Source: an uncultured Chitinophagaceae bacterium
GTDB lineage: Bacteria; Bacteroidota; Bacteroidia; Chitinophagales; Chitinophagaceae
Assembly (NCBI GenBank): GCA_963760045.1
Contig: CAVXBN010000022.1
Coordinates: forward strand, 136,682 to 200,681
Length of the DNA stretch: 64,000 nt
Direction of reading: 5' to 3'
Part shown: positions 1 to 64,000 of the stretch, piece after piece
Layout of the letters: the number at the start of each line of letters is the position of its first letter
Numbering within the stretch: position 1 is the stretch's first letter
Program-made: the position numbers and the translations under genes
The notes under the pieces: generated by a model
Database searches by the model: none
Seen by the model: the letters and a program-made list of their open reading frames with translations, nothing else
Told to the model about the DNA's origin: nothing

Positions 1-877
1 GTAAAAAATACGGCATCCAAAACCAATAATTCCATTCACCATTTCGCATCCCTCTCCTATCTGTGTCTGCCCTTCCGCGCCCGAATTGATGGTGAGGTTT
101 TTCAGTTTGTTGGCACCTTTTATATACGCATCCTCACCTATCCATACATCTTTAATGATACTGCTGTTTTTTATTACACTGCGGTCGCCCACTTTTCCAT
201 AATAGCCACGTGTAGACGTGAAGTCCTGCGCGGTAAATTGGGCAAAGCGTTGCAGTAACAATTCATCTTCGCGGTGCTTGCTCCACAGCCAGGCATCGCC
301 TGCCTGCATACCATTAAATGGCATCACACTGCGGTTGCCATTTTCGTTGGCAAGTCTCAAGCCAGATGCGTACACCCTCAGGCTCTCCGTCTTTTACGAT
401 GCCGTTACCAAACTTTGCATGATTGGTGGTTACCAGTTCATCTACATTGGTAATGATCACTTCACTGCCAATGATATAATGAGAAAGGTAATGAACGTTT
501 TCAATCGCTACATTGTCGCCGAAGTCACAACTGATAATGGTGGAATTATACAAGCCCACTGCCAGTTTGAGATCACTAAAAGCCAATACCAGCTGTTCCA
601 GTTTTCCAATGCGCACCAATCCATAAAACTTACAGTTTTTCACCAGTTCAGGATTGAAAGCATCAGATACAAGCAGTTGGTTCCAGTTGTCGCTCGTGTT
701 GCGGTTACGCACCAGTGCTTCTATTTCGTAAGCAGTTAGCTGGCGGTATTGTATACCATTGCGGTTTTGCCGGTTGCGGAGGTAATATTCACTTTCGCCT
801 TCCGGCAAATGCTGCGCATCGATAAAGCCATACCCCAGCGCCTGAATCTTTGTTTTTACAATATTATTTTTCGACAT
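1..877 (-). CDS. DUF4954 family protein (frameshift near 355; runs off window start)
   Basis: ORF 314..877 (YEIEALVRNRNTSDNW, GLYNSTIISCDFGDN, NHAKFGNG). After ...RIWLE the frame shifts and continues LANENGNRSVMPFNGMQAGDAWLWSK...IKGANKLKNLTINS...GEGCEMVNGIIGFGCRIFY to position 1. Confidence 0.75.
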
Positions 878-1081
878 TATTCAGCAAATTGACCTTCGGG
901 AAAAGAGTGGATACGGATTTGTTCATTCATCTCTTTTTACAAAGGGAGATACAAAATAAGATACAAAAATGAGAGCGGTGGCAATTTAAAAACAGTCATG
1001 CAGAAATGGAAGTTCCAAACATCCGGCAGACTATAAAATCAAGTTTTGTTGGCAGGCAAAAAGAGAACATGGTTCAAACAG

Positions 1082-1109
1082 AAAACCGGCAAGTTGTTGC
1101 CGGTTTTTT
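1082..1109. terminator. Intrinsic terminator-like hairpin downstream of the DHS-like gene
   Basis: AAAACCGGCAA-GTTG-TTGCCGGTTTTTT: perfect stem with A/T tails on both sides. Confidence 0.7.
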
Positions 1110-1218
1110 ATTATTATAAGCTGTTTATGCATCGGTAAAGCCAAGCATGTTTTATGGAATTATCTACAAATGAAACGTAAATATTTCCAAACAAATTCTA
1201 CAACCGATTCGTCCAATG

Positions 1219-2193
1219 CTACCATCCAAGCAGGTAAGCAAAAATGAGCGGCGCTACAATGGTTGCATCGCTTTCAATGATGTATTTGGGTGTGTGGATA
1301 TCCAGTTTACCCCAAGTAATTTTTTCGTTGGGCACCGCGCCACTATACGATCCATATGAGGTAGTGCTGTCGCTGATCTGGCAGAAATAACTCCAGAATG
1401 GTATTTCATGCATTTCGAGATCCTGGTACATCATCGGCACTACGCAAATGGGGAAGTCGCCAGCAATACCACCACCAATCTGGAAAAATCCAACACCTTT
1501 ACCTGTGCTGTTTTCCTGGTACCAGTTGCTCAGGTACATCATGTATTCAATACCGCTTTTCATGGTGCTTGCCTGCAGCTCGCCTTTGATGCAATACGAT
1601 GCGAAAATGTTACCCATTGTGCTGTCTTCCCAGCCCGGTACAATGATAGGCAGGTTCTTTTCGGCGGCAGCAATCATCCAGCTATGTTCCACCGGTATCT
1701 CGTAGTTTTCACTCATTACGCCGCTAAGCAAAAGCTTGTACATATACTCGTGTGGAAAATAACGTTTGCCACTGTCCTGCGCATCTTTCCAGATTTTGTG
1801 TATATGCTGCTGAATGCGGCGAAATGCTTCTTCTTCCGGTATGCAGGTGTCCGTAACACGGTTGTATCCATTTTCAAGCAAATCCCACTCTTCCTGCGGG
1901 CTCAGATCGCGGTAATTGGGCACCCGCTTGTAAGAGTTGTGTGCTACGAGGTTCATGATGTCTTCTTCGAGGTTGGCGCCGGTGCAACTGATAATGTCCA
2001 CCTTTCCCTGCCGGATCATTTCAGCGAGGGAAATGCCCAGTTCAGCGGTGCTCATGGCGCCTGCAAGCGTGATCATCATTTTCCCACCTTCCAGCAGATG
2101 CTGTTCATATCCTTTGGCTGCGTCTACCAATGCTGCCGCATTAAAATGGCGGTAATGGTGTTGTATAAACTGCGAAACAGGTCCTTTATTCAT
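1219..2193 (-). CDS. Deoxyhypusine synthase-like protein (probable homospermidine biosynthesis)
   Basis: Motifs LAGAMSTAELG, CTGANLEED, NRVTD, QIGGG, SYSGA.PNEKITWGK (Lys in WGK retained). Confidence 0.9.
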   Translation of the reverse strand: MNKGPVSQFIQHHYRHFNAAALVDAAKGYEQHLLEGGKMMITLAGAMSTAELGISLAEMIRQGKVDIISCTGANLEEDIMNLVAHNSYKRVPNYRDLSPQEEWDLLENGYNRVTDTCIPEEEAFRRIQQHIHKIWKDAQDSGKRYFPHEYMYKLLLSGVMSENYEIPVEHSWMIAAAEKNLPIIVPGWEDSTMGNIFASYCIKGELQASTMKSGIEYMMYLSNWYQENSTGKGVGFFQIGGGIAGDFPICVVPMMYQDLEMHEIPFWSYFCQISDSTTSYGSYSGAVPNEKITWGKLDIHTPKYIIESDATIVAPLIFAYLLGW

Positions 2194-2211
2194 AGCTCAG
2201 TTTTAAAGGCG

Positions 2212-2219
2212 CAAAAGTA
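2212..2219 (-). promoter_or_regulatory. Bacteroidota -7 promoter element (TAnnTTTG)
   Basis: Minus strand reads TACTTTTG about 19 nt upstream of the ATG at 2193. Confidence 0.5.
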
Positions 2220-2265
2220 GCGGTTAATGCAGCATTTCAGCCTTTTTTTCTTCCGATGATAATAC

Positions 2266-2298
2266 AAAAAACAGCCTTCCTACAATGAGCAAGGCTGT
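2266..2298 (-). terminator. Intrinsic terminator
   Basis: ACAGCCTT...AAGGCTGT stem with an A-run on the plus strand (U-tail on minus), just after the stop at 2322. Confidence 0.55.
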
Positions 2299-2321
2299 GC
2301 GTTATATAAATGCGGAGATGG

Positions 2322-2783
2322 TTATTGCGGTTCAAATTCGCTTAGCGAACCCAATTCATCAGATTTAAGTATTTGTTCCTTGCTGCCTTTTTGCAACTGT
2401 ACATAGTAGCTGCTGTTACCATCCGCATCTATGTATTCTATAGCAGATTTCAGGGTAAATTTGCTATACTTTGAGTCAATGGTTTTGATGGCTTCTTTAG
2501 GCAAATCTTCCTTGAATATTTCTTTCGTTACGCATAGCAGGCTGTTCGATCCATCATAAAACACGGATGTTTTCACGCCATCCAGAATAAAACAGGCTGA
2601 GGTAAACTGAGGCGTACTTTTCCAGGTAACGTTGGTAACGTTTTTAAACTGGTTTTGAAATTGCTGCATGATGCGTTTGTTTACATCTACGGGATTAGCA
2701 AAAGCACTAAATGCACTGGCGATCATCAATAATGTGGCAAAGCCTGAGGCTTTGGCGAAGCGGCTGAAAAATGCTGTTTTCAT
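2322..2783 (-). CDS. Secreted hypothetical protein (PepSY-like/BLIP-like, Bacteroidota)
   Basis: Signal peptide ending SAFA; F..QF.NVTNVTW, FYD....L, LP..A...I..KY and YYVQL pattern. Confidence 0.6.
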   Translation of the reverse strand: MKTAFFSRFAKASGFATLLMIASAFSAFANPVDVNKRIMQQFQNQFKNVTNVTWKSTPQFTSACFILDGVKTSVFYDGSNSLLCVTKEIFKEDLPKEAIKTIDSKYSKFTLKSAIEYIDADGNSSYYVQLQKGSKEQILKSDELGSLSEFEPQ

Positions 2784-3155
2784 AAATAAGGTTTTAGATT
2801 ATTAGAATATTTGTTTTTGTTTGACGATGTAAAAGTATCCTGCCGGGCAGCCGATTTCAAGTGAATTATGACCATGTTCAACGCTCCGGCCTGGCATTGT
2901 GATGAATGGCAAGGCATGTATCAGGAAGCTTCCGACAAAATGCGCTCAAACACAAGCTGCGTTTGGTTTTCAGCTTGTTCTTCGTAAAATATTAATGAAA
3001 TCCCAAAACCGTGATGAAGTCAGCAGCCCCATTTCTCATGATGGATAAGTGGTAGCTTTACCGATAGCTTAGCTGGTATTGGTTGGTAAAAGAGAATTTT
3101 TTATTACATCTATGCCTCTTTCTATTACTGTATTGGCGAAAAGGAGCAATCGATT

Positions 3156-3752
3156 ATGAATTACCTGGCACACGCCTATTTATCATTTGGCGATCCTCAC
3201 CTTCTGGCGGGAAATATGATCAGCGATTTTGTAAAGGGCAAACAAAAATTTACTTACAGCACGAAGGTGCAGCAGGGAATCATGCTGCACAGGATGATAG
3301 ATACCTTTACCGATTGCCATGAAGCTACCTACGCAGCAAAACGCTATTTTAAACCTGCCGTTGGTGCCTATTCAGGTGCATTTGCAGATGTGATGTATGA
3401 CCACTTTTTAGCTCTCGACAAAACCTTGCACAGTTTGCCCGAACTGAAATCCTTTGCAGCGCATTCCTACAGCCTGCTCGATGGATTTGCGGACATTATG
3501 CCCGAAAAATTTGCCCGTATGTTTCCTTTTATGAAAATGCAGGACTGGCTCTATCATTACAGTACGCTAAATGGCATTCAAAACAGTTTTGCCGGGTTGG
3601 CAAAAAGGGCTGTTTATCTCAACAACAGTATTGCAGCGTATGAAGCTTTTATCGAACATTATGACCAACTAAGAGAATGTTATACCGCCTTTTTCCCCGA
3701 TGTACAGGCATATACTTTGAAGCAAATCAGCTTGCTGAACGAGAGTAACTAA
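3156..3752 (+). CDS. acpH: Acyl carrier protein phosphodiesterase (DUF479)
   Basis: MNYLAHAYLS, GNMISDFVKG, GIMLHRMIDTFTD.H, D..YDHFLA motifs. Confidence 0.9.
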   Translation: MNYLAHAYLSFGDPHLLAGNMISDFVKGKQKFTYSTKVQQGIMLHRMIDTFTDCHEATYAAKRYFKPAVGAYSGAFADVMYDHFLALDKTLHSLPELKSFAAHSYSLLDGFADIMPEKFARMFPFMKMQDWLYHYSTLNGIQNSFAGLAKRAVYLNNSIAAYEAFIEHYDQLRECYTAFFPDVQAYTLKQISLLNESN

Positions 3753-3789
3753 CACAGCACACCTCACTGCTACTTACTACCTTCGCAGC

Positions 3790-5667
3790 ATGTGTGGCAT
3801 AGCAGGCATTATTTCACCTCATTCTTCTCTTGTCGAACAGCATCGTCTGCAACTGATGGCTGACAGCCTTCGTCATCGCGGACCGCAAAGCGAAGGCTTC
3901 TGGACCAATGAAGAGCGAACCGTAGGCTTTGCTCACCGCCGCTTACCTGTCATCGATCTCAGCAAAAATGCGCAACAGCCTTTTTGCTACCTGCATTACT
4001 CGCTGGTGTTTAATGGGGAAATCTACAACTACGTCGAACTGAAAAAAGAACTCGCCACTCACGGGTACCGGTTTTCTACTGCCTCAGATACCGAAGTGAT
4101 ACCCGCTGCCTACGACAAGTGGGGCGAAGAATGCCTGCAGCATTTCGACGGTATGTTTGCCTTTGCATTATATGACAATCTTCATCAGTCCGTCTTTATA
4201 GCGCGCGACAGATTTGGCGAGAAACCGTTATACTATTATCCATATTATGCCGAACGTGGCAGGTTTCAGCAGGTAGTATTTGCCAGCGAAATAAAAGCTT
4301 TGTTTGCAGTAGGCGCACCGCGCAAGCTTAACGGCACCATGATGCTCAACTACCTTGCGCTTGGCTATGTGCAAAATCCCATAAAGAAAACAGCAACCTT
4401 TTACAGTGATATTCTGAACCTTCCGCCAGGTCACTGTTTGCAACTGGCACCTGCTGCAGGTAAAATAAAGCTGCGCAAATGGTATAAGCCTGCGCTCAAT
4501 AGTATTTCCATTTCTGAAAACGATGCGGTTGAACGGTTTGCCGAACTGTTTTCATCATCGGTGGCAATGCGGCTGCGAAGCGATGTGGCAATAGGAACAA
4601 GCCTTAGCGGCGGGCTCGACAGCAGCAGTATTGTAGCCGCCATACATCAGTTGACCAATAAAGGCAGTCAATGGAAACATGTAGCTTTTACGGCAGGCTT
4701 TCCCGGCTTTTACCGCGACGAAACCGCGCAAAGCAAAGTGGTTGCCGATCACTTTGGCATTACCCAACACATCATTCAACCCACCGCCGACGACTGGTCA
4801 CATCACTGGCAGCAACTGATGTATCAGCAGGACGAACCGGTGCAAAGCAGCAGCGTGCTGACACAGTACCTTGTGTATGCGATGGCAAAAGAACAAGGCA
4901 TTACGGTATTGCTAGACGGGCAGGGTGCCGATGAAATACTGGGTGGCTATAAAAAATATGTTCACTGGTTTTTGCAACAGCAACTCACCGGCAATTATGG
5001 AGGCTTCAGGCGCGAAATGGCTTTATTTAAAAAGAATGATTTTTTGCAGCAGTGGAACTGGAAAAATTACGTGGCTTCCTACTACCCTGCCCGCGCGGCA
5101 CAACGCTTACAGCAGAATGCATTTGCCGCTGTGAAAAACCAGCCTCATCTCAACCAGGAATTTGTGAACAGGTACCAAAATGAAGACAGCCTGAACAAAC
5201 CGGTGATCAGGCAACTCGAAGATTTGTTACACTACAATACGTTTACCTTTGGACTGGAAGAGCTGTTGCGGTATGCCGACCGGAATTCTATGGCTCATTC
5301 ACGCGAAATCAGGTTGCCGTTTTTACAACATCAGCTAGTGGAGTTCCTGTTTTCATTGCCCGCAACAATGAAGATGCGTGATGGCTTTACGAAGTGGATA
5401 CTGCGCAAGTGCATGAGCGGCACACTTCCCGACAGCATTGCATGGCACACGGGGAAAATAGGATATGAACCACCGCAACAAGAGTGGATGCAACATGCAG
5501 CCATACAGGAGATGATCATGGACAGCAGAAGAACGCTGGTGAAGGAAAAAGTATTACACGAATCGGTGCTCACCAAAAAAACAGAAGCGAAAGGTGCACA
5601 TGAAGGAGACAATTTCGACTTTCGGTATATGAGTGCGGCTGCTATGCTAAACAGCACCAACCTGTAG
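3790..5667 (+). CDS. asnB: Asparagine synthase (glutamine-hydrolysing) family amidotransferase
   Basis: N-terminal MCGIAG, HRGP, FNGEIYN, RDRFGEKPLYY, SLSGGLDSS, GQGADE, DRNSMAHSREIRLPFL. Confidence 0.92.
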   Translation: MCGIAGIISPHSSLVEQHRLQLMADSLRHRGPQSEGFWTNEERTVGFAHRRLPVIDLSKNAQQPFCYLHYSLVFNGEIYNYVELKKELATHGYRFSTASDTEVIPAAYDKWGEECLQHFDGMFAFALYDNLHQSVFIARDRFGEKPLYYYPYYAERGRFQQVVFASEIKALFAVGAPRKLNGTMMLNYLALGYVQNPIKKTATFYSDILNLPPGHCLQLAPAAGKIKLRKWYKPALNSISISENDAVERFAELFSSSVAMRLRSDVAIGTSLSGGLDSSSIVAAIHQLTNKGSQWKHVAFTAGFPGFYRDETAQSKVVADHFGITQHIIQPTADDWSHHWQQLMYQQDEPVQSSSVLTQYLVYAMAKEQGITVLLDGQGADEILGGYKKYVHWFLQQQLTGNYGGFRREMALFKKNDFLQQWNWKNYVASYYPARAAQRLQQNAFAAVKNQPHLNQEFVNRYQNEDSLNKPVIRQLEDLLHYNTFTFGLEELLRYADRNSMAHSREIRLPFLQHQLVEFLFSLPATMKMRDGFTKWILRKCMSGTLPDSIAWHTGKIGYEPPQQEWMQHAAIQEMIMDSRRTLVKEKVLHESVLTKKTEAKGAHEGDNFDFRYMSAAAMLNSTNL

Positions 5668-5767
5668 TGAACATTCAAAATTTACTTCTAAAAATAATGC
5701 TCGGTTTGAAATACATTCAACATTTACAAACAGCAGACAATATTACGTTTACCCATATAAAGATGAT

Positions 5768-6920
<1,153 letters not shown>

Positions 6921-7052
6921 TAATTAAATGGCTACAAATGAAAGCGGCATCATTTTACACGCTGTAACGGCTTCAATTTTTTTCATAAAGAGAAAATAAA
7001 AGCTATACAAGATGCGAAATGATGCTGCCCTATTTTTCATACGGTTGTATTA

Positions 7053-7169
7053 TCAGCAATAACCCAACGCCCAGTAAATAGCCACAAATAAAAGGATGGT
7101 TCCCAGGCAGCCGCCGCCCCAGCGGTAAGCACCATAACCTGCTAATAAGGTACGAAACAAGTCGCGCAT
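7053..7169 (-). CDS. Small membrane protein, 38 aa (not in ORF track)
   Basis: Translated by hand: MRDLFRTLLAGYGAYRWGGGCLGTILLFVAIYWALGYC*. A-rich upstream (AAAACTACACT-ATG), one hydrophobic helix. Confidence 0.6.
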   Translation of the reverse strand: MRDLFRTLLAGYGAYRWGGGCLGTILLFVAIYWALGYC

Positions 7170-7339
7170 AGTGTAGTTTTATGAGTAAGTAAATATATAG
7201 TAGTCAATGTATAGCAAACATTAAGCTAAAAATCTTTCCGCAATATAGCAATTTATAGAAAGGAATAACTTTTTGAAAAAACGTAGCCCGTTGAACAATT
7301 ATTTTTGATCTTTCTTTCGAATATCATCGCACAAAAACT

Positions 7340-8464
7340 TCACACAGCTGGCTTCTTTTCCTCGGCATCCGCGATGATTTCACCTTTCGTCTCCGGCTTG
7401 TCTTCTTTTTCATCGCCCAGCAACATGCCCCATGGTTTCAAAGTTTCAATACGGTCGAAAATGATTTTTGCAATCGCAATGACCGGGATGGAAAGAAACA
7501 TACCCGAAATTCCCCACATCATTTCACCAGCAATCACACCCAATACGGTAATAAGTGCATTGATGCGCACTTTGGAACCAACAATCAATGGCAGCAGCAC
7601 ATTGCTGTCTACAAGGTGAACAATGATGTAAATGATAATTACCATCAAAACTTTCGTTGTTCCGGCTCCGGTGGCAAACGTAATGAACGTACTGAGCACA
7701 AGAGATGTGAAAATACCAATGTAAGGAATGAGATTAAAGATGCCGGTGATCAAACCCAGCAAGACAGCATATTTAATTCCAATGATGAGAAACAGGACGC
7801 AGCAAACGGCAGCTACAATCAGCATTTCGAGCAAAAGTCCAAGTATGTATTTCCTTACAATATACTGCACCTGCTCCGTAATATCGTATACCGTTACAGA
7901 ATGTTCTTCCTTAAACACAGCAATCAAAAATTTTAGGATAAGCCGCCTGTAGAACAGCAGGAAAAATGTGTAAATCATGGTAAATACGATAAATAAAAGA
8001 ATAGACGACAGCGATGCAACAGTTGCGCCAATCACGGCAGAACTTGAACTCAGCACTTCCGATGTGGCTTTGTTCACATACGTCATCTGCTCTCTCATAT
8101 TGATGTTGAGCTTTTGATCTACCCAATGTTGCAGGTTGTTGATGGTAAGGTTAATTTGCTCCTGGAATTGCGGCCAGTCTTTAGCAAGGTTGCTGATTTG
8201 AGAACCCAAAAAGTAGAACAACAAACATTCGCAGGCACAAGCAGTATGACAGACAATCCAGCCGAAACGCCGGCAGGCAACCTCATTCTTTCGCTCAAAA
8301 AAAGAAACAAGAGGCAATAAAGCAATTGAAAAAAGAAGCGAAAACAACAGGGGCGAGAGCACTTCTTTCGCAAGAATGGCGATGTAGCAAAGTGAGATAA
8401 GGCTAAACAATGCAAGCGCCAGTTTTACATAGAAAGGTAAAGCTTTCGATAAGGATGGTGACAT
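7340..8464 (-). CDS. AI-2E family transporter (PerM/YhhT), with a short compensated frameshift near 8225-8285
   Basis: Multi-TM protein with FNLIPYIG and WGISGMFLSIP. The stretch NEVACRRFGWIVCHTACAC is off-frame; the alternative frame reads RMRLPAGVSAGLSVILL. Confidence 0.88.
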   Translation of the reverse strand: MSPSLSKALPFYVKLALALFSLISLCYIAILAKEVLSPLLFSLLFSIALLPLVSFFERKNEVACRRFGWIVCHTACACECLLFYFLGSQISNLAKDWPQFQEQINLTINNLQHWVDQKLNINMREQMTYVNKATSEVLSSSSAVIGATVASLSSILLFIVFTMIYTFFLLFYRRLILKFLIAVFKEEHSVTVYDITEQVQYIVRKYILGLLLEMLIVAAVCCVLFLIIGIKYAVLLGLITGIFNLIPYIGIFTSLVLSTFITFATGAGTTKVLMVIIIYIIVHLVDSNVLLPLIVGSKVRINALITVLGVIAGEMMWGISGMFLSIPVIAIAKIIFDRIETLKPWGMLLGDEKEDKPETKGEIIADAEEKKPAV

Positions 8465-8681
8465 GCGGTTAGTGTAAATATGAAGGAATGTAAATTACTG
8501 AATCTGATAGCGGATGCAGGCTTGCGATGTTCAATTTTGAAACCACATTTTCACTGCAGTTACGTGGCATTTACAACAGCGATTAACCTGATACTAACCT
8601 AATACCATTAAACTTTTCAAAGTCAACTTTCTGCAGCGGAGGTAACAATTATTAAACTTTATGATAAATGTATGCAATACT

Positions 8682-9605
8682 TTACCGCATATAAGTTTTC
8701 AAAAAGCGAAACAAACCTGACCTGATTTCTTCTGAATCGAACATAACGCCATAATGAGGTGCGTCTTTCACAATCGTCAGTTCGTTTTTTACGCCTGCAA
8801 GTTCAGCCAGGAACTCAGGATAACAGATTGCGTGTAAGGAACCGACATGTCTTTTTCACCCTGGACAATAAAGAACGGCGGATCATTTTTGTCGATATAC
8901 GTTACGGGGCTTGCCTTTTTAGCGAGGTCAGGACGTTCCGCGGCAAAGCGCCCAGCAGCAGGGCGATGGGATGATCTTTATTATACACTGAGGTATCGGT
9001 ACCCGACATCAGCGGCAATAAATCGGAAGGTCCGTAAAAGTCCATTACACAAGTAATATGAAAAGACGGTGCAGCTCCGGGAGGATAAAAATCTTTTACC
9101 ATGTTGTTGCCTGACAATGCTACTAAAGAAGCCAGGTGACCGCCAGCCGAAAAACCGATCAGCGCTATTTTGGTCCTGTCGATATTGTATTCAGCAGCGT
9201 GCTGGTACAGGTATTCAATGGCTTGGTTGCAATCCTGTATCTGCGCCGGGAACACAGCTTCGGTACTGTACCGGTAATCAATGGAAGCCATTGCATAGCC
9301 ACTGTCTATAAATCCTTTTACGGTATTTGCCATATAATTCATATCGCTGTACTTGCTGTTCATGCATCCATGCTCCACCATGAATAAACACAACTAGCGG
9401 CAATTTTGCACTGGGCATGCTGAGGAAGGTATACATCCATCAGGTGTCTTTGCAAAGTGTCTCCGGCATACGATACGTTTTCAAACACCTTTGTGCCTTC
9501 GGGAAACAATTCTTTTACAGGCGAAGACACCTGCGCACGGGCAGATGAGAAAATACAGCAGAATGTCAATAAGAGAAAAATTGAAAATGGCGTGGTTGTT
9601 TTCAT
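8682..9605 (-). CDS. Secreted alpha/beta hydrolase (BD-FAE/lipase-like), frameshifted
   Basis: Signal peptide, MDVYLP, IDYRYS...FPAQIQDC, nucleophile GFSAGG, DFYGP. The C-terminal fragment reads ASPVTYIDKNDPPFFIVQGEKD...APHYG...LKTYMR*. Confidence 0.8.
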
Positions 9606-9728
9606 GGAAAAGCGTTACTGAGGAAGGACAAGTGATAAAATAAAAATTGCCTGCATCGCCGGGCATCTGCTTATAAAGTTTTGCAAATAATGCAGAGCAA
9701 CAACTGGGAGTTCAGAAAATCCACACAT

Positions 9729-10473
9729 TTACAGCACCAGGTCGGGATACTGCATTTCCAGTGATTCAAGTGTTTCCAGCAGCGTACTAGCTACTATATG
9801 TTCTTTATACCAGTTCTGGTCGGCAGGTACAATTGTCCAAGGTATTTTGTTGCAATGTTTGAAAACATCTTCATACATGTCGACATACTGATCGCGCACG
9901 GCAACTTCCTTAAAATCATTTACATTAAATTTCCAGTGCTTGTGAGGTTTGTCCATCCTGTCCTGCAATCGTTCTTCCTGTTCTTCTTTCGATACATGAA
10001 GATAAAATTTCAGGACGTGCGTATAATTATCTCTCTGCAACAATTGTTCGAAAGCATTGATACTTTCCATCCGCAACCTGGCTGTTTCATCACTACACCA
10101 TCCATGAACGCGCGTTACCAGCACAGAATCGTACTGCGACCGGTTGAACACCTGTATCATTCCTTTTCCCGGCGTATGGCTGTGCACACGCCATAAAAAA
10201 TCGTGTGCTGCTTCTTCTTCCGTCGGCACATCAAACGAATGAACTTTCAATCCACGCGGATTGATGCGACTGAATACTTTGCGCAGCACACCATCTTTTC
10301 CGCTTGCATCCATTCCCTGCAGAATCACGAGCACCGAATGACTTGTTGCCGGCAAACAAAAGGTTTTGTTGTTCCACCAGTTTGTCGATAATCGCTTCGG
10401 TCTTTCGCTTGGTTTCTTTCTTTTTCCAACCGTCTGGTGCACGGGTGCTTATTTTTTCAAGTTTTATACTCAT
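9729..10473 (-). CDS. ppk2: Polyphosphate kinase 2 family, frameshift near 10345
   Basis: Start MSIKLEKISTRAP at 10473; Walker A-like QGMDASGKDG, HDFLWR, FNRSQY, PWTIVPADQNWY. Confidence 0.88.
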
Positions 10474-10538
10474 GATAAGCAGTACTGCTAAAAGAACGCC
10501 ATGATTCAACAGCGGGCACAGGAAAACATGCAGGTTTC

Positions 10539-11468
10539 CTAAGCGGTCATCACTTTTTGAAGCAACGCTTTGGTTTTACGGATACCTTCTTCTTCACTGA
10601 TTTCGCTGCCTTCATATTCAATACCAATGATGCCTTTGAAACCTGATTTGCGGATAATGTCCATCATCTTCGTATAGTCGGTTTCTATACAATTTCCCTG
10701 TGCATCAAAATCATAGGTTTTCGCGCTGATACCTTTGGCAAATGGAACAATTTCTGTAACGCCTTTGTAACGGTCATACATTTCTTCACATTCCTTCCAG
10801 TCTTTGCTGCGTTTTATGCAAAAGTTGCCAAGATCGGGCAGCGTGCCTATATTTTTGTTGTCAGCACGCTTCATCAAAGCAGCCATCCATTCGCCGTTGG
10901 AGGTTATGCCGCCATGATTTTCCACGATGATATGAATGCCTTGTTTCTCTGCGTAATCAGATAGTTTGTTTAAGCCTTCAGCACCGGCTTTCTGTACTTC
11001 TTCCGGTGTTCCTTCGCCCTGGGCGTTCACCCTGATGGTGGCGCAACCAAGATATTTCGCAGCGTCTACCCATTTGTAATGGTTTTCCACGGCAGCATTG
11101 CGTTTGGCAGCATCGGGTTCTGCCAGCGGACCTTCGCCGTCAATCATAATCAAATGATTTTTTACACCATTGTCATTACAGCGTTTCAACAGTTCGTTCA
11201 GATAAGTAGTATCTTTTGCTTTGTCTTTAAAAAACTGGCTTACATATTCCACGATGCTGATGTCAAAATCCTTTTTTGCCATTTCAGGAAAATCAAGATT
11301 GGTCATTTTGTTGGCAAAAAGTGCTTTGTGCAATGACCATTCTGCAAGTGAAATGTCATAAGATGCCTTTGTGGATGATAATTGATTGGCCCATACCTGG
11401 TTGGCAATACCAAATCCTGCAGCCAAAGTAGCTGCCTGTTGTAAAAACCGCCTGCGCGAAGTAAACAT
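10539..11468 (-). CDS. Tat-exported sugar phosphate isomerase/epimerase (xylose-isomerase-like TIM barrel)
   Basis: Start MFTSRRRFLQQAATLAAG (twin-arginine signal); SLAEWSLH, VENHGG, LPDLGNF, GIEYEG. Confidence 0.85.
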   Translation of the reverse strand: MFTSRRRFLQQAATLAAGFGIANQVWANQLSSTKASYDISLAEWSLHKALFANKMTNLDFPEMAKKDFDISIVEYVSQFFKDKAKDTTYLNELLKRCNDNGVKNHLIMIDGEGPLAEPDAAKRNAAVENHYKWVDAAKYLGCATIRVNAQGEGTPEEVQKAGAEGLNKLSDYAEKQGIHIIVENHGGITSNGEWMAALMKRADNKNIGTLPDLGNFCIKRSKDWKECEEMYDRYKGVTEIVPFAKGISAKTYDFDAQGNCIETDYTKMMDIIRKSGFKGIIGIEYEGSEISEEEGIRKTKALLQKVMTA

Positions 11469-11758
11469 GTTGTATTTTTTTGGTAAGAAATCGTGTATTC
11501 TATAGAAGGTGAAAATACTGATTTTACCCGTAACAAAACTCACCGCTTTACAGACACGAACAGAGACCTGATCGTGTTGGTTACAATGGTTATTACCAAG
11601 GCAAAGAGGATTACAATAAAATGATTGCCGACGCATTGTTATGTAGAGCAGCCTTACAGCTTTGTCGCTATCCGGCTGAGGAACGTTTTATCGTTATTCT
11701 ACGATAAAGAGAAGCAATAAAGCACAGAAAGAAATCAAATGAAGTATGTACTCTTCGA

Positions 11759-12037
11759 TTAAGGTGTTTCAATAATGTGCGTGTCTACATCTTTTACGCC
11801 TTTAATCTTTTTCACCCGTTCTACTATCCGGGCAGAACAACTATCGCCGCTGCATTCTCCGGTAATCGTGGCGACACCTTTGTCTACCGTAGCGTGAAGG
11901 GCAGCGCCGGCATGGTCTTTTGCAAATTCATCGTTTATATCCTGCTGAATATCTTCATCAGTTGCATTTGACTGGCAGGCAGAAAGAGCACACAGCAAAG
12001 CAATAAAAACGGGAAAACTACTTCTCAGGTATTTCAT
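11759..12037 (-). CDS. BON-domain lipoprotein
   Basis: Lipobox LSAC; D..IQ..I, V.KGVATITG, VKKIKGVKDV. Confidence 0.75.
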   Translation of the reverse strand: MKYLRSSFPVFIALLCALSACQSNATDEDIQQDINDEFAKDHAGAALHATVDKGVATITGECSGDSCSARIVERVKKIKGVKDVDTHIIETP

Positions 12038-12252
12038 AATGTATATAGATTCAATGCGTTAATCAAGCAAAAGCCTTACCCTTTTTAATGTCCGTAGTTT
12101 GTACGGTTTCGAAGAGGCTTACAAACAGTGCAGAAAGCCAGTCAAAAAAAGTTTTACGAAATTGAAAAATAAGCAAATCGGCTGATTCTTTACCTTATTT
12201 TGCACACTCTATTTAATGCTTGTATCCTCATTTTAATTTCTAACCTCCTGCT

Positions 12253-13588
12253 ATGTCATACAAACCTCGCCTTACGTTCTGGCAGATTATCAACATGAAC
12301 GTTGGCTTCTTTGGAATCCAGTACAGCTTTGGTCTGCAGCAAACTGCCATTAATCCTTTGTACACATTCCTTCATGCAAATCCGGAACAATTACCCTTGT
12401 TGAACCTGGCAGGTCCCGATGACCGGCTTATTGATTCAGCCAATTATTGGCGCACTCAGCGACAACACATGGAGCCCACGCTGGGGCAGGCGAAAACCGT
12501 TCTTCCTGGTTGGAGCAATTTTTTGTAGTCTTTGTTTGTTTTTGTTTCCTTTCAGCACTGCCCTTTGGATGGCAGTGACGCTGCTATGGGTGCTAGATGC
12601 TGCCAACAATACAGCCATGGAACCTTACCGCGCTTTTGTAGCTGACAAACTTCCTGAAAGCCAGCACCCAACAGGCTTTTTAACGCAAAGTTTCTTCACA
12701 GGATTTGGTATTACCCTGGCAAACGTGAGCCTGTTTATCTTTCAACAATTTATTGGTGGCGAAACATCTGCGGGCATTCCCTACTGGGTGTTCGGGTCGT
12801 TCTTTGTTGGTGCCGTATGTTCTATTACTTCAGTAGTATGGAGTGTGAGCAAAACACCGGAAATTCCACCTACAGACGAAGAACTTGCCGAAATGCGGGC
12901 CAGTAACAGGGGCGTGCTCACTCCTTTTATAGAAATCTTTGGCGCCATCAAAGACATGCCGAAAATTATGAGACAACTCGGGTTGGTGTACCTCTTTCAA
13001 TGGTATGCCATGTTTTGCTACTGGCAGTATATTTCGCACAGTATCGCGGCTTCCGTGTATCACACTTCAGCGGAAGAAAACAAGATGCTGTATGAACAGG
13101 CAGCCGGGTGGACAGGGCTGGTAAATGGCTTTTATAATATCGTCACCTTTATCTCTGCATTTGGTCTTGTGTGGCTGGCAAAAAAATACAGTGCAAAATG
13201 GGTGCATGCCGTGTGCCTGGCAGCATCTGCAGTATCGCTGTTTATCCTCCCGCATATTGAAAACAAATACTTCCTGTTTGCCCCCATGATTGGCTTTGGT
13301 GTAGCCTGGGCTAGCATGATGGGTGTTCCTTATATCATGGTCATCAGCAGCATACCTAAAAAACGATATGGCGTGTATATGGGTATCATCAATATGATGA
13401 TTGTAGTACCAATGATTCTACAAACGCTGACGTTTGGTTTTATCTATAAACACTTTCTTGGCAGCAGCCCGCAGGGTGCCATCACTTTTGCCGGTGCGCT
13501 TCTGTTGCTGGCAGCATTGGCCACCACTATCATGAGCTATAAAAAACCAGCAGAAGAAGTTCAGAAAATGACAGTCGTAGTTCAATGA
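12253..13588 (+). CDS. MFS sugar transporter (maltose/sucrose, SLC45/GPH-like), frameshift near 12415
   Basis: NMNVGFFGIQYSFGLQ...LNLAGP|TGLLIQPIIGALSD.TW..RWGRRKPF, DAANNTAMEPYRAFVAD, GVYMGIINMMIVVP. Confidence 0.88.
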
Positions 13589-13689
13589 CAAACAGAATAA
13601 TCAACATAAATAAAGATGGTTGCTGCTATGCAAATGTGACTATCTGCATACTCAATTATTCAGCCATCTACAGAGTAAACTAATCCTCC

Positions 13690-15630
13690 ATGAACATCAA
13701 TGATTCGTATACTGCTATCGTATACAAACTGGCAGAAAAGAAAATATCACCCAATGGAAAACATGACGCTTTTTTCCGAAGGTTGTTACATCATGCGGCA
13801 GATCTCACCCATCTTTTCAACAGTATATATTACCATCATCCCCAACAGGAACAGGCGTTTCATCTCCTGGTCAATTCTATGATTGATGCTTACCTGGCAA
13901 GGTCTAAAAAACTGAAAGAACGGGACGCAGCAAAACCTGCTGACTGGTTTTTGAGCAACGAACTGGCTGGTATGAGCCTGTATGTAGACCGCTTTTGCGG
14001 CACTTTGAAAGACTTGCCTGAAAAGATTCCTTACCTGCAGAAAACCGGCGTGAACCTGCTGCACCTGATGCCTGTATTTGAAAGCCCGGCAGCGGAAAGT
14101 GATGGTGGCTATGCCGTATCGGATTTTCGAAGGGTAGATGAGCGTTTTGGTACAACAGAAGATTTGGTGCAGGCACAGCAGGCATTGCAAAAAGCAGATA
14201 TGTATTTGATGCTCGACATTGTGCTGAACCATACATCGCGCCAGCATGCATGGGCAAAAGCTGCCCGTGCAGGAGATCCTTTTTACCAGGATTTTTATTA
14301 TTTTTTTCCCGACCGCTACATGCCCGATCAGTATGACCAAAGCATGCCCGACATATTTCCGGAAAGCTCACCCGGCAATTTCAGCTATATCAAGGAATTA
14401 GATAAATGGGTCATGTCTGTGTTTCATCATTACCAATGGGATTTAAACTACCGCAATCCCATGGTGTTTGCAACCATGGCAGATACGATTTTTTATTATG
14501 CCAATCTTGGGGTGGACATTTTACGCATAGACGCCCCTGCTTTTATCTGGAAAGAACTGGGTACCACTTGTCAGAATTTGCCGCAGGCACACACACTTTT
14601 GCAGCTCATCAAGCAGTGCGTTCAGATAGCTACGCCGGGCATGGCAATATTGGGTGAAGCCATTGTGGCACCCAACGAAATCATGGAATATTTTGGCTCA
14701 GGACATTTTCTAGCCCGCGAGTGCGACTTTGCCTATAATGCCACGGACATGGCGCTGCAGTGGGATGCACTGGCTACCGGCGATACACGCGTGTTGCTGG
14801 CAGCGCAGCATGTGATACTCCGAAAACCCTATGGCACATCGTGGATCACCTATACACGCTGCCACGATGATATCGGGTTGGGCTTTGATGATTATATGAT
14901 AGAGCAGGCTGGCTTTCAGCCGTACCGGCACCGGCGCTACCTCAAAGATTATTATTCGGGTAAACAAGCGGACTCGCCGGCACGCGGCGCTCTTTTTTCG
15001 GTGAACGATAAAACAGGCGATGCCCGCATTAGCGGCTCACTTGCATCGCTGTGCGGACTTGAAAAAGCGATACAGGAAAACAATGAGGATGCAATCGGTG
15101 AAGCAGTAAACAAAATCATCCTGATGCAGGCTCACAGCTTCTTTATAGGCGGTATGCCCATGATATTTTACGGAGACGAACAAGGCTACCTCAACGATTA
15201 TAGCTACCTCGACGATAGTGCAAAAAGCTACGACAACCGGTGGATGCACCGGCCCATGATAGACTGGAACAAAAACAAGCGGGGTGAAGAGCATGGAACT
15301 ACAGAACATGCTGTGTATTCGGCTACGCAAAAGCTGCTACGCATCCGCAAACAACTCACTGTGATTGCTGATAAAAACAACATCACCTGGCTGTCGCCGC
15401 ATAATATACATGTGAGTGGATACCTGCGGGCTTGGGAAGAAAAAAGAGTGTATTGCCTATTCAATTTCAATAACCGCGATTCGTATGTTACGTGGTATGC
15501 TTTTAAAGAACACGGCATGGTGCCTGTGAAGCTCTATGATCATTGGAGCGAACATACGTTCCCCGTAGGTGATGATCATGATTTTCTTGTATTGAAACCT
15601 TACCAGTTTTGCATATTGGAACCAGCGTAA
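13690..15630 (+). CDS. GH13 subfamily 4 amylosucrase/sucrose hydrolase-like enzyme
   Basis: DGGYAVSD, RIDAPAFIWK (nucleophile), GEAIVAP (acid/base), RCHDDIG, DARISGSLASL and DNRWMHRP match the amylosucrase motif set. Confidence 0.85.
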   Translation: MNINDSYTAIVYKLAEKKISPNGKHDAFFRRLLHHAADLTHLFNSIYYHHPQQEQAFHLLVNSMIDAYLARSKKLKERDAAKPADWFLSNELAGMSLYVDRFCGTLKDLPEKIPYLQKTGVNLLHLMPVFESPAAESDGGYAVSDFRRVDERFGTTEDLVQAQQALQKADMYLMLDIVLNHTSRQHAWAKAARAGDPFYQDFYYFFPDRYMPDQYDQSMPDIFPESSPGNFSYIKELDKWVMSVFHHYQWDLNYRNPMVFATMADTIFYYANLGVDILRIDAPAFIWKELGTTCQNLPQAHTLLQLIKQCVQIATPGMAILGEAIVAPNEIMEYFGSGHFLARECDFAYNATDMALQWDALATGDTRVLLAAQHVILRKPYGTSWITYTRCHDDIGLGFDDYMIEQAGFQPYRHRRYLKDYYSGKQADSPARGALFSVNDKTGDARISGSLASLCGLEKAIQENNEDAIGEAVNKIILMQAHSFFIGGMPMIFYGDEQGYLNDYSYLDDSAKSYDNRWMHRPMIDWNKNKRGEEHGTTEHAVYSATQKLLRIRKQLTVIADKNNITWLSPHNIHVSGYLRAWEEKRVYCLFNFNNRDSYVTWYAFKEHGMVPVKLYDHWSEHTFPVGDDHDFLVLKPYQFCILEPA

Positions 15631-15652
15631 CACACCCAATAATTCCAGATAT

Positions 15653-15680
15653 AAACAGGCACCGTATGGGTGCCTGTTTT
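15653..15680. terminator. Bidirectional terminator between convergent genes
   Basis: AAACAGGCACC-GTATG-GGTGCCTGTTTT. Confidence 0.8.
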
Positions 15681-15739
15681 GTTTACAGTGTATCAATGGA
15701 AGAATAAGATGACAAGACTCCATTTCGTATTTACATTCC

Positions 15740-16831
15740 CTATTCGCCTGTATAATCTATATTGATCTTTGCATTGCTTTCCATATCGGAAGATAGCTCG
15801 AGTTCAAACTTTTGTTTGCCGGCAGTTATCCGCATGAGCGCAGTGTTGGGTGCTATTAACCCAAGATTGTCTGCAATCAATACAAATTCGTGGTGCCTGC
15901 TTTGCTGTGATGCTGCAATTGTAAACGTGATGGCTTTGTGCGTTAACGTTTGGTGGTCTGCAATCAGGATTCCATTGTGATAAACCGATACAACATCGCC
16001 GTCTATTTCTGCATTGTCATACAACTGGATTGTAATGACGGGCGACGCTACTTCATAGCTATGATACAGGTTTGTAACCCTTTGACTAAATGCTGCAGGT
16101 GTGCTGTCTTTGGGCGTAAGAGTATCATCTGTTTTCCGTTGTGTCTGAGCTGGCGTATTGATAACCTGTGCAGCTTTTTGAGTCTGCACTACGGCATTTG
16201 CCGTAACTTTCTTTTCTGTAATTTTTGCAATCGTAGCATCCTGGTGGGCAACTGCAGTTTTTGTGACTGACGAATCGAAAGCTTTGTTTGTTTTTTTACT
16301 ACTGATTGCTGCCTTATGTGTATCGGCAATAGGCAGATGAAACCATTTTGCCAGTTGTAATTTCTCCACTTCATTTAATGTACTTGTATCTTTCCGGAAG
16401 ATGGTGATGCCATTGCAGTCGTCGCCACAATCTTTTGTTGTCAGCTTTATTTCCACCTGGTTTGCGGTGATTGAAAAATCTGATCCGAAAGCACAGGAGG
16501 AGCAGTCTTTCCAGATGTTTCGCGTTCGCAGATCCCGTATATAAGTTTCAACATTGCGGCTGATGGTCATCTTGCTATTCGCAATCTTTCCCTCCAATAT
16601 CCTTTCCAACCTCACAGTTGTATCGTTTGGATACATATTGGCAAGCCTTGCAGTGAACAAATTTCCATTCATCTTCAATACTTCGAGCCTGATCTGGATA
16701 CGTTTTGTAATGGTGCCATTTGGAAAATAAGTTTCTCCCAACCACGATCCTGTAAACCAAGACAGGTTCTGAGCCGAAGCAGAAAACGGCAGTGCAAAGC
16801 AGGCTGCAATCAGCCATAGGTGAAGCTTCAT
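15740..16831 (-). CDS. Secreted hypothetical protein (N-terminal beta-rich domain, low-complexity linker, conserved C-terminal domain)
   Basis: Signal peptide MKLHLWLIAACFALPFSASA; four Cys; T/K/A-rich linker; C-terminal LYDNAEIDGD.VS...ADNLG.IAPNTA motif. Confidence 0.65.
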   Translation of the reverse strand: MKLHLWLIAACFALPFSASAQNLSWFTGSWLGETYFPNGTITKRIQIRLEVLKMNGNLFTARLANMYPNDTTVRLERILEGKIANSKMTISRNVETYIRDLRTRNIWKDCSSCAFGSDFSITANQVEIKLTTKDCGDDCNGITIFRKDTSTLNEVEKLQLAKWFHLPIADTHKAAISSKKTNKAFDSSVTKTAVAHQDATIAKITEKKVTANAVVQTQKAAQVINTPAQTQRKTDDTLTPKDSTPAAFSQRVTNLYHSYEVASPVITIQLYDNAEIDGDVVSVYHNGILIADHQTLTHKAITFTIAASQQSRHHEFVLIADNLGLIAPNTALMRITAGKQKFELELSSDMESNAKINIDYTGE

Positions 16832-16901
16832 AACAAGAAGTTTTGGCGTAGGGTAAAATAAAGAAATTTTCAACCGCAGCAAAACTTCACTCTCACTAAA
16901 T

Positions 16902-16934
16902 AAAAAACAGGCTGCATTGAGTGCAACCTGTTTT
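16902..16934 (-). terminator. Intrinsic terminator after GH32
   Basis: AAAAAACAGGCTGCA-TTGAG-TGCAACCTGTTTT. Confidence 0.7.
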
Positions 16935-16970
16935 AAAGTTTACGTAGTAGGAGTATAATTTACGATTTAA

Positions 16971-18500
16971 CTATTGCCAGATACTTTTCATCTTGCTCAC
17001 TTCCAGTGAACTGATAAACAATCCGTCTTTTGATTGCAAATGCAGTTTGTTCATTTTCCGGCTTGGGAAAAAAGTTTCTGTCATTGTTGTCAATCCATTG
17101 TCTGCAAACAATTCTACAGAGGCATCATCAATAATGAGAACAATATCGAGGTTGTCCTTCTGCGCAAAGCGGGGTGCTGTATGCTTTGCGGCAAATGTTT
17201 CTTTGAATGACGATTCACCTGCTTTTGTGCGGTCTATAAAATATTGTTTGCTGCTGCTTTCATAACCTATTACCAGTTCTTCCCCGGCTTCATTGGAAAA
17301 TGTAAAGGTAAAATCTTTAATCGTGTTTGCCTTTACCACCAGTTTTATTGGAGTTGTTACATTTTCTTCGTTGGGCAGAATAATATCAGATGCATCAAGG
17401 TCTGTTACAGTTGCAATAGAAGTCGTGATAGCGTCAAGTTCTTTTACAGGTGTGGATGTAACCAAATACTGGTTATTGATTTTTTCGAGTCCCAGTTCTC
17501 TTGGCACCGTCATCGCACTGCGCCATTTGGTGGTTGGCACCACCTGTGCATAATCCCAGTTGGTCATCCAGCCTAAGAATATTTTGCGGTCCCCCGTATT
17601 GCTCCACGTAATACCAGCATATTCATCGGGACCAAAGTCCAGCCATTTGGTAGTGGTGTCGTCGGGTGTAAACTGGTGTCCGTCAAAATCACCTGTAAAG
17701 TATTGCGTAGCCGAACCGCCATTGGGTCCGCCGGGATTGATGTTGACCACCAATACCCAAACTTTTTTGTCCTCGTAGTTCAATGTAAATAAATCGGGAC
17801 ATTCCCATACGCCACCATGTGCTCCCAGTTTTTCACCAAATTCACTTTCTTTCTTCCAGTCTTTCAGATTGGGAGAAGACCTAAAGGTGATGCGGTCTTT
17901 GGTAGCCAATGTCATGATCCACTTTTTGGTGGCTTCGTTCCAGCTTACTTTCGGATCGCGAAAATCGGTGATGCCGGGATTTTTTACCACCGGGTTGCCA
18001 CTGTATTTTATCCAGGTTTTACCATTGTCCAAACTATACGAAATGCTTTGCGTTTGGTAGGTATTTGTACCCGCTTTTTCGCCTTTAATATCGTGGCTGG
18101 TATAGATAGCCACCAGGGGCGCTTTACCATTTTTTCCAAAGCCTGAAGTATTATTGGAATCAAGCACAGCACTGCCGGAAAAAATATAACCAAGCTTGTC
18201 GGGGAAAATGGCAACAGGTTGTTCCTGCCAATGTACGAGATCTGTGCTGGTAGCGTGCCCCCAGTGCATTGGTCCCCAAACGCTGCTCTCGGGATGATAC
18301 TGAAAAAAGAGGTGGTATACACCATCATTGTAAACCATACCATTGGGATCGTTCATCCAGTTTTTCTTGGGAGAAAAATGGATCTGCGGGCGGTAGTTTT
18401 CATGATAATCTGCCGTATCGGTTTGCGCGAACAGCGCTGTGGCTGATGCTGCCAGGATCATTATGAACAAAAAGATTCTGATATAGTTTTTTGTAATCAT
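16971..18500 (-). CDS. GH32 beta-fructosidase/levanase with signal peptide
   Basis: WMNDPNG, MHWGHA, FSGS, FRDPKV, WECPD catalytic motifs; C-terminal beta-sandwich SVELF. Likely start MITKNY at 18500. Confidence 0.93.
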   Translation of the reverse strand: MITKNYIRIFLFIMILAASATALFAQTDTADYHENYRPQIHFSPKKNWMNDPNGMVYNDGVYHLFFQYHPESSVWGPMHWGHATSTDLVHWQEQPVAIFPDKLGYIFSGSAVLDSNNTSGFGKNGKAPLVAIYTSHDIKGEKAGTNTYQTQSISYSLDNGKTWIKYSGNPVVKNPGITDFRDPKVSWNEATKKWIMTLATKDRITFRSSPNLKDWKKESEFGEKLGAHGGVWECPDLFTLNYEDKKVWVLVVNINPGGPNGGSATQYFTGDFDGHQFTPDDTTTKWLDFGPDEYAGITWSNTGDRKIFLGWMTNWDYAQVVPTTKWRSAMTVPRELGLEKINNQYLVTSTPVKELDAITTSIATVTDLDASDIILPNEENVTTPIKLVVKANTIKDFTFTFSNEAGEELVIGYESSSKQYFIDRTKAGESSFKETFAAKHTAPRFAQKDNLDIVLIIDDASVELFADNGLTTMTETFFPSRKMNKLHLQSKDGLFISSLEVSKMKSIWQ

Positions 18501-18546
18501 GTTAGCAATTAAATGTGTAAAAAAAAGCCGTGTTGAGAGAAGAATC

Positions 18547-19041
18547 TTAAAGGTTCGAGATATCAGCAACCACTTCTTCCGGTTTGGTGACAAAAGGAAT
18601 TGTTTTCACCAGTTTCATGTCTTTGTTGTACATCACCACATATGGAAAACGCTGCACGTTGTAGAATTTCTGGACAATGAACGTATAACCTTCAGTGCCA
18701 ATTTTGAAATTTGGTTTAGATGAAACATGAAACAGTTCATCGAACTTTTTCACTTCGGCAATCGGTTCATAGCCAACCATTACAATCTGCGTTTTCTCCA
18801 GTTCTTTTCCGTGCTTTACCAGTTCTTTTGTAAAGTCTTTACAATGCTCGCAGGTAGGTGAAAAATAAATAAGAACTGTTGGCGTGTTTTTTTTCAGTTG
18901 TGAATAGGAATACGTTTTGCCATTCACGAGTGTTATTTTGAAAGGAGCAATCCCTGTTTTGGCGTTTTGCTGTGCAAAGGAGGATACAAAAAAGAAGAGA
19001 GTAACAACGGCAGCAATGAATTTTCTATACATCATGTTCAA
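18547..19041 (-). CDS. Exported thioredoxin-like (TlpA/redoxin) protein
   Basis: Signal peptide; YFSPTCEHC (CxxC at 18841-18852); YNVQRFP cis-Pro region. Confidence 0.85.
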   Translation of the reverse strand: MNMMYRKFIAAVVTLFFFVSSFAQQNAKTGIAPFKITLVNGKTYSYSQLKKNTPTVLIYFSPTCEHCKDFTKELVKHGKELEKTQIVMVGYEPIAEVKKFDELFHVSSKPNFKIGTEGYTFIVQKFYNVQRFPYVVMYNKDMKLVKTIPFVTKPEEVVADISNL

Positions 19042-19250
19042 TGGTTAAAACAAATACGATCTGCAATCTATAAGATTTCTGTTGCATAACAGAATTCCTA
19101 CAGACCCAAAAAATCGCGGAATGTTTAATACCCGCCTTTTCTTTACTCCATTCTGTTGCGTACTCCCATATTTCGTTTATAAAACGCTCTTGTCACCGCC
19201 ATCATTTTACTTACTGGTTACAGTATGTTTATCTGAAAAACAAACCATAG

Positions 19251-19295
19251 CCTGCCACTGAAGCAGAAGCACGGTGCTTTTGCATCAGTGGCAGG
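19251..19295 (-). terminator. Long stem-loop downstream of susD
   Basis: CCTGCCACTGA-AGCAGAAGCAC-GG-TGCTTTTGCA-TCAGTGGCAGG: about 20-bp stem followed on the minus strand by a T-rich tract. Confidence 0.7.
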
Positions 19296-19333
19296 TGGTC
19301 AATCACAATAATTAGTGTGCTGCCATTGCCCGG

Positions 19334-21043
19334 TTAGTTGTAACCCGGATTTTGCTTGTACAAACCATTGGTAAAAGTTATTTCAGATTGTGGAATCGGG
19401 AGATATTCATCCCTGCCTGCAGTGAACAGTGCAGTTGCGAGGAACGTTCTCCTGTTTTTCTCTACGTTGATGTATGCGTTCAGCACATCAGCCGCATCGC
19501 CCCATCTTACGAGGTCGAAAAAGCGTGCACCTTCTGTAGCGAATTCAAGGCGTCTTTCGAAGCGCATGGCTTTGCGGGCATATTCCTGTGTCCATCCGGC
19601 AGAAGTGTATTCTTTCACATTGTACCTTGTAGGAAATGTGCCATCAGCATTTTTTACTCTTTCGGTGCTGGCAGCGGCTCTCATACGCACCTGATTGATA
19701 AGTGGCAGTGCCATTTCCTGTTGTCCCAGTTCAATGTAAGCTTCTGCCTGCATCAGCAATACATCGTCGTAGCGGATGATGTCGTAGTTTTTAGCAATAC
19801 CCATAAACGGCCCGAGCTTGAAGTAGGAAGGACTGCTGGCAAGCAATTGGTTGCGCATGGTATGAAAATTACCATACACACCTGCATCGCGCACCCAGCT
19901 GTTGCTGAACGGCAATTCTGCATTGTACTTGTAGGGATGTCCTTCAATACCAACTGTATGGTCGAGGCGCACATCAAAGGTTTGCGTGTTAAGGTCGGCA
20001 ATGCCATTGTTGAAGTTGTCGAAATTGGGCAAACCGTTGGCATCGGTAGTGTATGCGTTCACCAGGTTTTGGCTCGCTGCATGAAAACCGCAACAGCCGT
20101 ATTGTGGCGCGCCATGTGGATAGTTCAATCCGTCTTCGAAATTGAGCCTGCCTGCCGTAGTTCCATCATTAATGGTAAACTGGATGGCAAATACAGACTC
20201 AGGTCCGTTTTCCGTTTCGGCCAGGAAATTGTCTGCGATGTCGGGGCTAAGCGAGTACCTGCCGGAAGCAATCACATCCTGCAGGAAAGTAACCACTTCC
20301 TGAAGCCTGCTTTGGTTGATGTTGGTCACGCTGTGCTGTTCATTTTGCTCATAAGCCTGGTAGAGTCTCACTTTAGCGAGATAGGCTTCTGCAGCATACT
20401 TGTTGGCACGCGCCAGTTCGGGCTGTGTTTCAGGAAGGTTTGATACCGCATACTGAAAGTCTTCTGCAATCTTATTCCATGCTGCATCGTTGCTTAAATC
20501 ATTGGAGGTTTGCAGAATGTCTTCCGGCGTAGCGTTTTCATCAAAAATGGGAATGTTCTTATACAACTGTTTCATTTTGAAATAGCTGTGCGCACGCAGG
20601 AATTTGAGTTCGGCTAACCGTGTAGTCTTTTGCGGAAAATCGGCATCGGATAGCGAGTTAACGGCACGTATGGCAACATTCGCCCTTGAAATTGATTTGA
20701 ATAAATTCTGCCAAGTACGTGTTACAAACGAGCCCATGGTTGGCGTTACGAGGTTGTAGTGTTCCAGCGCATCTACTTCGCCCACGTCACCGGTACCGCC
20801 GCCACCTTTGTAGGCGTCATCTGACCGTACACTTCCATAAGCCCAGTCGCTGTAAATGGGTCCAATCATATCTCCGTTTCCAATGGCTGCATAGGCAGCA
20901 GTCACAAGACCCTCCACGGCAGTAGGCGAGGTTAAATCTGCCGATGACAATACACCTTTGGGTGTATAATCCAATACTTTTTTGCACGAACCCAAAGCCA
21001 GCAGTCCGAATGCGAACAAAGCAATTGCTTTAATATTTTTCAT
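19334..21043 (-). CDS. susD: SusD/RagB family lipoprotein, fructan-PUL type
   Basis: Lipobox LGSC; RSDDAYKGG, FLRAHSYF, IRYDDVLLMQAEA, ERRLEFATEGARFFDLVRW, QNPGY; contains YGCCGFH. Confidence 0.93.
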   Translation of the reverse strand: MKNIKAIALFAFGLLALGSCKKVLDYTPKGVLSSADLTSPTAVEGLVTAAYAAIGNGDMIGPIYSDWAYGSVRSDDAYKGGGGTGDVGEVDALEHYNLVTPTMGSFVTRTWQNLFKSISRANVAIRAVNSLSDADFPQKTTRLAELKFLRAHSYFKMKQLYKNIPIFDENATPEDILQTSNDLSNDAAWNKIAEDFQYAVSNLPETQPELARANKYAAEAYLAKVRLYQAYEQNEQHSVTNINQSRLQEVVTFLQDVIASGRYSLSPDIADNFLAETENGPESVFAIQFTINDGTTAGRLNFEDGLNYPHGAPQYGCCGFHAASQNLVNAYTTDANGLPNFDNFNNGIADLNTQTFDVRLDHTVGIEGHPYKYNAELPFSNSWVRDAGVYGNFHTMRNQLLASSPSYFKLGPFMGIAKNYDIIRYDDVLLMQAEAYIELGQQEMALPLINQVRMRAAASTERVKNADGTFPTRYNVKEYTSAGWTQEYARKAMRFERRLEFATEGARFFDLVRWGDAADVLNAYINVEKNRRTFLATALFTAGRDEYLPIPQSEITFTNGLYKQNPGYN

Positions 21044-21063
21044 GTTCTGTAATTTTTATTTCG

Positions 21064-24000
21064 TTAGAAAGATGCATTTAGACCAATGGTGAACGTTTTT
21101 GGAATAGGCACCGGGTCCAGGTCAATTCTTTCAGGATCAGGACTCTGGTAGCTTTTGCTTTTTATCCAAAACAGGTTTTCAGCCATGGCAAAAAAGCGCA
21201 GCCTTGAAAAAACTGCTTTTGGAGTGATGCTATACCCCAACTGAATGTTGCGTAGTTTAAAGTAAGAAGTGCTTACAATAAAGTAATCTGAAGTACGTCC
21301 TTCGTTGTTATTGTCTTTCAGCGTCAGGGCAGGTGTATTGGTGTTGGTATTTTGTGGTGTCCATCCGTTGAACACGCCGGCACCTACGTTCTCACGGCTT
21401 CTCATCAGGTTGTTGAACACGGAATAAACATCAAATCCATCTCTGCCGGCAACACCGGAGCCAAACATGGCAAAGTCAAATTTCTTATAGGTCATATCTA
21501 TACGCAAGCCGTATTCCAGCTGCGGAAGCGTGGTGCCTATCCAGGTTCTGTCGTCATCATCTATCACGCCATCGTTGTTGGTGTCTACATAGCGTATCCT
21601 GCCGGGTCCTGCACCAATCTGTGTAGGCGCTTTGTCTACTTCGTCCTGCGATTGGAACAAGCCATCTGTTTTATATCCGAAGATGTCGAACTGAGAATGA
21701 CCGATAATCGTATTCACGAGATTGCCTGCATAAGCGGGGCGTACATTTTCAGGAAGGTCGGTAATTTTGTCCCTGAAGTGTGCCATGTTTGCCTTGATAT
21801 CGTAGGTAAAATCGCCTTTTCTTTCACCCTGGTAACCAATCACTAATTCCCAGCCTTTGTTCGATTTGGAAGCTCCGTTAACAGGTTTGGTTTGACCTTC
21901 GCCCAATGCAGAAGCGATGGGTGGCGTGATCAGGATGCCTGTCGTATTGCGTTCGAAGTAGTCAAACGAGCCATAAATTTTATTGTGAAGAATGCTAAAG
22001 TCTACACCTGCATTTATTTCCTCGGTGGTTTCCCATCTCAGACCGGGGTTAGCCGCCTGTGTCTGCACAAAGCCAGATGGCAATGTTCCGGTGTTGGCAC
22101 CTGTTAATGAATAAGCAGTACCAATATTCATGTATTGTTCCCAAAAGCCACCCTGCAATTGTGCCAGTGTTGTGCCATAGCGTGTGTTGAACAACTGGTA
22201 GCGCGATACGTCACCAATCTGCTGATTCCCCACGCGACCTACGCCTACTCTCAGTTTTAATTCAGAGAAAAGATCCTGCTTCTGCATAAATTCTTCCCTG
22301 TCTATTTTCCATCCAACGGATGCCGCCGGGAAAATACCATACTGGTTGTCTGCGCCAAAGCGTGATGAACCATCGCGGCGTACCGTTACGGCAGCGAGAT
22401 ATTTGTCTGCAAAATTATAATCTACCCTTGCAAACTGGGAAAAGAGTCGGTTGCCCGTTGGTAGCGCCGGAAACGTTGGTGTTGCCAGTACCGGCATTCA
22501 GCGTAAAATAGTCTTCTGTCTGAATGGCAAATCCTTCTTTTCTTGTATTCTGGAAATTCAAGGTCTGTTTTTACATACTCAGTACCCACCAAAAATTTAA
22601 ACTGGTGATCTGTTCCTAAATCCAGGTTGTAACGCGCGGTATTGGAAAAAGTCAGGCTTAAAAAATGGTTTTCGTCAAACATGAGGCTGTTGGTCGTGCG
22701 GCTGAGTGCGCCTTCCGTAAACGTCGGGCTGATCACTTTACTCAGGTAGTTATTATTATCTGCGCCGATAGTTGACCGGAAGTAAAGATTTTTTATAGGC
22801 TGTAGCTCGGCGAATACGCTGCCAAACGTGCTGAGGCGGTTGGCATTGTTCCAACGGGCGAGGTATTGCATGTGCAGCGGGTTGTTCCTGTCGGAGTAGC
22901 CTGCGCCCAGCTCACCGGCAAAGGTGGTTCCGTCTTTCTGATAAACCGGAATGGTGGGTGCAAGGGTTACTGCCAGGAAGGTAGTGGTAGCGCCACCGAT
23001 GTCTCTTGCCGTCAGCGTTTCGTTGGAGTTGGCAATATTCAGGTTCAGCCCAATGGTGAGCTTGTCGTTAAAACCACGCGTTATGGCATTGATACCACCG
23101 CTATACCTGCGATAACCAGTGTAACGCAGCATCCCGGTATTGTTGAAATAGCCAAAATTGAACTGTACAGAGGAATGTTTGTTCCCCACAGAAGCAGTCA
23201 GTGAATTGTTGGTCACAACGCCTGTTTTATACATCACATCCTGCCAGTCGGTATTACCGGCAGGTGTGTTGGGATCGCCACCTACAAAAGGTTGCAGCGA
23301 TACGCCGTTCAGAACCGGATTGTCGTAATTGCCGTTCCAGTCGAAGTTGTAAATTTCGCCATACCCTGCTGTAGGGTCCTGACGGTCGTTTACCGATGCC
23401 TGCCATAGTGCTCTGCCTCGTCAAGTGAGCTCAGCATTTTGAATCGCATTGCTTTTTCTGACTGTGCGGAAAACTGCTGTTGAACTGAAAGTCCACTTTA
23501 TTATTCGTGTTGCCACCGTTTTTTGTGGTTACGATGATAACGCCATTAGAAGCGCGTGAGCCATAAATAGATGCGGCTGAAGCGTCTTTTAATACCTGTA
23601 CAGAAGAGATGCTCGCAGGATTCAAGTTTTGAAATACTTCGGGACGCGTTGTAGGAATACCATCAATGATGTAAAGCGGATCAGTATTGCCCAAGGTATT
23701 GGCGCCACGAATCAGCACTCTGCCATTGGAGCCATTTGGCGAGCCGTCTTTTTCAATATACAGCCCTGCTACCCTGCCCTGCAATGCCTGCATGGTATTG
23801 CCGGAGGTATTGTTTTTTACCGCAGGCGTCATTTCTACAACCGCTACAGCACCCGTAAGGTCCTGCTTTCTTTGCGACGTATAGCCTACCACAACCACCT
23901 GGTTCAGGTTGGCACCGCCTTCTTCCATAACCAGGTCGAGGTTGGCGGATGATTCGGAGATTTGAACGGTGAGAGGATTCATGCCAATATACGTGAGCGT

Positions 24001-24198
24001 AAGTGACTCGCCCGGCGCTGCTGGAATGCTGAAGTGACCGCTTGAATCGGTCATCACCGCTTTTGCTTTGTTCTGTACCGTAACTCCCTGGAGGGGCGCC
24101 CCGGTCAATTTGCCAATAACCCTCCCGGTGATTGTTTTTTGCTGGGCAAAACCTGTTGTTAAAAACAGCATTGCCAGGAATGTAATGAGTAATCTCAT
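21064..24198 (-). CDS. susC: SusC/RagA TonB-dependent transporter, split by several frameshifts
   Basis: N-terminal carboxypeptidase-like domain, VVVVGY, PLYIIDG, LKDASAASIYGSRASNGVIIVTTK, RRDGSSRFG, NPGLRWET, C-terminal GLNASF. Confidence 0.92.
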
Positions 24199-24676
24199 AG
24201 TTTTAATTTTGATTCATGTAATTGTTAAGTCGCTAAATATTTGATGTGTGAGGATACTCGTTTGTTGTGCATACTTCTTATGGCTGCGATATGCTTGTAT
24301 TTGTATTCGCCAGGATGTGTGGCGGTCCCCGTTCAATTCTTTTCACTGGAGAAATAAAATAAATAGTGCAGCCAGGCAGCTCGCGCTGGGCGACGGCGAC
24401 ACCAACCGTGAGTGCCAGGGCTATCTGCAGGATCAATTTTCTTGTATAACATGGCAAGCTTTTATCAAATCAATGTTCTGGAGGCAAATGACGAGTGATG
24501 AATGGTAGTCAGGAGTTTCTTTAGATCAGGCTATGGCTGCGAAAGACAGGAACAACCATAGTATGCATCGCGATTCCTTCTTTTTTCCTTTCACACCTGG
24601 TTTTCAACCGAAGTATATAAATCCTTTTCTGACAGCAATCGTTATCCATTAATCCGGTGTGGCAAGCGATCTATTT

Positions 24677-25592
24677 TCAGGCAATGGAAACATTCGAGGT
24701 CTGTGTGGAAAATGCATTTTTTACATCCTGCCAGTTATAATCGGGACAGGCACCCTTTTTGGGTAGTGATAAATGCAGCCAGCTTATTGGCAAAATGCAA
24801 CGTTTCTTCTGCAGCCGGCACCTTCAATCATTTTTGCAATAATGGCGGCTAAAAAAGAATCTCCGCTGCCTACGTATCGTTGATAGTTACCGGAATGCCC
24901 GGACAGGAATACATGTTGTCGCCAACATTCATGATGGCGCCTCTGCCGCCACGCGTTACAATCACTGCTTTCAGCGAAAAGCAATCTTTCAGCACTTTTA
25001 TCCTGTCCTGCTCCTGCTGCAGCGGCGAAAACCAGCCGGTTATCAGTTCCAGTTCAGCCTGGTTCATCTTTACAATATCTGCGTGTGCCAGCAGGAATTC
25101 TACCGTTTCGCGGGTGTAAAAAGGCGGGCGAAGGTTGATATCGAGCACTTTGTTTTTGGCAAGCGGCAACAGTTTCTTCAGCGTGTCAAATGTGCGTTTG
25201 CCACGTGTAGCCAGACTGCCGTATACAAAGTAGTCGGCCTTGCTCACCAACGTTTCCAGTTCCTCATTGCACTCGATATAATCCCAGGCTACGTCTTTCA
25301 AAATGGTGTAAACCACTTCATGACCTTCCATGATGTCTGCCTGCACCACGCTGGTAGCTTTTTGATCGTCCATCTGGAAGTAATCGGTACAGATACCTTT
25401 TTTTTCCAAAGTCTCAATGAGTTGTTTGCCCAGTTCATCGTAGCCAATGCGTGAAATGACGGCAGGGTGATGACCCAGTTTTTGCAAATGGTAAGCAACG
25501 TTCATGGGTGCGCCGCCAGCCTGCTTGCCTGCCGGAAGCATATCCCATAAGGTTTCACCAAAACAAACAACCGGATGAAAAGTAGAAGACAT
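24677..25592 (-). CDS. PfkB family carbohydrate kinase (probable fructokinase), frameshifted near the 3' end
   Basis: CFGETLWD, GGAPMNVA, DINLRPP, VKMN..E, VTRGGRGA, DT|VGSGDSF; context in a fructan PUL. Confidence 0.88.
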
Positions 25593-25598
25593 AGAAAA

Positions 25599-25650
25599 TG
25601 ATTTGTGAATTTGTAATTGTGTGATTTGTGTATTTTTACTTTTTCCTTTA
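25599..25650. repeat. Degenerate 7-8 bp tandem repeat (TGATTTG-like)
   Basis: TGATTTG TGAATTTG TAATTGTG TGATTTG TGTATTT TTACTTT TTCCTTT fills the sugar porter-pfkB spacer. Confidence 0.45.
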
Positions 25651-25651
25651 C

Positions 25652-26986
25652 TTAATGCAGTACCAGTGTTTGGCCTATCTGCTCAAGCGAGCGCCCTTTG
25701 GTTTCTGGCATCAGTTTCCACACGAAAAAGAGCTGTGCCACCATCATGATAGTGAAAAACAAAAAGGTATTGCCCCCACCGGCTTTTTCGGCGAGGTAGG
25801 GAAATGAAAACGCGATAATGGCAGCCATGAACCAGTGCGTGGTACTTCCCAGCGTTTGCCCTTTGGCGCGAATGCCGGTCGGAAAAATTTCGGAGATGAA
25901 CACCCAGATCACAGCACCTTGCGAAAAGGCGAAAAACGCGATATAGACAAACAGGTACACCGGAACCGCCATACCGTTAAACTGTTCTGTATAAAAGGAA
26001 TAGGACACAAGACCAAGCGTGGCTATCAATCCGAAAGAACCGATGAGCATTAGCGTTCTGCGACCAAAGCGGTCGATATAATTCATGGCGATAAGGGTGA
26101 ATATGAAATTGATGAGTCCGAGCCCGGCTGTAGAAAGCAGGGAAGCGCTGGTGCCCAAACCCGTCATTTCGAAAATGCGCGGAGAATAATAAATAATGGC
26201 ATTGATACCTGAAACCTGGTTGAAAACGGCAAACAGCACTGCCAGCATCACAGGAGTTTTGTGATTGGCAGAAAACAAGGCATCTTTTACACCATTCCTG
26301 CTTACTTCCTGTCGGGCCGTTTCCTGTATGGCAACGATTGTAGACTCTGTATTGGCAGGGTTGATAATCTGTAATATTTTTCTTGCCTCGTCTACTTTGT
26401 TCCGGTTCAGAATGAGCCAGCGCGGACTTTCAGGAACAAATTTCAGTAAGATTAAAAACAACAAGGAAGGAATAGCCTGAATGCCCAGCATCAACCTCCA
26501 TGGTTCATCTCCTATCTGCCCGATGAGATAATTGGATAAATAAGACACTAAAATGCCAAACACCACATTGAACTGGAAAAGTGCAACGAGACGACCGCGA
26601 CGGTTGGCAGGCGCAATTTCAGAGATATAGATGGGTGCAGTGACGGAAGAAGCACCTACGCCCAACCCGCCGGCAAGGCGAAACAGGAGAAAAATGTACC
26701 AGTTGGTAGAGAACGCGCTGCCGAGGGAGGAAATGAGATATAATGCGGCAATGAGGTATAATGTGTTTTTACGACCCAGTTTGTCTGAAGGAAAAGCGCC
26801 TAATAATGATCCGATGATGGTTCCTATCAAGGCAATGGAAATCGTAAGACCATGCTCAAACGCGTTTAACGACCAATATTGTTGTATAGATTGTTCGGCA
26901 CCTGAAATGACGGCCGTGTCGAAACCAAAAAGAAAACCACCTAGCGCAATCACGATAGACCAGAGAAAAACCTTGTTTTGTTTCAT
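25652..26986 (-). CDS. Sugar porter family MFS transporter (probable fructose permease)
   Basis: GGFLFGFDTAVISG, DKLGRK, YISEIAP..RRGRL, PESPRWL, QVSGINAIIYY, PETKG. Confidence 0.92.
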   Translation of the reverse strand: MKQNKVFLWSIVIALGGFLFGFDTAVISGAEQSIQQYWSLNAFEHGLTISIALIGTIIGSLLGAFPSDKLGRKNTLYLIAALYLISSLGSAFSTNWYIFLLFRLAGGLGVGASSVTAPIYISEIAPANRRGRLVALFQFNVVFGILVSYLSNYLIGQIGDEPWRLMLGIQAIPSLLFLILLKFVPESPRWLILNRNKVDEARKILQIINPANTESTIVAIQETARQEVSRNGVKDALFSANHKTPVMLAVLFAVFNQVSGINAIIYYSPRIFEMTGLGTSASLLSTAGLGLINFIFTLIAMNYIDRFGRRTLMLIGSFGLIATLGLVSYSFYTEQFNGMAVPVYLFVYIAFFAFSQGAVIWVFISEIFPTGIRAKGQTLGSTTHWFMAAIIAFSFPYLAEKAGGGNTFLFFTIMMVAQLFFVWKLMPETKGRSLEQIGQTLVLH

Positions 26987-27146
26987 ATGGCAATTTGAAA
27001 AGCAATCTTACGCTGTTGGAGAGGCAAAAGCTTTTCGATTCAGTAGTGAAAGCATTCAAATGCAACAATTTCAAAGATTCTTAGAATAATAACTAATAAT
27101 CAGAAGATTATGATTTTAAATTTTATACATTTATAAAGGTCTTTTC

Positions 27147-27179
27147 GATTTTGTAACAGCTTTTTCTAATTTCAATACA
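27147..27179. promoter_or_regulatory. Candidate HTCS (AraC) binding site, direct repeat with 21-bp period
   Basis: GATTTTGTAACA (27147) and AATTTCAATACA (27168), 7/12 identical, in the divergent promoter region. Weak signal. Confidence 0.3.
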
Positions 27180-27289
27180 TCGGATGTGCCCCTTTGTGTG
27201 CATCGTACACAGTTGGAAAAGAGAAAATTGAAAAAATTGAGCAGGTTTTTATACCTGATTTATGTAAGAAAAATACACATTTGCTCCAG

Positions 27290-30091
27290 ATGAAGGTTGC
27301 TAGCTATGAAAACAGGTTACACATTTACAGAGGCAAAACAGCCGGCTGGTTTGTGTGTATTGCACTGTTTGTTGCCATCTTCAGTTCCTGCTCCACAGGC
27401 ACCGGCACCAGGAAATACAAGATCGGCTTCTCACAATGCACAGGCGACGACAACTGGCGACGCAGAATGCTGGCCGATATGAAGCGCGAAATGGCATTTC
27501 ACCAGGATATAGATTTTATTTACCGCGATGCAAAGGACAACAACCAGTTGCAGGTAAAGCAGGTGAAAGAACTGATCAATGAAAAAGTAGACGTTCTCCT
27601 CATTTCTCCCAACGAAGCGCAACCACTCACTGGCGTAGTAGAAGATGCTTTTAACAGGGGCATACCTGTAATTGTGATCGACCGAACCATAGCATCACAA
27701 TTGTACACGAGCTTTATTGGTGCCGATAATGTGGAAGTGGGCAAAATGGCGGGCGACTATGCTGCCCGGCTTTTACATGGCAAAGGAAACATCATTGAGA
27801 TTATCGGTCGACCCGGCTCCACACCTGCTATCGGGCGGCAAAAAGGTTTCAGGGAAAGCATCAGCCAATATCCCGGGCTCACTATTACTTCGGAAGTATA
27901 TGGCAACTGGCTGAAAGAAGACGCAGCATCGCAACTGCTCAATATTAAAGACAAACTTGCGCAGGCCGATCTCATATTTGCTCATAACGATGTAATGGCG
28001 CTTGGCAGCTATAGCCTTTGCAAATCGCTCGGCATCAGCAACAAGGTCAAAATTATCGGCGTAGACGGGCAGCCGGGACCCGGCAGCGGTTTGGACCTCG
28101 TGAGCAATCAACTGATCGACGCTACTGTATTGTATCCCACCGGTGGCGAAGAAGCGATCCGCACGGCATTCAAAATATTGAATGGTGAACCCTTTGTAAA
28201 ACAAAACATTTTGCAAACGCTGGTGATCGATTCTACCAATGTGCGCCTAATGCAGTTGCAGGCACACAAAATAGACGAGCAGCAGAAAGACATCGAAAAG
28301 CAGCAGGTTTTGCTCGAAGAACAGCGAACTATTTACCGCGGACAAACCACTTTTTTATACATCACCGTGGCGGCACTCATTGTGGCGCTTTTGCTGGGAA
28401 TTATTGTATTGATAGCCTGGCGCAACAACCGCCGTATCAACCGTCGACTATCAGCAAGCAATGCAGAAATTTTGTCGCAGCGAAACCAGCTGGTAGAAAT
28501 GACGGCAAAAGCAAAAGAAGCGAGTGATGCTAAGTTTAATTTTTTTACCAATATTTCTCACGAGCTGCGCACTCCCCTTACCTTGATTTTAGGTCCGCTG
28601 GAAGATGCTCTTGCACATGCGAAACTGCATTTTGCCATTAAAAATGATTTGCTGTTGATTCATAAAAATGCATTGCGGCTGTTGCGGCTGGTAAACCAGT
28701 TGATGGACTTCAGGAAGATAGAACACAGCAAAATGAAGCTGCGCGCATCGGAAAACAACCTCACTTTGTTTGTTTCAGATATAGCCAATTCTTTCCGTGA
28801 AATGGCAAAGAAAAAGAACATCAGCCTGCAGATTTTTTGTAAAGTGAACGAGCTGAAAGTGTGGTTTGATGTGAATATGATGGACAAAGTGATGTTCAAC
28901 CTTCTTTCGAATGCTTTTAAGTTTACGAAGGACAACGGTTTTGTGACGGTTACGGTGGGCAAAAGCAAAGACGGCAAAAGTGCAGTGGTGAGTGTGGAAG
29001 ACACCGGCATTGGCATGACGCCCGAAGGCGCCGAACACGCGTTTGATCTGTTTTACCAGGAAAGAGGCACGACTTTTAAAGGCTCAGGGCTTGGATTGGC
29101 ATTGTCGAAAGAACTCATCCAGCTTCACAAAGGAACCATTGGTATCCAAACAGAAAAATGGAAAGGCACCCGCTTTGACATTTACCTGCCGCTTGGCAAC
29201 TCGCACTTATCTGATGATGAAATGGTGCCAACCGCCGTAGCCGACACTGCCACCTACGACGACATTAAAATTTATGCAGCCGGGCAAGAGTTGCCTGTAA
29301 TCAATGATGGTGAACAAAATCATGTTTCGAAAGAATATTCTATCCTCGTTATCGAGGACAGTGACGATTTACGCAGCTTTTTGAAATACCGCCTTGGGCA
29401 AAACTTTGATGTGTATGAAGCCGACAACGGCAACGCAGGTTTGAGCGTGGCTTACGATGTGATACCGGATCTTATTATCTGCGATATCGCCTTGCCGGGC
29501 AGCGATGGTTTTGCGATCAGCGAAACACTGAAAACTGACATTCGCTCTTCGCACATTCCCATTATTATACTTACGGCCAACAGCAGCATAGAAAACCAGA
29601 TCACCAGTCTTAAACTTACTGCCGACGCTTTCGTTGCCAAGCCTTTCAACCTGCAGCACCTGGAAGAAACCATCAAATCCCTGCTGAAAAACAGAAAATT
29701 GCTGAAAGACCACTATACATCTGATGTGGTGCCGGAAAATATGGCGGGTTCCCCTTCCAAACTTGACCGAAAGTTTATCAATGAATTTACCGCCATCGTT
29801 GAGAAAAATATTGGCAACGACAATTTTTCGGCAGAAGACATTTGCAAAGAAACCCATATCTCGCGCATGCAACTGAGCCGGAAGATAAAAGCATTGCTGG
29901 GCGTGAATGTGAGTGACTATATACTGAATGCACGCTTGCAAAAAGCCAAATACCTGCTGAGCAATGAAGACCTTACCATTGCGGAAGTAGCGTACCAGGT
30001 CGGCTTTGCTTCACAGGCTTATTTTTCTACTGTTTTTAAATCCAAAATGTCGCTTACGCCCTCGGAATTTAAAGAAAAGGCAAAGGGGTGA
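27290..30091 (+). CDS. Hybrid two-component system with periplasmic sugar-binding sensor (BT1754-like fructose sensor)
   Basis: IGFSQC...WR, LLISPNEA, FAHND.MA, GVDG, YPTGG sensor; TM; FFTNISHELRTPL; NLLSNAFKF; receiver PDLIICD; AraC HTH (VGF.SQAYFS.VFK). Confidence 0.93.
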   Translation: MKVASYENRLHIYRGKTAGWFVCIALFVAIFSSCSTGTGTRKYKIGFSQCTGDDNWRRRMLADMKREMAFHQDIDFIYRDAKDNNQLQVKQVKELINEKVDVLLISPNEAQPLTGVVEDAFNRGIPVIVIDRTIASQLYTSFIGADNVEVGKMAGDYAARLLHGKGNIIEIIGRPGSTPAIGRQKGFRESISQYPGLTITSEVYGNWLKEDAASQLLNIKDKLAQADLIFAHNDVMALGSYSLCKSLGISNKVKIIGVDGQPGPGSGLDLVSNQLIDATVLYPTGGEEAIRTAFKILNGEPFVKQNILQTLVIDSTNVRLMQLQAHKIDEQQKDIEKQQVLLEEQRTIYRGQTTFLYITVAALIVALLLGIIVLIAWRNNRRINRRLSASNAEILSQRNQLVEMTAKAKEASDAKFNFFTNISHELRTPLTLILGPLEDALAHAKLHFAIKNDLLLIHKNALRLLRLVNQLMDFRKIEHSKMKLRASENNLTLFVSDIANSFREMAKKKNISLQIFCKVNELKVWFDVNMMDKVMFNLLSNAFKFTKDNGFVTVTVGKSKDGKSAVVSVEDTGIGMTPEGAEHAFDLFYQERGTTFKGSGLGLALSKELIQLHKGTIGIQTEKWKGTRFDIYLPLGNSHLSDDEMVPTAVADTATYDDIKIYAAGQELPVINDGEQNHVSKEYSILVIEDSDDLRSFLKYRLGQNFDVYEADNGNAGLSVAYDVIPDLIICDIALPGSDGFAISETLKTDIRSSHIPIIILTANSSIENQITSLKLTADAFVAKPFNLQHLEETIKSLLKNRKLLKDHYTSDVVPENMAGSPSKLDRKFINEFTAIVEKNIGNDNFSAEDICKETHISRMQLSRKIKALLGVNVSDYILNARLQKAKYLLSNEDLTIAEVAYQVGFASQAYFSTVFKSKMSLTPSEFKEKAKG

Positions 30092-30095
30092 TGAG

Positions 30096-30165
30096 GGATT
30101 TTTGATTTGGGATTTCTGATTGGAGATTTGTGATTTCTGATTTAGGATTTTGGATTTGCGACTTT
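30096..30165. repeat. Heptamer tandem repeat, 10 x NGATTTN
   Basis: GGATTTT TGATTTG GGATTTC TGATTGG AGATTTG TGATTTC TGATTTA GGATTTT GGATTTG CGACTTT. Confidence 0.85.
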
Positions 30166-30217
30166 TACTTCTGTTACTTTTTCGGTATCCCGATATTTGC
30201 CAAGTTAGAATTATGCT

Positions 30218-30685
30218 ATGACCAAGAAAGAACGACTACTCATTTTTGATAAATATAACGGGCATTGCGCCTATTGCGGTTGTGTGCTGCAGCAGGGCTG
30301 GCATGTAGATCATATCAAACCCATCAGGAGACACCTTCACAAAGAAGGGTGCCGGCATCCCAAACGCGACTGCATTGACAATTGCATGCCTGCCTGTGCC
30401 AGTTGCAATATCAACAAACACAGCATGAGCATTGAAGATTTCAGAAAGCTGGTGGGTGGTTTCATCAAGTCGCTTAACAGGGATTCCACGCAGTATAAAA
30501 TTGCGAAACGATATGGATTTGTGATAGAAGTAGAACAGCCCGTTGTGTTTTACTTTGAAAGTTATGTGCCTGCACCGGCAACGGCGTCTACTTGTGAGGA
30601 GGTACAGCCCGAACCTGAGGATCTACAAAAGCCTGCAGAAAAAACAACAAGCCGGCGGGCAACAAAAATTGCGGGTGTTGTTTAA
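30218..30685 (+). CDS. HNH endonuclease (phage-type, Zn-binding)
   Basis: GHCAYCG, WHVDHIKP, NCMPACASCNINK; C-terminal KRYG...VVFYFE as in phage HNH proteins. Confidence 0.88.
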   Translation: MTKKERLLIFDKYNGHCAYCGCVLQQGWHVDHIKPIRRHLHKEGCRHPKRDCIDNCMPACASCNINKHSMSIEDFRKLVGGFIKSLNRDSTQYKIAKRYGFVIEVEQPVVFYFESYVPAPATASTCEEVQPEPEDLQKPAEKTTSRRATKIAGVV

Positions 30686-30739
30686 AATTGCGCCAACTGC
30701 ATTGTCTGATTTTGAATTTCTCTTATCTAATGCATCATC

Positions 30740-30774
30740 AAAAAAAGGCTGCCTCATGCGAGACAGCCTTTTTT
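30740..30774. terminator. Bidirectional terminator
   Basis: AAAAAAAGGCTGCCTC-ATGC-GAGACAGCCTTTTTT between convergent HNH and M4 genes. Confidence 0.85.
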
Positions 30775-30797
30775 ATGGATGTAAAATCAAACAACAG

Positions 30798-33449
30798 TTA
30801 TTCTGCTACTACCAGGATGGTTCGGTTGATGACGTGCCCTTCCTGTTCGAGAACAATAAAATAATTACCACTGGTTATTTTGCCGGCAAAAGCCATCTGG
30901 AAAACATGTGAGCCGGCAGCCTGGTTGCCAAGATTGTACACCTGAGCCACGCGACCTGCCATATCCAACACTTTCAGTGATGTTTTTCCTTCATTTGCCA
31001 GTTTGTAAGAAACGGTTGTATTGGAATGTACAACCGGGTTCGGTGAAACGCTTAGCGCACTCCTGCCCGGGGCAGAAGCAATGAGAGAAGATGGTGCAAA
31101 ACCGCTGCCGCCGGTTATGTTGGCTGTATAGTCTTCCACTTCGCCATACGAATAGGAAAGACAGGAATTGGTACTCGCAGTGCTATATTTCATTTGTATC
31201 CTGATACGGGTAGCGCCGCTTTTCGCAGTGGCTGGCACCGTAAAAGTGATGGTAGCCGCAGTTTTGCTGCTTTTCGTTCCCACTTTTTCGCCGGTGTCCG
31301 CAAAGTCGCCGTCGCCATTATAGTCTATCCACAAAGTCCACGCTTCGTTATACGACGAGCCGGTGAAACCGGGCGTCAGTGTTGCTGTGTAGGATGAGCC
31401 TGCAGCCAGTGTGGTGCTCATACTTGTATAGTTGGCATAGCCTCCATTGTTGCCACTGGTATTGCTGATTGTGCCAAGTACGACCTTGTTGATAAACTCA
31501 TACGAGGTGGTGCCCGATGACGTGCAATACGTAACAGTGCCGGTATTGGTGGTAAATGATACGGGGCTGCTGTAAGTGCTTGTGGCAGATGCGCAAACTG
31601 CAGACACCTGGAAATCGTAGGAAGTACCCGCCGTTAAACCATTCAGAGTATACGAAGCGGAGGTGATGCCGGATACAGTGGTGAAGGTAGAAGAAGCACT
31701 CTGTTTCCACTGCAATGTATAGCTGTTGGCACCCGATACAGCACCCCACGACAGTACAGCCGAAGTATTGGTAATGCTGCCAGCGATGAGGCTGCCGGGA
31801 GTGGCACAGCCTGTGCTGCCACCGCCGCCTGCAGCACCTACGCCTACTGCATACCAGGCATTTTGCACCTGTGTAACTTCGGTGGAGGCTGCTCCGTACA
31901 GGTCAGTTGCTGCGCTGATGCTGGCTGTGCGCCAGTCGGCATATTGGGAGGAGGCTACAAGATATACCGTATTGGTGCGATACATGATTGCTGCGGCGGC
32001 CGATAGCCCGATGCCGGTTACGGAATAACTGTTGCCCAGGTCGTTGGTACCGGAACCGCCCGTCACCAAGAGGTAATACATGAAATTGCCAACACCACTG
32101 TTGGTATGCACACCATAGTTGTCGGAACTGCCCGTTACCCAGTAAGTACCCATATAAGTATCGGGCTGGCTGTAGGCATTGGGGTTGCTCATATCCCGGA
32201 TAAACCAGTTCATATCGTTGCTCAGTTTCCAATTCACGTCATTGGGTTTAGACCAGAACTGAACCGATTTACCAAAGATGTCGCTCATGCTCTCGTTCAT
32301 GGCGCCGGGCTCACGGCTATAGGTCAGGTTGCTGCTCGCCTGCGTAACGCCATGCGTCAGTTCATGTCCCGCCACATCTATTCCAGTTACACCACCGGGA
32401 TTGCCGGTTGAGCGTTTGCCAAAGTTCATAGACACGCCATCCCAATAAGCATTGTCGGTAGTATTGGCAATGTTTACATAACTGGTTAGTACAGAGCCGT
32501 TGTTGTCGTAGCTGTTACGGTTAAAATTCGTTTTATAATAAGCATAGGTTTGCGATACGCCATAATGTGCATCCAATGCAGCCTGGTTGGTACTGGTAAG
32601 TGTCCAGTCGGCGCTGGTGCTGGTGTAGTCCGCACCTTTAGAGCCATTTTCTCCATGATAGGTGACTACGCCATTGCCCTTGGTAAGGTCGCGCAGGCGG
32701 TAACTGCCATTCAGGAGATCGGAGTGAATTGTTTGCGAACCACTATAAGCAGTTGCAGCCGTTCCGGTAGCATCGGTATAATAAATCTTGTCATTTTTAC
32801 CCAAATATTCACCTGTAACCGCATCTATAAAATAGTCGGCACGGCTGAGAGGCTGAATTGCATAAATATCCACTTTCCAGGAAAGTCGCAGATCGCGAGG
32901 AGACACGTCGTTGCTGCTGTTAAACCATACGAGCGTTGCCTTTGGGGTATAAGAAGCGCCGGCGCCTATTTGCTTTTGCAGGGCTTTTTCCATTGCAGCG
33001 TCCTGCCACGCATAGCGTTGTGCAGCCACCTGCTTCATAGCCAGGCTCACTGCTTTCTCCGCTGTGAGTGAAGCTTTGTCGGGATGCTCGCCCATGGCTT
33101 CAAAATCTAGAACAATGGCGCCGCTCATACCCGTGAGTTTACCGTTTTTGGTATGCGCCACGTACATGGCATTTTCCACAGGCACACCTTTGTAGGTCTG
33201 CTGGTAGCGATAGTGAACAAAACCAATTTTGTCGGATTCCTGTTTGCTGACCAGCAGGTCAGACTTTGCATCCAATCCAAATAGCGACCTGGCGGACGAT
33301 GGGGAAAATTGCACCTGCATAGCTTCGGCAAGCCGCACATCGTGCTGAGAAATTCCTTTGGCACCGCGTATCATATCGCGAAGCGTGTTTTGAGCATTGG
33401 CGCAGCAAGCCAACGCCAGCAGCGAAAGAGTAAAAATCTGCCTTTTCAT
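30798..33449 (-). CDS. M4 (thermolysin-family) metallopeptidase with propeptide, FN3, GEVED and T9SS type A CTD
   Basis: HYRYQQTYKGVPV propeptide; NAYWDG, HELTH, GAMNESMSD, GVHTNSG; FN3 (W...Y...L.AGTSY.FQV); WIDYNGDGDF...GEVEDY; CTD VSPNP...DMAGR...GNYFI. Confidence 0.93.
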   Translation of the reverse strand: MKRQIFTLSLLALACCANAQNTLRDMIRGAKGISQHDVRLAEAMQVQFSPSSARSLFGLDAKSDLLVSKQESDKIGFVHYRYQQTYKGVPVENAMYVAHTKNGKLTGMSGAIVLDFEAMGEHPDKASLTAEKAVSLAMKQVAAQRYAWQDAAMEKALQKQIGAGASYTPKATLVWFNSSNDVSPRDLRLSWKVDIYAIQPLSRADYFIDAVTGEYLGKNDKIYYTDATGTAATAYSGSQTIHSDLLNGSYRLRDLTKGNGVVTYHGENGSKGADYTSTSADWTLTSTNQAALDAHYGVSQTYAYYKTNFNRNSYDNNGSVLTSYVNIANTTDNAYWDGVSMNFGKRSTGNPGGVTGIDVAGHELTHGVTQASSNLTYSREPGAMNESMSDIFGKSVQFWSKPNDVNWKLSNDMNWFIRDMSNPNAYSQPDTYMGTYWVTGSSDNYGVHTNSGVGNFMYYLLVTGGSGTNDLGNSYSVTGIGLSAAAAIMYRTNTVYLVASSQYADWRTASISAATDLYGAASTEVTQVQNAWYAVGVGAAGGGGSTGCATPGSLIAGSITNTSAVLSWGAVSGANSYTLQWKQSASSTFTTVSGITSASYTLNGLTAGTSYDFQVSAVCASATSTYSSPVSFTTNTGTVTYCTSSGTTSYEFINKVVLGTISNTSGNNGGYANYTSMSTTLAAGSSYTATLTPGFTGSSYNEAWTLWIDYNGDGDFADTGEKVGTKSSKTAATITFTVPATAKSGATRIRIQMKYSTASTNSCLSYSYGEVEDYTANITGGSGFAPSSLIASAPGRSALSVSPNPVVHSNTTVSYKLANEGKTSLKVLDMAGRVAQVYNLGNQAAGSHVFQMAFAGKITSGNYFIVLEQEGHVINRTILVVAE

Positions 33450-33468
33450 GGTTTGTTTATTTATGTGA

Positions 33469-33482
33469 TGTGTGTGTGTGTG
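33469..33482. repeat. (TG)7 microsatellite about 20 bp upstream of the M4 peptidase start
   Basis: TGTGTGTGTGTGTG read directly. Confidence 0.7.
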
Positions 33483-33782
33483 GAAAGAAGTGATATGGAG
33501 AATAGATAAAAAGGAGCAGGTGTCAGCAGGTATCCTGCAATGGTTTGCTGTATTCCATACTTGTGACGCTGAAAATTTAATCAGGCAATGAAGTTAAGTG
33601 TTTTGCATTCACAAGTTTTAAAAGCTAATATTTATTTTTTTTGCCAATTATTCCCCCTTTTGGGCTGTAAAAACTTCTCCGCAAAACATTCATCCATCTT
33701 GAATTTATATGAATTCATCATACGTATTGTTATATAATCAAATAAGGATTATATTAGTGCTTTACCCCTTAAAGAACATCCT

Positions 33783-34559
33783 ATGCGATTCAGAATTTCC
33801 CTGCATAGCAGCGAGCCCGGTGCTGTGTTACCTTGCCATTACCACCAACCTTTGTCTTCCGCCATTCACAGGATGGTAGATAGTGCAGGAAGTTACCTGT
33901 CACCACCATACGCAGAAACTGCTGGCACACCGGGTGTACCGATGTTTACATTTTCCGATCTGCAAGCTTCCTTTACCCGGCAAGGCGACTGCCTCCGCCT
34001 CGCATCCGGGCATGCAGAAATGGTCATTTGCTTTTATTTGCCAGAGGAATCTACCGGCATCATCAGGGAATTAATGACCGGTCAATTATTGGAAGTATCG
34101 GATGCAACAAGCAGCGTGGCGTTTACGATAACCGGTATCGAGAATTTTGCACAACCGTTCTCTCCACCCGGTACCGTGTTGCTGCAACCCCTTTCACCTT
34201 TGGCTGCCGGTAAGAAAAACGAACAGGGCGGATACGATTATCTCTCTCCCGCTGAAGCAGGTTATGCAGATTGTTTAGTTGAAAACTGGCTGGACAGTTG
34301 GCGCATCTTCCAGGGAGTGCATGAAGCAGAAACAGTTTCTTTACGCAAGGCTATATCGATAGACATAGAGTTGTTACGGTATCCACCGCAACAGCGTATG
34401 GTTTGCCTCTATAGTGAAACAGGAAACAACGTACGAGCGAAGGGCTACAACAAATTCAGGCTTGCGGTGCAGGCACCTGGCACCTTGCTAAAACTGGCGC
34501 TGGATGCAGGTTTGGGACTGCATACCGACCAGGGTTTCGGATGTGTGGGAATTGCGTAA
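33783..34559 (+). CDS. cas6: Orphan CRISPR-associated Cas6 family RAMP protein
   Basis: MRFRISL...LP..Y..PLSSAI, FTFS.L, LSPL, YL.P....Y...L.EN, and C-terminal G-loop AGLGLHTDQGFGCV (GhGxxxxxGhG). 258 aa, intact. Confidence 0.88.
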   Translation: MRFRISLHSSEPGAVLPCHYHQPLSSAIHRMVDSAGSYLSPPYAETAGTPGVPMFTFSDLQASFTRQGDCLRLASGHAEMVICFYLPEESTGIIRELMTGQLLEVSDATSSVAFTITGIENFAQPFSPPGTVLLQPLSPLAAGKKNEQGGYDYLSPAEAGYADCLVENWLDSWRIFQGVHEAETVSLRKAISIDIELLRYPPQQRMVCLYSETGNNVRAKGYNKFRLAVQAPGTLLKLALDAGLGLHTDQGFGCVGIA

Positions 34560-34833
34560 GTGCTGTAGGCTAAACATTTCCATAAACTATATTGATAACT
34601 TTCTTGCTTAAGGAAGTAGACGAATCATGAATACATCGAGATCATCCATCGGCCATGACGCATCAAATGGAAACTGATGATTTAAAAATCATTACATATG
34701 CTTATTCCATATACAGGTATTGTCATCTGTTTGTATATTTAAACTGTTACTTTATTCAGTCTCAATTCTGATTTTTTTATTCTCTTTCTTGAAGCCCAAT
34801 GGTTACGGTGAACATTACATCTTACAGGAAAGA

Positions 34834-34893
34834 CGAAGGATGATCGAAAGATAAATGAAGGATTTACGGAGATTCAAAGAGTCTGTGTTGACG
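34834..34893 (+). repeat. Degenerate 11-bp phased repeat
   Basis: CGAAGGATGAT CGAAAGATAAA TGAAGGATTTA CGGAGATTCAA AGAGTCTGTGT TGACG; units start at 34834, 34845, 34856, 34867, 34878, 34889. Confidence 0.5.
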
Positions 34894-34917
34894 TATGGAT
34901 AAATGAATATGTACTAT

Positions 34918-35226
34918 ATGGCAACACTAACCAATATCAAAATTCAACTGCTTTCGGGAACCATTGGCAAGCAGTTGGTAGTTAAACAATACGTTGATAA
35001 AACTGTTGTGAGCAAATATCCTGACATGAGCCGTGTGAAGGCAAGGGAACGGCAAAAACAAAAATAGGATATTATTTATACAAGCCGTTGCTTATGCAAA
35101 AGCCATCAACAATGACCCCGCAGTGAAAGCACGCGATCTTACAAAAGTTAACAAAGGGCAAAGTGTATATCATTTCATTTTGCTCTAAAGAAATATCTGA
35201 AGGCTCATAATAAAAACAGGAAGTAA
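34918..35226 (+). pseudogene. Small basic Bacteroidota hypothetical protein (about 95 aa), disrupted
   Basis: Hand translation MATLTNIKIQLLSGTIGKQLVVKQYVDKTVVSKYPDMSRVKARERQKQK*, then shifted FIQAVAYAKAINNDPAVKA...GQSVYHF. Resembles a Bacteroidota family I recall with SG.IGKQ.V.KQY..KTV.SKYPD...F..AVAYAK. Confidence 0.6.
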
Positions 35227-35282
35227 GAGAGTTTTTCTCACTTCACTTTCCAAGCGTTTTGTTATCCAGCCTGCCAAATTTT

Positions 35283-36434
35283 TTATTCGATCAAACCCTC
35301 GTACAACACGTTCAAGATAGCGTGTAAAGATGCATTGTAACCGTTGATATAAACCGGATCACATCCGTTTGTGATTACAACAATTCCGAATTTTTCTTCC
35401 GGCTCAAAAAACATCATGCTGTATAAACCATACGCCGAGCCTGTATGCCCAATCATGATTTTGCCGGGTAAAACCTGGTCGGTAATATACATTGCCAATC
35501 CATAGCCTCCTTCCCCATCAGTTACTTTGGTTTGCATTATTCGCGCACTCTGTTCAGAGATGATTCTTTCCCGCTTGTAGGTTCCAAGATTCATGTGCAT
35601 GATCATATATTTCGCCAAATCCTGTGCGGAAATCTTCATACCGCCTGTCGGCGAAAATATGGGTGTGCTATAGCCCCTGATATAGTGGCTGATCTCTTCT
35701 TTCCGCGGGTTGTAAGCGCCGGGACTCGGTGTAAATTGCCGGGTGGCAGAATCATACTCATAGATGGTAGCAAAGCGGCTCGAATCGAGCGCAGCTACTT
35801 CATAACCGCCGTAAAGCTTCAACGGATCGAGTATGTGTTTTTTGATATACTGATCGAACCGTTCTCCTGACATTCTTTCTATGATGGTGCCAACCATATT
35901 GTAGTTGAGATTGCAGTATTCGAAGCCTTCTCCCGGCGCATAATCATTATAACAATTTGCCCAGTTGACGCTCCTTTCGGGGTTAATGGAGTCGAGTGTA
36001 AAATAGCCCTGTGAATCGTTGAGACCGGAGGTATGCGACATCAGCATTTTCAGCGTAATGACACTGTCCGGAAACTTGGGATTACGCACCCTAAAACCTA
36101 TCAATTTACTTACATCATCACCGAGCGATAGCTTTTTTGCTTCCACCAATTGCATAATGGATGTTGCCGAAAAAGATTTTGAAATAGACGCAATGCGGAA
36201 CATATCTGTGCTTTGCAAGGGCGTTCCGGTTTCCTTGTTTTTGAGTCCGAAAGCATGTGTATAAATTGGTTTACCTTTTTTCACCACTGCGACAGATACA
36301 CCCACCATGCTATATTGTTTCATAATGCTATCAATGCGGGTTTCTGTCTTTGCCTTTTGAGCAGTTGCCGGCGAAAACAGGATAAGGAGTGCGCATATCC
36401 GCAACAGTTGTTTCAGCAGGCAGAAGTGTTTCAT
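35283..36434 (-). CDS. Secreted serine hydrolase (beta-lactamase/penicillin-binding-like family)
   Basis: FRIASISK (SxxK), LMSHTSG, YCN (YxN), GHTG. Confidence 0.88.
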   Translation of the reverse strand: MKHFCLLKQLLRICALLILFSPATAQKAKTETRIDSIMKQYSMVGVSVAVVKKGKPIYTHAFGLKNKETGTPLQSTDMFRIASISKSFSATSIMQLVEAKKLSLGDDVSKLIGFRVRNPKFPDSVITLKMLMSHTSGLNDSQGYFTLDSINPERSVNWANCYNDYAPGEGFEYCNLNYNMVGTIIERMSGERFDQYIKKHILDPLKLYGGYEVAALDSSRFATIYEYDSATRQFTPSPGAYNPRKEEISHYIRGYSTPIFSPTGGMKISAQDLAKYMIMHMNLGTYKRERIISEQSARIMQTKVTDGEGGYGLAMYITDQVLPGKIMIGHTGSAYGLYSMMFFEPEEKFGIVVITNGCDPVYINGYNASLHAILNVLYEGLIE

Positions 36435-36891
36435 TGTGTTGGCTTGAGGTTACAAGTATAAGGAATAATGAACGGTTGGGAGAATGAGAGAGTATCTGGT
36501 GTAAAACAAAATACTCATTCAATATTCCAATGGAAGGAATGGAGAAATTTTAAAGGCGCACAAATTACAATCTTGCTCAGGCACGCTATTTCGCCATTGC
36601 TGGGGTCAATGCCATCATCCTTGCACCTTCAACCTTACTTACACAGATTACAGGACTGGATCTAGAGTTTATATCCCCATTGATAGTAAGTAAAAAATTT
36701 TGTGTGATGCAGAAACTAGCCTGTCTTTAAATACAACATCATTAGCCTGTCAAACTGTTTTTACCAATGGAACACAAAGCAATTCAGCAATATTTTTTTT
36801 AAAATCAATTTTCAACGTCTCACTACTCCACATCGCTGATACCCAAGAATTCACCTGCATCTAACTTAACATTATACTATTCACCATTTCA

Positions 36892-36925
36892 TGCGTAGAG
36901 TTAGGGATTCGACCCCCCGGACCGT
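36892..36925 (-). other. Degenerate 3' fragment of a tRNA-Ser-like gene (possible att scar)
   Basis: Minus strand CGGTCCGGGGGGTCGAATCCCTAACTCTACGCA resembles a T-arm plus acceptor 3' strand (GGGGTTCGAATCCCTCTCTCTCCGC). No 5' half seen. Confidence 0.5.
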
Positions 36926-36972
36926 GTAAAGCGAAATGAAGAATGGATAAAAATATTTTTTCACTTCCCAAA

Positions 36973-36994
36973 TCAATCGTAATATTGCGATTGA
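36973..36994. promoter_or_regulatory. Palindromic operator, probable ArsR box 1
   Basis: TCAATCGTAATATTGCGATTGA, 22-bp palindrome with one mismatched pair, ending just before the arsR ATG. Confidence 0.75.
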
Positions 36995-36997
36995 AAG

Positions 36998-37315
36998 ATG
37001 GGAACTACAAAGTCATTGGAATTTAGCATAAAGGAAAATAAAATTGCGCAGTATGCCAAGGCATTGGCGCACCCCGCACGCATTGCCATCTTGCAGTTTT
37101 TGGTTAAAAAACAATCCTGTATGTGTGGCGATATTGTAGAAGTGCTGCCGCTTTCGCAAAGTACGGTTTCCCAACACCTGAAAGAACTAAAGGAAGCCGG
37201 ACTGATCAAAGGTGAAACGGAAGGAACGAAAGTGTGTTACTGCATTAATGAAAAAGAATGGGCAAAAGCCGAAAAAGCTCTCAGCCTGTTATTCGGTTCC
37301 TACACGGACAGGTAG
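36998..37315 (+). CDS. arsR: ArsR/SmtB family repressor
   Basis: [42 protein letters not shown]; heads the ars cluster. Confidence 0.92.
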
Positions 37316-37346
37316 TAGTTGCTGCTGATTTTTTTTGCACCTAATC

Positions 37347-37362
37347 ATCGTGATATTACGAT
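37347..37362. promoter_or_regulatory. Second ArsR-box-like palindrome
   Basis: ATCGTGATATTACGAT between arsR and arsM; same core as box 1 (ATCGTAATATTGCGAT). Confidence 0.65.
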
Positions 37363-37381
37363 AAATATAAACTCAGATACT

Positions 37382-38224
37382 ATGCAAACAAATGAACAAC
37401 TGAAAGAAGTAGTAAAACAGAAGTATGCAGAAATTGCCTTGCAGAACAAAGAAGCCAATTCAGCATCCTGCTGTGGTTCGGGCGGCTGCAGCACAGAAGT
37501 TTACAACATCATGTCAGACGACTACACAACGCTTGCAGGCTACCACGAAGACGCTGATCTTGGACTTGGCTGCGGACTTCCCACGCAATATGCGCATATT
37601 AAAAAAGGCGATGTGGTAGTAGACCTTGGCAGCGGCGCCGGCAACGACGCATTTATAGCCCGCCACGAAACGGGCGAAGCTGGAAAGGTGATCGGCATTG
37701 ACTTTACACCTGCCATGATTGATAAAGCAAAACGCAATGCAGCAGCCCGCGGATTTACCAACGTAGAATTCCGGCAGGGCGATATTGAAAACATGCCTCT
37801 TGCCGCCAATACTGCCGATGTGGTTGTAAGCAATTGCGTACTGAACCTCGTTCCTGACAAGGAAGCAGTGTTGAAAGAAATCTATCGTGTGCTGAAACCC
37901 GGCGGACACTTTTCCATTTCCGATATCCTCATAGACGGAACACTACCTGAAGGCATACAGGAAGCGGCAGAAATGTATGCGGGCTGCATCACCGGTGCCA
38001 TTGGCAGGCAACCCTATCTTGACATGATCCTCCGCTCAGGGTTCACCAATCTTACAATTCAAAAAGAAAAACCCATCCACATTCCCGGCGACATTCTGGA
38101 AAAGTATCTTTCTGCCGCCCAGATAGACGAATTCAGACAGTCGGGCACCGGAATAAACAGTCTGACTATCTATGCGGAAAAACCGCTCACTTCGCCCTGC
38201 TGCGGCACGCAATGCTGCCGTTAA
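37382..38224 (+). CDS. arsM: Arsenite S-adenosylmethionine methyltransferase
   Basis: SCC N-terminus, LGLGCG.P, VDLGSGAGND, SNCVLNL, AGCI.GA (conserved cysteines), C-terminal CC..CC. Confidence 0.93.
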   Translation: MQTNEQLKEVVKQKYAEIALQNKEANSASCCGSGGCSTEVYNIMSDDYTTLAGYHEDADLGLGCGLPTQYAHIKKGDVVVDLGSGAGNDAFIARHETGEAGKVIGIDFTPAMIDKAKRNAAARGFTNVEFRQGDIENMPLAANTADVVVSNCVLNLVPDKEAVLKEIYRVLKPGGHFSISDILIDGTLPEGIQEAAEMYAGCITGAIGRQPYLDMILRSGFTNLTIQKEKPIHIPGDILEKYLSAAQIDEFRQSGTGINSLTIYAEKPLTSPCCGTQCCR

Positions 38225-38250
38225 TTGCATAATGTGGTGAATATGCTGAA

Positions 38251-38299
38251 CCCGGTGCAGTGCCTGTATCTTTTTAGAAACAAAAAGCACCGCACCGGG
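38251..38299. other. Extended stem-loop between arsM and arsC
   Basis: CCCGGTGCAGTGC...GCACCGCACCGGG outer stem (12/13) plus inner TGTATCT-TTTT-AGAAACA; no U-tail. Confidence 0.55.
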
Positions 38300-38397
38300 C
38301 AACTGCAAGCTTTTTAGTGGCACCACAAAGCTTAACACAAAAACCAGCAACAGCGATAGCAACGGACATTGTATGTTTGAAGCGTAAATTACCAGTT

Positions 38398-38823
38398 ATG
38401 AAAAAAATTTTAGTACTCTGCACGGGCAACAGCTGCCGCAGCCAGATAGCGGAAGGATACCTGCGCTTCTTTGCCGGTGATGAAGCAGAGGTATATAGTG
38501 CAGGTGTGGAAACACACGGCGTAAATCCAAGAGCTATCGCCATCATGAAAGAAGACGGCATCGACATCTCGCACCATACATCCAACAATATGGAAGAATA
38601 TCGTCGCATTAGTTTCGATTATGTAATTACGGTATGTGACAATGCAAAAGAGCGGTGCCCCTATTTTCCTGCCAAAGCCCAGTTATTCCATCACAACTTT
38701 CCCGACCCCGCAAAAGCTAGCGGCACAGAAGAAGAAATCATGAATGCATTTCGCGATGTGAGAAAACAAATCAAAGCCTACTGCCGCAATTTTGTATCGT
38801 CCAACATTCTGAGTGATTATTGA
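38398..38823 (+). CDS. arsC: Thioredoxin-coupled arsenate reductase (LMWP family)
   Basis: CTGNSCRSQ P-loop, ITVCD...CP, FPDP. Confidence 0.93.
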   Translation: MKKILVLCTGNSCRSQIAEGYLRFFAGDEAEVYSAGVETHGVNPRAIAIMKEDGIDISHHTSNNMEEYRRISFDYVITVCDNAKERCPYFPAKAQLFHHNFPDPAKASGTEEEIMNAFRDVRKQIKAYCRNFVSSNILSDY

Positions 38824-38934
38824 GCTAATGTTTTCGTGTCTAAACAACGAGGTTTACAATTTATTGTGAGTGCAAAACCGTTGAGGACAATAGACTGTTG
38901 CGTTTTGATTTGAAAGCGAGTTATCGGTCCATTC

Positions 38935-39335
38935 GGACAACCCATTACTACCAATTCATAGATAGACCGACTGGCGCCAAAAGCAGCGGCTGTAGTGGCT
39001 TTGGGCACCTGCGCCACTTATGGCGGCATACCGGCAATGAAGAACAACCCTACCGGTGCTATGTGACTTCCGGATTACCTCGTGTGGAACTGGAAATCGA
39101 AGGCGGGTTTGCCAATTGTTTGTATTCCCGGTTGCCCGGCACAACCCGGTAATATCACAGAAACACTGTTGTATCTCGTTTTCCAATTAGCCGGCAAAGC
39201 GCCCATAATTCCGCTGGATGATGCGCTGCGACCAAAGTAGCTGTTCGACCGAACAGCACACGAAAAATGCAACCGCACGTCTTTTACGAACAGGGAGATT
39301 TTGCTCAGAATACGGCTCTCTACCAAGTGCCTTTA
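38935..39335 (+). pseudogene. hhyS: [NiFe]-hydrogenase small subunit remnant (group 1h-like)
   Basis: [79 protein letters not shown]...PLDDALRPK*LFDRTAHEKCNR..FYEQGDFA. Stops at 38959, 39064, 39238; N- and C-terminal parts deleted. Confidence 0.85.
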
Positions 39336-39408
39336 AAAATACATTGTTATGCCAGATATATTCAACAAGCCCACAGCTTCGGCAAACAAACCCAACATCA
39401 TTATCAAG

Positions 39409-40960
39409 GAAATGTCGTGAGATCCTATTACCCGCATTGTTGGCAGCTTTGGCATTCACTGTAAAATAGACTTTACCAACAAGCAGGTAGAGGAGTGCTA
39501 CAGCACGTTGATGGTGTTTCGGGGTTTGATATTTTTCATGAGAGGCATTGACCCGCGCTGATTCTCACTTTATATCGAGCAGCGTATGCGGCATCTGCGG
39601 CGACAACCACATGACCACATCTGTACTCAACCAGAATATGGCTTATGGTATAAGTCGCCCCATTTGGGCGAATATGTGCTGAACCCTGGCGAATCGGCTG
39701 ACTCTATGTTTGACCACGCCATTTACAACGACAATATGTGCAACGTTGATTTTTGCGGGCAAATGGTAAAGGAAACCAACCCAAGCGTGTACGACAAAGC
39801 CAAAACCACACCTGCTCCCAATGCCGAATTGTACGGTTTCAAAACCATTGCCGACATCATGGATTCGCTCAATTCCATTACCGGCGCTACTTTTATGGAA
39901 TCGCTGGAGGTATCGCGGTACACAAGGGAAATGTTCTGCCTCATGGAAGGCCGGCACACACATCCGTCCACATTTATTAGCGGCTGCGTCAGCACCACTA
40001 TCACCCATAAGGTGCTCACCGACCGTTACATCCGGCTGATGAAATACATTGAGTATTACAAAGAAAATAGTGCCCTGCACGACTATCTGTATGATTTCTT
40101 TTATGAAGCCTTACCCGGCTATGAAATGGTTGGCTACCGCGATACCAATCTCATTTGCTGAGGCTCTTTCAACGATCCCAACGATTGCGATTGCGATTAT
40201 AAACGCATGACCGGCAGGACCGTAAAAAGTTCATTACTTCGGGCGTTGCCATTAATGGAGAACTGGTAACAGCCGACCTCGTTAAAATAACCTTGGCATC
40301 AGGATATTGCCTGGCAGTTCGTACTACAACGACTGGCAAAATGAGAGGAGGTATGTAACGCACGATCCGCTGGGCAACGCGGCGGACTGCAATCATCCCT
40401 GGAATAAAACCACCAAGCCAAGACCGGGAAAAAGACGATTTTGCCGATAAGTACAGTTGGGTTACGTCTCCGTGATGGTTCGACAAACGCAGTGGTAAAC
40501 ATGTATGCTGCGACACCGGGGACCGTTTGCACGGCAGTGGATAACAGCAAAAGCAGGATTGGTAGATCTTGGTGGCTACATAAAGCAACCGGTATTCACT
40601 TCGGGTTCCATTTACCCAAAACTGCAGGCATGCCTGAAATGAAGCAGGTATTGTAATTGCCCGAATGGAGCAATGCTATAGAAAGAGACCGCGCACGGAC
40701 CTATCACCTAACCTATTCTGCATTGATTGGTTTGTATTGTATAGAAAAAGCACTGGAAGAAGTGCATGCCGGACGCACCCGGGAACCTATAAAGATTCCG
40801 TACAGAACACGCCCATCTTCGAGGAAAACGGTCCCGATACTATCAAAGGCATCGACATCATGCGTGCCAACAGGAGTTTCGATCTTGCCTGCCCTGTGGT
40901 GTTCACATTACGTAGGTGGCGGGAAACTGGTAAATCTACGCATACACCAATTGCACTTGC
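39409..40960 (+). pseudogene. hhyL: [NiFe]-hydrogenase large subunit remnant (group 1h-like)
   Basis: EMS*DPITRIVGS, VFRGF.IFM.G.DPR, L1 CGICGDNH (39587-39610), MFDH.I, SRYTREMFCLMEGRH.HPST, DFFYEALPGYE.VG, PEWSNAIERDRARTY, VQNTPIFEENGP..GIDIMRA.RSFD, L2 CLPCGVH (40886-40906). Multiple stops, frameshifts and deletions. Confidence 0.88.
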
Positions 40961-41130
40961 GAATTATAACAGTGGTCAGTAACAAAGAATAATGTCGTTG
41001 ATCCGGAAATGTATGCGCGGGTCAATTGAAAAAAGATACATCACACTTGTATAATCGCTTGCAAAAACAACGGGTGCATACAGATGAAACAATTGTAAAC
41101 GACTTTTTCATTTCAAAAAACTGTTGTTTT

Positions 41131-41330
41131 ATGAATCACAATGTGCTTACTATACAAAATATTTACAATGCATTTGGCAGAGACAATGTTGATGTAATCC
41201 TGTCTCATCTTGCCGATGAGATCCGCTGGGAAGAATTGTCGGAAAATTATGCGCAAAAAGCAGGTGCTTCCTGCATGCGCCCTGCACCGGTAAGTATGGC
41301 GTGCGCTCGTTTTTTCAAACTTTATTGTTT
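41131..41330 (+). pseudogene. SnoaL-like/NTF2 family protein fragment
   Basis: MNHNVLTIQNIYNAFGRDNVDVILSHLADEIRWEE...AQKAGA is a typical SnoaL N-terminus; it degenerates afterwards. Confidence 0.6.
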
Positions 41331-41429
41331 CATTCAACTTGCAAATATATCTGCAACGTGATCAAACACTAGGAATGCAAACTGTTAGCACATACCAGTT
41401 GATTTTTTCTTCTTTTTTCCCACATCTAC

Positions 41430-41700
41430 ACAACCGAATGGCTGCCACTTTTTTGGCTGCATCGCTGGGCTTCAGGCTTGCGTTTGAAACCGACCATTAG
41501 GTGGCAGTTGGCAATATTGCAACACGGCGGTTATCTACGTTGCTGGCAATAAAAGATGGCACATAATGGGGATTGGGACATAGTTCTTCCATCCTGCTTA
41601 CTGATGTCATTATACTCTTGCTGCAGTGGGCGGTGCCGGCACGTCATTTTCAGTATCGGAAGCATAGCAGGAATGATGCTCGCAGCTTCCAAAACAATCA
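41430..41700 (+). pseudogene. UreH/NiCoT-like nickel transporter remnant
   Basis: AASLGFRLAFETDH*VAVGNIATRR...AIKDGT*WGLGHSSSIL, then after a deletion IFSIGSIAGMMLAA; matches the HAFE.DH and WGLGH pattern. Confidence 0.7.
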
Positions 41701-41820
41701 CTTCATTATTTAAAAAACAGACGGTTTTGGCTCATGTTTTACTAAAATCCTAACTTGTGTTTAGGATTGGATTGTGCTATCTTAGTACTTCTCCTTCTTT
41801 TATCACATCATGCTTTGTCT

Positions 41821-42645
41821 ATGAATTACCAGTTAAGCCAGGAAGAACAATGCCTGTTTCACCGTGATGGCTATGTTATCAAACGAAACTTTTTTAGTGA
41901 ACAGGAAACAAGCCTTCTTTACGAACTGGCTACAGATGATACGGTAGTTGGCAATTCGATGGACTTCAATGATCAGTCGGGAAAAAGAACAAGACTCACT
42001 TTATGGTTCACGCCGGGCGATGATTCGTTTGGACTGATGTCGCGCTCGCAAAGAATGGTGAACGCCGTAGCTGCACTGCTGGGCACGGATGGAGATGTCT
42101 GTCATTTTCATAGCAAAGTGATGCAGAAAGAACCCAAAGTAGGCGGTGCATGGGAATGGCACCAGGATTATGGATACTGGTATAAAAACGGCTTTTTGTA
42201 CCCGGAAGCAATGGTATCTGTAATGGTAGCGCTTACCGAAGCAACTAAGGAAAACGGATGCCTGCAAGTGCTGAAAGGCAGCCACAAAATGCAACGCTTC
42301 GAGCACAATTTTGTGGGTGAACAGCAAGGTGCAGACGCAGAATTTGTAGCAGCGGCGCAGCGTGTGTGCGAGCTGGTGTATGTGGAATTGCAGCCAGGCG
42401 ATGTACTTTTTTTTCACTCGAATATTCTTCACCGCTCAGCCGCCAATACGTCGGACAAATCGCGATGGTCCATTATTTCAGCTTATAATCTTAGCTATAA
42501 TATTCCTTTCAGGGAAAAAAATCCTTCCTGCATTCAACCTATTGTGCCCGTGCCCGACGACAGGCTGTTACAGAGCGGCGTTACCAAACTACAGGGAGCT
42601 GATTTTTTGATAAAAGAAAAGGAAATTACGTTGCACGTAAAGTAA
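41821..42645 (+). CDS. Phytanoyl-CoA dioxygenase family Fe(II)/2-oxoglutarate dioxygenase
   Basis: F..DGY, HSKVMQKEP..GGAWEWHQDYGYW (HxD), ENGCL.V..GSH, PGD.LFFH.N..H.S..N.S...R. Confidence 0.9.
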   Translation: MNYQLSQEEQCLFHRDGYVIKRNFFSEQETSLLYELATDDTVVGNSMDFNDQSGKRTRLTLWFTPGDDSFGLMSRSQRMVNAVAALLGTDGDVCHFHSKVMQKEPKVGGAWEWHQDYGYWYKNGFLYPEAMVSVMVALTEATKENGCLQVLKGSHKMQRFEHNFVGEQQGADAEFVAAAQRVCELVYVELQPGDVLFFHSNILHRSAANTSDKSRWSIISAYNLSYNIPFREKNPSCIQPIVPVPDDRLLQSGVTKLQGADFLIKEKEITLHVK

Positions 42646-42726
42646 TTTGCTCAGGCACAAAAGCATTTCAGAAAAATCGCTCTTTGCTATTATATCCATT
42701 CAGCTTCATTATAGTTTTACCACTAT

Positions 42727-44804
42727 TCATTTATCATACTCCAACGGATCTGTTTTCTCTAGGTAATCGAGGTCATGTACAGGTCGTTCGATGTGTGTCG
42801 GAAAAGGTCGCCGGCTAAACTGCTGGAAATACAAAAGACAGGCGTCTTTGTAAAACTGCGCATCGCGGCTTTGCTTGCGCAGACGGCTTTGCACATCGGT
42901 AAATCGCGCATTGTCTACAAAAGGCTTTGCCGCATCCCACACTTTCTGAAAATCGCGTACCTGCTGTACGCCACGGTCATACTGTTCACAAATCGCTTCC
43001 CACAGCGTGTTGCCATTGTTCATGCGGTAATCCCACGGCAGGTGATGAAACCACAGCAAATATACTTCCGGGCAGGTGCGCGGATCGTTCCATAGTGAAG
43101 CCAGTGGTTTGGCGTATTGACTCACTGCCTTGCTGCCGCTTTGCGAACGGTTGAAGCCGATGCCAGCCGTATCTGCCTGGTGATAGTAAGCCGGTGTCCA
43201 GTCTATGCGCGTGCCTTCGGGCGCCCACCATGGCCCGGGACCATAATGATGATTGCCGGCAAACAGGTGGTGCAATCCCAGCGGCATCGAATAATTGACA
43301 ACAGCTTCGCGGCTGTCGAGCATCATTTGTCTTTATGGGTGCCAAAAAATGTACTCTCCAGTCGATGTTGTTTACATCAGATGATGCTTTCGAGTCACTG
43401 CCACCAAATGTTAGTTGTATCCACTCATCAGCAATTGCAGCGCTTGTCATTTCATCATTCCAGGCGAGGCGACCATAGGCATACCAGTTGGCTTGCGCAA
43501 AAGGATGACCGTTCCAGTTTGTATCCAGCCCGATGTTGGCAACGCCGGCAATGGCGGTTATTTTTTGCGGAAACAAGGTGCCATCGGTACATTTTGCAAC
43601 CGTGCTTCCTTCGCCCTGCGCATACGTATCGCTTTTGAGGCATTCTTCAAATGTGGTAGACAAGAAATGCAAGCTGATGCTGATGACCGAGGTATTCCTG
43701 CGTGATTTGAAATTCTGCCATCACGGGAGTTGTTTGCAAGGCGCCAAACAACGGGCTGAAAGGCTCGCGCGGCTGAAAATCAATGGGACCGTTTTTTACC
43801 TGGATGATAACGTTGTCGCGAAACTTGCCGTCGAATGGCATGAACTCCAGGTAAGCTTGTTTTGCCCGGTCTTTGTCGGTGGCGCTATATACGAATGCCC
43901 GCCACATCACGATGCCGCCATACGGCTTCAGCGCATCAGCCATCGTATTGGCGCCATCTACGTGGGTGCGCCCAAAATCCTGCGGACCGGGCTGCCCTTC
44001 ACTGTTGGCTTTTACCAAAAACCCACCGAAGTCGGGCACGAGTGCATAGATCTCTTTTACCTTTCCCTTCCACCAGTTGACTACTTCCGGATTCAGCGGG
44101 TCGGAGGTGGATAGCTTGCCCAAAATAGCCGGTGAAGAAAAGTTGACCGACAAATAGGTTTTGATGCCATAAGGTCGCAATACATCGGCAATGGCTTTTA
44201 CACGTTGCAGGTAAGCGCCGGTTAGAATATTGGGCGAAGCGTTTACATTGTTGAGCACCGAACCATTGATGCCAATGGAGGCATTGGCGCGGGCATATTC
44301 GTTCCAAAGTTCGCGATCGCTGTTGGTAACGGTCAATGAATCGGCGCCGGTACGCCAAAATATGGAATTGCCGGCGTAGCCGCGTTCTATGGTTCCGTTC
44401 AGGTTGTCCCAGTGATTGAGAATGCGTCGCTGATAAGAGGGATTGGAGATGATGTTGTCTGTACTTTCGCCGGTTTGCTGGCGGCGCAGCAAATCATACG
44501 CACCATACAAAATGCCGAGGTCTGTATTGGCAGTAATGCCTGAAGATGTGAGTTGAAACCCATCATCTTTGATCAACGGATTGGGTTTGACCAACAATGA
44601 CAGGGTTGCACCCGATTTGCCCAGCCAGCCTTGTGTTAATTCCTTCGCTGCAAGGTCTAACAAAGGCGAGTGCCTGGCAACAACGGTTACCGCATTTGCC
44701 TTGTGTTTGCGCAGCCACAACTCATGACCGTTATCTGCCAGGGCAATATAACAGGCACACACACAAATCACCACAGCGGTTACGCGTTTTAAAAAGTGTA
44801 TCAT
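42727..44804 (-). CDS. GH67 alpha-glucuronidase, 2 frameshifts
   Basis: LNHWDNLNGTIERGYAG, NNVNA, VKANSEGQPGP, VKNGPIDFQPREP, EFQITQEYLG, QANWYAYGRLAW, LLWFHH.PW. Confidence 0.92.
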
Positions 44805-44929
44805 TTGTTCTTCTTTATAGATATTGATTGTACAAATTAATCTTATACCATCAAACTTTGTTGGCTACTGTTCAACAGACGGGCATTGTGCACAAATTAG
44901 ATCGCCGGCGAAATGACAACAGAACACGA

Positions 44930-47045
44930 TTACTTACTTGTTTTCAGTTGTAAGATCGTTACGGAATAAGGATCCAGATTTCTCGTAAAATTTTTCTGAA
45001 TGCCTTTGATGGTTGATGTAACCGGAGTGATGTTCTCAGGATGATCAATAGAGTTTGTATCTTCCGGTTTTGCTCCTTTAATCACCACTGATGTTGCGGT
45101 GGAAGACACATTGGCAACGCCATCCAGATTGATTTTCAGGGCTTGCTTTTTACCCGTTGTATTCACCAGTTTTACGTAGACAGCGCCTGTTGTATCGTTC
45201 ATGGTAACCGAATAAAAAAGGGAAGGAATCTGCTTAGCAGCAACACCATCAGCACTGTCTTTTTTACTCAGTGGTATATTTTGTACAGGTATATTTTCAC
45301 CCGTAACAGGCACAATCTTATTGCCCAAATATTGGTTGAATAGTTTCTGTACATAATACGATGGCGAACCATAACTGTTGAGTGCATCGTAGCCAATCAA
45401 ATCAGAATCCCACTGCCACGCTTTGGGAGCTGTGGCCGTTGCGGTATTTACATTTACAAATAGTGGCGCGTAACACGACATAATCACCAAATCAGAATTG
45501 CGTTCCATGCCCGTCATCCAGGCAGCATCGCCCAAGGCTGCATTTAAATTGGTAGTTGGTGCGCCTTCGCGCGTAGCCCATTCACCCACAAAAATCTTTG
45601 GTCCATTGCGGTCGTAGCTGTCGTATTGCGATGCATTTTCCCACATCTCCCAGGCGTTGCGATAATAATGTTCATCCACTACTTTCGGCTCTTTACCCGA
45701 GGTTACACTCATCTTCGGGTATTGTGTTTCTGGAATTGTTGAAATACAAGTCAACTGCGGATAAGTAGCGTTAATCGCCGTTCTGAACTGCGTAAAACGT
45801 CCATCGTAACTGTTGGAAATATCAAACCAGTCTTCGTTACCAATTTCAACATATTGCAATGCAAACGGAGCCGGATGACCGTCCTCTGCACGCTTCTTTC
45901 CCCAATACGTAGTTGTATCGCCGATTATATATTGAATTTCGTCCAGCGCATCATCCACATAGGGTTTCAGGAGTGGACCCGCGTCTATATGATCACCCTG
46001 CAAAGAATAACCGGCATACACACCGAGCAGCGGTTCAGCACCCATATCTTCACACCATTCCAAAAATTCCAGCAAACCCAAGCCATCACTTGCGCGATAA
46101 CCCCACGAGCCATTATGACCGGGACGGCTTTCCAAGGGTCCTAATGTTGTCTTCCAGGGAAAGGCATCCGTAATCATCGGACCTTCCAAATAATTACCAC
46201 CGGGAAAGCGAAGAAATTTTGGTTGCATGTCCACCATCATTTGCATCAAATCAACCCGGAAACCATTGGATTGATTATTATAAGTAGGTGGAAACAACGA
46301 AACCAAATTGAAATAATACTGACCCACGCGGTCTGTAGAAATTACAAAGCGCGCATCTTTTGTAGGCTGCACATCAGAAGCTGTGGTTAAGTTCACTTCA
46401 TATTTTTTCCAATATGGATTTTTTGCAAGATTGATGGTGCCGGATGCATATACCGTTTTACCATCATTGCTTTCAATAGTTACTGTAATGGGTCCCGCTG
46501 TATTATTGGCAATGTCCGGCAAGGATGGCGTAGTGGGCTTTGGTTCCCATGGGTGGCGGAAAGGCTCACTCCTGTCTGTTCCCTTTATATAAAAAGAAGC
46601 ATGGTAGGTTGTAGAAGGTTTTACCGGGATGCCCCAATATCCTTCGTTGGCAATACCTACCCTGCCGGCTGCTTTTTCTACTGTTAGCCGCAGGCAGGTA
46701 GAAAGTGCACCATTAATGGCAAACCTGCGTTCATCGTACGGAACGTTTTCTTCGCGTGTGCCAATCAATTTTATAGTTGCCTGCGAAGCCGAATCGTTCT
46801 TTACCAAACTCCAGCCTTCGGGTGTATTTTTATTGTCTTTGAATATGCGGTTGCGAATCAGTTCTGCATACAAACCACCATCATAAGAATGGTTGATTTC
46901 TTCTGTCATCAATCCATATAACATCGGGCTTACTGTTGCCGTTGGCTTGTTTAGTTGCAAGGTAAGTACAGGCGTTTGCGCCGTTGCCGTTTGCGCACAG
47001 GCAGCCAGCCGCCAGACACGTTATTACAAACCTTTTCAAATTCAT
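44930..47045 (-). CDS. GH51 alpha-L-arabinofuranosidase, frameshift in the signal region
   Basis: YGLMTEEINHSYDGGLYAEL, LRFPGG, EIGNED, DEHYY, VGEWA, GMERNSD.V.M.CYAPL. Start MNLKRF at 47045. Confidence 0.92.
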
Positions 47046-47107
47046 TGTTTTTCCAGATTTCCAGTTCATTATTTTGAGTGCTATGTTTTGTTATAAAAAG
47101 TCTTTTG

Positions 47108-48004
47108 TCAGTGAATCCAATGATTGCTTTTCATCCATAAAAACAGGGGTTCCATCCAGCCCGGGTGTTGAAAGATAAAACCATGTCCGCCTTTTGGATA
47201 AATGTGCATTTCTACCGGCACATGGTGGTGCCGCAATTGTTCAAAAAAGCGAATGCTGTTGTCCACATCCACCACATTATCATCGGCGGCATGCGTGATC
47301 CAGGTGGGTGGCGTTTGGTCGGTTACCTGCAAGTCGTTTGAGTAGTTGATAATCGCTTCTTTCGAAGGATGTTCACCCAATAATTGCTTTCTTGAACCGG
47401 CATGCGTTAAGCTGTCCTGCATGCTAATGACCGGGTACACCAATATTTGAAAATTGGGGCGAAGATTGGTGTTGGTTGTATTGGGAATCAAGGCATGTTG
47501 ATAGTGGGTTGCTTCGGTGGAAGCAAGGTGCCCGCCAGCCGAAAATCCAATGATGCCCACCTTGCCAGTATCTACATTCCATTTGCCAGCATTGTCGCGC
47601 ACCATCTTGATGGCCTGCTGTGCATCCTGCAGCGGTGCAATGGTTTTATTTACTTCAAACGAATCGTTTGGCAGGCGGTATTTCAACACAAAAGCAGCTA
47701 CGCCCTGTTGCGCAAATTCTTTGGCAGTTTGCACGCCTTCGCCATCATACACAATCACGCTATAGCCACCGCCGGGACAAATCACCACTGCCGTACCTGT
47801 TGCTTTTTCTTTATCCGGCAAATACACTTCCAGCGTTGGATGAATGCTTCGCCGAATCAATCCCGATGGCTGTTGCGGCATATCCGGCAATGAGGAAACG
47901 ATCGCATTCGGAATGCTATCGGGGTACAAATTCAAGACTTCCTGTGCCTGCATGGAAAGCGGAAGAAAACAGGCAGCTACCAACAAACATTTCAATGTTT
48001 TCAT
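47108..48004 (-). CDS. Secreted alpha/beta hydrolase (BD-FAE/XynB-like esterase)
   Basis: ICPGGGY, PLQDAQQA, GFSAGGHLA, LVYPVISM, DD.VV, GGHGF. Confidence 0.88.
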   Translation of the reverse strand: MKTLKCLLVAACFLPLSMQAQEVLNLYPDSIPNAIVSSLPDMPQQPSGLIRRSIHPTLEVYLPDKEKATGTAVVICPGGGYSVIVYDGEGVQTAKEFAQQGVAAFVLKYRLPNDSFEVNKTIAPLQDAQQAIKMVRDNAGKWNVDTGKVGIIGFSAGGHLASTEATHYQHALIPNTTNTNLRPNFQILVYPVISMQDSLTHAGSRKQLLGEHPSKEAIINYSNDLQVTDQTPPTWITHAADDNVVDVDNSIRFFEQLRHHHVPVEMHIYPKGGHGFIFQHPGWMEPLFLWMKSNHWIH

Positions 48005-48049
48005 ACCTATGTTTACTGTGTTGTTTTGAAAAATAAAACAGCCTAACTA

Positions 48050-49160
<1,111 letters not shown>

Positions 49161-49187
49161 ATACAAGTTTTAGCGAATTTTGTTGTT

Positions 49188-51146
<1,959 letters not shown>

Positions 51147-51158
51147 TCAATAAAGAAG

Positions 51159-51300
51159 TTAGTGAGTTTGTGGTGTTATTAATGGGTACCTGCCGCTCAC
51201 ATGTATCAGGCTAAACAAATATAATAAGCCATCGTACAGGCATCAAAATACGCATCATCACAAGACTCCAATTCTACATTCCAGTAAAACTTCTCGGGTT
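51159..51300 (-). pseudogene. C-terminal remnant of a GH8 (Rex/xylanase-like) gene
   Basis: Hand translation PEKFYWNVELESCDDAYFDA(fs)YDGLLYLFSLIHVSGRYPLITPQTH*; matches the GH8 C-terminal YYDGLLY.FSL.H.SG.Y motif. Confidence 0.65.
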
Positions 51301-51524
51301 CATTTAGAAATCAGGGTTGGTTACAGGCAAACATCAGCAATCACAATCTTATCTCAATTTGTGATTTTTTTCGTTTGTAATGACAGGATTAGCATTTGTT
51401 CTTAACCAATAAAATTAGAAAGCTTTTACTTCTTGTTGGCAAAGGAAAAGCGTAATTTATTGTCGCTATCAAAAACAACACTTGCTACCCATTTTACAAT
51501 GTCGGAGCAAAGTACACAAATGCT

Positions 51525-51538
51525 TGTTACCGATTGCA
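51525..51538. promoter_or_regulatory. LacI-family operator-like site
   Basis: TGTTACCGATTGCA, a variant of the site at 51766. Confidence 0.5.
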
Positions 51539-51765
51539 TAATATATTCAAAATCTAAGCTTCACACGATGCTGTTTCCCGTAGGTTTTCTGAACCTGTTT
51601 GTTGAATAAATCCGCCATGCTCTGCCAGGCAATGCAAAAATCGGTTTATCCTCTCTGTATCCACATTGACTTTAAGCATATTTCAGCTACTGATAAGCAA
51701 ACAATCGTAACAATCGCGAAGCAATCCTTCCTAAAATCAGGTGCTAATGTAAATAGATTTTTTAA

Positions 51766-51783
51766 ATTGCAACCGATTGCAAT
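51766..51783. promoter_or_regulatory. LacI-family operator-like palindrome
   Basis: ATTGCAACCGATTGCAAT with central CG, in the divergent promoter region of the xylan cluster. Confidence 0.65.
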
Positions 51784-52021
51784 AAAAATTTCAAAGTTTT
51801 CCTTTAGTTTTATTTTTTGACATTGCTGGCTGGTTGTATAATAAATCGAAAATCCGGGTGATTTTGTTTGCTGAATGGTTGCTTCATATTTTTTATTTCG
51901 AAATGGAATTGATATGATGATAAATTAATGCATACTTCAAAGTATGTATTCCCAATAACTCATATCGAAGAGATTTATTTGTATTCCAATCCTGAGTTTT
52001 TCAAGTACACAACTTAATTGT

Positions 52022-53160
52022 ATGATTCATTTGTATTCCCGTTTACTTCCCTTTTTTACCGCCGGCTTACTCATTGCAGGCTGCACAAGTACTCATAACG
52101 TAATGGCGCAGACAGCGCCCACACCTTCTTTGAAAGAAGCCTACAAAAACGATTTTTTGATTGGCTTTGCCATCAATACACCACAGCTTTCGGGGAAAGA
52201 TACCGGCGCATTGCGCGTGATTCCCCAACAGTTCAATGCCGTAACTCCGGAGAACATGATGAAGGCTGAAATCATTCAACCCGGCATGGGAGGCTTACAA
52301 CTTTGAACCGGCAGACAAACTGGTGGCGTATGCACAAAAAAACAATTTGAAAGTCAATGCGCACACCCTCATCTGGCATAGCCAGCTGCCGCCATTTATG
52401 CGCCACATGCAAAGTGCAGATTCGGTGCGGCAGTATTTCGAAAATCACATCAATACCATTGCTGCACGCTACGATGGCAAAGTGTATTCGTGGGATGTAG
52501 TGAATGAAGCCTTGAATGAAGATGGCACCATGCGCAACTCCATTTTCCTGCAAAAGTTAGGAGACGATTTTGTAGTAGAAGCGTTTCGGCTGGCGCAAAA
52601 AGCTGCCCCGCATACAAAGCTGTATTACAACGATTACAACATTGAACAACCCGCCAAACGTGCCGGCGCCATTGCTCTCATTAAAAAGATACAGGCAGCC
52701 GGTGTACGCATTGATGGCGTTGGCATACAGGGACATTGGAACATTGCCGATGTGCCAATGGCAGACATTGAACAAAGCATCAAAGAGTTTGGCGCATTGG
52801 GCATCGAAGTGATGTTTACCGAACTGGATTTAAGCGTATTGCCAAACCCGCTGCGCAACAATACCGCCGATGTGAGTGCTACGGCAGCATACAAGGAAAC
52901 ACTCAATCCCTACACCAAAGAATTGCCGGATTCTGTATCGCACAAGCTGGCAACCGCTTACGCAGATTTGTTTCGTTTGTTTTTGAAATACAAAAAGAAT
53001 GTGAGTCGCGTTACGCTGTGGGGCGTTGATGATGGGCAATCATGGCTCAACAATTTCCCGGTTCGGGGTCGTACCAATTACGCATTGTTGTTTGACAGGA
53101 AATTATGAACCCAAAGAAGCGTTTTACAGCGTGATCAAAGCAAAAAGAGAAGAAGATAAA
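52022..53160 (+). CDS. GH10 endo-1,4-beta-xylanase, frameshifted near 52285 and 53100; 3' end approximate
   Basis: FNAVTPEN.MK, HTLIWHSQ, WDVVNEA (acid/base), YNDYN, IDGVGIQGH, TELD (nucleophile), RVTLWGV.D..SW. Confidence 0.92.
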
Positions 53161-53238
53161 GAAGCAATTAATCTTGCTTATCAACTGTGTTTTATAAAGA
53201 AAATCTGCTGAAAACAACACATTCGCATTCCGATTGCC

Positions 53239-55859
53239 ATGAAAATAAAAATTCTCATCCCGATTTTTGCTGCTTCTTACTGTTGCCTGTGCAGCACAGG
53301 ATGATAAGAATAAACTGCCGTTCTGGAATTACAAATTAAGCTTCGACCAGCGGGCAAATGATATTATCAGCCGAATGACACTCGAAGAAAAAGTTGCGCA
53401 AATGCTCAACCACGCTCCTGCCATTGAACGGCTTGGCATACCGGCTTACGACTGGTGGAACGAGGTATTGCATGGCGTGGCAAGAACTTCGTATAAAACC
53501 ACCGTGTACCCGCAGGCGATTGCGATGGCTGCCACCTGGGATACGGCTGCGCTGCATACGATGGCAAGCCAAAGCGCATTGGAAGGCAGGGTGATTCACA
53601 ACAAAGCCATAGCAGCCGGCAAAACCGGCGAACGCTATGTGGGCTTGACATACTGGACACCCAACATTAATATTTTTCGCGACCCGCGCTGGGGACGCGG
53701 GCAGGAAACCTATGGTGAAGATCCTTTTCTCACCGGCACATTGGGCAAAGCGTTCGTAAGAGGTTTGCAGGGCGATGATCCCAAATATTTACAAGCAGCA
53801 GCCTGCGCCAAGCACTACGCGGTACATAGCGGACCAGAACCTTTGCGCCATGTGTTTAACGTGGACCCAAGCTCTTTTGATTTGTGGAATACCTACTTAC
53901 CGGCATTTAAAGAATTGGTAGAAAACGCTCATGTTGCCGGTGTGATGTGTGCGTACAATGCGTTTAAATCGCAACCTTGTTGTGGCAGCGATCAGTTGAT
54001 GATTCAGATTCTCCGCAGGCAATGGAATTTCAATGGGTATGTAACGTCCGATTGCTGGGCGATAGATGATTTTTTCAAGAACCATAAAACCAGTGCCAAT
54101 GCGGAAGAAGCTTCAGCAGATGCGGTGTTTCATGGCACCGATGTGGAATGCGGCACCGATGCTTATTTATCGCTCGTACAAGCGGTAAAAGATGGTAAAA
54201 TCAAAGAATCGCAAATTGATACTTCGGTAAAAAGATTGTTCCTCATTCGCCTGCGGCTTGGCATGTTTGATCCTTCTTCAATGGTGAAATATGCGCAAAC
54301 ACCCGACTCCGTTTTGGAGAGCGCCTCGCACAAAGCACATGCATTACAAATGGCACAGGAATCCATCGTTTTGCTGAAGAATGATAACAACACCTTGCCG
54401 CTGCAAAAATCATTGAAAAAAATAGCCGTCATTGGTCCGAATGCCGATAACCGCATCGCGGTATCTGGGCAATTATAACGGCACGCCTTCCAACATTGTT
54501 TCGGCATTGGATGGCATCAAACAAAAGCTGGGCAACCAAACAGAAGTGGTGTACGAACAGGCAATCAATTTCACCAACGATACGTTGCTATCTTTCGAAG
54601 ACATCAGCTCGCAATATTCCATCAACAACAAACCCGGCTTTACAGCCCAGTATTTTGGAAATAAAGAATTGAGCGGTGAACCCATTGTAACCACCGAAAA
54701 AAATATAGATCATTTCTGGCAGGAAGGTCAGGCAGTAATGGGCAACATCAAAGCCAATAATTTCTCGGCACGATACACCACGAATTTCAAAGCAAACAGG
54801 AATGGCAGTCTTACGTTTGAAGTGGAAGGTGATGATGGCTATCGCTTTTTGGTGAACGACAGCATCGTGATTGATGCCTGGCAACGCAACCGCTGGGGCG
54901 CAAGAACCTACGCATTGCCAACGCAAAAAGATTCTGTTTACAAACTCACCGTCGAGTACTGGCAGGGCGATGGCAAAGCCAACATTCGCTTGCGCGCGGG
55001 CAATTATGTAAAGACCGATTTTACGGCACTTGCCAACCGCGTAAAAGATGCTGATGCCATTGTATTTGTAGGCGGTATTTCGCCGCAACTCGAAGGCGAA
55101 GAAATGCGGGTAAATTATCCCGGTTTTAATGGTGGCGACCGAACCTCTATCATGCTGCCGGCTGTGCAGACAGAACTATTGAAAGCGTTGCAAACAACCG
55201 GCAAACCTGTTGTGTTTGTAATGATGACTGGCAGCGCCATTGCAACGCCATGGGAGAAGCAAAACATACCGGCGATTGTGAATGCATGGTATGGCGGGCA
55301 ATCTGCCGGAACTGCCATTGCCGATGTATTGTTTGGCGATTACAATCCTGCTGGTCGCCTGCCTGTTACATTCTACAAAAGTGATAGCGACCTGCCGCCA
55401 TTTGAAGATTACTCGATGAACAACCGCACTTATCGCTTTTTTACCGGCGAGGCGTTGTACCCGTTTGGATATGGATTGAGTTATACGACTTTCAAATATG
55501 ATGGTTTAAAAATGCCGAATAGCGTTCATAGCAAAACAGCCATCCCGGTTAGCGCAAACGTAACCAATACGGGTAGCAAAGATGGCGATGAAGTGGTGCA
55601 ATTGTATATTTCCTATGAAGGCAGCGGGATGAAAGTTCCGCAAAAAGCGCTTAAAGGTTTTCAACGGATTTCATTGAAGCAGGGCGAAACCAAAACGGTG
55701 CATTTTACCTTATCGCCCGAAGCGTTATCCATTGTAGATGATGAGGGTCAACCGCTGTATCCAAAAGGAAAATTAGTGGTTAGCATCGGCGGCGGGCAGC
55801 CGGGTGTACCATCATCTACCACCAGTAATGTATTACAACAAACCATTACCATCAACTAA
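53239..55859 (+). CDS. GH3 beta-xylosidase with PA14 insert, frameshifted
   Basis: WWNEVLHG, RDPRWGRGQETYGEDP, KHY, TSDCWAI (nucleophile), PA14 (DDGYR), LEGEE, GGDRT, YPFGYGLSY, FN3-like tail. Confidence 0.92.
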
Positions 55860-55866
55860 CAAAATC

Positions 55867-56959
55867 ATGAAAAAAACAACTTTATTTTTTGCGTCCCTAT
55901 GCTTCCTGTTAACAGCTTATTGCCAAAACACAACGGTAACCATTCCGGGCTCACAAGTCAAAACGTTTACATCAACCATTGTAAAAAATCAGCCCTATGC
56001 ATTACAGGTGTCGCTACCGGCTTCCTATGCAAAAAGCAATCAGAAATATCCCGTGGTGTACCTGATGGATTCGCAATGGGATTTCCCGCTCGTAACCGCT
56101 TTGTACGGGCAGCAATATTTTGATGGTTTTATTCCGGAAGTGATTATTGTAGGCATCACCTGGGGCGGCGATCATCCCAATCCCGATAGTCTTGCGGGCA
56201 AGAGATTATACGCCTACTACAGAAAAGAGGTTGCCGCAAAGTGGCGGTGCCGATGCGTTTCTTTCCGTTATCAAAAACGAAGTGTTTCCCATTGTAGATA
56301 AAGAATACCGTGTAGATACAACCGATAAAACATTGATGGGTTGCTCACTCGGCGGCTTGTTTACGATGTACACGTTGTTTACACATTCGGATATGTTTAA
56401 CCGATACATCGCAGCAAGCCCGGCATTTATGTGGGATAACAAAGTGCTGTACCAATACGAACAGAAATACAACGCCAATGCAACGAACCCGCCGGCAAGA
56501 TTGTTTATGTGCGTAGGTGGCGTAGAGAATAGTGTTCCCGACTATAAAAAACTCACTACTTTTTTGAACAACCGGCAATATCAAAACTTACAGATAGAGA
56601 GCCGGGTACTGGAGAATATCGGACATTCGGGCACCAAGGGCGAAGGCTATGAAAGAGGCTTGCAGTATGCATTTCAAAGCCCTTCGTTGCAATTGTCAAA
56701 CAGCACGTTAACGCCATATAGCGGCACATATACAGTAAACAATGGAACAACAATAACCATTCAATCGAAAGATGGTTCGCTCACGGCATCTTTTGGCAAC
56801 GAAGGAGAAAGCATACCGTTGTTTGCGGCATCGGAAACAGATTTTTATGCCAAATCATTTTTCTTTAAAATTCATTTTGTAAAAGAGGCTGATGGCAGTA
56901 CAAAAGGTTTTGAATTACACAGGTATGGGTCGGATGATTTTGCTACCAAAAAGAAATAA
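55867..56959 (+). CDS. Secreted alpha/beta hydrolase (IroE/BesA-like esterase), frameshift near 56195
   Basis: VSLP.SY...YPVVY..D, IIVGI, R.RDYTP, GGADAF, GCSLGG, SP..MW. Confidence 0.82.
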
Positions 56960-56975
56960 CACCTCAACAAGAATC

Positions 56976-58896
56976 ATGAAAAAAATACTCGCCATTTGTA
57001 GTTGCTTACTGGTTGTTTACTGTGCAGACGCACAGGTACGGCTGCCCCGTTTTATAAGAGACAGCATGATACTGCAGCGCGATGCAAAAATTAATGTGTG
57101 GGGATGGGCAGCCAACGGCGAAAACATCAGCCTCAAATGGAACGGCAAAACTTATAAAACGAGTACAGGCAACGATGGCAAATGGAAGCTTCAGCTCGCA
57201 GCTACCAAAGCGGGCGGTCCTTACACCATGGAGATAAAAGGCAGCAACAGCATTGCACTAAACAACATACTGGTGGGCGATGTGTATTTGTGTACCGGTC
57301 AATCGAACATGGTGCATCAAATGGGCTTGCACAGTGGTTTATATGGCGAAGACATTGCAACTGCCAACAACCCGCAAATCCGGCAATTTTGGGTACCCAA
57401 TATTACAAACCTCGAAGCACCACAGGATGATGTTCCCTACGGCTCGTGGAAGTGGGCAAACCCTACCGATGTGAAAGATTTTTCTGCCGTGGCGTATTTC
57501 TTTGCAAAAGAATTATACAACAAATACCGCGTGCCCATTGGCATCATCAATGCAAGCTGGGGCGGCGTGCCCATCGAAGCGATGATGAGCGAAAAAAGCC
57601 TGCAGGAATTTCCTTCTATCTTATCAACCGTACAGAAAAATAAAGACACGGCATATGTAAACGAAACCAACCGCAAAGCCTTTGCGGCTATGCGTTCCCT
57701 GCCGGTTCCCGAAGACAAAGGCACCACCGGAAAATGGTACGATCCATCTTATACACCCAAAGGCTGGCGACAGATTGCCATTCCCGGTTATTGGGAAGAC
57801 CAGGGCGTGAAAGATCTTGACGGCGTGGTGTGGTACCGGAGAGAAATTGATATTCCCGCTTCAATGACGACAGCGCAGGCTACCGTATTTCTCGGTCGCA
57901 TAGTAGATGCCGATGTGTTGTACATCAACGGCAAGCAAGTTGGCAACACCGGTTATATGTATCCGCAACGCCATTATTCTGTGCCCGAAGGTTTGTTGCA
58001 CAGTGGTAAAAATTTGTTTGTTGTGCGGGTGACCAACAATTTTGGAAAAGGCGGCTTTGTGCCCGATAAACCTTATGAGTTAATAGCCGGTAACGATACA
58101 GTTGATCTAACCGGTTACTGGCAATACAAAGTGGGTGCAGTGAACACGCCACGCGCAGGCATTGGCAGCAACAGCATTGCGTTGCAAAACCAGCCAACGG
58201 CGTTGTACAACTCAATGATTGCACCCTTCGTGCCTTACACCATCAAAGGATTTCTGTGGTACCAGGGCGAAAGCAATGCGGGCAGACCCGATGAATATGC
58301 AAAACTGCAACCTGCTATGATTACCGATTGGCGCAACCGATGGAACGAAGGCAATTTGCCGTTTTTGTTTGTTCAACTTCCCGGTTTTATGGATTACAAT
58401 TATTTGCCTACCGAAAGTGGTTGGGCGCAGTTTCAGGGAAGCACAGGCAAAATCGCTGGCACTGCCCAATACCGGGATGGCAGTTGCCATTGATTTGGGC
58501 GAATGGAACGACATTCATCCCGACCGTAAAAAAGAGGTAGGACAAAGGCTGGCACTCGCAGCAGAGAAAATTGCTTATGGCGAAAACATTGTTTATTCAG
58601 GTCCTACCTATCAATCATTTACCATTGATGGCAATAAAATCATCATCACGTTTAAAAATACCGGCAGCGGCTTAACAACGAGTGATGGAGAAGCGCCGGC
58701 AGAGTTTGCCATAGCTGGTGCCGACAAACATTTTGTGTGGGCAAAAGCAACGATTGATGGAGATAACATCATACTGTCGGGCGACGGAATTACGGAACCA
58801 AAATATGTACGATATGCATGGGCGGACGATCCGGTGAACCCGAATCTGGTAAACAAAGAAGGCTTGCCGGCAGCCCCGTTCAGAACGGATCAATAA
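56976..58896 (+). CDS. Sialate O-acetylesterase-like SGNH esterase (SASA) with sugar-binding insert, frameshift near 58435
   Basis: MILQR, VGDV..CTGQSNM, FSAVAYFF, WYQGESN, DIHP..KK.VG.RL, VRYAW, GLPA.PFRTD. Confidence 0.9.
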
Positions 58897-59101
58897 ATCA
58901 GGTATATAATAATGACGGTCAACTCTCAGCATTTACTTTCGCAATAAAGTCTGGTGGCATTTGTTTGATGCAAGTTTACAGATGTAACTAGTAACTTAAT
59001 TTAGGTGTTGCATTGGTTCAACTCATCAATAAGGGCATCGTACATACTAATAAGAATTCATACCATTTTGTTCCATTATTGAGCTTTTCCTAGGTCGGCT
59101 T

Positions 59102-59251
59102 TCAAAAGCAAGCTGGTTTAGGCAGCTCCAGTTTGCCTCTCAGGACATCCGCAGTATACTCTACTCGAAATAATCCCCGTTCCTGCAAAATGGGTACTAC
59201 AAAAGCCGTAAAATCCTGTAATCCATGCGGGTGGGATGGAAATCGAAAGCC
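59102..59251 (-). pseudogene. C-terminal remnant of an NtaA/DmoA-type LLM flavin monooxygenase
   Basis: Hand translation GFRFPSHPHGLQDFTAFVVPILQERGLFRVEYTADVLRGKLELPKPACF*; matches the family tail F...VVP.LQ.RGLFR.EY...LR..L.LP.P. Confidence 0.7.
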
Positions 59252-59334
59252 CTATGAATTTCTTGTATGGTACTGATGGCAAACAAAACGAAACACTTCT
59301 AAGTGCCGGGGTAAAACTGAATTGACAATCAGCA

Positions 59335-60011
59335 TTATCGTCCTTTTTGCTTCAACGCCCTCTTTGCTAAAATTTTGATGTCGCTTACTTCCACTACCTT
59401 TTTTTCGTAACCGTTTTGTGCTAGCATAAATCATTGCCTGACCTAACTGACGTATGGTGTTTGAGGTCTTTGGAAAGAGGGCATTGAAAACGGGATAAAC
59501 CCACGACATAAAACGTCTGTGTTTTGGATAGGTTTTTTTGCCCTTCGGTAAATTGCATCAAGCCCGGACGAAAAGCATACACTTGTTTAAATGGCATCTT
59601 CATCAACGCATTTTCTGTTTTGCCTTTTACCCGTGCCCACATCTGTCTTCCCTGTTCACTGCTATCCGTTCCGGCACCACTGATAAAAGCAAATGTCATT
59701 TGAGACTTTGGGTGTAAGGCTTTGGCGAAGGCTATCGTTGTGTCGTAGGTAATGCGGGTGTATTCCGGTTCTTTCATCCCTACGCTGCTTACGCCAGCGC
59801 AAAAAAAGCAGGCATCGTAACCTTGTAACTTTTCATCGCCTTCTTTTAATGTGGTGAAATCTGATACAATGTATTCTTTCAGCTTTGGATGTTTAATGTG
59901 TATCGGTTTACGGCTAACACTCAACACTTGTGTTATTTCCGGGTTTGCCAAACATTCCAACAACACGCCTTCGCCTACCATACCTGTTGTTCCTGTGATA
60001 ATAACTTTCAT
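59335..60011 (-). CDS. NAD(P)-binding epimerase-like protein (CC3/TIP30-like), frameshifted at the 3' end
   Basis: IITGTTGMVGEG, DACFFCAGVSS, SG.GTD, WARVKGKTEN, FRPG. Confidence 0.85.
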
Positions 60012-60052
60012 ATTATTATATTCGTATTTAATTGTCGTAGTTGTAATTCAAA

Positions 60053-60962
60053 TTAGTTCATGTTTCTGTATTCAAGCGGTGTCATTCCTGTTTTTGACTT
60101 GAACAGCCGGGAAAAATATTGCGGGTACTCAAAGCCCAATGAAAAGGCTAATTCGCTTACCGACTTATTGGAACTTAAAAGCAAATTCTTCGCTTCTTCC
60201 ATCAGGTAATAATGAATGCGGTCTTGTGCATTCATGCCGGTTTCCCGCTTTAATAAATCGCTTAAATAGTTGGGTGATAAATGTACCTGGTCGGCTAAAT
60301 ATTTTACGGTGGGCAAGCCTTTTTCACTTAAATCCGTCTCCTGAAAATATTCTCTTAAAACATCTTCCACTTTTGTAAGTAAGTCGCTATTGGCTTTCCT
60401 TCTGGTGATGAATTGCCTGTCGTAATACCGGGTGCAATAATTCAGCAGCAGTTCAATATTGCTCACGATAAGGGTCTGGCTGTGCTGGTCAATATTCTCT
60501 GATAGTTCAGCATCAATTTTATGTACAATATCGTTCAGCGTTTGCTTTTCCTTTTCAGACAAATGCAGGGCTTCGCTTGTTTCATAAGAGAAAAAGGAAT
60601 ACGCTTTCATCTTCTTTCCCCAAAGAAGTACCGTGAATTAAATGGGGATGAAAGAACAAGCCCCATCCTGACATGTCTGCCTTTTTATTTGTGGGTTCAT
60701 CTAACGTAACTACCTGCCGTGGTGCAATGCATATTAAACTTCCATCCTGAAAGTCGTATGATTGTTGCCCGTACTTGACCTTATTGGCACAATGGTTTTT
60801 AAACATCACGGCATAAAAGCCTAAGGTTGCTTTAAACCCGGAATTGATTTGTTCTCCATTTTTGGAGAAGTCAACAACTGCCACCAAAGGATGTTTGACG
60901 CTTGCTTCCGGAAGCATTTGCTTCATTTCGGAAATCGTTTCTAAATGAATAAGGTTGCTCAT
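60053..60962 (-). CDS. AraC family transcriptional regulator, frameshift near 60615
   Basis: HPLV, YG...YDF..G.L, YSFFSY..SEALHLS..E, RYYDRQF.TR, SPNYLSDLLK.ETG, LGFEYPQYFSRLFK. Confidence 0.9.
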
Positions 60963-60964
60963 GA

Positions 60965-61780
60965 TTACATTTGGCTCGTTACAATTTTGTCAAACAATGT
61001 ATCACCCAAATAGGTTCTCATCCACACCATCGGCTTTGCATACTGACCCACCCTGTACCTTGTTTTTGGATTGGGTGTTTTAATGATTTTTGCTACCGCA
61101 TCGGCTATAACGGAAGGCTTGGAAGCACTATTGTTTTCTTCGGATTTCTTAATGGCGCCTATCACTTTATCCATTAAGTTTTTATAGGCGCTTGTTTCAG
61201 GAATTTTTGCAAAATGGTCTTCCACAACTGAATTAAATTCTGTGGCAATGGCACCGGGTTCCAAAATAACAACGCTGATGTTAAATGGCTTTAGTTCTAA
61301 CCGTAAACAGTCACTAAAACCTTCTACGGCGTGCTTGCTTGCATGGTACCAGGCACCCAACGGAAAATACACTTTACCACCCATTGATGATGTATTGATG
61401 ATTAACCCTGCCTTTCCTTTACGCATAAAGGGGACCACCTTTTGGGTAACGGCAGCCAAGCCAAACAGATTGACTTCCATTTCTTTTCTGGCTTCGGAAA
61501 GCGGAACATCTTCTACTGAACCGTACAGACCATAACCGGCATTGTTCCAAAGCACATCTATCTTACCTTCTTTTTGAATAATGGTGTTCACCACCTCATC
61601 AATGTTGGCTTCGTTTGTTACGTCCATTTGCAGGGGAAAGCCACCCAGTGCTTTTAAGTCCTGCATTTGGTCAATTCTTCTTGCCACTGTATAAACGTGA
61701 TGACCCTGTTGGATGAGCTTTTTAGCTGTTTCTTTACCCATTCCTGAACTGGCACCCGTTATTAAAATTACCTTTTTCAT
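60965..61780 (-). CDS. Short-chain dehydrogenase/reductase
   Basis: TGASSGMG, NNAGYG, SS, YHASK (YxxxK). Confidence 0.92.
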   Translation of the reverse strand: MKKVILITGASSGMGKETAKKLIQQGHHVYTVARRIDQMQDLKALGGFPLQMDVTNEANIDEVVNTIIQKEGKIDVLWNNAGYGLYGSVEDVPLSEARKEMEVNLFGLAAVTQKVVPFMRKGKAGLIINTSSMGGKVYFPLGAWYHASKHAVEGFSDCLRLELKPFNISVVILEPGAIATEFNSVVEDHFAKIPETSAYKNLMDKVIGAIKKSEENNSASKPSVIADAVAKIIKTPNPKTRYRVGQYAKPMVWMRTYLGDTLFDKIVTSQM

Positions 61781-61836
61781 TTGTTTTCGTTTTTAATGAT
61801 GGTGCAAATTTCTGACGAAAACGGGGGGTAGTGTTA

Positions 61837-61867
61837 ATACAGATACGGGTTCGTTGTATACAAATTC
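61837..61867. promoter_or_regulatory. Candidate AraC binding site upstream of the SDR-araC operon
   Basis: ATACAGATAC (61837) and ATACAAATTC (61858), 8/10 identical, 21-bp period. Confidence 0.45.
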
Positions 61868-61952
61868 TCTTTTTAGGATAAGGCTTAGAAAAGAGCTGCT
61901 TAGTAGGGTAAGCTGTAATTTTTCTAAGTAGTGAGATTTAATGTCATTACTT

Positions 61953-62110
61953 ATGCTCCGATAGGAGCATACTGTTTATAGAAAAATTTGTATTTCATGT
62001 TTTACCAGGCTCCGTATGGAGCTTTCTTTGCTTTACCACAGGAGACTCCTATGTAGTCTTTGGTTTGTTTTCATTTTATTTTCTATAAACTGGAAGCCCC
62101 TTCCGGGGCT
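61953..62110. repeat. REP/MITE-like palindrome cluster
   Basis: Four hairpins (ATGCTCC-GATA-GGAGCAT, GCTCC-GTAT-GGAGC, AGACTCC-TAT-GTAGTCT, AGCCCC-TTCC-GGGGCT) with inverted flanks CTGTTTATAGAAAA and TTTTCTATAAACTG. Confidence 0.7.
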
Positions 62111-62363
62111 GATTATTCGTAGGTTAATAACATTGCAGGTGCTGCTTCCATTTTCAGACCCGTTTTCCTGCATATACCGGAAACTTGCTGTGCTCTCCGT
62201 TATCTGCGATAGGCTGCATGTTTTTCAACAACATCATATTCTCTTACGCAATATTGCTGAATAATGCAACCAGAGTACAAGTGTGCGACGCAACGGAAGC
62301 TTCATAGTACCTCAACTGCCTGGTCCAAAAAAAATACATGCACTACTTTATGCAGCTTACCAA

Positions 62364-62820
62364 TTATTCAAAAGTTACACGTACATCACCCGTGCCCAAT
62401 GCAGCCTGCAGCCCGTTAACATCATCAATGCGACCAAGCTTAGTGTAGCTGTAGGAGGTAGAAAAGGATTTATAGAACAATACCAATGTAGAAGAGCCGT
62501 ATAGCATCAAATCACCAGTTTGTATCGTTCCTGGATTGGCTGCACCCGTAGGCAGACTTTTGGTAAGGTCAGCATATTTTTCGTTGTTGTTCAGCTCAAC
62601 CATGTTTACGGTTAATGGCAAAAGCTTTGAAAGCTGTTGCCGTTGCATTGTCGTACAATGTTGCAGTAAAGGTGCTGTTTCCAATTTTGATTTTCATTTT
62701 GCTTCCGGTTTGAGTTGTATCGTTGTTGCTGTTGTTATCTGCCCGCGCAACATTTTTACTGCAGGATGCACAACTTGTGAGAAATGATCCAATTAAAGCT
62801 AATACGATTAAGTATTTCAT
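62364..62820 (-). CDS. Cyclophilin-like fold lipoprotein, frameshift near 62620
   Basis: Lipobox LTSC; MKIKIG..TFTATLYDN.TA.AF|LPLT..M.ELN.NEKY, GDLMLYG...LVLFY..F.TSYSYT.LG. Confidence 0.82.
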
Positions 62821-62987
62821 GATCTCTGTTTTGATGTGTATTGTTTCTGTAATACTAATACTCCTCCAGCAGCAGAAATTAACCGATCAAATATGACATC
62901 GTCTGATGCAAGGCTAAACAATCAAATCCTATCTTTTCTTAAAATCATTCGGCAACTTTGTATTGCAATCCTTTAAACAATAGCAGA

Positions 62988-63973
62988 TTAGTTTTTTACT
63001 ACATATTGTTTCAGAAAACGATCAACTATATCAAAAGTTTCTTTCGTCCAGAATTCCGAGCTTCCATGGTCAGCGCCTTTTATCTGGTAAAACTGATAGG
63101 GATAGTTTTTCCTTTCAAGCGCATCTGCCATCAGCACACTTTGATGAAAGGGCACAATCTTGTCTTTGGAGCCATGTATAATGAGTATAGGAACCTTTTT
63201 TGAGGGTGTCCTTCACGTAATTAACAGGGTTTGTCACTGCGGCTTCCGCTTTGTTTTGGAGCACGTTTTTGCCACCCAGCAACTGTCCTTCCGGGCTTTT
63301 GGGACTTACATGGTCTAAGATAGATGGCTCATCATTCATCTTAGTAATATCGGTCGGTCCATAAAAATCTACTACCGCATTTACTTTCGTTGCATATCCA
63401 TTTAAATCGTCCGTATCAAGTTCTGAATTGTTTGTAGTTAACCCAACCATCAGGGCTGTATGACCGCCGGAAGAATCGCCCCATATAAACACATTGTCTT
63501 CATCCACACCGTAAGTGTTTGCGTTTTTTCTCATAAACCGAATTGCTGTTTTGGCATCCTGTACCTGAGCCGGAAATGGAGCTACTGAAGAAGGGCGATA
63601 TTCAACAATGGCTATTACATAGCCCCGCTTTGCAAACTCCATAAGCTGGGGTAAATTGGCGTACACATTTTGCTTCATCCAGGCAGAACCCTGTACGTAC
63701 ACAATACAAGGCAATTTCTTATTCGCAGATTTTGGCTGAATAATCTTGCAGGGTCAAGTCCATTCCATCGCGTGTAATGTACTTTACATCGTGTACGTAC
63801 GTAAGCTGCGAACTATCTTCTTTGATGGTGATGACCTCCATCCCCTTTGAAGATGCTTTTGATTCCGGGAAATTATCAGGTGTGTAGTTTTGCGGAGGAA
63901 GCAAGGGTTGATTTTGCGCACTCATAGTAAGTGTGAAAAGGCACCCAAACACCAAAATGGTTAATGATTTCAT
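62988..63973 (-). CDS. Secreted alpha/beta hydrolase (BD-FAE-like), frameshifted
   Basis: YVQGSAW, VEYRPS..APFPAQVQDAK, GDSSGG, DFYGP; shifted tail IIHGSKD.IVPF.QS...GADHG...YVVKN*. Confidence 0.82.
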
Positions 63974-64000
63974 ACACGCACTTTTTAAATCAATTTTACG

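Follow-up and report, generated by a model that had tools for sequence, protein, structure and literature searches.

The active sites of Cas6 proteins are plastic, with a catalytic histidine that lies at differing positions in different enzymes and is absent in some of them (PMC3902920). The same source describes PH0350 of Pyrococcus horikoshii as non-catalytic (PMC3902920). PH0350 (3QJJ, 3QJP) and a Cas6-related protein of P. furiosus (3UFC) have a Cas6 fold but lack the canonical His/Lys loop, and this is also the state of the solitary Cas6 studied here, which is encoded in the window, i.e. the whole 64-kb stretch of DNA from an uncultured Chitinophagaceae bacterium that was analysed. Both proteins are among the best structural matches of the window Cas6, and in the profile alignment their His loop is likewise remodelled. 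The two proteins occur in genomes that are rich in CRISPR arrays, and they bind repeat RNA. The window Cas6 differs from them in having no array in view, in having originated independently within a type I-B clade of bacteria and in being a singleton; it resembles the PH0350 type in kind, not by common descent. A study on Thermus thermophilus ascribes a regulatory, non-processing role to Cas6-2, which competes during Cascade assembly (PMC12102369). This protein is a precedent for a Cas6 that acts other than by pre-crRNA cutting, but it can play this role only together with a resident type I-B Cascade and with crRNA, neither of which was found in the assembly that contains the window Cas6.

The catalytic positions are best referred to Cas6 of P. 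furiosus (PDB 3I4H and 3PKM), the enzyme for which Tyr31, His46 and Lys52 were defined. Its fold matches that of the window Cas6 with a TM score of 0.69-0.80 at ~16-17% identity, and the motifs align residue for residue, but the triad is wholly substituted here. The type I-B Cas6 proteins of the same genus and family (e.g. G006 locus L016, L025, L026) share with the window Cas6 the clade, the length, the start M-R-F-R, the fold and the G-loop, and their genes possess a homologous promoter-like motif upstream. These proteins have the residues Y/H/K and are neutral to basic, whereas the window Cas6 has H/A/P, is acidic and is no longer detected by PF21350. Also unlike these type I-B copies, it has no cas8b, cas7, cas5, cas3, cas4, cas1, cas2 or array nearby or in the assembly. 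The features of the locus are as follows, with positions counted from the first letter of the window:

30798..33449, minus strand: gene for a secreted M4 metalloprotease (FTP, M4 of the thermolysin type, fn3, GEVED, weak Por_Secre_tail)
33739..33757, plus strand: promoter-like motif CAAATA ... TATATTAG, ~30 nt before the cas6 start codon
33783..34559, plus strand: solitary cas6-derived ORF of 258 aa, with ATG start, intact and without internal stop
33867..33869, plus strand: CAC, the His codon 29, aligned with P. furiosus Tyr31; this position is Tyr in 139 of 155 relatives
33906..33941, plus strand: remodelled His loop, family F-L-H...K-x-F-K changed to P-Y-A...P-G-V-P, with a 3-residue in-frame deletion
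33912-33914, plus strand: Ala44 for the His46 equivalent, within the His loop
33939-33941, plus strand: Pro53 for the Lys52 equivalent, within the His loop
34509..34541, plus strand: glycine-rich loop G-L-G-L-H-T-D-Q-G-F-G, fully kept
34903..35190, plus strand: broken small gene downstream of cas6, interrupted first by a premature stop codon and further along by a change of frame

The first-pass annotation, which was made from the sequence alone, had described the gene product as a full-length RAMP protein with the Cas6 G-loop, and the PF01881 profile and a structure prediction bear this out. PF01881 (Cas_Cas6_C) matches the window Cas6 with an E value of 4.6e-13 and a score of 50.5 bits, its cut-off being 23. 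The equivalog model TIGR01877 reaches 29.3 bits, which is below its cut-off of 58.65, and the N-terminal model PF21350, which matches nearly all full-length close homologs, gave no match in the window Cas6. An AlphaFold2 model, which was built with the family alignment and therefore leans towards the family fold, has a pLDDT of 85.6 and a pTM of 0.84, with only residues 42-50 disordered or of low confidence, and it contains two predicted ferredoxin/RRM-like domains. The top 35 PDB matches of this model are all Cas6 proteins (best E value 2e-17, TM 0.73-0.81), led by 5yi6, 3qjj, 3ufc, 3i4h and 3pkm. All four glycines of the G-loop (G243, G245, G251, G253) are present, each at a position that is Gly in 152-154 of the 155 relatives. 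The protein is acidic, with a pI of 5.47, six lysines and a net charge of -7, the family range being -2 to +9. In the alignment, the promoter-like motif is common to the upstream regions of the cas6 copies of G012 and G006; a sigma-70-like match at 33727-33755 is a consensus match only and marks a putative promoter.

In the family profile, the motifs AIY, FLH and KLFTFS align residue for residue with Tyr31, His46 and Lys52 of P. furiosus Cas6, and the alignment that had been drawn by eye is correct. At the equivalents of these residues the window Cas6 possesses His29, Ala44 and Pro53, so that all three triad residues are replaced, as had been claimed. The Y-H-K/R triad is found in 87% of 155 diverse full-length relatives, which a search through 1.84 billion cluster representatives had yielded, and the canonical His is missing in ~10% of them. 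The remodelled His loop coincides with the sole low-confidence stretch of the model, residues 42-50. Neither the P. furiosus triad nor an equivalent His-based site is present at the aligned positions, and in view of the further losses described below the window Cas6 should hardly be able to cleave type I-B repeat RNA any longer. New histidines are found at 19, 21 and 29, and four relatives also possess His at the Tyr31 position.

Solitary relatives without the triad exist. In P0096, P0147 and P0133 (W-I-H-K ... W-L-K ... Y-L-D) and in P0163 only PF01881 is detected, and like the window Cas6 they possess His at the Tyr31 position and have no cas neighbours on their short contigs. P0096 (L033:2367-3158), for example, lies between TPR and glycosyltransferase genes on a 4.7-kb contig without a cas gene. 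The WIHK subfamily formed by P0096, P0147 and P0133 carries Lys at the His46 position. A membership of the window Cas6 in this subfamily was considered and rejected: the identity is 24-25%, and the canonical siblings are more alike to the subfamily than the window Cas6 is. The WIHK subfamily was not found in the genus of the window Cas6.

The origin of the window Cas6 lies in a type I-B-like clade. In a site-heterogeneous tree it falls inside a same-genus cas6 clade of 7-8 rows (support 98/91 and 99/98), on a terminal branch of 1.73 substitutions per site, against a median of 0.26. A placement outside the wider clade of 18 rows is marginally rejected by the AU test (p 0.026), whereas a placement just outside the seven siblings is not (p 0.15). 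An LG+G4 tree had put the protein basal to the whole clade; in the light of the site-heterogeneous tree and the AU results, this placement was rejected as an effect of long-branch attraction. The window Cas6 is 39-48% identical to the same-genus copies, which are 69-74% identical among themselves, and its identities to all other members are ~0.62 times those of the G006 copy, which is the pattern of one long private branch. Closer relatives were found neither among ~15 billion proteins nor in metagenome and genome contig collections, and no member of a divergent lineage with at least 50% identity was among these ~15 billion proteins. The derived form is known from one incomplete genome, and there is no cross-species conservation of the derived state.

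In eight of ten related loci, a type I cas operon opens with cas6, in the order cas6, cas8b/DevT or Cas5p-Csp2, cas7/DevR, cas5, cas3, cas4, cas1 and cas2, and three of these loci have arrays with 30-nt repeats within 10 kb; the two exceptions are those of G004 and G012. Within the genus, G006 and G011 possess complete CRISPR-Cas loci, with a type I-B repeat of 30 nt. The complete genome of G004 contains a solitary canonical cas6 (L024:10001-10798) between ispF/PorV genes and transposase fragments, no DevR/Cas7 in the genome, and its nearest Cas1 ~190 kb away from cas6. One of the Cas1 matches of this genome, at that distance, consists of two pieces roughly 1.1 kb apart. The cas6 of the sister species G012 is a pseudogene, and the genus thus shows a decay series, from the complete loci of G006 and G011 and the solitary canonical gene of G004 to the pseudogene of G012. 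The earlier proposal that the locus was the best candidate in this DNA for an undescribed system is therefore not upheld: what encodes the window Cas6 is the opening gene of a type I-B-like cas operon, left on its own.

The solitude of the gene, which had been noted for about 30 kb on either side, was confirmed for the window and extended to the source assembly (G000; 3.69 Mb, 29 contigs). No CRISPR array was found in the 64-kb window or in this assembly, which is 68.8% complete, and the absence applies to the assembly and not to the organism for that reason. Likewise, neither the window nor the 3.69-Mb assembly contains another gene matching Cas1, Cas2, RAMP, DevR/Cas7, Cas3_HD or Cas5, and tblastn searches of the assembly for remnants of type I-B cas genes were negative. 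I-B repeat-like sequences, searched with the repeats of the related loci as queries, are also absent from the 3.69 Mb, and no array fragments are present at the contig ends. A cas6-less CRISPR locus was accordingly not found in the assembly. A k-mer scan flagged C16:94609-96233 (L003:610-2234) as an array, but this was rejected as a coding leucine-rich-repeat tandem array. It comprises ~23 copies of a 69-bp unit, whole units being 87-100% identical, within two adjacent leucine-rich-repeat ORFs of 204 and 572 aa, which may be separate because of a break or because the assembly has collapsed here. No Rfam families were found in the window.

The gene had been described as divergent from a T9SS protease, and of this description the divergent placement next to the M4 protease gene holds, whereas for the T9SS sorting tail the match is weak, with an E value of 3e-4 that falls short of the cut-off. 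The flanking genes are closest to those of G012, with 62-89% amino-acid identity. There, the cas6 pseudogene (L022:9696-10486; G012:C14) also adjoins the orthologous protease gene, but it is broken by four frameshifts. It encodes the canonical Tyr/His/Lys and has only one of 83 conserved columns changed. The pseudogene lies 24 bases from a contig end, and its frameshifts look real because ~8 kb of flanking genes contain none. In G013 an unrelated DUF5672 gene, instead of cas6, precedes the protease ortholog. The gene order varies across G000, G012 and G013, and the spot is thus a variable one. The protease is no functional partner; a functional link between the two was rejected, given the broken cas6 in G012 and the DUF5672 gene at that spot in G013.

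The small gene next to cas6 is found on opposite sides, after cas6 and broken in G000, before cas6 in G012, where an intact homolog of 116 aa lies upstream (L022:9115-9465). No Pfam family was found for the broken gene at 34903..35190, and DNA similar to it is present at other places in G002, G005, G007 and G008. Two further observations concern the surroundings. The window contains a tandem repeat of GGGATTT in ~9 copies (30095-30158), in the gap that separates a small HNH endonuclease gene (30218-30685) from a gene (27194-30091) for a hybrid sensor kinase/AraC regulator. On the plus strand at 36998-38224, an ArsR-family regulator precedes a SAM-dependent methyltransferase whose ends are rich in Cys, and the two resemble an arsenite methyltransferase pair.

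The ancestral constraints on Cas6 are largely gone from the window copy, as judged from the long branch, the 33 of 80 family-conserved columns that are changed (0-5 in the siblings), the altered invariant columns and the loss of lysines and charge. The changes affect 36% of the invariant and 47% of the near-invariant columns, and invariant columns are changed as often as variable ones, whereas distant members within cas operons keep every invariant column. The loss of conserved residues in the N-terminal and C-terminal domains (49% versus 32%) does not differ significantly (p 0.17). Non-synonymous divergence is still far below synonymous divergence: codon positions 1 and 2 differ by 0.33 from those of the G006 gene, whereas four-fold sites are saturated at 0.64-0.71, as in pairs of functional family members whose proteins are equally distant. 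NG86 and YN00 estimates of dS are undefined for all pairs with the window cas6, and no dN/dS ratio is obtainable because the synonymous sites are saturated. A two-phase test on third positions gave small P values that were discounted, as it mis-modelled time and relaxed selection adds no synonymous change; it was replaced by a family-wide table of non-synonymous versus synonymous divergence.

Of the three readings that the first-pass annotation had offered, i.e. a non-cleaving RNA-binding protein exapted for regulation, a trans-acting processor with a different active site and a gene in early decay, the non-cleaving part of the first fits best, while its RNA-binding part is weakened by the lost lysines and the acidic pI. 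Early decay would make the gene a function-less relic that drifted after the loss of the operon and, by luck, acquired neither a stop nor a frameshift. As a rule, solitary cas genes are leftovers, and the altered invariant and near-invariant columns, the lost triad and lysines, a GC content at codon position 2 that has drifted towards that of the other positions, the frameshifted syntenic copy in G012, the broken small gene that adjoins the window cas6, and the decay series within the genus would all agree with this. Other results speak against it. In substitution-only neutral simulations that match the excess divergence, and which depend on the baseline and ignore that the gene was picked for its intactness, the frame stayed open in 0.4% of the runs (P 0.004), and under a conservative baseline of older divergence in 3% (P 0.03), even without indels. 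The window cas6 has no frameshift, its single indel being the in-frame deletion, and this worsens the relic model, because the G012 pseudogene gained four frameshifts before notable substitution. Furthermore, the replacements at conserved columns have a mean BLOSUM score of -0.03, against -0.75 +/- 0.28 under mutation alone (P 0.005), and they are conservative at the hydrophobic columns alone (P 0.014), with radical changes at Tyr, His, Lys and Arg; the low non-synonymous divergence also argues against a relic. Simple neutral decay thus fits poorly, and it fits worst of the three readings. We consider the relic unlikely.

Decidedly improbable, in our view, is a recently orphaned xenolog, i.e. 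a gene from a divergent, unsampled type I-B locus with a non-canonical Cas6 site, the rest of which was deleted so that an intact but idle gene was left behind. The four-fold divergence from the G012 copy is 0.68, compared to 0.51-0.62 for the flanking genes, so that an uptake from a divergent lineage outside those sampled is conceivable, and the spot is variable: the small gene lies after cas6 in G000 but before it in G012, and G013 has the DUF5672 gene there. The relatives without the canonical His and the plasticity of Cas6 active sites (PMC3902920) would allow for such a source. Against this stand the missing lineage member at 50% identity in ~15 billion proteins, the tree, which keeps the window Cas6 inside the same-genus clade, and the distant functional members, in which every invariant column is kept, while the window Cas6 has lost 36% of them. 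Very improbable is a Cas6 acting in trans with a rewired site (e.g. His29, His19 or His21) on a CRISPR-Cas locus that would lie within the 31% of the genome missing from the assembly. Such a protein would make use of the intact G-loop and the new histidines, of which the one at the Tyr31 position recurs in four relatives, and the catalytic His does differ in position among Cas6 enzymes or is missing (PMC3902920); the assembly is incomplete and arrays often fail to assemble. However, the 3.69 Mb are devoid of other cas genes, of arrays and of repeat-like sequences, the contig ends carry no array fragments, cas6 is an operon-first and not a stand-alone gene in this clade, and neither the loss of lysines with an acidic pI nor the wholesale loss of family-invariant residues would be expected of it.

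The reading that we prefer, although its probability falls a little short of even, is a folded, non-cleaving protein of the Cas6 fold that is kept under altered selection after the loss of a type I-B system. A type I-B-like CRISPR-Cas locus would once have sat at the variable spot adjoining the protease gene, and the effector genes, the adaptation genes and the array would have been lost, with cas6 as the last piece. On its long private branch the protein lost the Tyr/His/Lys triad, ~40% of the conserved residues and much of its positive charge, while its reading frame, its hydrophobic core and its glycine-rich loop were retained. It may persist as a pseudo-nuclease under altered purifying selection that would still be ongoing, and its present role could be a weak or specific RNA binding without cleavage, which is a guess. 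Counting against selection are the flat spread of changes over the conservation classes, which is also expected from decay, the broken neighbouring small gene and the pseudogene state of the syntenic cas6 in G012. We regard it as somewhat unlikely that the protein represents a very young, independent exaptation within a canonical cas6 clade, in which selection retained a Cas6 once its type I-B system had gone, the triad and the RNA-binding charge were shed, and the folded protein took on a role outside CRISPR.

Cas6 proteins that are solitary or non-catalytic were known before, and the window Cas6 adds one more case. Most of them are old, conserved side branches, whereas the window Cas6 is recent and lies inside a working type I-B clade, in a genus within which stages of cas loss are visible. 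Either way, the gene marks no new defence system, and the adjoining protease is unrelated to it. If the gene is not retained, it serves as a warning that an intact frame and a match to a Cas6 profile do not equal a working nuclease. If selection truly retains it, the genus would offer a small natural series for studying how Cas proteins leave CRISPR immunity.
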